DNA of 64,000 nucleotides, from positions 62,001-126,000 of the forward strand of contig NW_026782168.1 in NCBI RefSeq assembly GCF_031769215.1, in the 5' to 3' direction. Below, piece by piece: positions 1-64,000 of this stretch. The notes beneath the pieces are model-generated. The model made no database searches. It was not told the DNA's origin and saw nothing but the letters and a program-made list of their open reading frames with translations. A program made the position numbers and the translations under genes. Each line of letters opens with the position of its first letter. Position 1 is the first letter of the stretch. This DNA comes from Ylistrum balloti (Eukaryota).

Positions 1-471
1 CTAATTTAAATCCATTGATGTAGTATCCTTGTTTACACGTGTCAAGACTCTGGCTGATCCAGACTACGCGAAAACCTATTACGTCACCACATATTACTTT
101 ATAATAGAATCATGTCAACTGCATACTGACTATCATCTGTGAGAAGATAATACAGTAAAGAAGACACAAGTAGAAAAAAAATTGACCAATCAGTATCTAA
201 ATCCAACTCTAGATTTTTATCTACGACAAGACTCCTACTTTTTATTTGCTTTATAATAAATACAGTATGCTGAATCTTTACCTTGTTTCTGCTCGATTTC
301 TCTGCTCCAGTGATTGTAAATTTATTCACTTAGCAAATGCTACGCTCTTTTTAGGCTTTGCCTTTTTCATATCACTAACATATGTAAATGTAACATCCCT
401 GATTATTTATCATGATACAAGTTCATGTGAACAGTCATAGTTATAAGTAGCCCAATGTTAAGTCTATTTTG

Positions 472-629
472 CATTGGACCGAAAAGTTTTGTCTCTAAAA
501 TGTTCAAATGTTCGATGTCAATATTCAAGCTAAATGCTATTTACATTACATTTTCACTTATAATGCCCATTTCGAATGTGAATATTGACGTTAAATTAGA
601 ATGTTAAAGACAGGACTTTTCAGTCTAAT
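472..629. repeat. Degenerate inverted repeat (MITE-like fold-back)
   Basis: Arm 472-527 (attggaccgaaaagttttgtctctaaaat...gtcaatattca) is an imperfect reverse complement of 579-629 (tgaatattgac...aaagacaggacttttcagtctaat), with a spacer of about 50 bp. Confidence 0.5.
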
Positions 630-1513
630 TTCATTTTTTCGATAAAAGTCTGACATTCTGTCAATCAGAATATAAAATAATTGGTATAGAAACAACCCGA
701 ATACTATAATACAAGCACGTGTCCGACTCCCATAGTATCTGAGGCACTTATGTGTGCATCTGTATACAGGTGCCAGATTTTCGAATGTCAACCTATTAAA
801 CGTTGACATGTGGTCGTAAGAACGGTCAGAAAGTTAGGTAATAAGTTTCAGACATATCAATCCATAATATAACTTAAGAAAGTTATTTACCAATCCTTCC
901 AAATCGAACGACATGCTGCGATTTTTGGTGTTCTGCGTCAAATGAACGCTCTCAAATAAATGTATTGAAAATCCGCCCAAAACAAACCCATATCTGATTG
1001 AGATGATTGGATGGTCTAAATGCTGAATGTAAGAATCCGCTATTTCACTATCATAATTATAAATATGAACATAAGATATTGTTTGCTATATGGATATCAT
1101 TCATTCACAGACATAAATAGTTTTATAATATATCAAGGGATTCGGATACAAAAAGATCAGATATTATTAGATATCCGGATAATATTCATCCTGATTTGTT
1201 AACTAGATTAGCCTCGACTGTTTACATTTGAAAATCGATGAAATCCATACGCATTTTAATACTGACGCTTAAAACGTAACAATGGCGCTTAAAAATATCA
1301 TGTCATAAATTCAGTCTGACGTATATATTAGACATTTATCAGGAAAATGATTTATCATCTGATTGTTTTTGTATTTTTTGAAGAACTATATTTTTTGTAA
1401 GGTCTTCCTGTTTACAGGTGTTGTTCGGTCTTCCACGACTGCCGATTTCCCATATGTAATCTGCCGTTGTTTACAAATGAAATTAACTACTACGACTGTG
1501 TTGAGGCATCGTC

Positions 1514-4500
1514 ATGTCGCTTGATGCAACTTCAGAAGAAAACAGTTCAGAAAATGGTGATTTGGGGCTTGGCGAAGGGTTGCGTCCCGGAGCCCTCCCA
1601 AAAATATTAAAAGATTGGAAGGTGAAGAAAACGCCGAAACAATCGGAGAAATATTTACCAGATGATTTTTACTGCGATGAATTGCATGCGCCGATTCAGA
1701 GTAAATCACGGCTGATATTTCCTAAAAGAACGAAAACACTTAGTCAATCTTCAATCGAATCTGATAATGTGAGTGAAAATGGGAATGACGATAACTTTCC
1801 AACGTTTGCAGATATTCCTTATGGAACTTCACTTAAACAACAAAAGAGGCTTTTTGCAAAAGATCTCTCCAATATAAGACAGAGATGTGTTTCTTTAGAT
1901 TCCTCATCACAGATGTTTATTCCTGATGGTTATTCAAAAAGTAAGTAGTGATAAGTCCATTTCTCTTGTATTTGCAGTAATATTCTTGACCACTTTTTGC
2001 TGTTAGTACAGTAATATTATGTCTGATGCTGACCACCAGAATCCCCTCCAACATGGATATCAGCAATTTCAAGTTTTGGAAATTGAACCCTTGGAACTTG
2101 TTGAAAATGTTACAAAAATATTGAAAGTGACAAATGTGTGGATGTATTTTCTGAAATTATTTACCCCTCCCCAACCCCCACCTCAAACCTCTCCCCAAAG
2201 ACCACCAAAAGGTTCTTAAAGGCTTGAGAGGCGATCAGATACCCAAAAAAGTAATGTTTTGGTCACATTCACTTCAAGAGTATGAAATAAAAAGCATTAT
2301 ATTGATTTTTGTGTTGTCTCATTTTTTATCGTTTTCTGGAGTTATTCCCCTTAGATGATAATGTTCTATGGAAAACTACATGGAATTAGCTTCATGTGTT
2401 CATTTTTCACTACAGTATTTCTTTTTTCTTTTTTTTTTAAACTTTGTTTTTCTTCTTTTTCAAAAGTTCAAAATTGTTTTTTTTGCTTTACGTAATTCAG
2501 GGCATTCAACTGGATGCTTTTGTGGGGGTTTGTGACCTTTTAAAGGACCGTTGCGTGTGCCGATTCAGAGACTTCTAATTCTTCTGTGCAGATGCAACAA
2601 TTCTTCTTATTCTGCAAATGTACTGCAAAAGCATTCCAGTGTGGTAGGGTCGCCAGCTCTCTGGTTTGAAGGTGAAATAAGTCAGGGAGGTAGTTCACTG
2701 GATATTTCATATTCCTAAACTTCACAACATGGTGACCAAATCTTTTGTGTAGGAGTTTGTTGATCCATATTAGTTGACTGTCAAATACCTTCATGGTTAG
2801 GCCTGAAACTGCTGAAGTCTTCCTGAGTGATGATTTCAGCAACCCATACTTCTTTGGTTCTTCCGGCTTTAAATGTCGCTTCCAACTTCACATTTCTCTT
2901 GAAAATGTCTCTGGGTTTGGATGAAGATGAAATGTCATTTCTTTCAATATGGAAAATGGCACAATCAGCTCCCATTGCCTTGGTTTGTCATAGAAATTTT
3001 GGGTTCATTCTATCTGTCCTTAACCCACCTTGACCAAAAAAATATTGGTGTCAACTTCAGAAATAGGGCATACGTCTGATAATGTAGCTGCTCCTAAGTA
3101 GTATGAAAGAAGACATGGTCGTTCTGTTGTGATTTTTTTGTACTAAAGATACCACTTTTAAACAGGTATTTTTAGGTTGATTAATTTTTTTTTTAGTTTT
3201 TGTTGCTCCTGTTTCACTCCCTAGTCACACCAGTGGTTATTCCTGTTGTTTTTATACACCTGTACCCATTTAACCAGCTTGTAGGTGATGAGGCATAATC
3301 AACAAAACTCATGTATTTCAAAGTGTTGCAATAAAGAAACAATCCTCTTTTTCACTATTGTCGCCAAGCTATGAGGATGCCATCAGTAATTATAGAATTA
3401 GAAGAATTTGAAGCATAGATGAAATAAGATTAAATTATTTAAAAAAAAATTTAAGCAAGATGTATTGCTGTCATCAGTTGTAGCTTTAGAATTTTACATT
3501 ATTATTTGCTCCTTTTTTCAGCAAACCTTCAGAGAAGTCTTAGTAGAGATGCAATAGAAAAAAAGTTATTTGAGGCAGAACAGGTGAGAATTTCTTGTGA
3601 CTTGCACAATTATATCAATCACTATTTGTTACTATCTAGATTCACAAAAATACACCTGGCACTGAAAAATTCCAATAATGACTCAGTTTAGTAGATTAAA
3701 TGTTTGAAATGTCCAAAAACAACTATATAATTGATAGTATTTGTAGGGTTAAATTTTAACAGTCATCAAAGATAGCACAATATTAAATACCCAGCAATCA
3801 TTTAACATCAATAAAAATAACAGGAAATCTGTGTTATGTGCCTATATAGATATACACAAAACCGAATATCTGGAATCGTACCATCTTCATCCGCAAAGAT
3901 GCCTTTGCCCACAAATAATCCCTTCCTCATTTTTCTGATTTTTATTGAATTATTAATACTAGAATAGTAAGCTAAAATGCTGAACTTTGTGTACTAGGGG
4001 AGGGGCTTATTTTAGGATAAATAGAAAATGTATAATTTATTGAAAGCAGTTATAAATAAGTTGGTCCTGATTCATCTGCCACCAAACAATATGACCTTGA
4101 GACATAGACTACTAGACAGGCCTGAAGGTATTTACCACTTAACTAGCCTTCATTCTTCTCCAATGATAAGGGGACATCAGACAGCCCAAATAAGGTTATC
4201 GTACTTGGGATCTTGATTCTGTTTCTGTGCTTTTCCCTCCTCATTATGTCCTTCATGGCATTTGCTTCACTACAACGTTGACTGTTGGAAGGATCATGAA
4301 CCCCACAAAAACAAAATGATATTGAGACATTGGCCACCAGTCTGACTTACCTTGAGGCAGAGACTTCATGGCTGATCTTGAAGCAGTGACCACCAGACTG
4401 ACATTGATACAGTGAATACCAAACTGCCGTTGTGGAAGTGACTTCCAGACTGACCTTGGAGCATTGACCACTGGACTGTTTTAGAAGCAGTAACCACTAG

Positions 4501-7500
4501 CCTGATTGTGAGGCAGGGACTACCAAATTTACCTTGAAAAGAAGTGTTTTCCAGATTGACCTTGGAGCATTGACCACCAGACTGAACCTGTGTTAATTTT
4601 GATATAAATTAAATTTTGATTGTTATTTTCTTCCATCAAAATTCCTAATTTGTAGACTGACATATGTAATAATAACTTATGACAAAGATCTATTTTGAAC
4701 AAGATGATAATATTAATGCTATTGGAATGGATTTGACCTTGACCTATTTTGAAAATCATTGAAGAGTGATAAAAAAATCTGGTGAGAAATACAGTCAATT
4801 GGCCACTTATTGTTGTATGAAATGTTTCAATTGACTAATAAAATGCTATCTTCTACAGCTCATATGATATCACAGTCTGTCTGTATGTGTTCTATTTCTT
4901 GTCATACCATGGCCCCTGACCTGAAACTTTGTAACTTTGTAAATGGATTGAGAACTAGATTAATGTAGAAGGAGTTGGTGTTTCAGTAAAAGAAGGAGTT
5001 GGTGTTTCAGTAAAAAAATCACCTCAAAATCGAAGTCATAACAGGTAGAAATAGATATTAGCTTATCATGGCTGTGGCCTGCATATTGGACATATTTTCT
5101 AAACATGGCAGTTTTGGCCACAATCGAAAGATTATTACCTCACCAAGATGAAGGTCAAAGGAGAAAGACAGAGGTCAAATGTATGTAATCTGGTAAGTCT
5201 GATGTTGAATTGTTTAGAGTCACAAGAAAGCATGTGACTGAAAGACAAAGTCAACAGGCCAAAGGTCAAAATCACAGAAAGTAGTCTTTTTTTATTATTT
5301 TAAAACTGATAAATTTATGTTATGAAACACAGCTAAAGACAAAATGTAAAGTCTTAGTCACTGGGAAATTATCAATTATAAGGATGACTCAGATAAAATT
5401 TTGTCTTTCTTTAAGGATAAATATTTTGTAAACTTATTAAGAAATAAACAGGTTCACTTGCTGTAGGTCAGAGGGGTTCAATTCGATGCTTGTTCACATG
5501 GAATCCTGTTAATTATCAGCCAAGAAATCATTACCAGTTAATGAAAAAAAAAATTCTTTAAAGAAAAAAGTGTTAGTTAGAAATATTGACCTAAATGTGA
5601 TGTTAAGTCTTGGCACAAAGTTAAAGTTAGAAAAATATAGATAGTTAAAAAATGGTAAAATGGTTATGCAATTCAAAAGTAGATATGCTTCAATAGTAAA
5701 TATGATGATATTGAACATGGAAAACTGAAGTATTTTGTTTTGCAATTATAGGAAGTTGAAGAACTGAAGATAGATTTGGAAATATATCACAAACGACTGG
5801 AGGCAAAATATCAAGCTATTGCTATTTTAAAAACACAGGTAAGATACATCTATATATATATATATAAAGTCAGGAAAGGGCTGATCTTGTCTTACTCCAC
5901 ACATTCATAACTTTACACAAATCATTTCTTCTATTCATATTTAGATTTTTGATATCCCTAGAAAGTGTAGGAGTAAAACACAGTGTCATCAGCAGAATGG
6001 TCAAAATAATTGTAGATATAAAACCTGCTAGATAAGTAATATAATAAATGATCCTACCTTTTGTACTTACAATGATGAGTAAAAACAGGTCCTAATCGAA
6101 AAATACTCACACAAAACAAATGTTGATGTAGGATAAATACCCACATTTCTGGTATTGTATAGAGCCGTCCATTGAAAATGTAGTTAATTCTTGAAGTCAC
6201 CTTTCTTATTTAGTTTGTTTTGGTCATCTTTTAATTTGCATTTTTCACAATTTTCCAGAAAAAAGTACCAACACTGTACTATGTTGGATGTATTAACAGA
6301 TTTTTTCATGATGGTTGTCTTTAGTAACTTGAGATTTGAAATTTTTCAAGACCGATGCATGTACAGTAATAACTGAAATGGAAACTAGTACTTTATTTAC
6401 TGTAAAAAGTAATGAACTTGGAATCAAATACAGTAATTTGATAAAAAGTGTGGAATATGCAAAGCTTTAAAAAAAATTTCTCAATTTGTTTCTTTACAAC
6501 AGGTTTCAGAAATTGAAGAAAAGGATCAGAAGACAAAAAGCTATAGTCATTCACTTGAGAAGGTAAATTACATAGTTACTATGATCTAACAATAGTATAT
6601 AAAAACAATAAACCATTTTTGTTAACAATAACCTACTTCACGCAAGTTGACTATGATGTACAAACAATTTTTGCGAAAGTTTGAATAAAAATTTGCAAAT
6701 AAGCCCATCCCTATGAAAAAAAAACAAATAAAGAAAAAAAGTTTTCTTTGCCCTTCAGTAAGGCAACTCTCTGGCTTTGACCTGAGTCTGTTGTATGATA
6801 TAGTGGCATGGAGAAGGAAAAAAGTGGACAATAATAGAAATTATGAATGTATAGTTATGAATTTAAAGTGAGGAACACTTATCGATTTGCTATCTAATAC
6901 CTGATCAGCACCAATATGGTATTTTAAACTTGATGCATGAAAATATCTTGATATATAAAGACTCAGTTAATAAGTTGGTTATTTATTATATGCATAGCAG
7001 ACATCATAAGATAAGTAATAGAGGATAACTATATTGTAGGAGGTTAACAAGCTGCACTTTGAACTGGATAAACAGGGCAGTAGTTTGGAGGATAGTCAAC
7101 AGATGTGGGCTGTTCGCTTTGACAGGTCGGTTCAAATATTAATATAACATAGTCCTACAGAACTGATAAATCTAATGCCCTGGCCTATATAGTATTACAA
7201 TTATTTCTGAACAATTATTATAGAATTATTTGATTTCCTCATGTTATCTCTGTATCCTGTATAATCAGGCAATCTGATGTCTCGTCATCATTGGTATGAT
7301 CGTTATTTGTAAAAAATTTCAAATAGGATTAAGAATAAATATTCACTTTCGTTTTATGTTTTCTTTGTTAAAGGTAACAGTTTGTACTGCCTAAATATAT
7401 ATCTGGATAACAATGACAAATATTAATAACTATCATAATTGTAGGAAGGGTAAAATATTTTACATTAACCACAATCAATACACATTGACCTGTTATAAAC

Positions 7501-10500
7501 AAAGTGTTGATACAACATGGTAACATGATTTCTATTTCAGTGTATGCAGGGATAATGTAGCTTTAACAGTATTTCAGTGTATTTGTGTGCAGGGATACAA
7601 ATGTTTGAGTTAATGGCTTTAACAGAATGTGTGAGTACAAATGTTTGAGTTAAAAGACAAATGTTTGAGTTAAAGTTCACAGAATCTGTGTGAGTACAAA
7701 TGCTTGGCTGCTGGTTCACAGAATGTTGTGTGAGTACAAATGTGTGAGTTTAAACGCTCACAGAATCTGTGTTCAAATGTTTGAGTTAATGGCTGCTTGT
7801 TCACAGAATCTGTGTGAGTACAAATGTTTGAGTTAATGGCTGCTTGATCACAGAATTTGTGTGAGTACAAATGTGTGAGTTAAACGCTGCTTGTTCACAG
7901 AATCTGTGTGAGTACAAATGTTTGAGTTAATGGCTGCTTGATCACAGAATCTGTGTGAGTACAAATGTTTGAGTTAAAGGCTGCTCGTTCACAGAATCTG
8001 TGTGAGTACAAATGCTTGAATTAAACGCTGCTGGTTCACAGAATCTGTGTGAGTACAAATGTTTGAATGAAAGGCTGCTGGTTCACAGAATCTGTGTAAG
8101 TACAAACATTTGAGTTATAAAGGTCACACAACGAGTAGTTTTGTCTGTGGTATTTCTTTCTCTAAAATTTTTTTAAGCTATTTCTAAAACACAAGCAAAA
8201 GCAATTGATTTTATAACTTTTAAAAAATAACTAATAAGAGTGAAACAAATAGTGTTCAGGGATGAATGGACCTGTTCTGTACCAACTTGTGTTTTATAAA
8301 TTGTTGAATCAGTTGGGGCTTGATTATATGATCTGTCGTAAAATGCTGCTAATTTATATGTAAAACTGACAATTTAAAAAAATACGTTGTATAGGGAAAG
8401 ATCATAATTCACTACAAATCATAACAAGTAAAAAATGGGTTTGCTGTCTTCAAAGTAATAAAATGATAGATAGACAAGTGTGGAGGTTGGGGCTATAAGT
8501 TCACCATCCTTGAAAACAGACAAATTTCTCATTCTCATTGTGTGGTAGTTGGGGAATAGATTGTGGTGTCTGATCAGTGCTTGTTCTTCATACAGGTCTG
8601 TGCCGGGAGCGAGATGAGCTTATCGCTTTGTTAGATGTTCAGGAAAGAGGGAAATATTCAAAATCAAAAAGTACGTCTTCAGATGATCAGGAGTACAGCC
8701 AATACACATCAGCTGAGGTAAAGGTCGAAGGTCATAGTAAAGGTCAAGTGTCACCTGAGGTATGTGTATATCTCTTGTTTAAGCATGAGGCATGTTACTA
8801 AACAATATGCATGATAAACAAGGGCCAAGTTCAGGTAAGTTGAACATTATACCATCATAATCAAAAGAAAATCTATAACTCACTGGTGACAAAGTCACCC
8901 ATCATAAAGACAAACTCAGTAGTGACAAAGTAAGCCAACTTAAAGGACAAACCCGATAGTGACAAAGTCACCCATCATAAAGACAAACTCAGTAGTGACA
9001 AAGTCACCCATCATAAAGACAAACTCAGTAGTGACAAAGTAAGCCAACTTAAAGGACAAACCCGATAGTGAAAAAAGTCACCAATCACAAAGGACAAACT
9101 CAGTAGTGACAAAGTAAGCCAACTTAAAGGACAAACCCGATAGTGAAAAAAGTCACCAATCACAAAAGACAAACTCAGTAGTGACAAAGTAAGCCAACTT
9201 AAAGGACAAACCCGATAGTGAAAAAGTCACCAATCACAAAGGACAAACTCAGTAGTGACAAAGTAAGCTAACTTAAAGGACAAACCCGATAGTGAAAAAG
9301 TCACCAATCACAAAGGACAAACTCAGTAGTGACAAAGTAAGCCAACTTAAAGGACAAACCCGATAGTGAAAAAGTCACCAATCACAAAGGACAAACTCTT
9401 TAGTGACAAAGTAAGCCAACTTAAAGGACAAACTCGATACTGAAAAAGTCACTAATCATAAAGGACAAACTCTTTAGTGACAAAGAAAGCCAACTTTAAG
9501 GACAAACTCAGTAGTGACAAGGTTACCCATCATAAAGGACAAACTCTTTAGTGGCAAATTAAGACAACTTAGAGGACACCCTCAATAGTGATAAAGTCAC
9601 ACATCATTGGGGACAGACTCTAACAAATACAATGATCAGTTAAAATGGTATAGAAGGTGCAATCTCCATGTATAAGAAAGGTTTTTTTCAGGAAAATTAA
9701 AAGATAAATGAATATATCATAAAATCTATTACTAGGACATGATCATTATCACTGGAATTCTTAATTGACTATCTGGATGAGTATCAGACGAGGAGTGGAC
9801 CTATTGAGATCCAAGGCTGTAATTGCATGCACATAATCATTCTTTTGTTAAGAATGCTGTAGGTGCCTGACTTAATGCAATGTTTGATTGGCCTATGTAT
9901 TAAAAATGTTACCTTAGACTGTAGACATAAGCATGGAAGTTCTGATAGTTGATAAATAAGTATATATTGTTTCATCTTTGAAAGAATGTTTAATTAAAAT
10001 ACAATTAAAATTTTTGTGGGACAAAACTTTCTCTTCATGATTTTAAGCTCACTCAGCCCTGATGTGCTTATGGCATAGTGTGTTGTCTGTCTGTCATCCT
10101 TCCATTCTTCTGTCAATTTTTTTCCTGATAATGTTGTATAGAATTTCGCCAGAAGCATCCCTTGGGGAAGGGGAACAAATTTTTGGTATAAATGGGGGTC
10201 TTGGCCCCCATTGGCCTTAGGGTTGGAGTCCAGAAGAAGAACATTTAAAATTCTATTCTTCTTGTAGGAATTGTATTCGGCCCATATTTGGTCTGAAGCA
10301 TTCTTAGGTGAAAGGGAATTGATTTTGTATAACTAATTTTGTTATAAATGGGTCTCAGCCGTCTGGTTTGGGAATACCGGGTACCCATTATCCTCTATTT
10401 GTACAGCAACCAATGTTTATTATGTTGAAATAGATTCAACTTCGATTTGTTTCCTTATATGACTCATGTCTTAAGTAGTTTTAAATAATACATAGAGGTA

Positions 10501-13500
10501 TTAAAACATAAACTGTCAGATTAATGACATTTTCAAATTCATCATCTGATTTTAAAAAATTTTCAAATAGCTTTGAAATGTACTGGTAAATTGAAGTGAA
10601 CATGATAATTATAATCATGTACAATATCTGATAATATTTCTTTTGGTACAGTTAGCAGTGATTGGTGCATGTAAATGTCGCGGCACAGAACCAGAACCAT
10701 GTGGATGTGCAATGGCTGCTGCTCATCTTCGTCGAGAAATTATCAAGTGCAATGAAAAGGTAGTTCTTATCAGTAGCTGTCACCTTTATCATCTTTGAAT
10801 GAAGATTTGATTTCATTCCGAATTTCAGAAAATAGATCTTTGCTTAGTTGAGTAGTACTGATTACAATTGTGATGAAATGAATATGAATAGAAAGTATTG
10901 GCTTCTGTACATTTAAAGTAAGTAATTAAAAGGAAGGGAGAGGTTGCTGTATTATGATATACTGATATCTTTATCTAACAATCCATGTCTGGTAAATCAC
11001 TTGTGGGATTTATTTTCTCTTTAATATTCAAGAAGAGACAATTGCGAATTCAAATAATTCTGGATAGCATCCATGTTGATTCCATTACCAATATAGGAGT
11101 CTTATAGAATCCAGATATCTTACAGCTCATTATCATGAATTTAAAGTAATTTGCTTATCAACATTCATAAAGTCTTGCATTCGTGAATATGTCTGAAGAG
11201 GAACTAAGTACCCAGAAAATAAAAGGGATTTACAGTAATATAAACCCATGCACAGTTATATTGGAAATGCCAAAAAATAATGTTTTGTCCAGCAATAACC
11301 CCACTCCCCTACAAGGAGTGATATGTTGACACTCTGGGCTGATCATTAGTTAGATAAGGTACACTGATACACGTTGTTGCTTCTGGTTTAAAAAGTGATT
11401 TTCAGTTAATAGGATTGCCAGAGTGTGTAATTAAAATTGTAGGTAGTTTTCATCAACCTGTGTATAGAAGCATAGGTATCCCCTATGTATCTATAGGTGA
11501 TACCTGAAATAGCTCAAAATACCAGACAGAGGATGAAGTTTGAACAGAGAGATTTTTAACATATTTTCTCATTTGCTGCAAGATGTGTTATGAAAATTCA
11601 TGTCTGATAGAATGAGATGTACCTGCGGAGAAGAGACGAGGCCTATATGACAGCTGATGCCTACCACATGGCCTTTGAGGAGCAATTATCCAAGAGTAAA
11701 ACACTCATGCTCCACATATCAGACATTGCTACTTCAGGCTCTGGACCATCCCGTGTTACTAAAGCGAAAGCTATTGTTAAACGATTCATACAGATGCTCA
11801 ATGATGGTGAGTCACTCAGTTTTTGTTAGAGTTGGAAATTATTTTAATATTTTGGGGTTTTAGTGTGTATATTTTATCCCTTAGAGACAGTACCCCGGGA
11901 GTCAAAAACATCTTAATTCTACTTCGTTATCAGATGTTTTGTAAAGGGACCTGGTTGGTTATTGCTGAACTATAATGTAATACACGTTTAGGTTTCTGAT
12001 ATGTTGATAGTGACGTCACAGTTAGAATGATGCAGTGGCAGATGCATCCGCGATATTTCAGGGGTTATGGTCACTTTCGCTCTCTGCAGCCCTGGAATAT
12101 GCCATGGCAAAATTGAAGGCACAAGCAAAGTAATCTGATTGGTTCCAGGAGAGAAAGAAAACAGACCAGTCACAGGTAGATAAGCTTCTTTTGAAGATTA
12201 CAAAGGAGCGACACCCAACTACAAAGCAATTTCAATATACCATTTTGCAACCCCCTAAATTTGTTTGATGTACGTCAAAGGATCACACTTATATTTTCAT
12301 CTTGTTCACAAAGCGTCGCACATGTAACCTTCAATTTTGCCATGGTATGTTCCAGGGGTGCAGAGAGCGAAAAGTGATTGCAACCCCTGGAGTATTGAGA
12401 ATGTGGCAGATGACAAAGGGGAGAGACTCAGTCACATTGCCATCTCTCCTTTCTAAAGTTAATCCTGTATAGGTACAAGTGTAGATAATTTTGACATCAG
12501 TAACACTATATTAGGGTTATTATGTAAGAACTACCAACCAAAATGGAACACTCCCACCCTTATGATGTGGTCAGGTGGCGCAGTGGTAACACACTCACCT
12601 TTCACCTAGCTGTCAAGGGTTCGAATCTCAGAACAGACATGAAAAGGAAGGGGTCACCAGTCTGACCACCTTGGTTTTACCTGAGTACTCCAGTTTCCTC
12701 CCACAATAAGACCTCTCACACACTTAAATCCAGGTCAGCATGAATGATTAGTATAAGCTGCTAAAACTTTTTTCTTTACATAACTCTATAATGTCACAAA
12801 ACAGACATATTTTAGTGGCATGAATTAATGTGTTCCATTTGAGGTTTAAGATGCTTTATAGAAGAACCGAAGCCTCATTTTATCAATCTGTATGGCATAC
12901 TTTTATGAAATAGGAACTCACACAACACTAATTATTAGTTTTTTTTATCTGTTATTGGTTTTTAGAGGACTACAAGGCATCAATGAGAAGGGAGCAGGCT
13001 TCAGAGCAGGGAACTGACAGTAATGGGACCTGTCCCCTACCCCCAGGTGTACCCCCCATCACAGACAGGGACCTGGTCCTCGCGCTCACTGAAATAGTAA
13101 GTCTTCTTTTCATTGTTATAGTAGTTTGCTACAGATGGATAAAATGTATCATCAAGTCATTGGATATACAATTTTTGTCAGAAAGTTCTGCATCAAACAT
13201 TTTTGAAATGAAATTTTTCACTGATTTTATGAAATAAGAAAGAAGAAAAAGGTACTAGAGATTGACTTAATGTTGGTCTTTCAGGAATGTATTGTGTGTC
13301 AGTAATTTCCAAAGTCACATTCACAGTAAACAGAAAATTATCTTTGTCTGCTTCACAGTTTATTGTTTACATAATATAATGTATCTCTGTTTACAACAGT
13401 TACATGATAGAACAGAAGCCTTAGCCAACAAGAAAATTGCCATACAGGTACTTGGGGATCGCATCAAACATTTAGAAGAAAAATTGGCCCTTCATGAGGA

Positions 13501-13516
13501 GGTATTTCAAAGTTAG
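1514..13516 (+). CDS. CCDC125: Coiled-coil domain-containing protein 125 (spliced gene)
   Basis: GT-AG exons: 1514-1940, 3522-3583, 5752-5838, 6503-6562, 7040-7125, [unresolved exon about 7541-8001], 8596-8717 (or -8759), 10652-10759, 11611-11806, 12966-13096, 13400-13516. Peptides GDLGLGEGLRPG, EVEELKIDLE, LAVIGACKCRGTEPEPCGCAMAAA, RDEAYMTADAYHMAFEEQL and LHDRTEALANKK match, in order, recalled human CCDC125 segments GDLGYGLGRKPG, EVEMLKTELE, LAVLGACLCHGPGGNPCSCARMAA, KEEAYVMADAFRIAFEQQL and LNDKEEALAHQR. Phases fit everywhere except between 7125 and 8596. Confidence 0.88.
2600..3116 (-). pseudogene. Decayed intronless SGNH/GDSL-hydrolase-like ORF (probable retroelement relic)
   Basis: Joining minus-strand frames gives MSSFILLRSSYIIRRM...FFGQGGLRTD...CAIFHIERND...KEVWVAEIIT...INKLLHKRFG...YLPDLFHL, i.e. 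degenerate SGNH blocks I, II, III and V in order, with stops and at least one frameshift. Confidence 0.55.
4325..4590. repeat. Degenerate ~26-bp tandem repeat
   Basis: Successive 26-bp units such as aagcagtgaccaccagactgacattg, tggaagtgacttccagactgaccttg and gagcattgaccactggactgttttag. Confidence 0.6.
7597..8116 (+). repeat. 47-bp minisatellite in CCDC125, apparently exon-derived
   Basis: Unit cacagaatctgtgtgagtacaaatgtttgagttaatggctgcttgtt, about 10-11 copies; period 47 measured at 7802/7849. Each unit contains GTGAGT. Confidence 0.9.
8886..9605. repeat. Minisatellite with ~37-bp A/B monomers forming a 74-75-bp dimer
   Basis: gacaaactcagtagtgacaaagtaagccaacttaaag alternates with gacaaacccgatagtgaaaaagtcaccaatcacaaag; A monomers start at 9093, 9168, 9242 and 9316. 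Confidence 0.9.
10040..10440 (+). mobile_element. Degenerate non-autonomous Helentron-associated (HINE-like) element
   Basis: 5' ttttaagctcactcagccctgatgtgc hairpin-like start followed by a tgtctgtctgtc microsatellite and internal repeats containing ccttggggaaggg / cttaggtgaaaggg. Confidence 0.35.
12053..12395. repeat. Inverted repeat with ~67-bp arms and ~210-bp spacer
   Basis: 12053-12119 (caggggtt...cactttcgctctctgcagccctggaatatgccatggcaaaattgaagg) is an imperfect reverse complement of 12329-12395. Confidence 0.8.
12569..12765 (+). mobile_element. tRNA-derived SINE
   Basis: A box TGGCGCAGTGG and B box GGTTCGAATC, followed by ggttttacctgagtactccagtttcctcccac, which resembles the conserved core of V-type SINEs. 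No complete tRNA cloverleaf or 3' acceptor strand. Confidence 0.7.
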
Positions 13517-14639
13517 AGAAATCAGTCCATGAGAAACAGAATTCCAGAGGAAGGCATATTGTTTGGTCAAATACCGTGGTAATTCTTCTGTTTGTTGCTG
13601 TAAAAAAAACAACAGCAAAAAATTTCTTTGATTGCAAACAATGAAGTCAAGGTTGGTGTCTCCAAAAGTGTTAGCAGGTGAGAACAAATCGTTTGACTGA
13701 TGCAATATTGACCTTTAACCTTGATTGTGTTGACTTTGACAGAACTGCCTTCCTTGTCCATTAATAATGTTGGGAGCAACAGTGATAATTAGGTTTACAT
13801 ATTTGTTTTAACAGAATGTATCAAGACTCACAAAAATGTATTGTGTTAAATGGACAATTTTTTCAATAATTTTGTTTTTACTAGAAAAGAATCATTAAAT
13901 TGTTTTAAATGATCAGTACAGTTATAGAAATTAAACATATTGTTTAATGAAATCTTGGTTTCATAGATTGACATTTTGATGTATTTGACAGGTAGATTTT
14001 TTCTATTCTAGGTGTGGAACCACTCCCTACCCCCAAGCCCCCCAACCCCCAATAAAAATTTTCTATGAAGCATTCTTGATTTTTGGGTCCCGAAAATTAT
14101 TTATTGGATGAAGTTTCTAGTGACCATAGGGGTCGGAAGTTCAGGCAATAATTGGAACTGGTGATTGAAACATGGCATATAGGTTTTTTTTTACATGTTG
14201 TTGTATATCTACATTTTATGTACTGTTATTGTAGTGCTAAATTCTATAGGATTAATATATTTTTCTGGGAAGGGGCTTTAGTTATTGTTTTGTATTTCTA
14301 TAAATATTGTTAATGTTTTAAGAATTATTTCATTATCCAGAAAATAAATTTGAAAATGTTTATAAGTTAATTTTCAAATTATCATTAAAGATACAATTAA
14401 TTTTACCTAGTTACATAGATGTTATATATTAAATTAGTACTAAGGACAGAAGCCATATATGTGAAGTGCTTTGTGTAAGTATGGATGTACATATAGGGAT
14501 TGCAATGAACCTAACACAGAGGGAGGCCAGGGACAGTTGTGTGTTTAAAGGGCCTGTGTATAAATGTGAATGGCATCCATCTTGAATTCCTGTTGCAAAT
14601 TTGCTATGATGCATCCTTGGGACTAGAGAAATAAAACAC

Positions 14640-15385
14640 TGTTTTATGGTAACATATGGGGAAATGTTTAATTGTAACATATGGGGATTGTTTCATGGTA
14701 ACACATGGGGAATGTTTAATGGTAGCATATGGGGAAATGTTTAACGGAAGCCTATGGGGGATTGTTTAATGGTAAATATTGGGGAATGTTTAGTGATAAT
14801 GTATGGGGGAATGTTTTAAGTGTAGAGCATTGGGGAAGGTTAAATGATAAAGTATGGGGAATGTTTTATGGTTGTGTATGGGTAAATGTTTAATTGTAAC
14901 GTATGGGGATTGTTTAATGGTAACACATGGGGAATGTTTAATGGTAGCATATGGGGAAATGTTTAACGGAAGCCTATGGGGGATTGTTTAATGGTAAATA
15001 TTGGGGAATGTTTAGTGATAATGTATGGGGGAATGTTTTAAGTGTAGAGCATTGGGGAAGGTTAAATGATAAAGTATGGGGAATGTTTTATGGTTGTGTA
15101 TGGGTAAATGTTTAATTGTAACGTATGGGGATTGTTTAATGGTAACACATGGGGAATGTTTAATGGTAGCATATGGGGAAATGTTTAATGGAAATGTATG
15201 GGGATTGTTTTATGGTTGCGTATGGGTAAATGTTTAGTTGTAACGTATGGGGATTGTTTAATGGTAACACATGGGGAATGTTTAATGGTGGCATATGGGG
15301 AAATGTTTAATGGTAATAATGGGAAATATTTATTGTAGAGTATTGGGAATGTTTAATTATAGAGTATTGCGGAATGTTCAATTGT
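14640..15385. repeat. G-tract satellite: ~22-bp monomer in a 222-bp higher-order repeat
   Basis: Monomer like atggggaatgtttaatggtagc; the same variant order restarts at 14681, 14903 and 15125 (period 222). Confidence 0.9.
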
Positions 15386-16489
15386 AGGGTATGGAGCTGA
15401 GAATTTTCTGAATCAAGAATGTTAGTTATGCTTAGTTTTAAAGACTTCACTAGACTTTAACTGTTTCAAACCAAATATGACAGTGTTCTACAAATGAATT
15501 CTTTTAACCCTTTGGTAAGGAATTATACCTGAAATGTCCAACAACTTCATATGTAAGTCATCTCCTCCTGAAGGGCTACACATTGAAGTGCTGCAAAAAT
15601 TGCTTAGGACTTACAGTCCCTTGGTCAAATAAGGAATGTTTAGATTCCCAGCTTGTGTAATCAAGGTAATTAAGAATTATGATTAACTACGAGTGTTAAG
15701 TTTCACCTATTGAACAAGACGTTTAACATCATAACATAGAATATGGTGATATCACTGTATTTTGGAGCCTCAGAATCAGTTGCTTTATGAAGGTTGAGGG
15801 CAAGATAACAGAAAGAGATATCTGAGTAATACAGGCCCTATGAACCTCTTTGTTTATTATTTTAGCAAATATAGGGGAAAATAAACAACATAAAACAGAA
15901 GGAAATAATTAGAATAGGAATTGCTTGAAAGAGATGTACAATTGATAATGTTGTATTCTTGTATTAGTAGAGGTTATATTACATAAACAATCATGATAGT
16001 ATGTGTTAGTGGTATGCGAAATCACACACTAATCTGTAATTATACGCTACCTAAAGTGTTCTGCCACCAGTGTAAATCAAATATTTATGTTGTTGTTGTT
16101 TGTATTCATACAGGTCTGTTGTACAAAAGTCACAAAACTGAACAGGAAATGAACGATGTGAAAAATGTTTTTTTATATACCGGTAACTGTTAGCATTGTT
16201 GTTATAGTGATGTATTTAAATCATATACAGTTGAATGTTATAATTTCCATGAATCATAATGTTATGAACCAAATACAAATAGGTGCCATCATTAAGCTTT
16301 TGTTTGATCTGTAAATTGTGCTTATGTAAAATTGATATGTTATGACAGATGAGATTTTTATCACTCCAGACCAAAGGTAATAGACGCATTTTTTCACTGC
16401 ATTTCTATTTGTTACTTGCATCACTTGTGGGAAAATTCCTACCTTTTTGACAAATGTGAAATTCACACTCATATGTATTTATTTTTCTT

Positions 16490-17230
16490 TATTTTTTGGC
16501 TCACCTGGCCAAAAGGCAAAGTGAGCATTAGCTGTGGCACAGCATCTGATCTCTGTCAGTCTATAACTATTCCAATGTCAACTTCTACTCACTAACCAAA
16601 CAACCAAGAGTCCTAGCTGGTATGTTCCTACGGTAAAGTCTAACAAAATCTGTGAATAGAAATGACCTTGACCCAAATGTAAAAAGAAATAGTCTTGATC
16701 CATATTCAAGGTTACAGATAAAAAAAAAATTTCTTCTCATTGACCAAAAAAGTCATGATATTTGAATGGTAAGTTCCTGGGAAGAAGTTTGACAAAATTT
16801 ACATAACTGAAATGAGTTCAACCCATATTCAAGGTGACAGGAGTCAACTTTGTTAAATCATTCAGTTAACATCTTCTGATCAACCAACTCCTGATTAACC
16901 AAAATATGGGTTCCTGGGTTAAAGCCTTGTCAATTTTGTCCCAATAACATCATTTTGACCCATATGCAAGGTTGCAAGGATCAAATTCATTAAACACTCA
17001 AATTCCACCTTCTCATTAACCTAAAGACATTGACCTATGATACATGGCTGTTATGTTACTGGGATGAGGCTATAAGAAATAACGTTTACCAGTAGTCAAG
17101 GTCACAGAGGTCAGATTTGTTGAAACTCTCATATGAGGAATTCTAATTACCTAACAGGTGATGAAAACTGCTAAAGTTGGTGAATAGAAATGACCTTGAC
17201 CCATACTCAATGTTACAGGGATGAAATATA
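16490..17230 (+). mobile_element. HINE-like element with internal tandem repeats
   Basis: 5' tttttggctcacctggccaaaaggcaaagtgagc hairpin; internal recurring aaatgaccttgacccatattcaagg(t/c)acag units. Confidence 0.5.
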
Positions 17231-18551
17231 TTTTCCAGTTCTAGATAAATAATGTTAAATCTTGAGTGTTATAATCGTAGTAGTTTAATCTAATTGTCAA
17301 TTATGTTAGATGAAAACATACTTGGAAAAGAATTGAAAACCAGGTGCGTGATGAAAGCCCATTGGACCTCTTGTTTAGTACTTTAATCTATGCATTGATT
17401 CAATCAGAGCCGTTGTATTTGTTAAATAGAAATGATAAACCTGTGTTTTTGTTTTAATTCAATTTTTTTGTAAATGATACAGTTTGACTAAATAACTATG
17501 CAGGAAAGCGATCATATTACTGACCTTAAAGATGAAACTCCAGGTCTAACATTTTAAACATATCTCAGGGTGATTTTATTTCAAGATTTTGAAGCAACTT
17601 TAAGGTCAAGCATATACTATAAAGACTTAATATAAAGGCTTCAGCTCAAACTTCATCCTAAGTTCAACAACTATAAAGACAATGGGACCAAATTTAACTG
17701 TTGTGAGATACAGGGGTGTTCAACATCCCAGGTTTCTTTCTAGAAGCATGGTGGCAGATAAATCCTGGGATGATGCAGTGAAGTTGTGTAGAGACTCATG
17801 ACTCTGTGATAGCTTGTAGATAGGAGTTATCAGTTTTTAAGAATTGGTTTGACAACTGTGAATTCTGACATATATATTAAATGTTTCAAAGAAGAATAAA
17901 CTTCATCAGACATGTCATCCAATAAACGAGTGTTTCATATGCATTGACTAAGTCTTCATGTTGTACCTATACCATCTAACAGTTATACAACAATTGTCTT
18001 GTGATTTTTGTTATAAAATTTTAACCATGTGAGTAATAATAACTACATGTCTTTGTTGAGATTGCAATATATGATAAACTCAAAAATCTCTCAGTGTCTT
18101 ATGTTTATTGTTTTAAAAGAAATCTCAAATTCTTTGTTACTTTTAAAGTTTTGTTAAAGTTGTAACTATTATTAGTAGATTGTAAACAAGTTATTATGCC
18201 ATTTTTTACACAATGTATGTATGTTTTTTTGTGAATCCATTCTTTGACAGTCCATCCATACATTCAGGTTATTGTCAATTTCTAATAAACAGAGTAAGAA
18301 CTGTGAAATCTGTAGGAGAACTGTTAAAACATTTGACAAGGTAGAATAAATAGAATGTTTTAGAATCTTTTCAATCATATATCCTTATAGATTGAATTCT
18401 GTGGATCTCCTAACCTAGACTTACAACTTGCCAATAATTCTGAAATCAATCAGGTGTTTCCTTAATGCTGGTATGCCTTTTCCTTGTAAATTTTTAGAGT
18501 ATTCTATTGTGTTCAATTTATTGATAATCATTCCACATGTTGCCAGAACAC

Positions 18552-18689
18552 TGACATTTGTTGGTGAAACGATGCCCGACAGTGGGGAGTAACAGAGTGA
18601 CATTTGTTGGTGAAACGATGCCCGACAGTGGGGAGTAACAGAGTGACATTTGTTGGTGAAACGATGCCCGACAGTGGGGAGTAACAGAG
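18552..18689. repeat. Three perfect tandem copies of a 46-bp sequence
   Basis: tgacatttgttggtgaaacgatgcccgacagtggggagtaacagag at 18552, 18598 and 18644. No spacers, so not CRISPR. Confidence 0.95.
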
Positions 18690-19904
18690 ATGGCCTTTCA
18701 AGTTCCTGAGACGAGACGATGAAATTACCAAAAATTAATGTCTAAAGATTGAAAAATATACATTTTTTTATTTTATGCAAAATTGCACAGCACAAAATTA
18801 TTCCAAGATACGGTATTTTGTTAGTTAGTTTATCTTTTTGTATCTACATGATGAGAGATGATTTTCTTAAAAAGCATCCAAGGAAAGACAACTGACATAA
18901 TTTCTATAAAAATCTAACCAAAGTCATGTTATTTTTACATTTTTGTCAATTTGTTTCATGGTGTTTGTTTTTGGTTGTTATTATGTTTTACCCAAAAGTA
19001 ATTTTCAATTTTTGTTATGTCTGCCTCATTATTATGTTTCTGCCAAACTTAATGTGTAATTTGTTGCTCAAAACCAATATATAATTTTATATATATATAT
19101 CTTGAACAATGATTTGTAATAGTTTGTAATCATATGTATAATTGTATCATAATATGTTTATTTAAGATTTATGAATGGTGTATATATATATGTTATGTAT
19201 TTTAGAACAACAGGTACAAACATGAATTTTACTGTAATGGTAAAATTGTTAAGATCTGTTCATTGTCTATTACATAGAGTTATCAGTATATTTTATGTAA
19301 AAGTATATAAAATGTTACCACAGGGATATTGGAATTTGGTCATTGGATTATCAACTTTACAATACTATATGTTCTGTAATAACACCATTGGGGGCTATCA
19401 CTTCTGACACAAAGTAGGGGTTTGGGAAGGGGTTTGACTCCAGGGTAATGATATATGGCATGAGATGGCATTTTTAGGCTAAATGTAACACATCAGTTTT
19501 AGCTGTTACTACCAATCCTTACTTTCTGATTGGTCAAAATATTCCAACAGATTTTCAGTAACCTCTGGTTCTAAATAAACTATGTAAATTGGGTGGGCTT
19601 ATTACCAGTCACAGTCTTATTATTGGTTAATGGGCTATACAGTGTAGTGTTCTGAGGGTTTGGTACTTCTACCACAGCCGCTAACCCTAGATACCTTGTT
19701 CATGAGTTAGTGATTACAATTTATATTAGTTTGTGCAAGGTAAAGATTATTTTGTATTTTTATTTGTAAAGTTACATATCTCAAAAAGATTATATTCATT
19801 CCATGAAAAATATCAAAAGCAATAGTTTTATAAAATATGTTAATTAAAATATACATATTTAATCGTTTAATCTATTAATCACTTAATTAAAACTTCGTAT
19901 TTTT

Positions 19905-20505
19905 TATTTTGCTCACTGAATTTTTTGGGAGAACGTATAGTTGCCACTTGTTCAATCATCTGTACTTTCATCATTTCTTTAATTTTGTCAGGACATAACT
20001 TTGCCATCCATTGAGCAAGGATCTTGAAACTTGGTGTATACATTGGTCATATTAAGGTGATGTGAAGTGTACCAATTTTAGTATCCATAACCCCTGAATT
20101 ACAAGGTTATTGTCCTTTGTTGAAATTTTGTGTCCAGTATACCAAATTCAGGGCCCACAACCCTTAATTACAGTGTTATGGCCCATCATTAAAATTTTAT
20201 GTCCAGAGCATAAGTTTTAATTTCTTGCATTTAAGCTAGGGTAATGAAATTTGGTTTATACATAATCAAACTTAGAAAATGTGCGATGTACCAAATACAG
20301 GGCCCACAACCCCTTTATAGAATAATTTCCCTTTGTGAAGATTTTATTTAAACTTGGATAATGAAATTTGGCATATACATAAAAGGCTGTACAGTGTACA
20401 AAATTAAGTGCCTGAAACCCCTAAAGCACAGAATTAATGCCCTTTGTTAAAATTTTGTGTCCAATAACGTTGTCTCCGGGGAAGCATTCATCAACTTTAC
20501 TGATA
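19905..20505 (+). mobile_element. HINE-like element with internal ~110-120-bp repeats
   Basis: 5' tttttattttgctcactgaa; internal repeats with aaacttgg/aaatttgg...taccaaat...cacaacccc motifs; 3' ccggggaagcattc motif. Confidence 0.45.
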
Positions 20506-21669
20506 CTCTTGCATTACAACAGTTACAATAAAAATTTCATCCAATTTTCAATAAATCACTGGTGTTGGGTAGGAAACTGTATACAGCATATGCTGTATCC
20601 AGACAAAAATAAAGCTTGCATAAGCAAAGAGATGACTACAACCCATTTTAGATACAGCTCTTATCAGTAAATCAATTAAACCCAGATTTGGGTGTAAAGC
20701 AAATGTGTCATCTACTTGTGCAACATAGTGCATTTTCAGTTTACTAAAATAACATGTTGTAAACAATAGATAGGAAAGCAAAACATATAGTAATATATAA
20801 CGCAAATTTAACGGACAATTATGATGGAAATTCAAGGAAAATGTAGTCCAAATTATTCTGACATTCTGTTGTATTTTATATATCGGCTTGGAGTAGATAA
20901 AAGTATGTAAAAATTGATAGAATAACACAGACTAGCAGAAAAGATACATGTACTAATTTACAGAATAATGTAGTGAATACTGTATTTGAAACATGATAAT
21001 ATTTATACCATTAGTTTTATTAATTTTGTTGAAGGAATTTTGTTTTTTGCCAGTGATTGTGTCTTTATGTTTGTTTTTAATTATTTTCTGAATAAACATG
21101 TTGAAATGATGATTATGACTTGTATTTTATTTGAAAAGAATATCAAAAAGCAAGGTTTTATCTTTTAGCGTCCGCGAAAAAAATAGGTCTTGTAAGAAAA
21201 AAAATCCAGACAACGATCGAAGTATATGTACTTTTTCCGGATTTTACAACCCGTCTTTCGCCTCAATCATTATATTCCAGGTGTAGCGCCATTTTGGTGT
21301 TGACGAAGAATATATCGAACATTATGTTCTCATACTTTTCGCATAAATACACATTGTGTTGATGGATATAACCAAAGAATACATATAATACAATTCTGCG
21401 TCTCTGAAATAGACAAATTTATTTGTATGTATACGTGAAAGGTGAGTCTTTGTCAGCGACCCACGATTGCGTTACCAGTTTCGACGGACGTTTATTGTAT
21501 ATGGGAGTAGAATGCGACCTAGATGGTTGTCTTGCAAATATCATTTTTTTCCTTTAATAGTCTGTAAAGACACATTTTTTAACTTTAAATGGGATGTAAT
21601 ATACCAGTTTGTTGGCTATCATTCTTTTCTCTTCCGGAAATCTAGCTCGGATTAAGATTTATTTGTTTA

Positions 21670-21703
21670 CGAGGACCAGAGACGTAGACGTCTCTGCGAG
21701 GAC
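21670..21703. other. 20-bp palindrome flanked by 7-bp direct repeats
   Basis: cgaggac-[cagagacgt ag acgtctctg]-cgaggac. Confidence 0.8.
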
Positions 21704-22359
21704 GTAACCAAAACTTTTTTTATTTTTTTTTTACTTTTATTCTCGATTTAGAGGTAGATATTAACATTGTCCTTGATTATGCTAAGGGTTCACACTTTGA
21801 CTTAGTGAATTTGTTGGTTATCATTCAGGTACTGATCATGAAGTACCGGCAAATCTGGTTATGTATTCAAATTAGATTGTGAAGCTAAATCTGCCTATAT
21901 AATTTATATAACAAGGTAGTTTGTTTATGTTTCAGTGAAAGTTTTATTTGATTTGCCCTTTGGTAAAGAATATATTGATAATCACTGGAGTAAAATCGTA
22001 AAATGTGCAGAGATATTAACTGTAGATGAAACTTCAAACTAAGGGTATAGATGAAGGCCCTGTATTAGGCCTAATATTAAATTCATCTGTAGGACTATAT
22101 CTATATTCCAATATTATGAGTCTTCTCCAAAATTTTAAAACTACATAATTCTAGCTTGACGTATACCAAAGACTTTACCTACACAGAGTAAATGGCTCTA
22201 TTAATTTTCCCAACTACTTTAATTATCTGACTTTGAATGAAAATAAGATTATTTTTATTCATGATTTTGATAATCACTTGTACACTATAAGATGTAATTT
22301 TGCTTCTCTAGAATGGGAGACCTTAATTATTATAAGCCTATCCCTTTCTAGCATCTGAA

Positions 22360-22552
22360 GGCCACAGTGACCAAGTGTTAAGGCTTCTGAGCATCTTCAT
22401 CACTAGTCCTCCACCTATGTCGTGTATTTGAAGCCTACATAGGGTTTTTCCACCAGGAGCTCAGGCTTTCCATCCACCAACCAAACCTGACATGTCCTTA
22501 AATGACCCTGGTTGTTAATAGGACGTGAAGCAACAACAAACTAAATCAAACA
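22360..22552 (+). mobile_element. Degenerate tRNA-derived SINE
   Basis: Head gccacagtgaccaagtgttaaggc, core gggtttttccaccaggagctcaggctttcc, 3' caacaacaaactaaatcaaac tail; similar to the copy at 44767. Confidence 0.55.
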
Positions 22553-23496
22553 TTAAGCTTATAATGATTATTGAAATAAAGCTGGTAGAGTATGATTATT
22601 GGTATCATAGAAAATGTCTTGTATATCATACTTATAACCATTACAGATTTGATATGTGCTGGGAGCTGATGTCATCAATATACAATCTTATATAAGTTTC
22701 AAAAATGAATTGAGCAAATTTTAAACTAAACATAAATCTCATATATATCATGTAACCTAGATACTTTTGCCAGAATTCAATGATGTTCAGTTTCTTGATT
22801 CGATATCTCTTCAGTGATGTTACAGTGATTAAAATGCAGTTATAATGTTACCATGGAAACCTTCCACCAATCACAACTCATAAAACGTTTGATTTTCTTT
22901 AAACATGTTCTACTGTGTGTATGAAAATACAGTTTTCACAAAGTTTACAAAATGAACTAATTCTGTCTTCTTGTATAATATAACTTACAAGATTTAAGTA
23001 ATGTAAAAAATTTGAACAATATCACTGACTTGAATATTTGATGAATTTTAAACTGAATGGCAATTTATAAGGAGATTCTACAGGCAATTTTAACAGGCAA
23101 ATTGTGAATTAGACTAATATTTTGAGACAAGTCTGTTGTTATACTTTTTTACATTTTACGATGACAATAGGAGTGGTTGTCTACATTTGAAGATCTTGTT
23201 TGGGACTTTCCTTGGAGGTCAATTGAGAAAATGATATATAAAAGCATCATTTCAGTCTTTGTCCTAATTGTTATAGGCCTTCTAGCAAATAAAATTATGT
23301 TAGATTTCTCTCTGATGTACTTGTCTTGTGAATAAAACTTTATCCTTATATAGAAAGCCATTTTTTTGCTAATTTATTAAATATACGCTTAACACTGGCT
23401 AATTGGTTGGTTTTTTAAGATTATGATGTCATATTGCCATTTGGCATCAAATCCTCTGACTATTTTTACAGATCTGTAGAAGATTGAAGACCAGTT

Positions 23497-26400
23497 ATGT
23501 ACAGGATGCATATTGTGGACTTTGTGGGGTTAGACCATTGCTACTCCAAACCCTGGAGTGCTCATCCAGATGCTAGCAATGCACGCCCAGTAAAGCTCCT
23601 CTTCATGACCAAGCCAACAAAAACACAGACAACTCCAGACCAACTTCTAAGGTACAGGAAATTTAATCAAAACCTTAATAATGTTGATATCTTAGAATTA
23701 TATTACTTCCACTGTGGAGATGACACAACTACTTCTACAGAACTCTGTTTTAAGTGAAAAGAGGGCTGCATACACAATGACCTTCAAAGGATACAATGTG
23801 TGTGTTTGGAATATAGCAAACAGTAAGTGGTAAACATGAAATGTTTTACTTGCAGTGCCCGGGATATTGAGATAGACGTGGTAGGAGACAGTGTTATTCC
23901 TCCACCTCCTTATGAGATGGCAAAGGCTCGTAGTCTCATGCATGAATGTGATCGCAGTGTTAACTTTGCCCGGACAGAAAATTGTGCTGATGATGCTGAG
24001 GACCATGTTAGCAAGTAATGATTTGTTTCCATATATATAGCTTGTATACATCTGTCATTTTGTATTACTGTTTCTTCCATGTTTACATTCCTTTATTCTA
24101 ATGAAATGAATAAAGTTGACTGTCAAGGATTTCAGACTATTCTGATTGTTAAGGATCTTGTCATTTTGACAGGGATTATAGTGTAATACTATAAGTATGG
24201 TATATAATGGAAAGTAGAATAACAGAAACTAGTGACTTGATACAAAGATAAAGGAGACCTCAAATGTCTGAATATAGCTGTCCTATCAGGACCGGTGTAA
24301 TTTAGCTCCATAAACAGCTTCTCTTCACTCCAAACCAAAGTAGACCTGTGCATTTCTTTTGAATTAGATATTGATATGTTAACTTCATGAAGTTGTAAAC
24401 TAAATTGAAGTTTACAGTATTTCAGTTTCTTCCTATTGCATGGGTAGACATCACAAAAGCAGCCTGCAGGCAGATAAAATTTTCTAGAAAATGAACACAT
24501 CCTCATTTACATTTATGCTTTATATTTTTAACTTTAACCCAAGATTGCATTACATATTTAGAATTTGAATGAATTAAACATGTTTGACATCTTTATAGGC
24601 TAAGAACAGTTTTATCACAAACATAGTAAATACCATTTTGATCATGATAAATAATGAAAGTCTACATACTAATTATAGGATTTGTTTCACTTAAAATCAT
24701 TTAATATCTGATTGTTTTGCAGTCATTACTCAAAATCTTAACATCAGATGTATCTGTATTTACATTTGAAGTTAAAATCTCTCTTTTGTTTTTCTCAATA
24801 CTTTTTTTTTTCAGTTTTATCAGATATTCAAATTCATTATACAGTAGATATCATCAAATCTGGTTTTTTCGGGGGAGCATATATTCAACACCTTGTCTTT
24901 CTTTTCTTCCTGTTACTTTTCAGTTGTTGTCTTTCATTTTCATGTCATCACTTCATTGCTTCATTTCATCGCCTCATTTCATTCATCCAATAAATAAACG
25001 AGGTGCGATTTTTAGTGTTGTTACTTGCAGAGTGGGATGGACGCTACAGCAAAACCGATTGTATAACAAAGTAATGAAGGCATTACAAGGTGACAGACTG
25101 TCTAGACTAGCCTACCACGGGGTAAGAGTAAACTTAGAAATGATATTTCAACAGAATTCTGAATCACACGTTAATGTTATAAAGACTGTTCAAAATCATA
25201 TGAAAAGATATTCAGGCATTTCCTTAAGCTTATAGTGTTAATCTTTAAATGAACTTGCCAGTCAACTTGAGCCAAGAATACTAGTAATATTTAGATGTGC
25301 CTAACGTTTGTTACTGGAATGTAATTTACAGTGTAATACATTATTTATTAACATGTTATTTATATTATGTTGTACATGGAGAGGACATTGCTATTGAGGC
25401 AACCTACATATAGATGTTATGTAGTCATTTTTATCATCATTCATAAACTTTGTGTTAAAGCTGTAGAAACATTGTCAAATCTTTTTCATTATTGTATCCA
25501 AGCATCTCTTTGATAGTGATAGAATTCAAACATTGGCGTGTTTCTGTAGCACCACAATGAACCTGTGATGAGACGGATACACATAGACAAGACTGCACGA
25601 AGGATCCGACAGGCACTGGCTGGGGTGTCTTGGGTAAGCTTTGTTAGCCAAACACCACCCGGTCTCTGAGTTTCAATATATTATGGAAAAGCAATTTCTT
25701 GATTAAAGAATGAGAATATGTGTGATGATCTTTGATATCTCAGTAATTTTTGGGACTCAGATATTTGAGTCTTGGGCTCATGCTTTTCTTGCGGGACTCC
25801 CTCAAATTTTGAGAACTCATTTTATCTCTTAGTATTGAGACTCATCAAAATTTTGGAATAGGTATTCTGGACTTGCCTGAAAAAGTCCTACAAAAATTAT
25901 TGTATGTTTCGTGGTGTATTTATTTGTATTGTGATTGTGTGACTTTCTTGTTTTTTTAGGACCCACGTCTCACCCAGTGGTTACATGGTGTGCTGCTCGA
26001 CAGCCTCAGTGTGCCAGTCCTCAGTGCTTACCTAGATGTTCTACAGACTCTCAAGTCAAAGGTCATAATGGCAGTCACATTTTGAAAATTATCAACTTCT
26101 TAAATGAAATTATTTCTGTTCTAACTGCTCCTATTACATTGAATATGGAAGGTACTCTCTAATTTTTTAAACCAGTGTGACAATCTATTTGAACAAACAA
26201 ATACTGCTCTAATTGGATGTCATGCATTTTATCAATAAGTTTTTATCAAAGTTTCTACAAATGAAAAAGGGGATTAAATCGTAGTTTCAATATATTTACA
26301 GGTACCTTCATTAATTGAGAAAATGATTGCCATGACTGCAGCAGGAGGCAAGACACCTGCTGCCTCAGTTGATGCTCTCAACCTGCTCCTTAAACGACCT

Positions 26401-29400
26401 TGGGATCCTGTGTATAGTGTCTACTCTCAACAGAAACTGGTAGGTTGTGATTCCCTATGTGTGTACTGTCATGTCAATTGTTTACCTGGGAGGTATGTCT
26501 AGCTTATCCAATATTTGAAAGATGAAACTGCTCAAAATTATTTTTCACTAGAAAAATAAACTTGATCTTTGTAGTTTGTAATCTCCAAATCAAGATATTG
26601 TACAAATGTAGTATAACAGATTGTTAGAGGCTCTAATTTTCAAAAAAAGGTTAAGATCAGTTTCGATAGTCTGTGGCAGTCAAAATGTCAAAAGTTTGGT
26701 CTTTTATTGATGAAATTTTTTTTTTATTCAATATCAAATTATCATCCATTTAGTTTTAAATGAAACTTTATCACTGTGTTTCCAATTTGAGATATTTCTA
26801 CTTTCTAGCGTAAACTACCTGGTAACCCTCTCATACTCATCGCTCCCTCGGGCCCCACCCACAACAGTGCCTACTCCAAGCGAACACGTTTCTGGAACTC
26901 CCAACTATCACACCTAGGGAAGGTTATTCCAGTTACCATGCACACAGTCAGTGGTGGAAGTGGTGTGGGTATTGCCCAGTGTCTGGAGCACATGATTGGT
27001 GCTGTCCGTACCAAAGTCTTAGAGGTTTGTAGATAGAAACGTGTCCATTCTTACCAAGTATATCTGCTGGCGATATGTGTAAAATGATGGCCCATTAAAA
27101 TATATAGCTTATATGGTCACAGACAGCCACTTGGTAAGAAGCATGGCTTAGATATTGGTATACATGAACATACATATATATATACACAGCCTAGTGATAT
27201 GTACAGATGATAAAAGCCTTGCAATAAAATTCTGTACAGTCAATATGGCTGGCAGATGATCATGTACCTAAAATAGGAAGACTAGACTGAAGTATATTTT
27301 TAGCCCACCATCATCATATGGTGGGGTATTCAAATCGCCCTGCGTCCGTGGTCCGTCGTCCGTCCGTCCGTAAACAATTCTTGTTACCGCTATTTCTGGG
27401 AAAGTACTGGATGGATCTTCCTCAAATTTCATATGCAGTTTCCCCTTGGTCCCTAGTTGTGCATTGTACCTTTTTTGGACTGATTTGAATTCAAGATGGC
27501 CGACAGGCAGCCATCTTGGATTTTGGAAGTAAAAGTTTGTTACCACTATTTCTGGGAAAGTACTGAATGGATCTTTCTCAATTTTCATATGCAGGTTCCC
27601 CTTGGTCCCTAGTTGTGCATTGTACTTTTTTGGACTGATCTGAAATCAAGATGGCTGACAGGCAGCCATCTTGGATTTTGAGTGTAAAATCTTGTTACTG
27701 CTATTTCTGAGAAAGTACTGGATGGATACTTCTGATATTTCATAGGTATTGGTTTCCCTTGGTCCCTAGTTGTGCATTGTACTTTTTTTGGACTGATTTG
27801 AAATCAAGTTGGCCCACAGGCAGCCATCTTGGATGTCGACAGTAATACAGCATGCACATATTTTCTTCGATATTCTATCATATTGATTCAAGACCATGTC
27901 CATTATCCACCTGTAACTGACTGCTATCTAATAATACTTTGGGATCTTTTTCAAATGATATTTGCTAATAGGTGCTTAATAGAAATATCTTGTGCCATCA
28001 TTGAGTACATTCAATGAAGACCAGTTCACAAACATTTACGAAACCTGTAACACAAAAAAAAAAAAAATCTTCAAGAACTGAAAACAGACCCTCAAATAGT
28101 GGGTGCCAAGATCCCTCTGGGATCTCTTGTTGAATTTTGAAAAGCCTATTTTTGAAGAAAATGAATGAGGATTTTGCACTGATATAAAACTTTGTTAAAT
28201 TTTTAACCCTCTTGACAAGATGAAGCTCATCAGCAAAACCTGGATCACCAACTATTAGTACTGTTTTATATCTGTTTCTTCAGTTACAAAGCTGAATTAA
28301 GTTATCTTGCTGAAAGGCAATGTGACCTTACTCCTAACATTACAGTAACCAATCTTAACACTTACAGTATCCAGACATCTAAATTTGTATCTCTGATATT
28401 TGTATTTTCCAGCTGAAAGGTCATTTCCAGCATCGCCCCATAGTGTTACTAGGGTGGAGTATTGGTGCACTAATAGCCTGCCATGTAAGTAATTCTTCTG
28501 AAATTTTTATCTAGTTTTTGGTGTTTTAATCCACAAGTCATTGAATAATTATATAAGTACAATTATAGAATAGAAGTTCTTATAACACAACCAGTAGGCC
28601 ATCATGTCACACTATTTTCAACCTTAGTGTACATAGGATTATAGTGCAGCTGAAAAAGTTGGTCAGTTATGTACCACCTCGTACACTACGTACATCAGTG
28701 CTAGTACACTTCACACTGGTCATTTGCCTGATGAAGGTGACGGTATAGTCATCGAAACATCACACTTCTATTCTACTGACATTACCAAAATGAAGAAAAT
28801 GTTTCCAAAATAAGTACAATTATTTTACTATATCAGTGTATCTTGATTTGAATAGGTAATGAAAGTTCAAGCTATTAATACCTCTTCCAGCCAATTTCAA
28901 ATCAATTAGCTTTTTCTTGTGATTAAAAAATTTAATTTAGATCTTTTGACCAGAAAACAACCTTGTAAAGCATGGTCAGTAGATGCCACAACATGCTACT
29001 ATAATTGATGATCTGTTTCACACAACAGGTAGCCTTGCTAGAGTCAGTCAGTGCAGTAGTCTGTTTAGGCTTCCCTCTTACTGGGACCAATGGAAGTCGT
29101 GGGGTGAGTGTTTTACTGTATAACTGAGGTCAATGGTAAGGTGTATTTGAATTTGATATTTTAAGTTCTTTTACAACCATTCAGTATGGTATTAATCAGG
29201 TAATGAATTATGCATCACCGAAACAAGAATAAACATGCCAGAGTAGAGATGTTTTAAGATAGTTTTCTTCCTCAGAGATAGTAGGTAGACATGGATGTCT
29301 AATGTAAAATTTCATATGTGCTTTGTTTCATTCTGGTTGTAAATCTTTTTGCTGATCTTAAGAATGATACCAGGACATTTTCCACAATTTACTTGTACTT

Positions 29401-32400
29401 GATACTAAACCATAATTAGACATTAGTTTAGCTCTTTATATGTTACTAGAATATATGAAAACATACCAGCTTAGGATGACCTGAAAGGAGGTTTTTGACC
29501 AGCGTTAATATCAAAGACTATGATATAAATCTTGTTTATAAAACTGAATAAATGACTAATCTATTTTGATGATGATCTAAAATTGTCTGGATTTTGACAT
29601 TGTGATGACTGGTTTTGCAAATTCAGGACATTGAAGATGCATTGTTGGACAGTCGTACACCAAGTCTGTTTGTGATTGGTCAGCATAGCAACAATGCTGG
29701 CATAGATGATATGGAGGATCTCCGGGAACGCATGAAGGCAGAAAATGGACTCCTTGTCATAGGGGGTGCTGACAGTAGCCTTCGTGTGAGGAGTGCGAAG
29801 AAAAAAGAAGAGGGTATTACCCAAGTGATGGTAGACAGACGAATCCTGGCAAGTTTTAGTTCTAGATTTTGATCTGATGTGATTCTTAAACATTGTTGGT
29901 CTTCACTGATTTGTTCCACTGGCAAAAGTACATGTATTTTGTAGGTTTATCTTGAACTGATGATTGACTATGAAATACACATATGACACCATCATTTTAG
30001 TCAGATGTGAGGATTATTACTTATTATTTAATACAGAACACCTATCTTTTAGTAGTTGTAATTCCATATCTTGTGTTTTAATTTTGTGTTGAACATTCAA
30101 TGAAGAAGCAAGTTTACACTGTTGACAGCATTGTTTAGTAGGATTCACTGAGATGTGCCAGAAGTGCTATTAAAATCCAGTATATTTTGACAGGGCAAGA
30201 TAAATCAAAGTTGTGAAATACTACTAACAGCATTGAATAGAACTTGATTTTATCATTTTGATGTTTGGGATGTAAAAAAAACACATTTATGTAAAGGATG
30301 TTTAGTAGTTAATGTTTCAGTTTAATGGCATGATGATATTCTTCAGCCAAATTTTTACTCTGCCAGATTTCTGTTGCATTCCACTTTATTCTGACAGTTA
30401 TTCGTATGCCTATTTACCCAGAACAAGACAGTTACCTACTCTCATGAGTTTCAACTTACAGTACTTGCAAAGTCAAAGTTTTCTTTCATTTTATGCCAAA
30501 AACATAACAATTGATTGTCTTAAGATATTTCTAAACATCAAAGGTCACAGAGAGAAAAGTATAGTTAAATATTTGTGCAATACATTCAATTTTAGATGTT
30601 TTTCTTCTGATAGGAAGAATTGTCCGACTTTTTGGGAGGAATTTTATGCAAGTCTGCACACCTGAACATGGAGTCCAATGCTGATGTGTCAGATGCAGAA
30701 CAGAAAAAGAAGAAGAAAAAGAAGGTCATTATCTCAATGTTCTCCCTTTTTGGAGTTTCAGTATAGTTTGAAATATTCACAGGGGATTTAATGTGTCACC
30801 TAATAAATATTTTACATTGAATTAAAATCACAGAAAGTTTAAATTATATATATTGTATTCCTGTATACTTAATTTGCCTTTTTTAAGTGGGCATTGTCGT
30901 ATTTATCGGTAAGCTGAAATAGCTCAGGAAGTAGAAAATAAAACTTGAGAAACTTCAGATGAAGGTCCTTGGTGTGTGATCTGCTCCCTACCCCTACTGG
31001 TTAGTGTTTCTGAGTCGATCTAAGGTGTGTGGTTCACTCCTTACCCATGATGTTTGGTGTTTCTGGGAAGGCCTGATAACATGCAACAAGCCTCCCATCA
31101 AATGTTATGTTAGGTTAGCCACTAGCTACTGCAAGAAGAGCTCAACTCAAAATTACCATCAGTTCAATTGTATTCATGTATTGAAATGAATCCAATAGAA
31201 GTAAACCCTGGCTATAATGTCATGACAAAATGTGAATTGTAAGGGTACTTCCATCAATTTTTTTTATAAGTTGATATAGCATATCGTAGGGAAGTTTCAC
31301 AAAACTTTAATTTGTCAATAAGGAATCTCCATGCAGATTGACATCAATACAGCCATCTTTCATCATTTCTGTTCTGATCTGAACACTAGCTTAAACCCAA
31401 GTGAATGTTAGCATTTACATTTAAAGGTTTTGATGTAAAGCAGTTAATTATATATTTTAAAAAATTGTCAGCTGGCTGCTTAAGGAAAATTCACTGCTCA
31501 ATCAACATAAGTTATGCGACATTGTTTGACCGCTATTTAATTACAATCTCCTCTGACAGCCACATTTGGTTGCATGAAGTGTACTTCAAATATTACAACT
31601 GCAAATATTTTTCACTTGAAGGTATTAAGGATTAACTTACTCAATGGGGAATGTATAGAAGGGAAGATTGAACCTTAAATCTTTAGATGAGAATTTTCTT
31701 GACAATTTCAAAGTCCAGCTAAGGAAAAATATAACAATTTTGCTATGAAGAAAATTCTTCCCCGTGATTTTAGTGTAGGTTCTTATGGCCTCAAGTCTAT
31801 ACCATTCTAGATTGTGTATTCAAAACTAATTAAAGTATATGATGAACTTTAATGCTGAATTGTTCAACCTTTTCTATTATTGTATGCCTTAACTTCTCTT
31901 GCTCCTGTTCACAGTATGAGAGGTCCAGTCCTGTTTCTCCTGTGAGCCCTAAAGGCCTGACTGTAGCCAAAGCTCTTAAGTCTGCCCGGCAACAAGGTCT
32001 CACCTTTCTCAGTGGCACGTTCACAACTCAAGGCTTCACCACCACCTCTGGTATCAGTGCTGCTTCTGGACCCGTTATCTTCTCAGGAACCAGTAAGTAC
32101 AGATGAAATCAGCATAGATGCTTAGCTCAATGTGAACAGATCAACAAACCTGGGTCAACTGATTTGTAATGAAGCTTTATATGTGAAAATGTTTAATATG
32201 TATTGTCAGTCAAATTATATGGCAGGTTTAGACAAAAATTCAAATGAGAACAAAAAATTTTATCAGAACAATGTATTCTTCTATTTCAGAACCAAAAAAT
32301 GCACCAAAGAGGAAGTATGTGCGTAGTGCTCCTGGTACTGTTCCGAAGAAACGAATGAAGACGGCACTAGTAAATCAGTCCACACCTGTGACTAGTCCAT

Positions 32401-33947
32401 CCACACTACAAGCAATGAAGAGTGCTCCAGAACTGTCCGGATTATTATGTAGACCAGGACCTTTGTCCTTTAACATCCGTGGGAGTGAGCTTACTCCACA
32501 GTCACGTTTACCCTCCACAGTTACCGCTTTATCTGGAGCTAGTACAGATGGGACTAAAACTACTGTATCTTCACAAAGTCCACAGCATTCAGCATCCACT
32601 ATGTCATCACTAACCAGTAAGAGCCTGGCTGATCGCCTTGCTACGCTCATCAGCCAGAACCAAGCTCTAGACAAAACCACAGCCAAAGTTGCCTCTAAGC
32701 CGTTAGCCAAGCCCAGCCATAGTGTATGTGGTCCCTCCTCTTCTGACCTTTCACAGACTGCACGAGATGCCAGACAAGAATTATCAGCTGGTGTGGCACT
32801 GTCATCTGCTAACATTGTCTCCGCTCCAAACTCTTCATCTTCCCTGCAAATGACCCTCACTACACTCAGTAATGCTCTGCGTGCTGGTGGTCTGAAACCA
32901 CCAGTTCACATAACATCAGCATCTGCCACTGGTTGTAATCAGATCCAACAACTTTTGTCCTCTATTGCAAGATCATCTTCATCTTCATCTCCTCAGTCAC
33001 ATCCTGTTGTTGCTCATTCTAACTTGCCAACACTTCTGCAGACTCTGTCCTCTCCCACAGCAGCTAGTGCACATCATGGAAGTAAAGTTACCGTCACCAT
33101 CCCCACCTCAGCAGCTGTCAGTATACCTTCTACTATTAATGTTACTACAGTTGCTACCACAGCCACACAGATGCATTCTTCTGCCGGAAGTCAGACAGAG
33201 TCAGATAAAGTTCAGACAATACAGAAACTACAGTTTCATGATTTTCCTCTCACTACAACTGGACTTACAGACACAAGTTCCTCCATTGTCAAAGCCAAAG
33301 TCCATTCATCATCACGCCAAGAACTAATTTGCATGATGAAACCCCAGACAATCAGTACAACGTCTGGAAAGAGTGGAACAACACCTCCAGTCGTCTCATC
33401 ACTTCCTGTCCAGTCATCTTCTGTCACAGAAAGTACCACTTGCACTCCAAGTGTGACAGTTTCCATGGTAGCCACATCATCACCTTCAACAGGATTAGCC
33501 TCGACAGTAGAGAGAACTTTAATGAGTGGTGGCTCCATGACAACTGTTGCCAAGCCAGCACAGACACAAGAGAAACATATTAAAGTAGTCATGGCAACAG
33601 AAACATTAGGAAAAGTTTCATCTCTTCTTGAATCAAGTCCAGTCATTCATCGATCAACACCATCACCATTGGCAATGACTGCATGTACTTCTCAGCCAAC
33701 AAGCACTTCACAAGGAAGTGAGACAGACACTAAAAATGTTGGCACGGCAACAGCAGCTGTAATAGCCATGAGTGGCACACAAGCATCAGTTACTCAGATG
33801 TCCTGTGTATCGGTTACCAATAAAACTTTGACCAGTAAGGGTGTAGCATCTCCATTGGTCACAACATCTTATGTAACCCCTACTAAAGTCCATGTAGCCA
33901 CAACTCGGACAAGACGAATAAGGACCCCCAAACAGTACGATGTGTAA
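23497..33947 (+). CDS. KANSL3: KAT8 regulatory NSL complex subunit 3 (spliced gene)
   Basis: Phase-consistent exons: 23497-23651, 23856-24014, 25031-25121, 25550-25633, 25960-26061, 26302-26439, 26809-27024, 28413-28484, 29029-29103, 29627-29848 (GC donor), 30614-30724, 31915-32092, 32290-33947. [67 protein letters not shown] and MVDRRIL match recalled human KANSL3. Ends in a long S/T-rich exon. A probable non-coding first exon has its donor at 21441. Confidence 0.95.
27297..27835 (+). mobile_element. HINE-like element with ~156-bp central tandem repeats
   Basis: tttttagcccaccatcatcatatggtgg hairpin, (GTCC)n microsatellite, then about 3 copies of a 155-156-bp unit (27381, 27537, 27692) containing aagatggc...gccatctt palindromes. 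Confidence 0.75.
28725..28764 (+). ncRNA. Decayed minimal type-I hammerhead-ribozyme-like motif (Penelope/retrozyme type)
   Basis: tgc-CTGATGA-a-GGTGAC-ggtata-GTCATC-GAAA-catc-aca: catalytic core boxes and a 6-bp stem II are present. Two G>A changes at CpG would restore GAAACGTC and a TGC/GCA stem I. Confidence 0.45.
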
Positions 33948-35699
33948 ACCCACCACCAACTTGAAAAAAACTTTTAGCAAAACTGTTTAAATGGTAGGCC
34001 ATATCAGTTCTTGATGGATTATTGTCATTACTATATAAACACTTTATCTAGGGATTTTTCCAAATGTTTATTCTAGTGTCAAAATTTTGGAGTTATTTAA
34101 CAATATGGAAGCAGGAGAGACAACAGAATCTGCATACCATAAATCACCTGTCTTTCACCACTGTTAATTTTGATGATTTCAGTAATATTACAAGTTCACA
34201 GTCTTTCACTTTTGCGAATTCTGAGCCACCATTGTAAAATTCATAGTTTGTAGTCTTCACTAAAATCCATTTGGGAGCCCAATATCCCATGTAAAATTGG
34301 CTACAAATAAGCTTATGGTAGAGTGTTTGAGGGGCACAGGTAGGTAGTGACCTGTTCATAGACCAGAATCCATTTTGACACCATATTAACAGCACATGGT
34401 ATAATACCCAGGGGAATAAACCAATTTTATTAGCATTCAAATTCATGAAGTGATTCATGTTTTTGTTTGAATTGTAATATGGAGGTCAGTCAGTTATTTT
34501 AAAGCATGCATGGCTTCATATGAAGGTGATCAAGTCATAGAATTCAAAGACACTCCATATCATCACTGGAGTGTTTCATTTACATTACACAAGCTCCTCA
34601 GAATTCAACACAAGGGAATTAATTCTCTTTTACTATACATTTATGAAGCAAGTCGTTCATGTAGTTGTATGTACTGGACACATATATTCAGAATAGCATG
34701 GAGATAAATAGTCGTTTTATAACACAACAAATGTTAACTATGACAGTTGGAGTTCATTATCATCAGATAGCTTGTTTTTATTTTTTGCGATTTTTCTTCA
34801 TTGGTTAACGTAAATGGCACATAAAAGAAAGTTGGTTTATGGTATATGAAATATCCTGTTCCACTGGGAAAGATTCAATACTACTGTTAATGTTAAAAAT
34901 TTTTGTTTTAGTCAAAGATATATAGAGTGGAGAGATACATCAAAACACTTGTATCGCATGACTTTGAAGATGATTTTTCCAAGCCCTGAGATAGAAGATA
35001 TATTTATGTCGAAGGGCAAAGGTATGAAAAAAATGGACTAAGCTGTTTTATTGTACTGTCAGCATCTGGACCATTATTAGATGGAGGGGGGATATATCCG
35101 ATTCAGACACTTTCTGGGACATATTTTTATTGTTAAAAGAAAGTCAAAGGAGACATAATCGCATGGAATTAATTTTAATACTCTGTAATTAGAATTTTCA
35201 CAAGCAATCAATATTCACTCTCCTGTTGGTCCACAAGGTCTGAATTCGCATTTAAACTATTAAGAAACTTGTCAAATGCAGATTTCATCAATGTTTCCTG
35301 ATGTTCAAGCATGTGGTCATTAGTTAAATCCACTTATGATATCAGGAAAAGAACATAATTTTTCATATTTCTTATACCGCTAAGTGTCCACTTTGATAAT
35401 GTAACCTGTTTATGTTGTTCAGAAATATTTCTTTGTTAAAATTTGTTCTACAAAGTTGCATTTGTTATTGTCAAATGTGCTCAATGTTTTATTATGTACA
35501 GCGTAGTTACACGGATTAAATATTGATTATGGAATAAATGAAAAGCTGTATCTCAAAAATGTCCTGTCTACAATTTTATGTTTTGTAGTTTTGAACACTC
35601 ATCTCTTGGAACAACATCCTATCGGGGAATAAATGAAAAATTGCATTTAAAAATTTCTGCCTCATTTAAGAAATAAGATATGTAGTAAACCTCAAATTG

Positions 35700-36085
35700 C
35701 CTTGGATGACAATAGGACATAAATAAAGATTGGATGGAGATGATAGGACAACTTATAACCTTGGATGACAATATGATAAATTACAATCTTGGATTACAAT
35801 GATAGGACAAATGATAACTTTGAATGATGATGCGACAAATTATAAATTTTAATTTTGAATGATAATGATGGGACAAAATATAACTTTAAATGATGATGGG
35901 ACAAATGCTAACTTTTGAATGACGATAGGATAAATCATAACTTTGGATGACGATGACGGGACAAATTATAACTTTGGATGACAATAGGATAAATATATAC
36001 TTGGATGACAGACTGGCCAAATTATCCCTTTATAATGATGATCAGACAAACATATACTTGGACGACGATAAGACAAACTAGATGA
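35700..36085. repeat. Degenerate ~28-31-bp tandem repeat
   Basis: Recurring ttggatgac(aat/gat)aggacaaattataact units between the KANSL3 and MRPS26 stop codons. Confidence 0.75.
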
Positions 36086-36354
36086 CATGGAGATGGAAAC
36101 CATTGTGGGGATACTTAATTGATTGCAAAGACATTACTATATGTAGAGTGCTAACCACTGTAACGGGGGCACTAACTATTACCTTATATGAAGATAGGAC
36201 ATAGCACAAACTCTTGGCATTAAAAATGTCGGATGTTTCGATTTTTCTTTAATCCAATCTTTAAGTACGAAAATATCAGTTAACTACAACAGTTTGTCCT
36301 GAACAAAGAAAAAAACAAACTTCATTTGGACTATATCATTTTAATCAAAACATA

Positions 36355-39300
36355 TCACGTTTTTGGCTCATCTGTTACTTTTGACTCCAATTTTTCAGGG
36401 TTTGCTTTGGCTCCTATAACATTTCCTGAAAGGTCAACTGCAAATAAGTAGCTCTCAGAAGTGTCAAGTACATCATCAATCACCTCGTCTACATTACTTT
36501 CCGTGATAAATTTATCAATCTGGTCCTGAAATCCCAAAAATGCTTTTTTAAGCTAATGTTGAAAACAAATCATATCTTGTACTCAATCTTAATTATATTA
36601 CTACAGAAAAACTGGAAATTTTTTTAAAGAAACATCAATCATAATACTCAAGGTTTTCCAAAAAGAAACAATTCAAATTATGAATAAATTAACAAAATTT
36701 AACATTTTAAAAAATCTTTTTGAAATGATGTTTTTGTACTACCTATGAAGAGAATATCTCTACTTAATACGAGAAGCAGAAGAAAATTACCAATTCATAT
36801 GCAACCCTTTCTGAAGCTTCTTTATGACGTCTAGTGGCTCTCCTGTCCTGGACAGCCTTAATCCTGTTGATCTCCTCCAATCTTACTGCAGCATCTTTAG
36901 CTTGTCTCAGTTCCCTATTGAAAATAAGAAAAGACTCCATCATATGTATCAATTTTATTTATTTTACAACAATTACGAAACAAGCTTATAGCATATATAA
37001 ATCATTCTTTTTAGCTTGACTGAAGCACAAAAGTTGTCTGTGGGAGAAAATCAAAGGAAAACCCTTGTGGTTGGGCAGGTGAATCCAGACCTTTTCAGAG
37101 AATTGAACCCAAGTCATCTAGGGGAAGGCGAGTATACTAACAATATACTACCTGGCCTCCCATAATCATAAAAACATATCTTGACATCACAATCTGATTC
37201 TGTAAAATACTTTATTTTTGTGGGGGTTTATTTTTATTTGAGTTTGTGGGAACTCGACAAATGCATATGCCACAAAGTGATTTATAAATACTTCTGAGTT
37301 TAAACTTTGCTGGATTTTGTATGTAATATTTAACTATGAAATTTAATGTCAAAGAAAATACATTTTACATAAAACCACAAAATCAGAACCCACAAAAATA
37401 TCTGATTTTACAGTGTGATCTCATCTCATCCTATCACTAACATTATGGGGTTTAATGCTGCTATATGAACAGTCAGGTTTAGCTTGAGGTAGGATCTCTT
37501 TGTAATAGCTGGTAGCTACCTTACTGAACAACATACTGGAGGCCCATCACCATTCAGAGCAGTCAGAATAAAGCATCTTGCTCAAAGACATATCAGGAAT
37601 ACTGAGTGGGTAGGGGGGTTTGTCAGCTGAAATACTATTACAACAGGTAGATATCATCAAACCATGCACCTCGGACATTTACCTGAAGTTACAAAGGCAA
37701 ACACTCTACCGACTCAGCTATTGTGGCACACTCATGAATATTCTGATATGTATGATTTATACTGGATAATGTGACTTGATGTTTGACAATGATATTGGAC
37801 AATGTGACATGATTTTTGTTACATTTAAACAAGACAATGTGACTTGAGGTTTGACTTTTATACTGGACAATGTGACATAATGTTTGATTTACACTGGTGT
37901 CATGATTGGTAAATACTTGACAATGATATCATGTTTGGTTTATAAATGACATTGTGACATCATGTTTGATTTATAAATGACATTGTGACATCACATTTGG
38001 TTTATACATGACATTGTGACATCACATTTGGTTTATACAGGACACAGTAGCATCATGTTTAGTTTATACAGAGCACGATGACATCATGTTTGGTTATACA
38101 TGATACTGTGACATCATGTTTAATTTATACAGGGCACAATGACATCATGTTTGGTTATACATGATACTGTGAAATCATGTTTAGTTTATACAGAGCACAA
38201 TGACATCATGTTTGGTTATACATGATACTGTGACATCATGTTTAATTTATACAGGGCACGATGACATCATGTTTGGTTATACATGATACTGTGACATCAT
38301 GTTTAGTTTATACAGGGCACGATGACATCATGTTTGGTTATACATGATACTGTGACATCATGTTTAATTTATACAGGGCACAATGACATCATGTTTGGTT
38401 TATACAGGGCACAATGACATCATGTTTGGTTATACATGATACTGTGACATCATGTTTAATTTATACAGGGCACAATGACATCATGTTTGGTTATACATGA
38501 TACTGTGACATCATGTTTAGTTTATACAGGGCACAATGACATCATGTTTGGTTATACATGATACTGTGACATCATGTTTAATTTATACAGGGCACAATGA
38601 CATCATGTTTGGTTTATACAGGGCACAATGACATCATGTTTGGTTCATACAGGGCACAATGACATCATGTTTGGTTATACATGATACTGTGACATCATGT
38701 TTAGTTTATACAGGGCACAATGACATCGTTTGGTTTATACAGGGCACAATGACATCATGTTTGGTTTATACTGGACATTGTGACATTATGTTTGATTTGA
38801 CAGAAATGTACAAGTGATATTATATTTTGCTTGTTCATGACATCATATCACATTTCATTTATTCTAGACAATGTCATGTGATTATATGTTTGGTTTATAC
38901 TGGACGAAGTGGCTTTTTATTTGATTTTACAGTGGTGGACAAAATGACAAAATTTTTGGTTGACAGTGCTGGACAGTACAACAGACATCATGTTTGGTTT
39001 ACACTGGACATTTACACTGAAATTTTGAAATCATAACTGGTTTATAGGGGCACAATTAAAGGACATGTAACTTATAACATGTATACTAGGCCAGAAACTC
39101 GTGTGAGCTGGACTTAAGACTGGATCCCATTATCCTAACAGCTAATATTTCTGTGAAATTTCAAGTTAAGATAAATATTTACTTTTGGATAATTTGTTAT
39201 ATTTCCTGGAGGCTATTAGCTCACTACAACCAATGGGTAATCTTTTCAATGACCATCTAAATATATTTACTTATCTTCTGTTCTTTATTATAGACTTTCA

Positions 39301-41016
39301 ATTTTGTTTTATTTGTCTAAATATTATACATATGTACCGGTGTTCATAACTGGAAAAGATTTATATAGACCTAGCTTGCTATCCAATCCCATTGTAATGA
39401 AATATACTCTTCACCACTTACCGATTTTGTGCTACTCTAATATTCCATCGTTCATTCTCTGTAGTCATCCGTGTCCACTCACGCTCCCTATCCAGCTTTC
39501 CATGTGTAAGCATTTTTACTTTCTTCAATTTATTTGTCTCCTCTATTACCTGGTTCAAATGGGATCTAAAACACATGTAAATCATGGTTCAATCTGGTTA
39601 GAAAACACTTAAATTAAGATGAGGATGCAATCTAAATAAAAAGTTTTGAAACAGGAGGCCCATGTGGCCTGTATATTTCAGTTTTTCACTTCAAAGCATT
39701 TTCATTTACAACTACATTGATACATTGTCCCCAAATTTGCTATAGCTTCATTTCTCATATTGTTCCTTGCCCACTGCAAACCAAGTCATCTTTACCCATT
39801 TGAAAAAGAAATTTGGGCAAAGCACTTTCATTGCAAGAAAACATGATGGATTTCAAAGATTTCATCTGTCTACCATAGTGGAAATGCTCTCTGCACAAAA
39901 TTGTGTTCCATTCATCAAATTATGCTTAAGATCAAACTTGAACAAAATTCTGTCATTTCTATATATCAAGAAGGAATTTTGAGAAATTTCTCATCCTGGA
40001 CCCATCCCTTATTAGTTTGTCCCTATTCCTCAATCGCCCAGTGTAGCAGGTGGTATCCGAGCAAAGAGTATCATGAACACTCTGAACCTGCACTAATGTA
40101 ACAGCATTGGCTCTATTCCTTGGTTAGTGTTCAAAACTGAAATGTGACAAATTTGACATCTATGTCCTTGAATACAGATCAAGGTCATTTCTTCATGCGA
40201 CATTTGTAAGACTTATTCCCAAGAAGGCCAGCTGTTTGCCTTGAATATCTTGAATAAAGACCTTGGTCTTTCACTTAATCATAAGTTATTAATAGTGTTG
40301 AAATAAATTTGGAACATGCTGCCTTGAATATGAATCAATGTCATTTCTTTTTGAAAACTATGTTGAACTTCACCTATATACATATCAGTTATTTGTAATT
40401 ATCGATTAATTAGCAAGCTTCCAAACCTTTTAGTTACTCAGCAGTTGACATATACGACACAGCCTAAGTCAGGGTCATTTCTCTTCGTAAACTTGGCTAA
40501 TGTCATTATTGTACAGTAAGCATTTTGGTTGATCAGAGGAAGTTGTTTTAGAGTACAATTATTTGACCCCTGCGACCTTGAATATGGGCCAAGGTTATTT
40601 CTTTGCTCTAACTTGTTGAGCGGCATAAGCTTAATTAGAGAGGATTATGGATCACAAGCTAACGTATGTGTTAGTAAAATGAATTATGATTTTTTTTCAT
40701 AATATATTTATGATATTTTTCACAATCCTTTGTAAAATGCGGAGAGCAAATGTCAAGTTAAAGTAATAATTTTATCCTATCTTTACCTGATGGCTCTCAT
40801 TTCGGTGTTGTAATTTCTATTACAATTTTTCATCAGTTCCGTTTCTTCTGCATCCCTTGGTGTTGGCTGCCTAACGACGTATATCTTACTACGGGCTTTA
40901 GGAACGTGTCTTGGTTTCCGCCATCGAACAAATGTTAATGCTGGGAAACATGTCAAGCGAGAAAGAGTTTCATATTGTGGAGAGGCAGAGGAACATACTT
41001 TTGATATCAGCGACAT
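36355..41016 (-). CDS. MRPS26: Mitochondrial small-subunit ribosomal protein mS26 (spliced gene)
   Basis: Phase-consistent exons 41016-40787, 39565-39422, 36914-36791 and 36525-36355. RWRKPRHVPKARSKIY, NYNTEMRAIR, ENERWNIRVAQNRELRQ and FITESNVDEVIDDVLD...YLFAVDLSG match recalled human RGRKTRHDPPAKSKI, HYRQTVRALR, ENRRLHELRIARLRQ and FITRENLEARVEAALD...YNWAITREG. N-terminus resembles a mitochondrial presequence. Confidence 0.9.
37440..37730 (-). mobile_element. Degenerate tRNA-derived SINE (minus strand)
   Basis: Reverse strand has an A-box-like TAGCTGAGTCGG and a CORE-like gtctttgagcaagatgcttta segment. Confidence 0.4.
37770..39010. repeat. Minisatellite with 30/31-bp monomers forming a 61-bp dimer
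   Basis: tgacatcatgtttggttatacatgatactg alternates with tgacatcatgtttaatttatacagggcacaa; homogeneous core about 38085-38790 with diverged flanks; lies in MRPS26 intron 2. Confidence 0.9.
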
Positions 41017-41085
41017 GACTTGCGCTCGTATTTAGTTTACAGCGAATGCAAGCCTGAAGCGCGTTACACACCTAGATGAGTTCCG
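41017..41085. promoter_or_regulatory. Probable bidirectional/overlapping promoter region of MRPS26 and PLPBP
   Basis: MRPS26 ATG at 41016 (-) and a plus-strand donor ccg|gtgagg at 41085 upstream of the PLPBP acceptor at 41532; locally CpG-rich. Confidence 0.45.
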
Positions 41086-41547
41086 GTGAGGCTAAAAACA
41101 AGAGTATTCATTAAAAGTCACAGAATAGCTTTCAGCACAAATTCATTCCGATCTCACAGTTATTGTTGCCTTTCATTTCACTCCTTTAGTACATCGTATG
41201 GTATAGTGATAAGCCTGACAGTCGATTGGAGAGGGGGATGGGGGGCGAGAAAATGGTAAAAAAAATGGCTTAATTAGAGACAACTAAATTACATAATATA
41301 TCTAGCTTCTCTCATTTCATAGCCCACTAGATATTAGTGGAAATCTACGAGATGACGGGGGAGAAACAATTAGCCGGAAGCAATATTGATGAATCACTTG
41401 TCCATATTTCATATTTTAACAAATTTATAATTACGACTGCGATGAGATGTGAAACGTTGAAACGACAATGATTTGAAGCGTCACAATGACTATGACTACT
41501 GGAAAAACGGGATAATGTCAAAAATCTTCCAGCTACAGTTGACTAGA

Positions 41548-44500
41548 ATGGCATCATCACAGCAACCGCAGATTTCAACAATATCAACAGCTTTAAAGTC
41601 GGTTCTATGTAAGATTGAGACAGCCACATCGAAAAGACCCGAGGTAATCACGCAACACTGCTCAAGATGTTATACAATTATATAAGGTGTTGTCTTGGGA
41701 GGGGGAAAGGTGGGGCAAGTGGTAAGTTTATAACTGCCGGTGTCTGCCGACAGCTACTGTCTAAATTTACAGGAACAATATATGAATTTCTAGGCAATTA
41801 ATAGATACCTCGCCAGTAATACAGTGCCTGATATCGAACTTCCATATAGTTTGGAAGCTGACGCTTACATAATTTTCTGTGACGAATAACGTGATATTTT
41901 ATTGCTTTCAAGAACGATGTATGCGTCTGTGTATCTTTAAGGAGTTATCGTCTCAGTAATATCAAGACTATCAAGGAATTTGGGAAGTTATGTAATCTAG
42001 CAAACCATTCCAAGTTCAGATTGCCATTACTTACAACACAAGAACTTTTTTCGTAACTGATAGACTAGCATCATCAGGAATATACAATTGTGTGTGTGTG
42101 CCAACAGTTGAGAGATTTGACTCTTCCATTGCCAAGCACGGCTAATAAACACATTGTTCTCTCTACCTCCTGATGCACAAAAACCAGCATTGGTATCTAT
42201 GACATAGATACAGACAATCACTAGGATCACTTTCATTGTACCATTGCTAGATCTATTGCAGTTAAGCCTGGATATATTTTACACATCTCATATATTATAC
42301 CACTGAAACTCTACTTTGAGTAATTTTAATATTGTGAGTCAGATGGCTTGTTTTCATTGTTGATTCTGAACTTCATCTCATGTAAAATGAATCTATAAAA
42401 GAAGGAGTAAAAGGAAGGTGAGTGATTCAGACCAAACCTGAAATTGTCATTTAAATATTGCTGATATGACATCCATTTATTGTATCTGCTCAGTCTCAGG
42501 ACCAGACATATTAGTTGTCATTACACTATTTTTATGTGACATCCAGTTGTTATTTATATCCAGTGTTAGGACTATAGAAATGCAGTTGAACCTTGTTATC
42601 GCGAGTGCATATGATTAAAAAAACCTGTTAAGTTTGATGTATCTCATCAGTCTCTGTCAAACATCACACTTAGTCTAAACATTGGAACTCTTTTAAGAAT
42701 TTAATCCTCTGATGTTTTAACCGGAGATAAGACACAATTCAAGATAAATTAATTTGATCACAGTATCTTGGACTTTAGTGTTTTTATATGCATTGTCATC
42801 TATGGTTGTACTTAAAAGTTGAAATCAGACGTTATGTGACATAGTAGACAGCGTTAGTAGTTCCAACAATTTCTACATATTCTGGTCACTTAAGTTCTTC
42901 TCTTGAGTATAACTCTGGAAACCTTTGAGTGATTTCATGATGTAGTCATGTGCCTATTCACTTTTTTTGGATTAAAGACTCAGTATTTCACAAATTTGTT
43001 AACCCTCATGCAATATATCAATTAGATTCTGTTGTTTTTCGTGCAAAATGCCTGGCAATATATATGAAGTCTTCGCAATCCAGTTGACACTTTTATTTTC
43101 TTGTTTATTATTTTTTTTACACCATTGAAGATTAGTTTAACTCTTACTCACAGTCATTGCCTGCTGTCCAACCTAGACTTGTGGCTGTCACCAAAACAAA
43201 GCCAGCAGAATCTATCATAACTGCATATGAGTGTGGTCAGCGATACTTTGGAGAAAATTATGTAAGTTATAATTATTCAATATACCACATTGTAAATGTG
43301 GACTACATGAATGTGGATCATTGTACGTTGGAGTTTATTTTGTAAGTTATCGATTGCATCTATGTTGAATTTGAATGGTACTTATTTAGCACCATATTTC
43401 AATGTTTGTTACAGGTAACAGAATTGGTAGAAAAGGGACAAAATCCTGATGTAAGTAATGGGTACATGTATACATTGAATTGTACATAAAATATTCAATA
43501 ATTAGTTCACATTTTTTTTTATTAAGATACAAAGAAAGTCTATTCAGACTTCACTTTTAATTTGAAATTGAATGAAAAAATAAACTAAAAATTGAAAGAA
43601 TTTATCATGGTATATTTACTATTTACTTTAAAAAATCAAGATGGCAGATAGCTAGGTAAAGTTTTGTTACATTTTCATCATACCTGTTATATTTGATGAC
43701 AGAGAGAAATAAAGAAAAAAATCACATGAATAGAAATGACAATTTAATTCTAAGGTGTTGCTGTTGTTTTTATTTTTACTTTCCCTTTCAGCTGTTAAAG
43801 CTTTCAGACATTAAATGGCATTTCATTGGACATCTTCAAAGAAATAAAGTTGGAAAACTGCTGTGTGAGTATTGCTGATGTGATTAGTACACCATTATCA
43901 GATAATGGGCTTTTCAAGTAATCTCATGTCCATCGTCCATCCTTAAATATTCCTTGTTGTTATGGGTTCTAAAGAAGTCCTGGATTGATCTGAAATAGGA
44001 TTTGTAGGATCCCCTTGATCCTTAGTTCGAATGTCCTTATGACCCATATTCAGTTTTGATAGGAAAAGCAATATTTCCTACAAGTGGCCAAGTTGGATTT
44101 TGATATAATTGTTTTCAAATTATCGCTCTTTCTCTCAGAGAATTTCAAGTGTTCTTAACTTTCATATGTAGGTTCTTCTCATTCCTTAGTTATGTGTGAT
44201 TAATTCTTCTGATTTCTTAGTTACGTGTGATTAATTTTGTGAGTGATTAAAAAAATCAAGATAACTAATAAATGGTTGTCTGTAGAGCGATATTTAAAAC
44301 TATCAAGATGAATGGGAGGAAAATATTCCTTACAACATCATGTATAAATTTTCCCTCTGAAGTATTTTCACATGATGGATCTGCCTGTCAGTATAGCCCA
44401 TAATAAAGAGAAGAAAAGGGACGAGATCAAACTAATATAGAACCTATAAAAGTCCTAACAGCTAGAGCTAAGATCCTTAACAGACCTTTTAGACATTATT

Positions 44501-47500
44501 AGAGATGTCAGGAATTTTTGTAAACAGCCTAGATCTGCTTACCATGAATAGAGACGTGTTTATGTAACATCCTTTGTTAAGTGTTACTAAATACTAAGTT
44601 TCAAGTTCCTCCATAAACATTGAAAAAAGCAGGGATTTAGCTCTGTTTAAGTAATAAATAAATATATCAGGGATACACCTAATACCTCTTCCCCACTCCA
44701 ATCCCATCTGTACTTAATCATAACTTCTCCTTAATCCCACTTCCCCCACTCCTTCCTAGAGTTGAGGGGATGCAGTTGCTGAGTGGTTAAGGCATCTGAC
44801 CATCTTTATTACTAGCCCTCCATCTCTTGGTCACAGCTATGAGGCCTATATGGACAGTCATCAGGTACTTGCCACAGGTCATTAGGTTTCTGGGGGGAAA
44901 TCCAGCTTTCCTCCACCCTCCATACCAGCATGTCCTTAGCTGAAAATATAAATGTAAATAGTAAGTAAAGCAACAATAACCCATACCCCAAACCCTTCAC
45001 TTCATCCCTTCCTCTCCCTGAACCCACCTACATTTAACTCTACTTAATCCCAATTCCACCTTCATCTCTCACCTTCCTAAACCCAATCCCACCTTTACTT
45101 CACCTGTACCTCTCTTTAATATCACCTCTGCCTCATCTCTTCTTTACCCGAATTCCAGCCCCAATTGACCCCTCCCTCACTGTATTCCCTCGTCCACTTC
45201 ACTACACTTACCCCAGTTTATTCTCTACTTCACCCTTTCCTTTCCCCACTTCTCCCTCCACATCACTCTAATCCCTCCTTCACCTCACCCCTACTTCTCC
45301 TCACTCAGTCTTGCCTCCCAATCTCACTCCATTTGATCATCCCCTGTTTGCCTACATCCCTCCACCACTTCACCTCCTAACCCACTGCAATCTGATCTAC
45401 ACTTCACTCGTACTCACACAACCCACATTCATTTATGGATTTACCTATCACTGATTCTCATTTCTTCATCCAGCTGTTCCCAACTTGCACACGATAGAGA
45501 CAGTGGACTCAACAAAGCTTGCAGAATCTCTGGATAATGGATGGAAAAGACTGGGGAAAGCAGACCCTCTTAAGATAATGATACAAGTCAACACCAGCAA
45601 TGAAGAAAGTAAGAAAACAATAATCAAGAGATACTTAAAGTACAGGAACTGAAGTACAGAAACTAGGCACTGATCAATATTGTCTCCCACACATGATATT
45701 TGCATTCCCATTAATGCTAGTAAATAACAATAGAATATTTCACTCCCCTGGGGGTAAGATAGGGTGATCTCAACTTGAGGAAAGCTCCTTAAGTTGGCAA
45801 ATGCAAGACTTGTGATCATATGTTTCTTGCCATTTCAGGCTTCTATATTTGTAATGTTGTTGATTTCTCATTCTTATCATTGTTGACAAGACATCATACG
45901 TTGCTCTGACATGTGGATCCCCTGTCTCCTCCTAGGGTATAGGGTGGATACATTTGTCCAGTGTAAGAAAAAAAATGTTTTCCTTTCCCTCAGGAAAAGA
46001 CATCTTCCTTTTTGCATCTTTAAATTGTCTTCAATATTTATTTCCACTTTATTGAAATCTTATCAATTCCTTACATTTGGGTTTCAACTATCAAGGTCTC
46101 ATCAGGATACAAATGTATTTATCAGATAAAGCTGGCTGTCCTCCGGACCAAGTCGTGGATATTTACAAATTTGTGCAAGAGACATGCATCAATTTGGAAG
46201 TGACCGGACTGATGACCATCGGTTCATTCAATCATGACTTATCAACAGGACCGAACCCAGACTTCCAGGTTATACTTTATTTATATTTCATAATAAGCCT
46301 GTAGGCCATCAACATATCCCTGCCTCAGAGTCAGATGGCAAGCTTATTACAGGACATTGAATTAATAAATGTTGAAAGTGCTTCTGAATGGTGATGAATC
46401 TGGTTGGTCTTACAACATGGTATGGGCTTATTACTAGACATGGCCTTAATATCATGCATTGGCTTATTATCAGGCATGGACTTGTTACTAGACATGGGCC
46501 TATTACCAGATATTGACTTATTGCAGGATAAATGCTTCACATCAATTTACATTCTCTGAATAAGTGTCAAAGTCACAGTAACAGAGTTAAGAGGCGGAGG
46601 GGGTAGATTTGCTAATGATGGGATGATAATAGGATATATGATGAATTATCTAGCCCTGTAACTTCATCTGATGTGATGATCAATTGTAATTTTTCATAAT
46701 CTGTATCATTGATGCCTTATTTTTTGTTGTGCTCTAGCAGAAACAAAATTTAGTTCCCAATTGCCAGTAATATTCATTCCTTTGTTAATTCTTGGTAAGT
46801 GAAATATTTCACAGTGAATTTACAAAAAAAAAAAAAATGCTAACACAGAGAATGCATTCACATTCTTTGAATATAGAACATACAGTCAGTCAATTACATA
46901 ATCATACATTGAAAAGCATATGTGATTTTAACCAACAATTGATGATGGATTGTAAGCAATTTCCCATCACTTCTAGTTATTGTTTTATGATATAAATTTT
47001 AGTAGTTGTACTAAAATCACCAGGCTGATGTATGTAAAGATAGATATGCATGTAACTGTATGTGGGGTAGCTTTCATGGCAGATTAACTTTCACTCATTT
47101 TACCTCTCTGTCAAAACGTCTCCAACGCTGGGCTTCCCAACCCAGGGCTCTCCAACCTAGATATCTCCAACCAAGGGTTCCCCAACCTAGGGCTCTCCAA
47201 CCTAGATATCTCCAACCAAGGGTTCCCCAACCTAGGGCTCTCCAACCTAGATATCTCCAACCAAGGGTTCCCCAACCTAGGGCTCTCCAACCTAGATATC
47301 TCCAACCAAGGGTTCCCCAACCTAGGGCTCTCCAACCTAGATATCTCCAACCAAGGGTTCCCCAACCTAGGGCTCTCCAACCTAGATATCTCCAACCAAG
47401 GGTTCCCCAACCCAGGGCTCTCCAACCTAGATATCTCCAACCAAGGGTTCCCCAACCTAGATATCTCCAACCAAGGGTTCCCCAACCTAGGGCTCTCCAA

Positions 47501-48716
47501 CCTAGATATCTCCAACCAAGGGTTCCCCAACCTAGGGCTCTCCAACCTAGATATCTCCAACCAAGGGTTCCCCAACCTAGGGCTCTCCAACCTAGATATC
47601 TCCAACCAAGGGTTCCCCAACCTAGGGCTCTCCAACCTAGATATCTCCAACCAAGGGTTCCCCAACCTAGGGCTCTCCAACCTAGATATCTCCATCCACA
47701 GCTTAGAGTTCTCCGGCCCAGGACTCCCTAACCCATGGCTGTACCACCAAGGACTACCCAACCCAGGGCTCTCCAACTCAGGACTCCCCAGGCATGGACT
47801 GTCCAATGAAGGGTTCCCACCATAGGGATTTTCAACTAAGGGTTCTCCAACCCAAAACTTCCCAACTCAAGGCTCTCCAACCCAGGGTAGTTCCTAACAA
47901 AGTTCTTCCTGGGGGAATGAAATGTTTCGGTTCATTTGAAAAAGGACAATAACATTAGTCTGTTCAAGTGAAATTTGCTATCAAGGGAAAGTAGCAAGCT
48001 TTTTACTGCGAAGAAGAAAATCTTCATGCTTTTTTCCCCCAGGTTTCTTTTTGAAAAATGTGCTTACAAGTAGCTGTACATTTATCTCTTCATATTAATG
48101 AAATCTGTTGTTTTTTCCTTTTCAAACAGTCATTGTTTCAATGTCGAGAAGATTTATGTAAACAGCTGGGAATGAATGTCGGTCAACTAGAGCTGAGTAT
48201 GGGCATGTCTGCTGACTTTGAACATGCTGTAAGTTGTTATATCTCGACATTTTCATGCCTTTAATATTTTATACTCAATATAAGTTTTTCTTAAAGACTC
48301 TCTTGCAGACATCTTATGAATAATGAAAATAGAATTGTCTGAATTAAAGATTAAAAAAGTGACATGGCTTTTTATTGAATGTTTTACCCTAACAAATCCC
48401 TGAAGTTAAGTTTGAAGTACTAGCATTTACAAAAAAACACATTGTAAGATGATAGAGCCTATTTTTTGCCTGCTTTACATCACTTTACAGATAACAATAA
48501 TTACTTCACATAATAAGTTAAATATATAAATACAATTCTTTTTAGATTGAATTGGGCAGCACTAATGTACGTGTTGGCAGTACGATATTTGGATCAAGAG
48601 AAGTAAAAAAAAAGGCGACGACAACCAAAACTGAAAACAGTGCAGATTCCACTGAGTCTGGCTCCATTGTCAACATGTCTAATGGTATGGCAGGTCTGGC
48701 TGTTGGGGAAAGTTGA
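41548..48716 (+). CDS. PLPBP: Pyridoxal phosphate homeostasis protein (YggS/PROSC family; spliced gene)
   Basis: Phase-consistent exons 41548-41643, 43154-43261, 43415-43450, 43792-43864, 45474-45608, 46126-46268, 48130-48228, 48546-48716. Family motifs [11 protein letters not shown] (PLP lysine), [40 protein letters not shown] and [11 protein letters not shown]. Confidence 0.96.
44767..44960 (+). mobile_element. Degenerate tRNA-derived SINE
   Basis: A-box-like GTTGCTGAGTGG head, core ggtttctggggggaaatccagctttcctccac and 3' catgtcctta similar to the copy at 22360; inserted in a C/T-rich tract. Confidence 0.55.
47135..47700. repeat. 45-bp minisatellite of three 15-bp monomers (PLPBP intron)
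   Basis: ccaacctagggctct-ccaacctagatatct-ccaaccaagggttcc, about 12 copies; explains ORFs 47060-47731 and 47111-47806. Confidence 0.95.
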
Positions 48717-48796
48717 TAACTGTGGGGGTTAAAGCAAGAGGACATACAGAAACATTAAATATTGAAGGAAATTATATTACCAATACAATTTGTTTG

Positions 48797-49770
48797 TTAC
48801 ATCTGTAAAGCAGGACAAAGACAGAAGGAAATAACTTTACAAATAGTGGTCACATCTGTAAAGCAGGACAAAGACAGAAGGAAATAACTTTACCAATAGT
48901 GGTCACATCTGTAAAGCAGGACAAAGACAGAAGGAAATAACTTAACAAATAGTGGTTACATCTGTAAAGCAGGACAAAGACAGAAGGAAACAACATTACA
49001 AATAGTGGTCACATCAGTAAAGCATTACAAAGACAGAAGGAAATAACTTTACAAATAGTGGTCACATCTGTAAAGCAGGACAAAGACAGAAGGAAATAAC
49101 TTTACAAATAGTGGTCACATCTGTAAAGCAGGACAAAGACAGAAGGAAACAACTTTACAAATAGTGGTTACATCTGTAAAGCAGGACAAAGACAGAAGGA
49201 AACAACATTACAAATAGTGGTCACATCAGTAAAGCATTACAAAGACAGAAGGAAACAACTTTACAAATAGTGGTCACATCTGTAAAGCAGGACAAAGACA
49301 GAAGGAAATAACTTTACAAATAGTGGTCACATCTGTAAAGCAGGACAAAGACAGAAGGAAATAACTTTACAAATAGTGGTTACATCTGTAAAGCAGGACA
49401 AAGACAGAAGGAAACAACATTACAAATAGTGGTCACATCAGTAAAGCATTACAAAGACAGAAGGAAATAACTTTACAAATAGTGGTCACAATTGTAAAGC
49501 AGGACAAAGACAGAAGGAAATAACTTTACAAATAGTGGTCACATCTGTAAAGCAGGACAAAGACAGAAGAAAATAACTTTACAAATAGTGGTCACATCTG
49601 TAAAGCATTACAAAGACAGAAGGAAACAACATTACAAATAGTGGTCACATCAGTAAAGCATTACAAAGACAGAAGGAAATAACTTTACAAATAGTGGTTA
49701 CATCTGTAAAGCAGGACAAAGACAGAAGGAAACAACATTATAAATAGTGGTCACATCTGTAAAGCAGGAG
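48797..49770. repeat. 53-bp satellite with a 212-bp (4-mer) higher-order period
   Basis: Unit cacatctgtaaagcaggacaaagacagaaggaaataactttacaaatagtggt, about 18 copies; the variant cacatcagtaaagcattac recurs at 49010, 49222, 49434 and 49646. Confidence 0.95.
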
Positions 49771-51041
49771 GAATTTAGAATGTACTTTTATAGTTGTTTT
49801 GAAATCAAAGAGGTTTAAATACATGTAGTTCCAAGACTTCATTACTTTTTCACAAATAAATTTTAGTTATGACTAAAAATAAAACAACATTTTAGTCATC
49901 AGTAGAGGTAATTATTGCTGCACTTGTAATTCTATATGAACACTTCCAACATGTACCAAGGGTCATTACTGACAGGCAATAAGGATGTTTTTCTGATAAT
50001 GTAATGTGTAGAAACTTTGGTGAGGGATTTGACAGAGATTGTGTCCACCATGGTTGGTTAGCTGGTGACCATTTTTCCGTATCTGATCCATATACCTATG
50101 TATCTTTCTATGTCTATGTGTTGACTCATCCATGAATATCGGTGTTCTGGTGACATTCACCATTGTTCCCAAGATGAACCTTGATATCAACATAAAGTGG
50201 TTTTGCTATGCATTGATTTTTGTTTTGAATCAGAACTGATTGACACATGAAATCCTTTTTCTGAATATCATGATGATGCTGCTGCCCAAGTTCAATGTTT
50301 TTTTTTTTTTTTTTTTCGGTGGATTGGGGGGGGGGAGGGGGGGAGGGGAATGCTTTTTACAACTTTCTGTTATCTGACTGATTTATTAGTAAACATAATG
50401 ATCAATTGTTGAGGAAATATACCCTGCCATTTGTAAGTTGTATCCTTCAGAGAATAAAAGGATATTTATATTATTGTTTTATGTTACATAATTTACCATG
50501 TTTATGTTGGAAAGTTGAAGTATATCAATAAATATGAATGTTTAAATCAAGACAACTTGAATATTGTTTTGTATTGTTTATGATAAGGAATTGATCATTT
50601 TTTAATTCCTTATTTTGATTTTCTTACTTATCTTTATGGCAAAACTGTTAGGTTATTATTAATTCACTAACATCTCCTGACTATTGTACAACATATATTT
50701 TATGGGAATATTTGTTAACTCTGGATTCAGATTTACATCAATTTGTATACAGCTGAACAAGAGAGACTTTTTTGTTTTTAGTTTTTTTGACTGACCAGAT
50801 ATTATGTACTGGTCGATTTCATTTACAATCTCTGTCCATAGCAGTCGCTTAAGGAATGACAACTCTGGTAGGTACATTTACACTGGATGTATTCGTCATC
50901 GAACGCTCCCGAAACTCAAGCTTCTGAAAGATGAAGATTTTACAGCATGTCCAACTTCTGCGAAAGAGAGTAATTGAAAGTGTTGATAAAATTGTGTATT
51001 TGTCTTCGTCATCGAACAAATCTACGATATACCGTCAAAAT

Positions 51042-54000
51042 ATGCCACCCCCAGATCGGTAAGAAAACCATGTCTCACTTTGGTACATTGTAATGATGTC
51101 GTGGTGATTTTACATGGATGTGAAGGCGAGAGCTTAGTCTGTTAATTTCGATATTAGTTTATTCAGATTGAAAAGTATGTGTAAATAAACTGACGCAATT
51201 GTCGACTCACAGTTTCACATTGAACTCAGCGTATTGAGAATATAACACTCTACTAGTGTTATCTAGATCATTAAATTCAAAGGCCATCTTTTACGCGAGG
51301 GAAATCTACAACGAATAACCGTATGTTGTCTCTTGTGTTCCAAGACAAACTGACAAATATATTTAAATGGTAATATATAAAATGCCTTCGTTCTAAAACT
51401 AGCAAAGTAGCTTCTAGCAAAAACGTTCAACACTTACAGATTATTTCGATATAAAGTAATATTTTCATATGAGATTGTTCCTGTTTTATTATCTATAGTT
51501 TACAGTAAACATAGTTCACACATAGTGTGTCGGAATATAATGTGACTATACATGTATATATACTTGGTAGAATACAGATACTCACGTTCTAAAATCACAA
51601 CTCATTGTTTTACCTTTAAATGGAAATGAAAGTGAAAGTTTAATGAATGTCATTTATAGGCTTTTACTACTATGCTGCAGAGGGAATAAATGCTCCTTTG
51701 AATGGTAAAGTAAAACCCACAAGGAAAAAGCAACATGATATCTTGTAGGGATGTAACTCAATAGACATCTGACACCATCTTCTGTGGTGTCTGGTTGGAA
51801 TCCATGTTCTAGAAAAGAGTGATCCAAAGCTTAAAACCCAATGCTTTCATTAAAACAGTCATACTGACAACACATATTGAATTGATCATGAAAGCATACG
51901 TGTAATGAGTTTCATTGGGAATGATTAGATCAGTAGAAATTCAGAATACTTTTTCTGGGGTGTTGAAGGGTTTGGTAATGGTAAACATTTCTTGTCAATG
52001 CAGAATACCTAATATCCTTTGAAGTGATTTCCCCCACAGAGAATTTGGGGTGGGGAAGGAGGGGACTGTAGGCCTTCTAAGAAGTTAGGTCATCTGACCT
52101 GAAGGGTCAGGATGATCTATAGCCATTGTGTTTCGTCCGTCATCGTCAGCTGTCTGCCATGCCTAAGCTTTCCATTCGAATGACTTCTCAATAACCAAAA
52201 TGTCCAAGATCTGGATATTTGGCCTGTAGCATGATGGGATGAAGGGCTACCAAGTTTGTTAAAAGGAATTACCTTGACATACTTTCAAGGTCACAGAGCT
52301 CAAATATCTTAAGATCTTTTAAACAACTTCTTCTCAATAACCAAAATTCTCAGTGTGCTGATATTGGATCTATATGATGCTGGGATGCAGGGCTACCAAG
52401 GTCCATGCTGCTGATATTAGACTTGTTGGGACTGTAGCCTGTTGAGATGAATGGCTACAAAGTTCTTTGTAAGCTGGAGGGTAGTTGAGTAATTTATTGG
52501 TCTATTTGCCCTTTTTCATACATAGGTCTTCATAGTCAGCTGACCATTCAGGTCCATGGGCCTGTTGTTGATTTATAAACTGTTAAACTTGGACTGTAGG
52601 CCTGCTAGTTGAGACTCTTGTTCACAAATTCAGAGAAAACCCTGCTGATCTTGCTATATTTAGTCAAAATTTTGCTATACATAGTTTTTATTTGTGGAAG
52701 GTAAAGTATATATACAGTTACACAAATTTAAATGGATTGTCTATTTAGCAATTAGACTGTAAACACTTTGTGTAATATACTGATGTTTGGTTACATAAGT
52801 GTTGTTTTGAAAAATAAAGAAAACATTTAGTGCTGGTTATGTTTTCATTACAGATGGCTTGATTATTCCAATGTTGGAAAAGTTATTCCAGGAACTAACA
52901 TTTTGTGCTTCAAAGTACCACTGAAAAATGTAAGGAACTTTTCACATCTACTTCATATAACCCAAAATTTAAGCTTCTTTTCATCTCTGTAAAATGTACT
53001 TCATTCTTCATAAGAATGACATAATCTGTTGATGTAGGATGTCAAACTTTCTCTTACCTTTACAAGACTTTACATGAGTGGTCATGTCATATTGAATTTA
53101 TTAAATGAGTTCAATCATTTGACAACATAACACATGAGGCAAATGTTATATTACTAAACAAGTTTGATAAATTCATTATGACATGCCCAAAACTCATAAT
53201 ATTCATAATATGACTCAAATTGATTAGCAAATATAGTGTAACAGAAATCCCTCATATGTTTCTCATAAGATGGTAGATTTTTGAGACAGAGGGGGCATAC
53301 TAATATTTATTCATTTATATACAACATTACAATAGTGTTATTTTACCTGTATCTATGATATTTATTACACGAGTATCACATACCTGAAAAGGATGGTTAT
53401 ATAATAATAATTATGTTTCCAGACATGTCTTGTGTCCATCACTGCTGGACAGTACTATCTGACCCATGACCACATGTCCAGATCTTTATTGTTACGACAT
53501 AAAAACTCGTTATTAAACTTTTCATTTCAATAACTCTGATTGAAGGAGGAACTGTCAGAATAAAGTCCTTTATCTTGACACCTTGTTCTGAATCAGCTGG
53601 TATTGCTTAAGATTTACAGGAATTGAAACACTTTTACAATGTGACAAGTGGTATGTTGCTTAATGAACAACTGAATGGTACATTTTGTACATCCATAATG
53701 ACCCAAGACTCTAAAATTATAATGGTAAGCTTGTGTTTTTAGCCAATAACTCCAGTCTTTCTATAGAGATCAGTCGGTTACAAAATATCTGGTATAGATT
53801 TATCTCCCCCCCTTTTTTTTAATAATGATTGTTATATTGGTAGAATCAAGGAGGTATGATACAATTCAGTTGTTGTGATGTCAATTTTAAAACAAATCAC
53901 TGTTTATTTCTCATTTTAAAGGGACTTTTGAGACAAGTACCACCAGATTTGTGGTAAGTATCAAACTGTGTTACCCAGGTAAAAACATGTTAAAGAACTG

Positions 54001-57000
54001 ACTTTCCCAGCTTTATGACAATGGCAGGTTTTATTCTGAGCTGAAATATGTTAGCATAGTCTAAAAACAAAGTTTTCCAAATATCTATTTGTAAAGTTGA
54101 TGATTTCACACTTTTTTTTGACAGGTTCACCCCGAAACAATTGATTGATCATGTTGAGAAGGAACAGCATAAATTAAAATTGGTCATAGATCTTACCTTC
54201 ACTACAAAATACTACTTTAAAGATGTAAGTATGGTTTAATGGTAAGGATGACACATTGTTTTATGATGGATCAGTATGTACAGACTTAACACTGCATACA
54301 AAGTTCAGAGTCAACTTTTTAAACAATGAAGCATGATCTCAGTAACAAAAGAACAACTCATCGTGTCTTGTTTTGTTAAGAAAATTATACCTTGAACAGA
54401 GCAAGTAGAACAAAAATTAAAGACATTGCATAGTCATGTCTTAAAGAATTATAACCATGGGGAATCATGGTAAATTTTGTCCCACCATGAAGTAGCAGGA
54501 GCAGAACAGGCAATTCTTTTCTGTTGACTTCGGTGTCCATATTAGATTTCTGAATTCCTGTCATTTTTATTTACAGGAATTTACGAAAAATGGAGTCAAG
54601 TACCTTAAAATATTTACAGAAGGACATGTGATACCTCACGATGATGTGGTTCACAGGTCAGTAATTACATTTAATACCTTGTGTTCATTATAGTGTAATG
54701 ACAATATCACATGTGGTGATGCATGTTCATGGTAACAACTGTAAGTTTATTATGTTTGTTTATTGTAATGATATAACTCTTTGAATAATGATGAATTGTG
54801 ACAAGATATACCTTAGATTTATCTGACAAATAAAGATGATAAACTGTTTGGTTTTGTTTGTTTTTAGGTTTTATGATGCTATCGAAACCAATAAAGCTAT
54901 GAGTGAAAAAGGTAACACTTCTGCTTCTTCTGGTGTCTGATATTGTGTGTTACTTTGAAATTATGAACTATGGAAGGTGATGCCATTATAGGGTTAGAAG
55001 GTTAAAAGTCAAGGTTCATGACTTCAAAAAAAAATAGTCTTCCACATATTAATTAACTCCCTTTGATTGCAAAAAAATTGTTACATAAAAAATGCATCTA
55101 TCATTTAATGCCTTCTAAGCTGTTGACTTTGTTAATATATTTTTGTGAAATTCTTATATCTACTGGTAAGTTAATATGTCTATATGTAAATATGTCTCAA
55201 AAGTGTCAAGGCCATATGTTTCAAAGTATGCCAAAGTATCATATATATATTCATGTGTCTAGTTGTAGGATATTTTTTTGTAGTGTGACTATTGGTTACA
55301 AGTCCATGTATGTCATATTTTGTCAGTGTTTACAGAAATAAAGTGTAAGGCACTGACAAAGTAAATAGAAAGTTAATGAAGGATAACACAAATGATAAAT
55401 AAATAAAAACAAAATTGCGAATTTCAGGTGATGTGGTAGGAGTGCACTGTACCCATGGTATTAACAGGACAGGCTACATGGTGTGTAGGTAAGTCACATA
55501 ATATTTATAAATGTGAATAGTCACATTTTATAGTTGCTGTTTAATTCCACATTCAACAAAATTGTAACAAAGTGCTTTATGTACTATGAGAGAGTATTCA
55601 GTGATGGTTTCCTGTCATGTACTACTAGAAAACTTTTCTTGGGTTATGTAAAAATATGGTTAAAACAAAGAGAGAGGACATTTTTGGAAGCTCTTTGCTG
55701 ATGTCACTAATATATTAGAATGTGATTAATTAGAGTATTTCAGATTTGACCTGATTATTGATTTCTTTTTCTCTTCTGATTATATTATAGTGAAATCTGC
55801 ATAATATCATGCTCCATTTATCAAGGTAAAATGTGATAATAAGTGGAATGTGACATAAACAGTTTACAAGTTTTTTGGACATCTGAACCTGGAAGTTAAC
55901 TTTCTGATGCACCAAACTGACTTGTTTCTTACAGAATTGGTTGGAAGACCAGAATCTCTAAATCTGCTTTGTTTTCTAATTTGTACAGTGATTTTTCTTA
56001 ACTTTTTCTTAAACTGTTTATTTATTCTTTGGAATATCTAACCTGTTTCCAAAATCATTATGAATGATCATGTGTATCTGGTTAGTCCAACACTAACACT
56101 GTATTTGATGTTAACTAAACCACCGAATGAGATACGTACATGGATTTTTTTCCTACAGGTACATGATAGAACGGCTAGCCTTTAAGCCAGAGGAAGCCAT
56201 ATCAGGCAAGTCTTTTGAAGAAAAATCTTGGTTATCAAATGTGTAACTTTTATGTAACAGATAGTTATCAGTCTTGTAGTAAGAGATGCAGGAGGGCATG
56301 GATACACTTTACTGGTTTTATATACTGGAGGAAATATACTTGTTGATCACACACAAATTTTCATACTTTATCAAACATTTTTCAATAACCACACTGATGT
56401 TTCAGTAGCAGTTTACAGGAAATAACACATTTGTAAGGATTTAATCTTAACACATTCTTAAATCAAACATTTATCAATTAATCTAACATGTACTGAAGTG
56501 GAATACTCTGTAGTTACAGCCCTTGATTATTCAGTGTTGGTTTGGACTTTCCCTCCTTCACTCATTATTTGATATTATTTTACCTTCATTGTAGGATTCT
56601 GTAAAACTGTTTATCTTGTAACAGGTATAATTCATTGTTACAACTCTTTTTTTTTATGTCTTTTTAGCTTTCAATGCAGCACGAGGTCATGACATTGAAA
56701 GAGAGAACTACCTGGCCGACCTGCACACCAAAACATTGTAAGTTGTCACTTAGTACAGCGCCAATAATTAATGGGACGAACGTCTAACAGTTCGGTGAGA
56801 TCAGACCGATTTTTACTCAACCAGAGTCTGTACAATAACAGAAAACATACAAGCGTTCCACTAAGGGAAATAACTCATGATCAACATAGTAAACACCAGT
56901 GGCGTGATTCCTTTCATCTTTTTCACCTTCAGAATATCAAAAGAATTATCTTATGATATAAGAAAATGTCATAATACGTCATTTATAACATAAGAGTTAT

Positions 57001-60000
57001 AAAACACTGAAACATGTCTTTCTGGCACAGATAGAAATCACTATTAATAGACCACATAGTCTTTCAGGTGTGTTGGCAGCCGGCGCTCCCTCTGTGGTCG
57101 AGGTTGAGTGTGCCTGTCAACTACATCAGTTTGGTCATCGTCAGTTTCGTTGTCCTCGCGCATTGCTGGTGGACTACTTGTATGTAACAATTCGGGTGGA
57201 GTAGATAGTACTACGGGCGCGGGCATAGAACATGGTTCCGTTGAAGCCATATGAGGGATTGGGGTCTCGGTCCTGTTTTCGATGCTCTGTTCACTATGTG
57301 GGGTTATTAATGTAGTTTCTATAACATCCTCTGTGCCGTCTTCACACTTTGACAGGTTCACAGATACGGAAAGCTCGGGAGGTATGCGGAAACATTCATT
57401 CGCCTTCACTTTATAAGAACCGGATCGCAGCTGTCTCCCCGCGAATTTTTTGACATAACACCAGTCATCAGATATTGATACTACAATGTATCTTGGGCGT
57501 GCCCTTGTCTTATCCTTATCGGAATACAGGTAGTTAATATCTCCTATGGATAACGAAGGCTGCGAATATGGGCCTTTTGTTCCTGACTTAGACAGAGCAC
57601 TACTCGTGTGATTAGACTCACGGCGATCGATAGTGTGTTGTATGATGTCTTTGTCGACAAATGGCAACTGCTCATGGTTGAACTGGTTGTGTTGGGTATA
57701 TAATTCACGAGCGGATAGCCCAGCACTCCTGATGCGAGAGTTGAGGCGGGCTACAGCAATTGATAAGGTCAGCGGAGATACAGGTCCACCTCCAGGCTCT
57801 TGCCTCAAAAGCTCCTCCTCAAGCTCTGCCACTGCCTTCTCAGCGACAGGATTCTTGTTGGGGTTTTTGACACGGCCAATTTCTAGGTTTATACGGAAAC
57901 GCTCAAGAAGAATGTCGTCGCGTATTGACATAAATCCAGGTGCCGGGTCGACTCGGACAACAGCGTGGGGCCCATCGAGTGGATGAAGTTCCATGCAGAG
58001 TCTAAGTAAAGCATCACACAATGTTTCTGACTTTTCATCGCTGATTATGAGGGCGGTGGTAAAAGCTGTTACAGACTCGCGCAGAACAAATATCATTTGA
58101 CGATTACGCTTCATAACGTCCGCGGCAAATTTAACACCAACTGCATCAGGTGGCGGCTCTGAAGTTTGGTCAGTGTATGCTTTAGGCAACTTTCGTAACG
58201 ATGAACAGGTATGACACGAGTCGCACACATGCTCAATCGATGTAGACATATCAAGCGCGTAAAAGCTGTGTTTCATGAGGACGAGCATTTGATGCTTTGT
58301 TGGGTGGTCAAGACGAATATGCATAGCTGTGACTAAGCCGTCTAAGACACTATGTGGGACAATAATGAGCTCTGTCAAAGACTGCAGTGGGACATTTTGA
58401 CGAACTATGAGTAGGCCATCCCTCGAGATAGTGGCTACATTTAAGTAATGTTTAACATCTCGAATGTTTGTGAGCTTTCTGGAGGGTCTGGTTCCTTGTT
58501 TGAGATGAGCATGAACCCGTCTCAAGTCTGGACATTCGGACTGAATACTGATCCAGGCGGAACGAGTTGTGAATGGTAGAGATTGAATTGTGGCAAGTGG
58601 ATCCTGAGACTTTGTGTTGCGAACCACGGAGTCCTCTGTCTGTATGATAAAATTGCAGATCTGACAAGACGGGTCATTGCAGTCGGCTGCATTCCAGCTC
58701 GCAAAATCAGATGGTAAATTGGCAGATCCAGCGAGGTGTTGTAAGTCGACTTGGTATCGGCTCGCAGTAGATAGAAATGATGTTACCCTGGGGCTTGCAG
58801 AGAATTCACCTCGACGGAGCTTTTGTATGGCCTGCACACACACGGTTTGCTGTCTGTCAAGACACACGCGGTATGGCGTGACTGTATGATAAAGGGGCTG
58901 AAATGCTTGATTGCGGCTGCTATGCACAAAGCCTCAACCTCGCAGGGTAGCCATGTAACTAAGTTTGGCGCTAAAGAATCCAGCAAGTGGAATGTTTTTG
59001 TCACGCCTCACATAGAGAATTGCCCCAATGCCAGACTTGCTGACTGATCCATCTGTAACTATCCAGATCTGATCGTTTTCACACAGTATAATGATTTCTT
59101 TGGCACCGAGGAGTTCAGTTTGAGCAACCTGGAAATATTCTGAGAGTTCATCTGTCCAAATAATCTTGTCTTTTGACTGAAGTCCACAGATAGCATCTTC
59201 AAGGGAGCAATGTTTTGTGAGCAACTTCGAAGAACGCGAGCAAGGACTTTATACGCTCCAATGAACGAACGGAGCCCATGAACAGATTCCGGTGACTTAC
59301 ATGACGTGAGCACAGAGATTTAGTGAGGGCTTGCAGAAAGTCGTCCTTGTGACCATATCCATCCTAGGATTGTCGTGGAGCGGGGACAAATGATGGTCTT
59401 TGCCGAAGACAGACGGAGACCGCAACTGTTGATAACATTCATTACCGTCGACCAATTGTTAAAAAGTTCGTCTGGAGTATTGCCACCACAATACAGGTCG
59501 TCTGCTAGCTTCACGACAATACCAGCCTGTAACTGGTCACCTAACACGCGACACATGAGCTCCTCCAACATGGTTTCAGAACCCGGCATTCCCATTGCAC
59601 ACTGCGTATAAACGCGAACGCCCTTGTACGGAGTTACGATGCCGCAATACTTCTAGAGATTGTCTAGACAGAGGAATCTGGTGAAAGGCTTTGGTTAAAT
59701 CGGTAACAATCAGATACTTCCATTGGCCAATCCTACGCAAAGTGGAGTCCACATCTGGCATTAAGGAAGGTTGGGGTTTTGAGTAACGACCAACATCCTA
59801 GAACGCGGTGACAAGTCTATGTCCACCATTGGACTTGGACACTAAGAAAGAAGGATTGAGATACTCAACTGTTATTCCGAGGTCTTCTGGTTTCTTCAAT
59901 ACCACGAGAGACTCTAGCTCATCGCATTTCTGTTGCAAAAGAAGTTGCTTCTCCTTTGAGTACCGAGGGAGACGCCCTTTTCTCTGAGGAGGTTGTGTGG

Positions 60001-63000
60001 GGCCCATGTTTATGTTGGCCTCAAATCTTCCAGCAGCGCCGTTGTATCCTTTAAAGTTAGGGTCAAAAAGCGAATCATGTTCACGGAGGAGACTTCGAAA
60101 TTTTAGCCTATGATCTTCGGAAAGGATGTCATCCGGATCAACTCTGACAGAGTCGGAGTGGTAGGAGTTGCTGGAAGGTCTTTTATTATGACCAGTTTTG
60201 ACAGCTGTAGGTACATGCGCGTTTGGTAAAGTGTGATGAGGTACAGGTTTCGTCAGCAACACTTGGCAAAAATGGTTGCTCTTCTTGAGACGTTGCGGTT
60301 CATTGGTATTGTTTACTACTCGTACCTTTCCGCCTACTGCATCAACAATATTTGGTTCCAGCCACATACCGACAGAAGAACAGCTTACCATTCGAGGTTC
60401 AATTGCAACAATACCTTTGGGCGGTAGGTCCTCTGGCAGTCCGAGATCAATATGTTCCCCTGGCCATATGGTGGTGGAGGGGGTTCTCAGGACAAAGGCT
60501 TGTGTGCGGCGTACACAATTATGTTGGCTGAGTCGTTATGGAACATTGTATTTAATGACATAGGAGTCGCCTACCATAATTTCATGACGAGCGGGCCGAA
60601 TGCTGATGTCATTGCTTGACAAGAACGGAATACCGGCAAGAACGTCAACATCAAGATCTTTGACGACAAGGGCTTCTATATGACGAACGGTGTTGTCCCT
60701 GGTTACATCAAAATGTGTCTCTCAAACAATTTCTAGAGGAGTACTACCGTCGGCCTGTAAAGCATTTTGATTGGTAGGCTGAATGTTGACACCAAGATGG
60801 TCTGCTGTTGATGCTTTAATCATACTGATTTCAGCGCCACTGTCTAGTGTAATACACAAGACACGTTGGCCAAAGTAGGCTTTCATCTGCGGTGACTGTT
60901 TAATACTAACACGACGGGAAGTAGGTACGGACTCATCAATCTCAAAGTTCTTGTGCTGGTCCGGTGCAGTGTCTTCGCAGTCAGAGATGATCTTGTCAAC
61001 AGCGATAGATTGCCTAGCATGACTCATAAACTGTTTGTCCTCAGATGGCAAATATTTACACACGCTTAGATAATGGTCAAACCTTGGCCTGCCTGCTTGC
61101 TTGCAAAGAGGGCACATTTTTCCAGGGCTCATCTGTGTCCGCGTTATCGAACCACCAGGCGATGTGTGACCCTTTGTTTTGAAGGCAGTGCAAAGTACCT
61201 TTGCGTCATTATTAGAGCGGATTTCCAATAATAAGCTATCTAAAGCCTGTGAGATCTCTGGCTTGAGACTGGCTAATGGCTTAGCCCGCAGCTCTGGGCC
61301 GTAGCGTTTTACTGAGGATGGCAAGTCCTTGTTTACGAGCCGCAACCATGTTAACGTGACAAGGTTTTCGAGAGAGGGCGAGCTTTCCTCATTGGACTCA
61401 GGAGTTGTGCCATGATGGGTTATCCCCCCTCCTACCTGCAGAAGGTCGTCTTCAATGAAGCTGTTTAACCTCTGGTACAAGTCTTCGGGACGCTCCCCCG
61501 GCTCCAGCTTAATTGTATCAAAGTCCAGAAAGTGTGTGCCGGTGGATTGAAATCTGAAGTGAGTACGGATAGCTTGCCAGATTGACTGTATTGACGTAGA
61601 CTGTTTGACTACTGTGCTTCGCGAGATAATTGGACAATAATTTGCGATTTGCCCTAGCATTAATTCAAGGTGGGCAACTTTTTAAGCGGCTGTGCGACGT
61701 GAAGCTTCTGGGACTCTATCGTTATCGTTGGTGAGGCCACAAGTTGGGTTGGTAGCACTTTTCTTGGTCCATACTGACCCATCAATGAGGAATATAGCGA
61801 AGTTTGGGTCTAGTGAGAGGGTATATTGTAAATTCTGTCTCCATGCTTCAAAAGAAGTGATAGTTTCATTTTTAGTTAGAGACCATTGTTTTGGAGCACG
61901 AGTTGAAGCCATCTTCATATAACTTGGGCACACTGTAGGCCTATAATTACGTAGAGTACATACAATAGGTTGTCTGGACCGGGATAACACACACAGATTT
62001 TTTTTTTTTTTTTAAAGTGATGAAAAATTATTCAAACTGTAGCTTTACTTCCGATTTATGTTCAATAATCTCAAGCCACTACCTGGGATATAGTACAGTT
62101 ACTTTCAATTTCACAACTGGTATATCCGGTGCAAGATTTCACCTACTTACAGCTATTGAATAAACTGCCCTGTTATGCTTCGATCGCTTACAACTCGTCA
62201 CATTGTTGTAGGGGCGTATGTAAGTTCAAACCGCTGCCACCACGCCAATAATTAATGGGACGAACGTCTAACAGTTCGGTGAGATCAGACCGATCTTTAC
62301 TCAACCAGAGTCTGTACAATAACAGAAAACATACAAGCATTCCACTAAGGGAAATAACTCATGATCAACATAGTAAACACCAGTGGCGCAGAATGACCAG
62401 CTATAGCCTTTCTATAGAAATACCTGTCTATAATAGTTACTTCTGTGTACCTCTCTATAGAAATACCTGTCTATAATAGTTACTTCTGTGTACCTCTCTA
62501 TAGCAATACCTGTCTATAATAGTTACTTCTGTGTACCTCTCTATAGAAATACCTGTCTATAATAGTTACTTCTGTGTACCTCTCTATAGCAATACCTGTC
62601 TATAATAGTTACTTCTGTGTACCTCTCTATGTAAATACCTGTCTAAAATGTTTTTTATTATATGAAAGTCTTAACTGCAGCATTTTAAAGGAAATATCTG
62701 TCTATACAGGTCACTTCTTTTTCAGTTTATAACCAAATATATGTATACCTTTTATTCTTACCTGTATAAACCAAATATCTGAAAAAATACTACATGTAAC
62801 TGTCATACATTACAGAGTTAATATCACAGGTGTGATAGATTATCTTATCACCTGTAATGAATTATCATTTGATGATGTAAATATACACATCTGTTTTGGG
62901 TATTTTCAGTTTGGAAGGCTACAAGAATGAAGGAAGGCACACACTTGAACAGAAGAAGCCCAACTGGAATGATTCACATAAACCTGTTGAGAAGAGATAT

Positions 63001-63864
63001 AGGTCAGAGCGTTCTAGTAGTCAAACTAAAGAACATGGTCGTTATGACCAACATGCTGGTAGCCATTATAGAGATGACCGGAGTCGTTATAACCAAGATT
63101 TGGGTAGTAGTGGTAGCCAGAGTAGAGGTTTCCATAGTAACAGTTACCATGACAATGCCAGATATGACCCATCCAATGCTGATAGATATCACTATGGTGA
63201 ATACACATACGAGATTGAAGAAGGACGGAGAGACATGCCAAGTGAATATTCAAATTATCACAGCCACCATGGCAACTCCTGGGGGCACAATGATGGTGAT
63301 CACAATCTACATCTGAGTCATGGATACCACATTTACCATGATACATCCTGGGGTCAGGACTATAGAGGCAAAGGTGATGGCTATAGAGGTCAAGGTCAAC
63401 ATTATAGAGGTCAAAGTTATGACTCTAGAGGTCAAGGTCAGCGCTATGGAGGTAGATACAATAGAGACTATGGCACTAGAGATCATGATATGGGTTATGA
63501 AAGACAAAGACAGGACTACAGAGGTCAAGAATATGCAAGGTCACCCCGTGGAAACTGGCGCAATTCAAACAGTGGTCAACAATCTCACCACGGGTATAAC
63601 TCTTTCAGTTCAAGAGATCACAAAGGGTTGGACCTACATCAAAGTCGTAAAGCTTCAGACAGACCTCACAGTGGTAGGTATACAAGTAGATACAATGACC
63701 AATCAAGACATAGTCAAGATAATAACAGTCACCAAGAAAGAGAAACTGACAGACCCAATACTGCATTACAAGGCCATGGACATCAAGATACTACACAACA
63801 AATCCATGGACAGCAGGACTCACAATTTGACTCTTCCGATGCTACACTAGGGCATGGACATTGA
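51042..63864 (+). CDS. DUSP11: RNA/RNP complex-1-interacting phosphatase (DUSP11/PIR1-like RNA 5'-phosphatase; spliced gene)
   Basis: Phase-consistent exons 51042-51058, 52854-52929, 53922-53953, 54125-54224, 54577-54656, 54868-54911, 55428-55488, 56159-56205 (GC donor), 56668-56737, 62910-63864. [24 protein letters not shown], catalytic [12 protein letters not shown] and [15 protein letters not shown] match recalled DUSP11. No guanylyltransferase domain follows, which argues against RNGTT. Confidence 0.88.
52085..52569 (+). mobile_element. HINE-like element
   Basis: 5' catctgacctgaagggtcaggatg hairpin, cgtccgtcatcgtc microsatellite, internal repeats containing gggctaccaag, 3' tcaggtccatgggcctgttgtt hairpin end. 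Confidence 0.55.
56759..56904 (-). repeat. 3' LTR
   Basis: Direct repeat of 62243-62388, preceded in element orientation by the purine tract gaaggtgaaaaagatgaaagga. Confidence 0.92.
57044..58927 (-). CDS. Intact remnant ORF of pol: end of RNase H plus integrase
   Basis: HHCC motif (HIRLDHP...CDSCHTC), catalytic [13 protein letters not shown] and NPVAEKAV with 35 residues between D and E; basic tail [18 protein letters not shown]. Confidence 0.85.
57044..61912 (-). pseudogene. Disrupted single gag-pol ORF of the LTR element
   Basis: Starts [14 protein letters not shown] at 61912; zinc knuckle CPLC...H...C; protease LDSGAEIS; [13 protein letters not shown] and [10 protein letters not shown]; RNase H VTDGS, EVEAL and LTDSKP. 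In-frame stops at 61684, 60724, 60538, 59800 and 59322, plus four frameshifts between ORF-track segments. Confidence 0.9.
62230..62242 (-). promoter_or_regulatory. Primer-binding site complementary to tRNA-Leu 3' end
   Basis: Minus strand TGGTGGCAGCGGT directly after the 5' LTR; complements the ...ACCGCUGCCACCA end of animal tRNA-Leu(AAG/UAG) as recalled. Confidence 0.75.
62243..62388 (-). repeat. 5' LTR
   Basis: Direct repeat of 56759-56904; both ends read CGCCA...TGGCG. Confidence 0.92.
62411..62645. repeat. 43-bp tandem repeat, about 5 copies
   Basis: tctatagaaatacctgtctataatagttacttctgtgtacctc at 62411, 62454, 62497 and onward. Confidence 0.95.
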
Positions 63865-64000
63865 GATACTACACAACAAAACCAAGGACAACAGGACACA
63901 CAATTTGACTCTTCCGATGCTACACTAGGGCATGGACATTGAGATACTACACAACAAAACCAAGGACAACAGGACACACAGTTTGACTCTTCCAATGCTA
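63787..64000 (+). repeat. 78-bp (26-codon) tandem repeat overlapping the DUSP11 stop codon; runs off the window
   Basis: Units start at 63787, 63865 and 63943; each reads [25 protein letters not shown] in the gene frame, followed by TGA. Confidence 0.9.

What the first reader, a model, noticed from the sequence alone, without database searches (positions are those of the whole stretch)
56756..62391. LTR retrotransposon with CG...CG termini and a 3-bp target-site duplication
Seen: both 146-bp LTRs begin CGCCA and end TGGCG (a 5-bp inverted terminus). The PBS follows directly, and only CAG (3 bp) is duplicated outside. Established: most LTR retrotransposons have TG...CA ends and 4-6-bp TSDs because integrase cuts after CA. 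Inference: this integrase has a different end specificity and cut stagger. I recall a Repbase group called Troyka with 3-bp TSDs; this could be a mollusc member or a new lineage. It sits 21 nt downstream of a DUSP11 donor, in antisense.
Basis: partly seen in the sequence, partly recalled or inferred. Interest (0 to 1): 0.75.

Follow-up and report, generated by a model that had tools for sequence, protein, structure and literature searches.

The report
Decayed Troyka LTR retrotransposon in scallop

Summary
Two 146-bp LTRs (56759-56904 and 62243-62388) match at 144 of 146 bases. Both begin CGCCA and end TGGCG, and a 3-bp duplication (CAG) flanks them.

The element lies on the minus strand. A 13-nt primer binding site for tRNA-Leu abuts the 5' LTR. 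The gag-pol reads zinc finger, protease, RT, RNase H, integrase, and is broken in this assembly by at least six stops and two frameshifts.

Ten of twelve assessable insertions of this and sister families in the same genome have perfect 3-bp duplications, and all have CG...CG ends.

These are the defining features of Troyka (Kapitonov and Jurka 2008; Kojima 2025, PMC12440569), which is reported in 70 of 86 bivalve genomes, scallops included. CGCCA is found at the 5' end of 573 of 603 LTRs and TGGCG at the 3' end of 522 of 603.

Further Troyka marks are met: a CX2CX9HX4C gag finger, no conserved GPF/Y motif and no tether domain. The closest proteins come from Troyka host species.

The insertion sits antisense in a DUSP11-like intron, 21 nt from the donor. 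It is present in four public runs, and no empty allele was seen.

A Pol tree with named Troyka references could not be built. The scan's notes show no earlier Troyka report.

The parts
56668..56737 (+). Host exon of a DUSP11-like (RNA/RNP complex-1-interacting phosphatase type) gene. A GTAAGT donor follows at 56738.
   Evidence: The translation [22 protein letters not shown] hits only DUSP11 and baculovirus-type RNA phosphatase chains, weakly (best E 0.015). The P-loop exon [11 protein letters not shown] lies at about 55445 on the + strand.
56756..56758 (.). Target-site duplication, left copy (CAG on +, CTG in element orientation)
56759..56904 (-). 3' LTR (element orientation), 146 bp, CGCCA...TGGCG
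56905..56930 (-). Polypurine tract: a purine-rich run at 56908-56930, plus a 3-nt spacer TCA at 56905-56907 next to the LTR
   Evidence: Read. The same ...GATGAAAGGAATCA|CGCCA junction occurs in copies C23 and C590.
57044..62011 (-). gag-pol reading frame, broken in this assembly. In-frame stops are at 61682-84, 60722-24, 60536-38, 59798-800, 59320-22 and 58934-36. The frame changes within about 59579-59652 and about 59062-59248.
   Evidence: Three-frame translation. Pfam on the pieces: Asp_protease_2, RVT_1, RT_RNaseH_2, Integrase_H2C2, in that order.
61058..61114 (-). Gag zinc finger [19 protein letters not shown] = CX2CX9HX4C (the Troyka type)
   Evidence: Kojima 2025 gives CX2CX8-10HX4C
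60833..60847 (-). Protease active-site motif LDSGA
59494..59508 (-). RT catalytic motif LADDL, inside the RVT_1 match
57047..58933 (-). Uninterrupted 629-codon piece. It holds a conserved linker, the integrase HHCC finger (58205-58321), the DD35E residues (D in 58115-58129, D in 57938-57958, E in 57833-57853) and an SH3-like C-terminal domain.
62230..62242 (-). Primer binding site TGGTGGCAGCGGT. Its 13 nt are complementary to the 3' end (with CCA) of tRNA-Leu(UAG)/(AAG), and it abuts the LTR directly.
62243..62388 (-). 5' LTR (element orientation), 146 bp, CGCCA...TGGCG
62389..62391 (.). Target-site duplication, right copy (CAG on +)

Best explanation
A 5,630-bp, non-functional copy of a Troyka-superfamily LTR retrotransposon lies on the minus strand in an intron of a DUSP11-like gene of a scallop.

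Shown here:
- 146-bp LTRs with CGCCA...TGGCG ends.
- A 3-bp TSD.
- A tRNA-Leu PBS abutting the 5' LTR.
- A PPT next to the 3' LTR.
- A single gag-pol reading zinc finger, PR, RT, RH, IN.
- An integrase with the HHCC, DD35E and SH3-like three-domain fold.

Inferred from the standard LTR-retrotransposon cycle:
- tRNA-Leu primes minus-strand DNA at the PBS, and the PPT primes the plus strand.
- The linear cDNA ends in ...TGGCG-3' on both strands.
- The Troyka integrase joins the terminal G of CG (not the A of CA) to target phosphates staggered by 3 bp.
- Gap repair then gives the 3-bp duplication.

The copy is old and inactive. Its LTRs are 1.4% diverged, its frame holds several stops and shifts, its family is low-copy with members 6-11% diverged, and the insertion is present in all four public runs examined.
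For: - LTR pair, termini and TSD.
- Orientation, PBS and PPT.
- tRNA-Leu genes: at least 20 copies of GGTAGCG...GTTCGAATCCCACCGCTGCCA with anticodon loops carrying TAG or AAG, against 0 control hits.
- Domain order: Pfam on the ORF pieces.
- Gag finger CX2CX9HX4C.
- Other insertions in G000: the same family has TSDs CAG, CAA, TAG and CAT. Sister families (IN 45-55% identical) have GTA, ATG, ATG, CAG and CAG. All have CGCCA...TGGCG ends or CpG-decayed forms.
- The IN search of the same genome is bimodal. Troyka-like loci reach 30-100% identity, most at 40% or more, while other LTR-element integrases reach only 21-25%.
- The best database relatives (45-66% identity) come from Pinctada, Ruditapes, Mytilus, Argopecten, Mercenaria, Gigantopelta, Acropora, Nematostella, Paramuricea, Synaphobranchus, Aldrovandia and Coilia. 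Most of these genera or their orders appear in Kojima's Troyka host list. None carries Pfam rve.
- In 80 metagenome loci of relatives, TGGCG precedes the PBS-like TGGTGGCAG in 32 of 37 cases.
- GPY at 57566-57574 is not conserved in 20 relatives, whereas HHCC and DD35E are.
- The AF2 model of the IN (pLDDT 79.5) matches PFV, HIV, MVV and MMTV intasome integrases at E 1e-13 to 1e-10.
- A contig bridging the left junction is present in four runs.
Against: - No tree with named Troyka, Gypsy, BEL or Copia references was built, so clade membership rests on hallmarks and on the host range of relatives.
- No empty site was found, so the 3-bp duplication is inferred from flanks only.
- Two insertions in G000 lack a perfect TSD: C442 has TAC/TTC, and C383 has no match. 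C383 is old (LTRs about 91% alike).
- Two full-length metagenome contigs have non-matching flanks (L066 CAA/CAG, L097 CTT/CAA). These may be chimeric assemblies, but that is not shown.
- The species was not identified, so I cannot say whether this family is already in Repbase.
Confidence: 0.93

Rival explanations
1. An ordinary Ty3/Gypsy (Metaviridae, e.g. Mag-like) element whose TG...CA ends mutated and whose TSD only looks 3 bp long at this copy.
For: The domain order PR-RT-RH-IN and the Pfam families RVT_1, RT_RNaseH_2 and Integrase_H2C2 are shared with Gypsy. Troyka was originally filed under Gypsy in Repbase.
Against: CGCCA...TGGCG and 3-bp TSDs recur in 10 independent insertions of several families and in metagenome relatives. 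The gag finger is CX2CX9HX4C, not CX2CX4HX4C. No GPF/Y motif is conserved. There is no Pfam rve hit and no phmmer hit to any solved integrase. Other LTR-element integrases of the same genome are only 21-25% identical.
Confidence: 0.04
2. A member of a lineage distinct from Troyka that converged on CG ends and a 3-bp stagger.
For: No named Troyka sequence was available for direct comparison. The best protein relatives are only 55-66% identical over the integrase piece.
Against: Every mark listed by Kojima 2025 is met, down to the pentanucleotides CGCCA and TGGCG and the zinc-finger spacing. The relatives come from the species groups in which Troyka was catalogued (Nematostella, Synaphobranchus, Mytilus, Argopecten and others).
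Confidence: 0.02
3. An assembly artefact or segmental duplication that mimics an LTR pair.
For: The assembly holds apparent haplotig duplicates: C686 and C1140 share the same element and flank.
Against: Contigs of four public runs from two studies bridge the left flank-LTR junction. PBS, PPT and gag-pol lie in the expected order between the repeats. Other copies with different flanks exist.
Confidence: 0.01

Closest known systems
Troyka LTR retrotransposons (Kapitonov & Jurka, Repbase Reports 2008; Kojima, J Gen Virol 2025, PMC12440569)
   Same: 5'-CGCCA...TGGCG-3' LTR termini; 3-bp TSD; LTR length within 100-400 bp; a single gag-pol with zinc finger, PR, RT, RH, IN; gag finger CX2CX8-10HX4C; no tether domain; no conserved GPF/Y motif; an aquatic metazoan (bivalve, scallop) host.
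   Different: Nothing that defines the group. This copy is degraded, and its family is low-copy and 6-11% diverged. Whether the family is already catalogued could not be checked. PBS and PPT features are not covered in the paper's main text.
   Same: LTR-PBS-gag-pol-PPT-LTR plan; PR-RT-RH-IN order (Mag); an RNase H of the Gypsy type; an HHCC-DD35E integrase.
   Different: Gypsy has TG...CA ends, 4-6-bp TSDs, a CX2CX4HX4C finger and often a GPF/Y module. By my recollection, not checked here, Gmr1-like elements place IN before RT; this element does not.
Retroviral integrases in solved intasomes (PFV 3L2Q/5FRM, HIV-1, MVV, MMTV)
   Same: The predicted three-domain fold (HHCC N-terminal domain, RNase H-like DDE core, SH3-like C-terminal domain) matches at Foldseek E 1e-13 to 1e-10.
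   Different: Only 11-16% identity. phmmer finds none of them. From my own knowledge, retroviral enzymes cut after CA and give 4-, 5- or 6-bp staggers. Here the joined end is CG and the stagger is 3 bp.

Membership tests
Troyka | LTR termini 5'-CG...CG-3' (typically CGCCA...TGGCG) | tested here: met
   Both LTRs read CGCCA...TGGCG. The same holds in all other copies and families in G000, allowing for CpG decay to TGCCA, CACCA and TGGTG.
Troyka | 3-bp target-site duplication | tested here: met
   CAG/CAG at this copy. Ten of 12 assessable insertions in G000 are perfect at 3 bp and none is longer. No empty site was available.
Troyka | LTR 100-400 bp; internal part 1.5-7.7 kb; single Gag-Pol with zinc finger, RP, RT, RH, IN; no env | tested here: met
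   LTR 146 bp, internal part 5,338 bp. Pfam order is protease, RVT_1, RT_RNaseH_2, Integrase_H2C2. The coding frame fills element positions 378-5342, leaving no room for env.
Troyka | Gag zinc finger CX2CX8-10HX4C instead of CX2CX4HX4C | tested here: met
   [19 protein letters not shown] = CX2CX9HX4C at 61058-61114.
Troyka | No GPF/Y motif in the integrase | tested here: met
   The tripeptide GPY occurs at 57566-57574, but it falls in a column not conserved among 20 relatives, while HHCC and DD35E are conserved. No module-level model was available.
Troyka | No tether domain between RT and RH | tested here: met
   The end of RVT_1 (about 59360) and the start of RT_RNaseH_2 (about 59158) are about 67 codons apart, the usual connection length. 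This is an approximate reading, because a frameshift lies in the region.
Troyka | Pol groups with Troyka references in a phylogeny, apart from Gypsy, BEL and Copia | not testable with these tools
   No named Troyka, Gypsy or BEL reference sequences were held. Indirect evidence: relatives come from Troyka host taxa; there is a clear gap to other integrases in the same genome; relatives' loci share the termini.
Troyka | Host is an aquatic metazoan | tested here: inconclusive
   'Scallop' comes from an earlier unchecked note (s1-236923). The relatives are bivalve, cnidarian and fish proteins. I did not identify the species.
Ty3/Gypsy (Metaviridae) | TG...CA termini with 4-6-bp TSD | tested here: not met

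The most novel reading that the evidence does not exclude
Troyka cDNA ends may be processed in threes. In this element, in its sister families and in most metagenome relatives, the PPT purine run is separated from the LTR's CGCCA by a 3-nt pyrimidine-led spacer (TCA, TTG, CCA, TTA). The other LTR end abuts a tRNA-Leu PBS that begins TGG. If the plus-strand primer is cut at the end of the purine run, and the tRNA's CCA is left on the minus strand, both cDNA ends would carry 3 extra bases. The integrase would then trim these back to CG-OH. That would be a trinucleotide counterpart of the retroviral dinucleotide 3'-processing, matching the 3-bp stagger. The main text of the 2025 Troyka paper does not discuss PBS or PPT.
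Probability: 0.12. Interest if true: 0.4.

Novelty: already known. Interest (0 to 1): 0.15.

Why it matters
It matters little beyond annotation. The copy is a textbook Troyka, and it shows that the first-stage reader can spot this superfamily from raw sequence. LTR finders that demand TG...CA ends and 4-6-bp TSDs will miss such elements, as Kojima 2025 points out, so flagging them improves repeat annotation of mollusc genomes. The side observations (a tRNA-Leu PBS abutting the LTR, a 3-nt PPT spacer, an integrase too divergent for Pfam rve yet with a retroviral-type fold) could guide a biochemical study of how a 3-bp stagger and CG-end recognition arise.

Tried and rejected
The tRNA genes and the non-Troyka integrase loci could not be cut out. 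The tRNA was read from the printed pattern matches instead.
- The 16-nt PBS complement, with up to 1 mismatch, found only element copies and no tRNA.
- A pattern demanding a perfect GGCAGCG 5' acceptor strand found nothing. The real gene starts GGTAGCG, with a G-U pair.
- Empty site: read laying on 56480-62470 in four runs gave no joint across the element, and a contig bridges the left junction in each run. These are contigs, which show presence, not absence. No other species was available.
- phmmer of the integrase piece against the PDB found no integrase. A profile reached BIV, MMTV and FIV cores only weakly.
- TSDs could not be trusted in metagenome contigs. Many contigs start and end inside LTRs, and the two complete ones have non-matching flanks.
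- An RT/IN tree with Troyka, Mag and Gmr1 references was not built, for lack of reference sequences.
- Species identification was not achieved. The Argopecten irradians protein P0110 is at most 72% identical to any locus fetched from this genome.
- Rejected readings: an element on the + strand (PBS, PPT and ORFs all read on the minus strand), a longer TSD, and TG...CA ends obtained by shifting the LTR borders.
Full report
**Observation**

The direct-repeat search finds one long pair in 56000-63000: 56759-56904 and 62243-62388, 146 nt each. Aligned with 20 nt of flank, the two copies differ at 2 of 146 positions (one C/T at a CpG, one A/G). Identity stops abruptly at both borders. Each copy begins CGCCA and ends TGGCG on either strand, because the five bases are an inverted pair. 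Outside lie CAG (56756-56758) and CAG (62389-62391). The next base out does not match, so the duplication is 3 bp and no longer.

**Orientation and anatomy**

The element reads on the minus strand.
- Directly after the LTR at 62243-62388 comes TGGTGGCAGCGGT (62242-62230).
- Directly before the other LTR comes a purine-rich run followed by TCA (56930-56905).
- Translation of the minus strand gives one long gag-pol path from about 62011 to 57047. In this assembly it is interrupted by in-frame stops at 61682-84, 60722-24, 60536-38, 59798-800, 59320-22 and 58934-36, and by two changes of frame within about 59579-59652 and about 59062-59248.
- Pfam on the separate pieces gives Asp_protease_2, RVT_1, RT_RNaseH_2 and Integrase_H2C2 in that order. 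All are weak because the pieces are short.
- Recognisable motifs are the gag finger [24 protein letters not shown] (protease), LADDL (RT), and the integrase HX4H...CX2C with D, D-35-E.
- The last 629 codons (58933-57047) are uninterrupted.
- There is no room for an env gene.

**Primer**

The pattern GTTCRA-N7-CGCTGCCA occurs 22 times in the genome against 0 in the reversed control. Twenty-one of these read GTTCGAATCCCACCGCTGCCA. Extended to the 5' side, 20 full genes of 81-82 nt are printed. They start GGTAGCGTGGCCGAG and have anticodon loops carrying TAG or AAG, so they are tRNA-Leu(UAG) and tRNA-Leu(AAG) (the anticodon was read by eye, and ARAGORN could not be run because loci could no longer be cut). 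With CCA added, the last 13 nt of these tRNAs are the exact complement of the PBS. The PBS abuts the LTR with no spacer.

**Other copies in the same genome**

The LTR finds 11 matches. A search with the integrase piece finds about 15-19 Troyka-like loci (30-100% identity, most at 40% or more). Below these comes a clear drop to other LTR-element integrases at 21-25% identity.

I cut out the loci and read the borders. TSDs below are given as read on the strand shown, which is not always the element's own orientation.
- Same family:
  - C23:46401-51237, TSD CAG.
  - C590:145174-150519, TSD CAA.
  - Solo LTR at C258, TSD TAG.
  - Solo LTR at C772, TSD CAT.
  - C367 and C534 are truncated.
- Sister families (162-200-bp LTRs, CGCCAGTGAT...ACTGGCG, and others):
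  - C686, TSD GTA. C1140 has the same element and the same flank, and is probably a haplotig.
  - C329, TSD ATG.
  - C107, TSD ATG.
  - C49, TSD CAG.
  - C19, TSD CAG.
  - C442, TAC/TTC, so 2 of 3 match.
  - C383, no match. This copy is old, its LTRs are about 91% alike, and one LTR start is damaged.
  - C141, C209 and C712 could not be assessed.

With the window copy, that makes 10 perfect 3-bp duplications among 12 assessable insertions, where chance gives 1 in 64 each. Every LTR starts CGCCA and ends TGGCG, or shows forms explicable by CpG decay (TGCCA, CACCA, CGTCA, TGGTG, TGACG). No relative has TG...CA ends.

**Relatives elsewhere**

The word-based protein search with the integrase piece gives 716 hits. 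The best are 45-66% identical (one short fragment reaches 70%). Named sources include Pinctada, Ruditapes, Mytilus, Mercenaria, Argopecten, Gigantopelta, Acropora, Nematostella, Paramuricea, Synaphobranchus, Aldrovandia and Coilia. None of the listed relatives has a precomputed Pfam rve domain.

In 80 metagenome contigs encoding relatives, the string TGGTGGCAG occurs 37 times. It is preceded by TGGCG 32 times, TGACG 3 times, and TCGCG and TGGTG once each. The contiguous match to the tRNA-Leu 3' end is 9-18 nt, mostly 11 or 13 nt.

**What is known**

Kojima (J Gen Virol 2025, PMC12440569) reviews Troyka, first described by Kapitonov and Jurka in Repbase Reports 2008 as gypsy-like elements inducing 3-bp TSDs. 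The paper gives these features:
- 5'-CG...CG-3' termini, with CGCCA in 573 of 603 LTRs at the 5' end and TGGCG in 522 of 603 at the 3' end.
- 3-bp TSDs, confirmed against empty sites in Porites, Mytilus, Heliocidaris and leuciscine fishes.
- LTRs of 100-400 bp.
- A single Gag-Pol with zinc finger, RP, RT, RH and IN.
- A gag finger CX2CX8-10HX4C.
- No tether domain and no GPF/Y motif.
- Only aquatic animals as hosts, with 70 of 86 bivalve genomes positive, including five scallop species.

The window element meets each of these that I could test (see the membership table). The host genera of its nearest protein relatives largely coincide with the paper's list, for example Troyka-1_NV of Nematostella, Troyka-1_SynKau of Synaphobranchus, Notacanthiformes, Clupeiformes and Neomphalida. 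The element is therefore a member of a published superfamily, not a new lineage.

**Integrase**

phmmer of the 629-aa piece finds no solved integrase. A profile of 35 relatives reaches BIV, MMTV and FIV catalytic cores and the MLV N-terminal domain only at E 3e-4 to 0.1. An AlphaFold2 model of residues 185-520 with that alignment (mean pLDDT 79.5) has a helical N-terminal domain, an RNase H-like core and a beta-barrel C-terminal domain. It matches PFV, HIV-1, SIV, MVV and MMTV intasome integrases at Foldseek E 2e-13 to 3e-10 with 11-16% identity.

The enzyme is thus a retroviral-type integrase in fold but far diverged in sequence. This fits altered end recognition and stagger, but does not prove it. 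That the stagger is set by the spacing of the two active sites in the intasome is general knowledge, not tested here.

**Host context**

On the + strand an exon (56668-56737) encodes ...[22 protein letters not shown]. Its only PDB matches, all weak (best E 0.015), are the C-terminal part of DUSP11 (RNA/RNP complex-1-interacting phosphatase) and the related baculovirus-type RNA phosphatases. An upstream exon near 55445 carries [11 protein letters not shown], which matches the same phosphatases and the mRNA-capping enzyme. The donor GTAAGT starts at 56738, and the LTR starts at 56759, 21 nt later. The gene is on the + strand and the element on the minus strand.

**Age and population state**

The LTR divergence is 2 of 146 (1.4%), and one of the two changes is at a CpG. 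With an assumed 2-5e-9 substitutions per site per year this is roughly 1-3 million years, but the rate is not known for this animal.

In four public runs from two studies a 970-nt contig crosses the left junction (56480-56804, 3 differences). No contig joins the two flanks. The loose ends at the LTR borders are the flanks of the other copies already found in the assembly. The insertion therefore looks fixed or common, and the family inactive.

The public contigs differ from the window at many places inside the element, including single-base length differences. The count of breaks above holds for this assembly only, and I derived no other reading.

**Limits**
- No tree with named references was built.
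- No empty site was found.
- The species was not identified; 'scallop' comes from an earlier unchecked note.

**Verdict**

The kind is already known and interest is low.

Noticed in passing
window 62230-62242; G000 families (L048-L060); L061-L140: The PBS of this and most related Troyka elements is complementary to the 3' end of tRNA-Leu(UAG/AAG) (TGGTGGCAGCG..., 11-18 nt) and abuts the LTR's TGGCG with no spacer. A minority of relatives carry other PBS strings (for example TGGTTACTCCCT x6, TGGTGAAAGGGC x4). The main text of the 2025 Troyka paper never mentions PBS, tRNA or PPT.
   Followed up: partly
window 56905-56907; L048-L060; L061-L140: Between the purine run of the PPT and the LTR's CGCCA there are regularly 3 bases that start with a pyrimidine. 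The G000 families have TCA, TAG, CCA, CTA and TGA. The metagenome relatives have TCA 18, TTG 14, CCA 13 and TTA 6. The meaning is unknown; the spacer may reflect trimming of 3 bases at the cDNA end.
   Followed up: partly
window 58400-58933 (minus strand; residues 1-180 of the 629-aa piece): The stretch between RNase H and the integrase HHCC finger is strongly conserved among 20 relatives. It holds motifs such as KL.RG.FS.SPR, SDF.S.NA..C....CQ.C.F and HL.QGTRPS.K.TN..DVK.YL. The H...C-X4-C-X2-C pattern could be an extra metal-binding module. It was not folded or searched separately.
   Followed up: no
window 62407-62649: A 43-bp minisatellite (5.7 copies, 96% matches) starts 16 bp beyond the right TSD.
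   Followed up: partly
G000:C686:4000-12800 (L048) and G000:C1140:50600-59400 (L049): The same sister-family Troyka element, with the same right flank (gtaagcaaaa), sits on two contigs. This is probably an uncollapsed haplotig pair in the assembly.
   Followed up: no
L003/L005 (C23), L007/L008 (C590), L054 (C49), L056 (C141): Older copies show the terminal CG decayed to TG or CA (TGCCA, CACCA, TGGTG). This is as expected if the terminal CpGs are methylated. Such copies could be misread as TG-ended elements.
   Followed up: partly
TSDs of 10 insertions in G000: The 3-bp targets are CTG, CAG, TAG, CAA, CAT, GTA, ATG, ATG, CAG and CAG. Four of the 10 are CWG and 8 of 10 contain CA or TG. This may be a weak target preference, but the sample is too small to test.
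   Followed up: no
window 56480-62470 versus runs X1-X3, X8: The public contigs of this species differ from the window by about 0.7-1% in the unique flank (share of words 0.81). They also differ at many places inside the element, including single-base length differences. So either the population is very polymorphic or the assembly carries small errors.
   Followed up: no
L066 (OFEV01000020.1) and L097 (OMLO01002720.1): Two full-length relatives on metagenome contigs have CGCCA...TGGCG LTRs, but their flanking triplets do not match (CAA/CAG and CTT/CAA). In L066 the LTRs are 100% identical. Chimeric assembly is the simplest reading, but this was not shown.
   Followed up: partly
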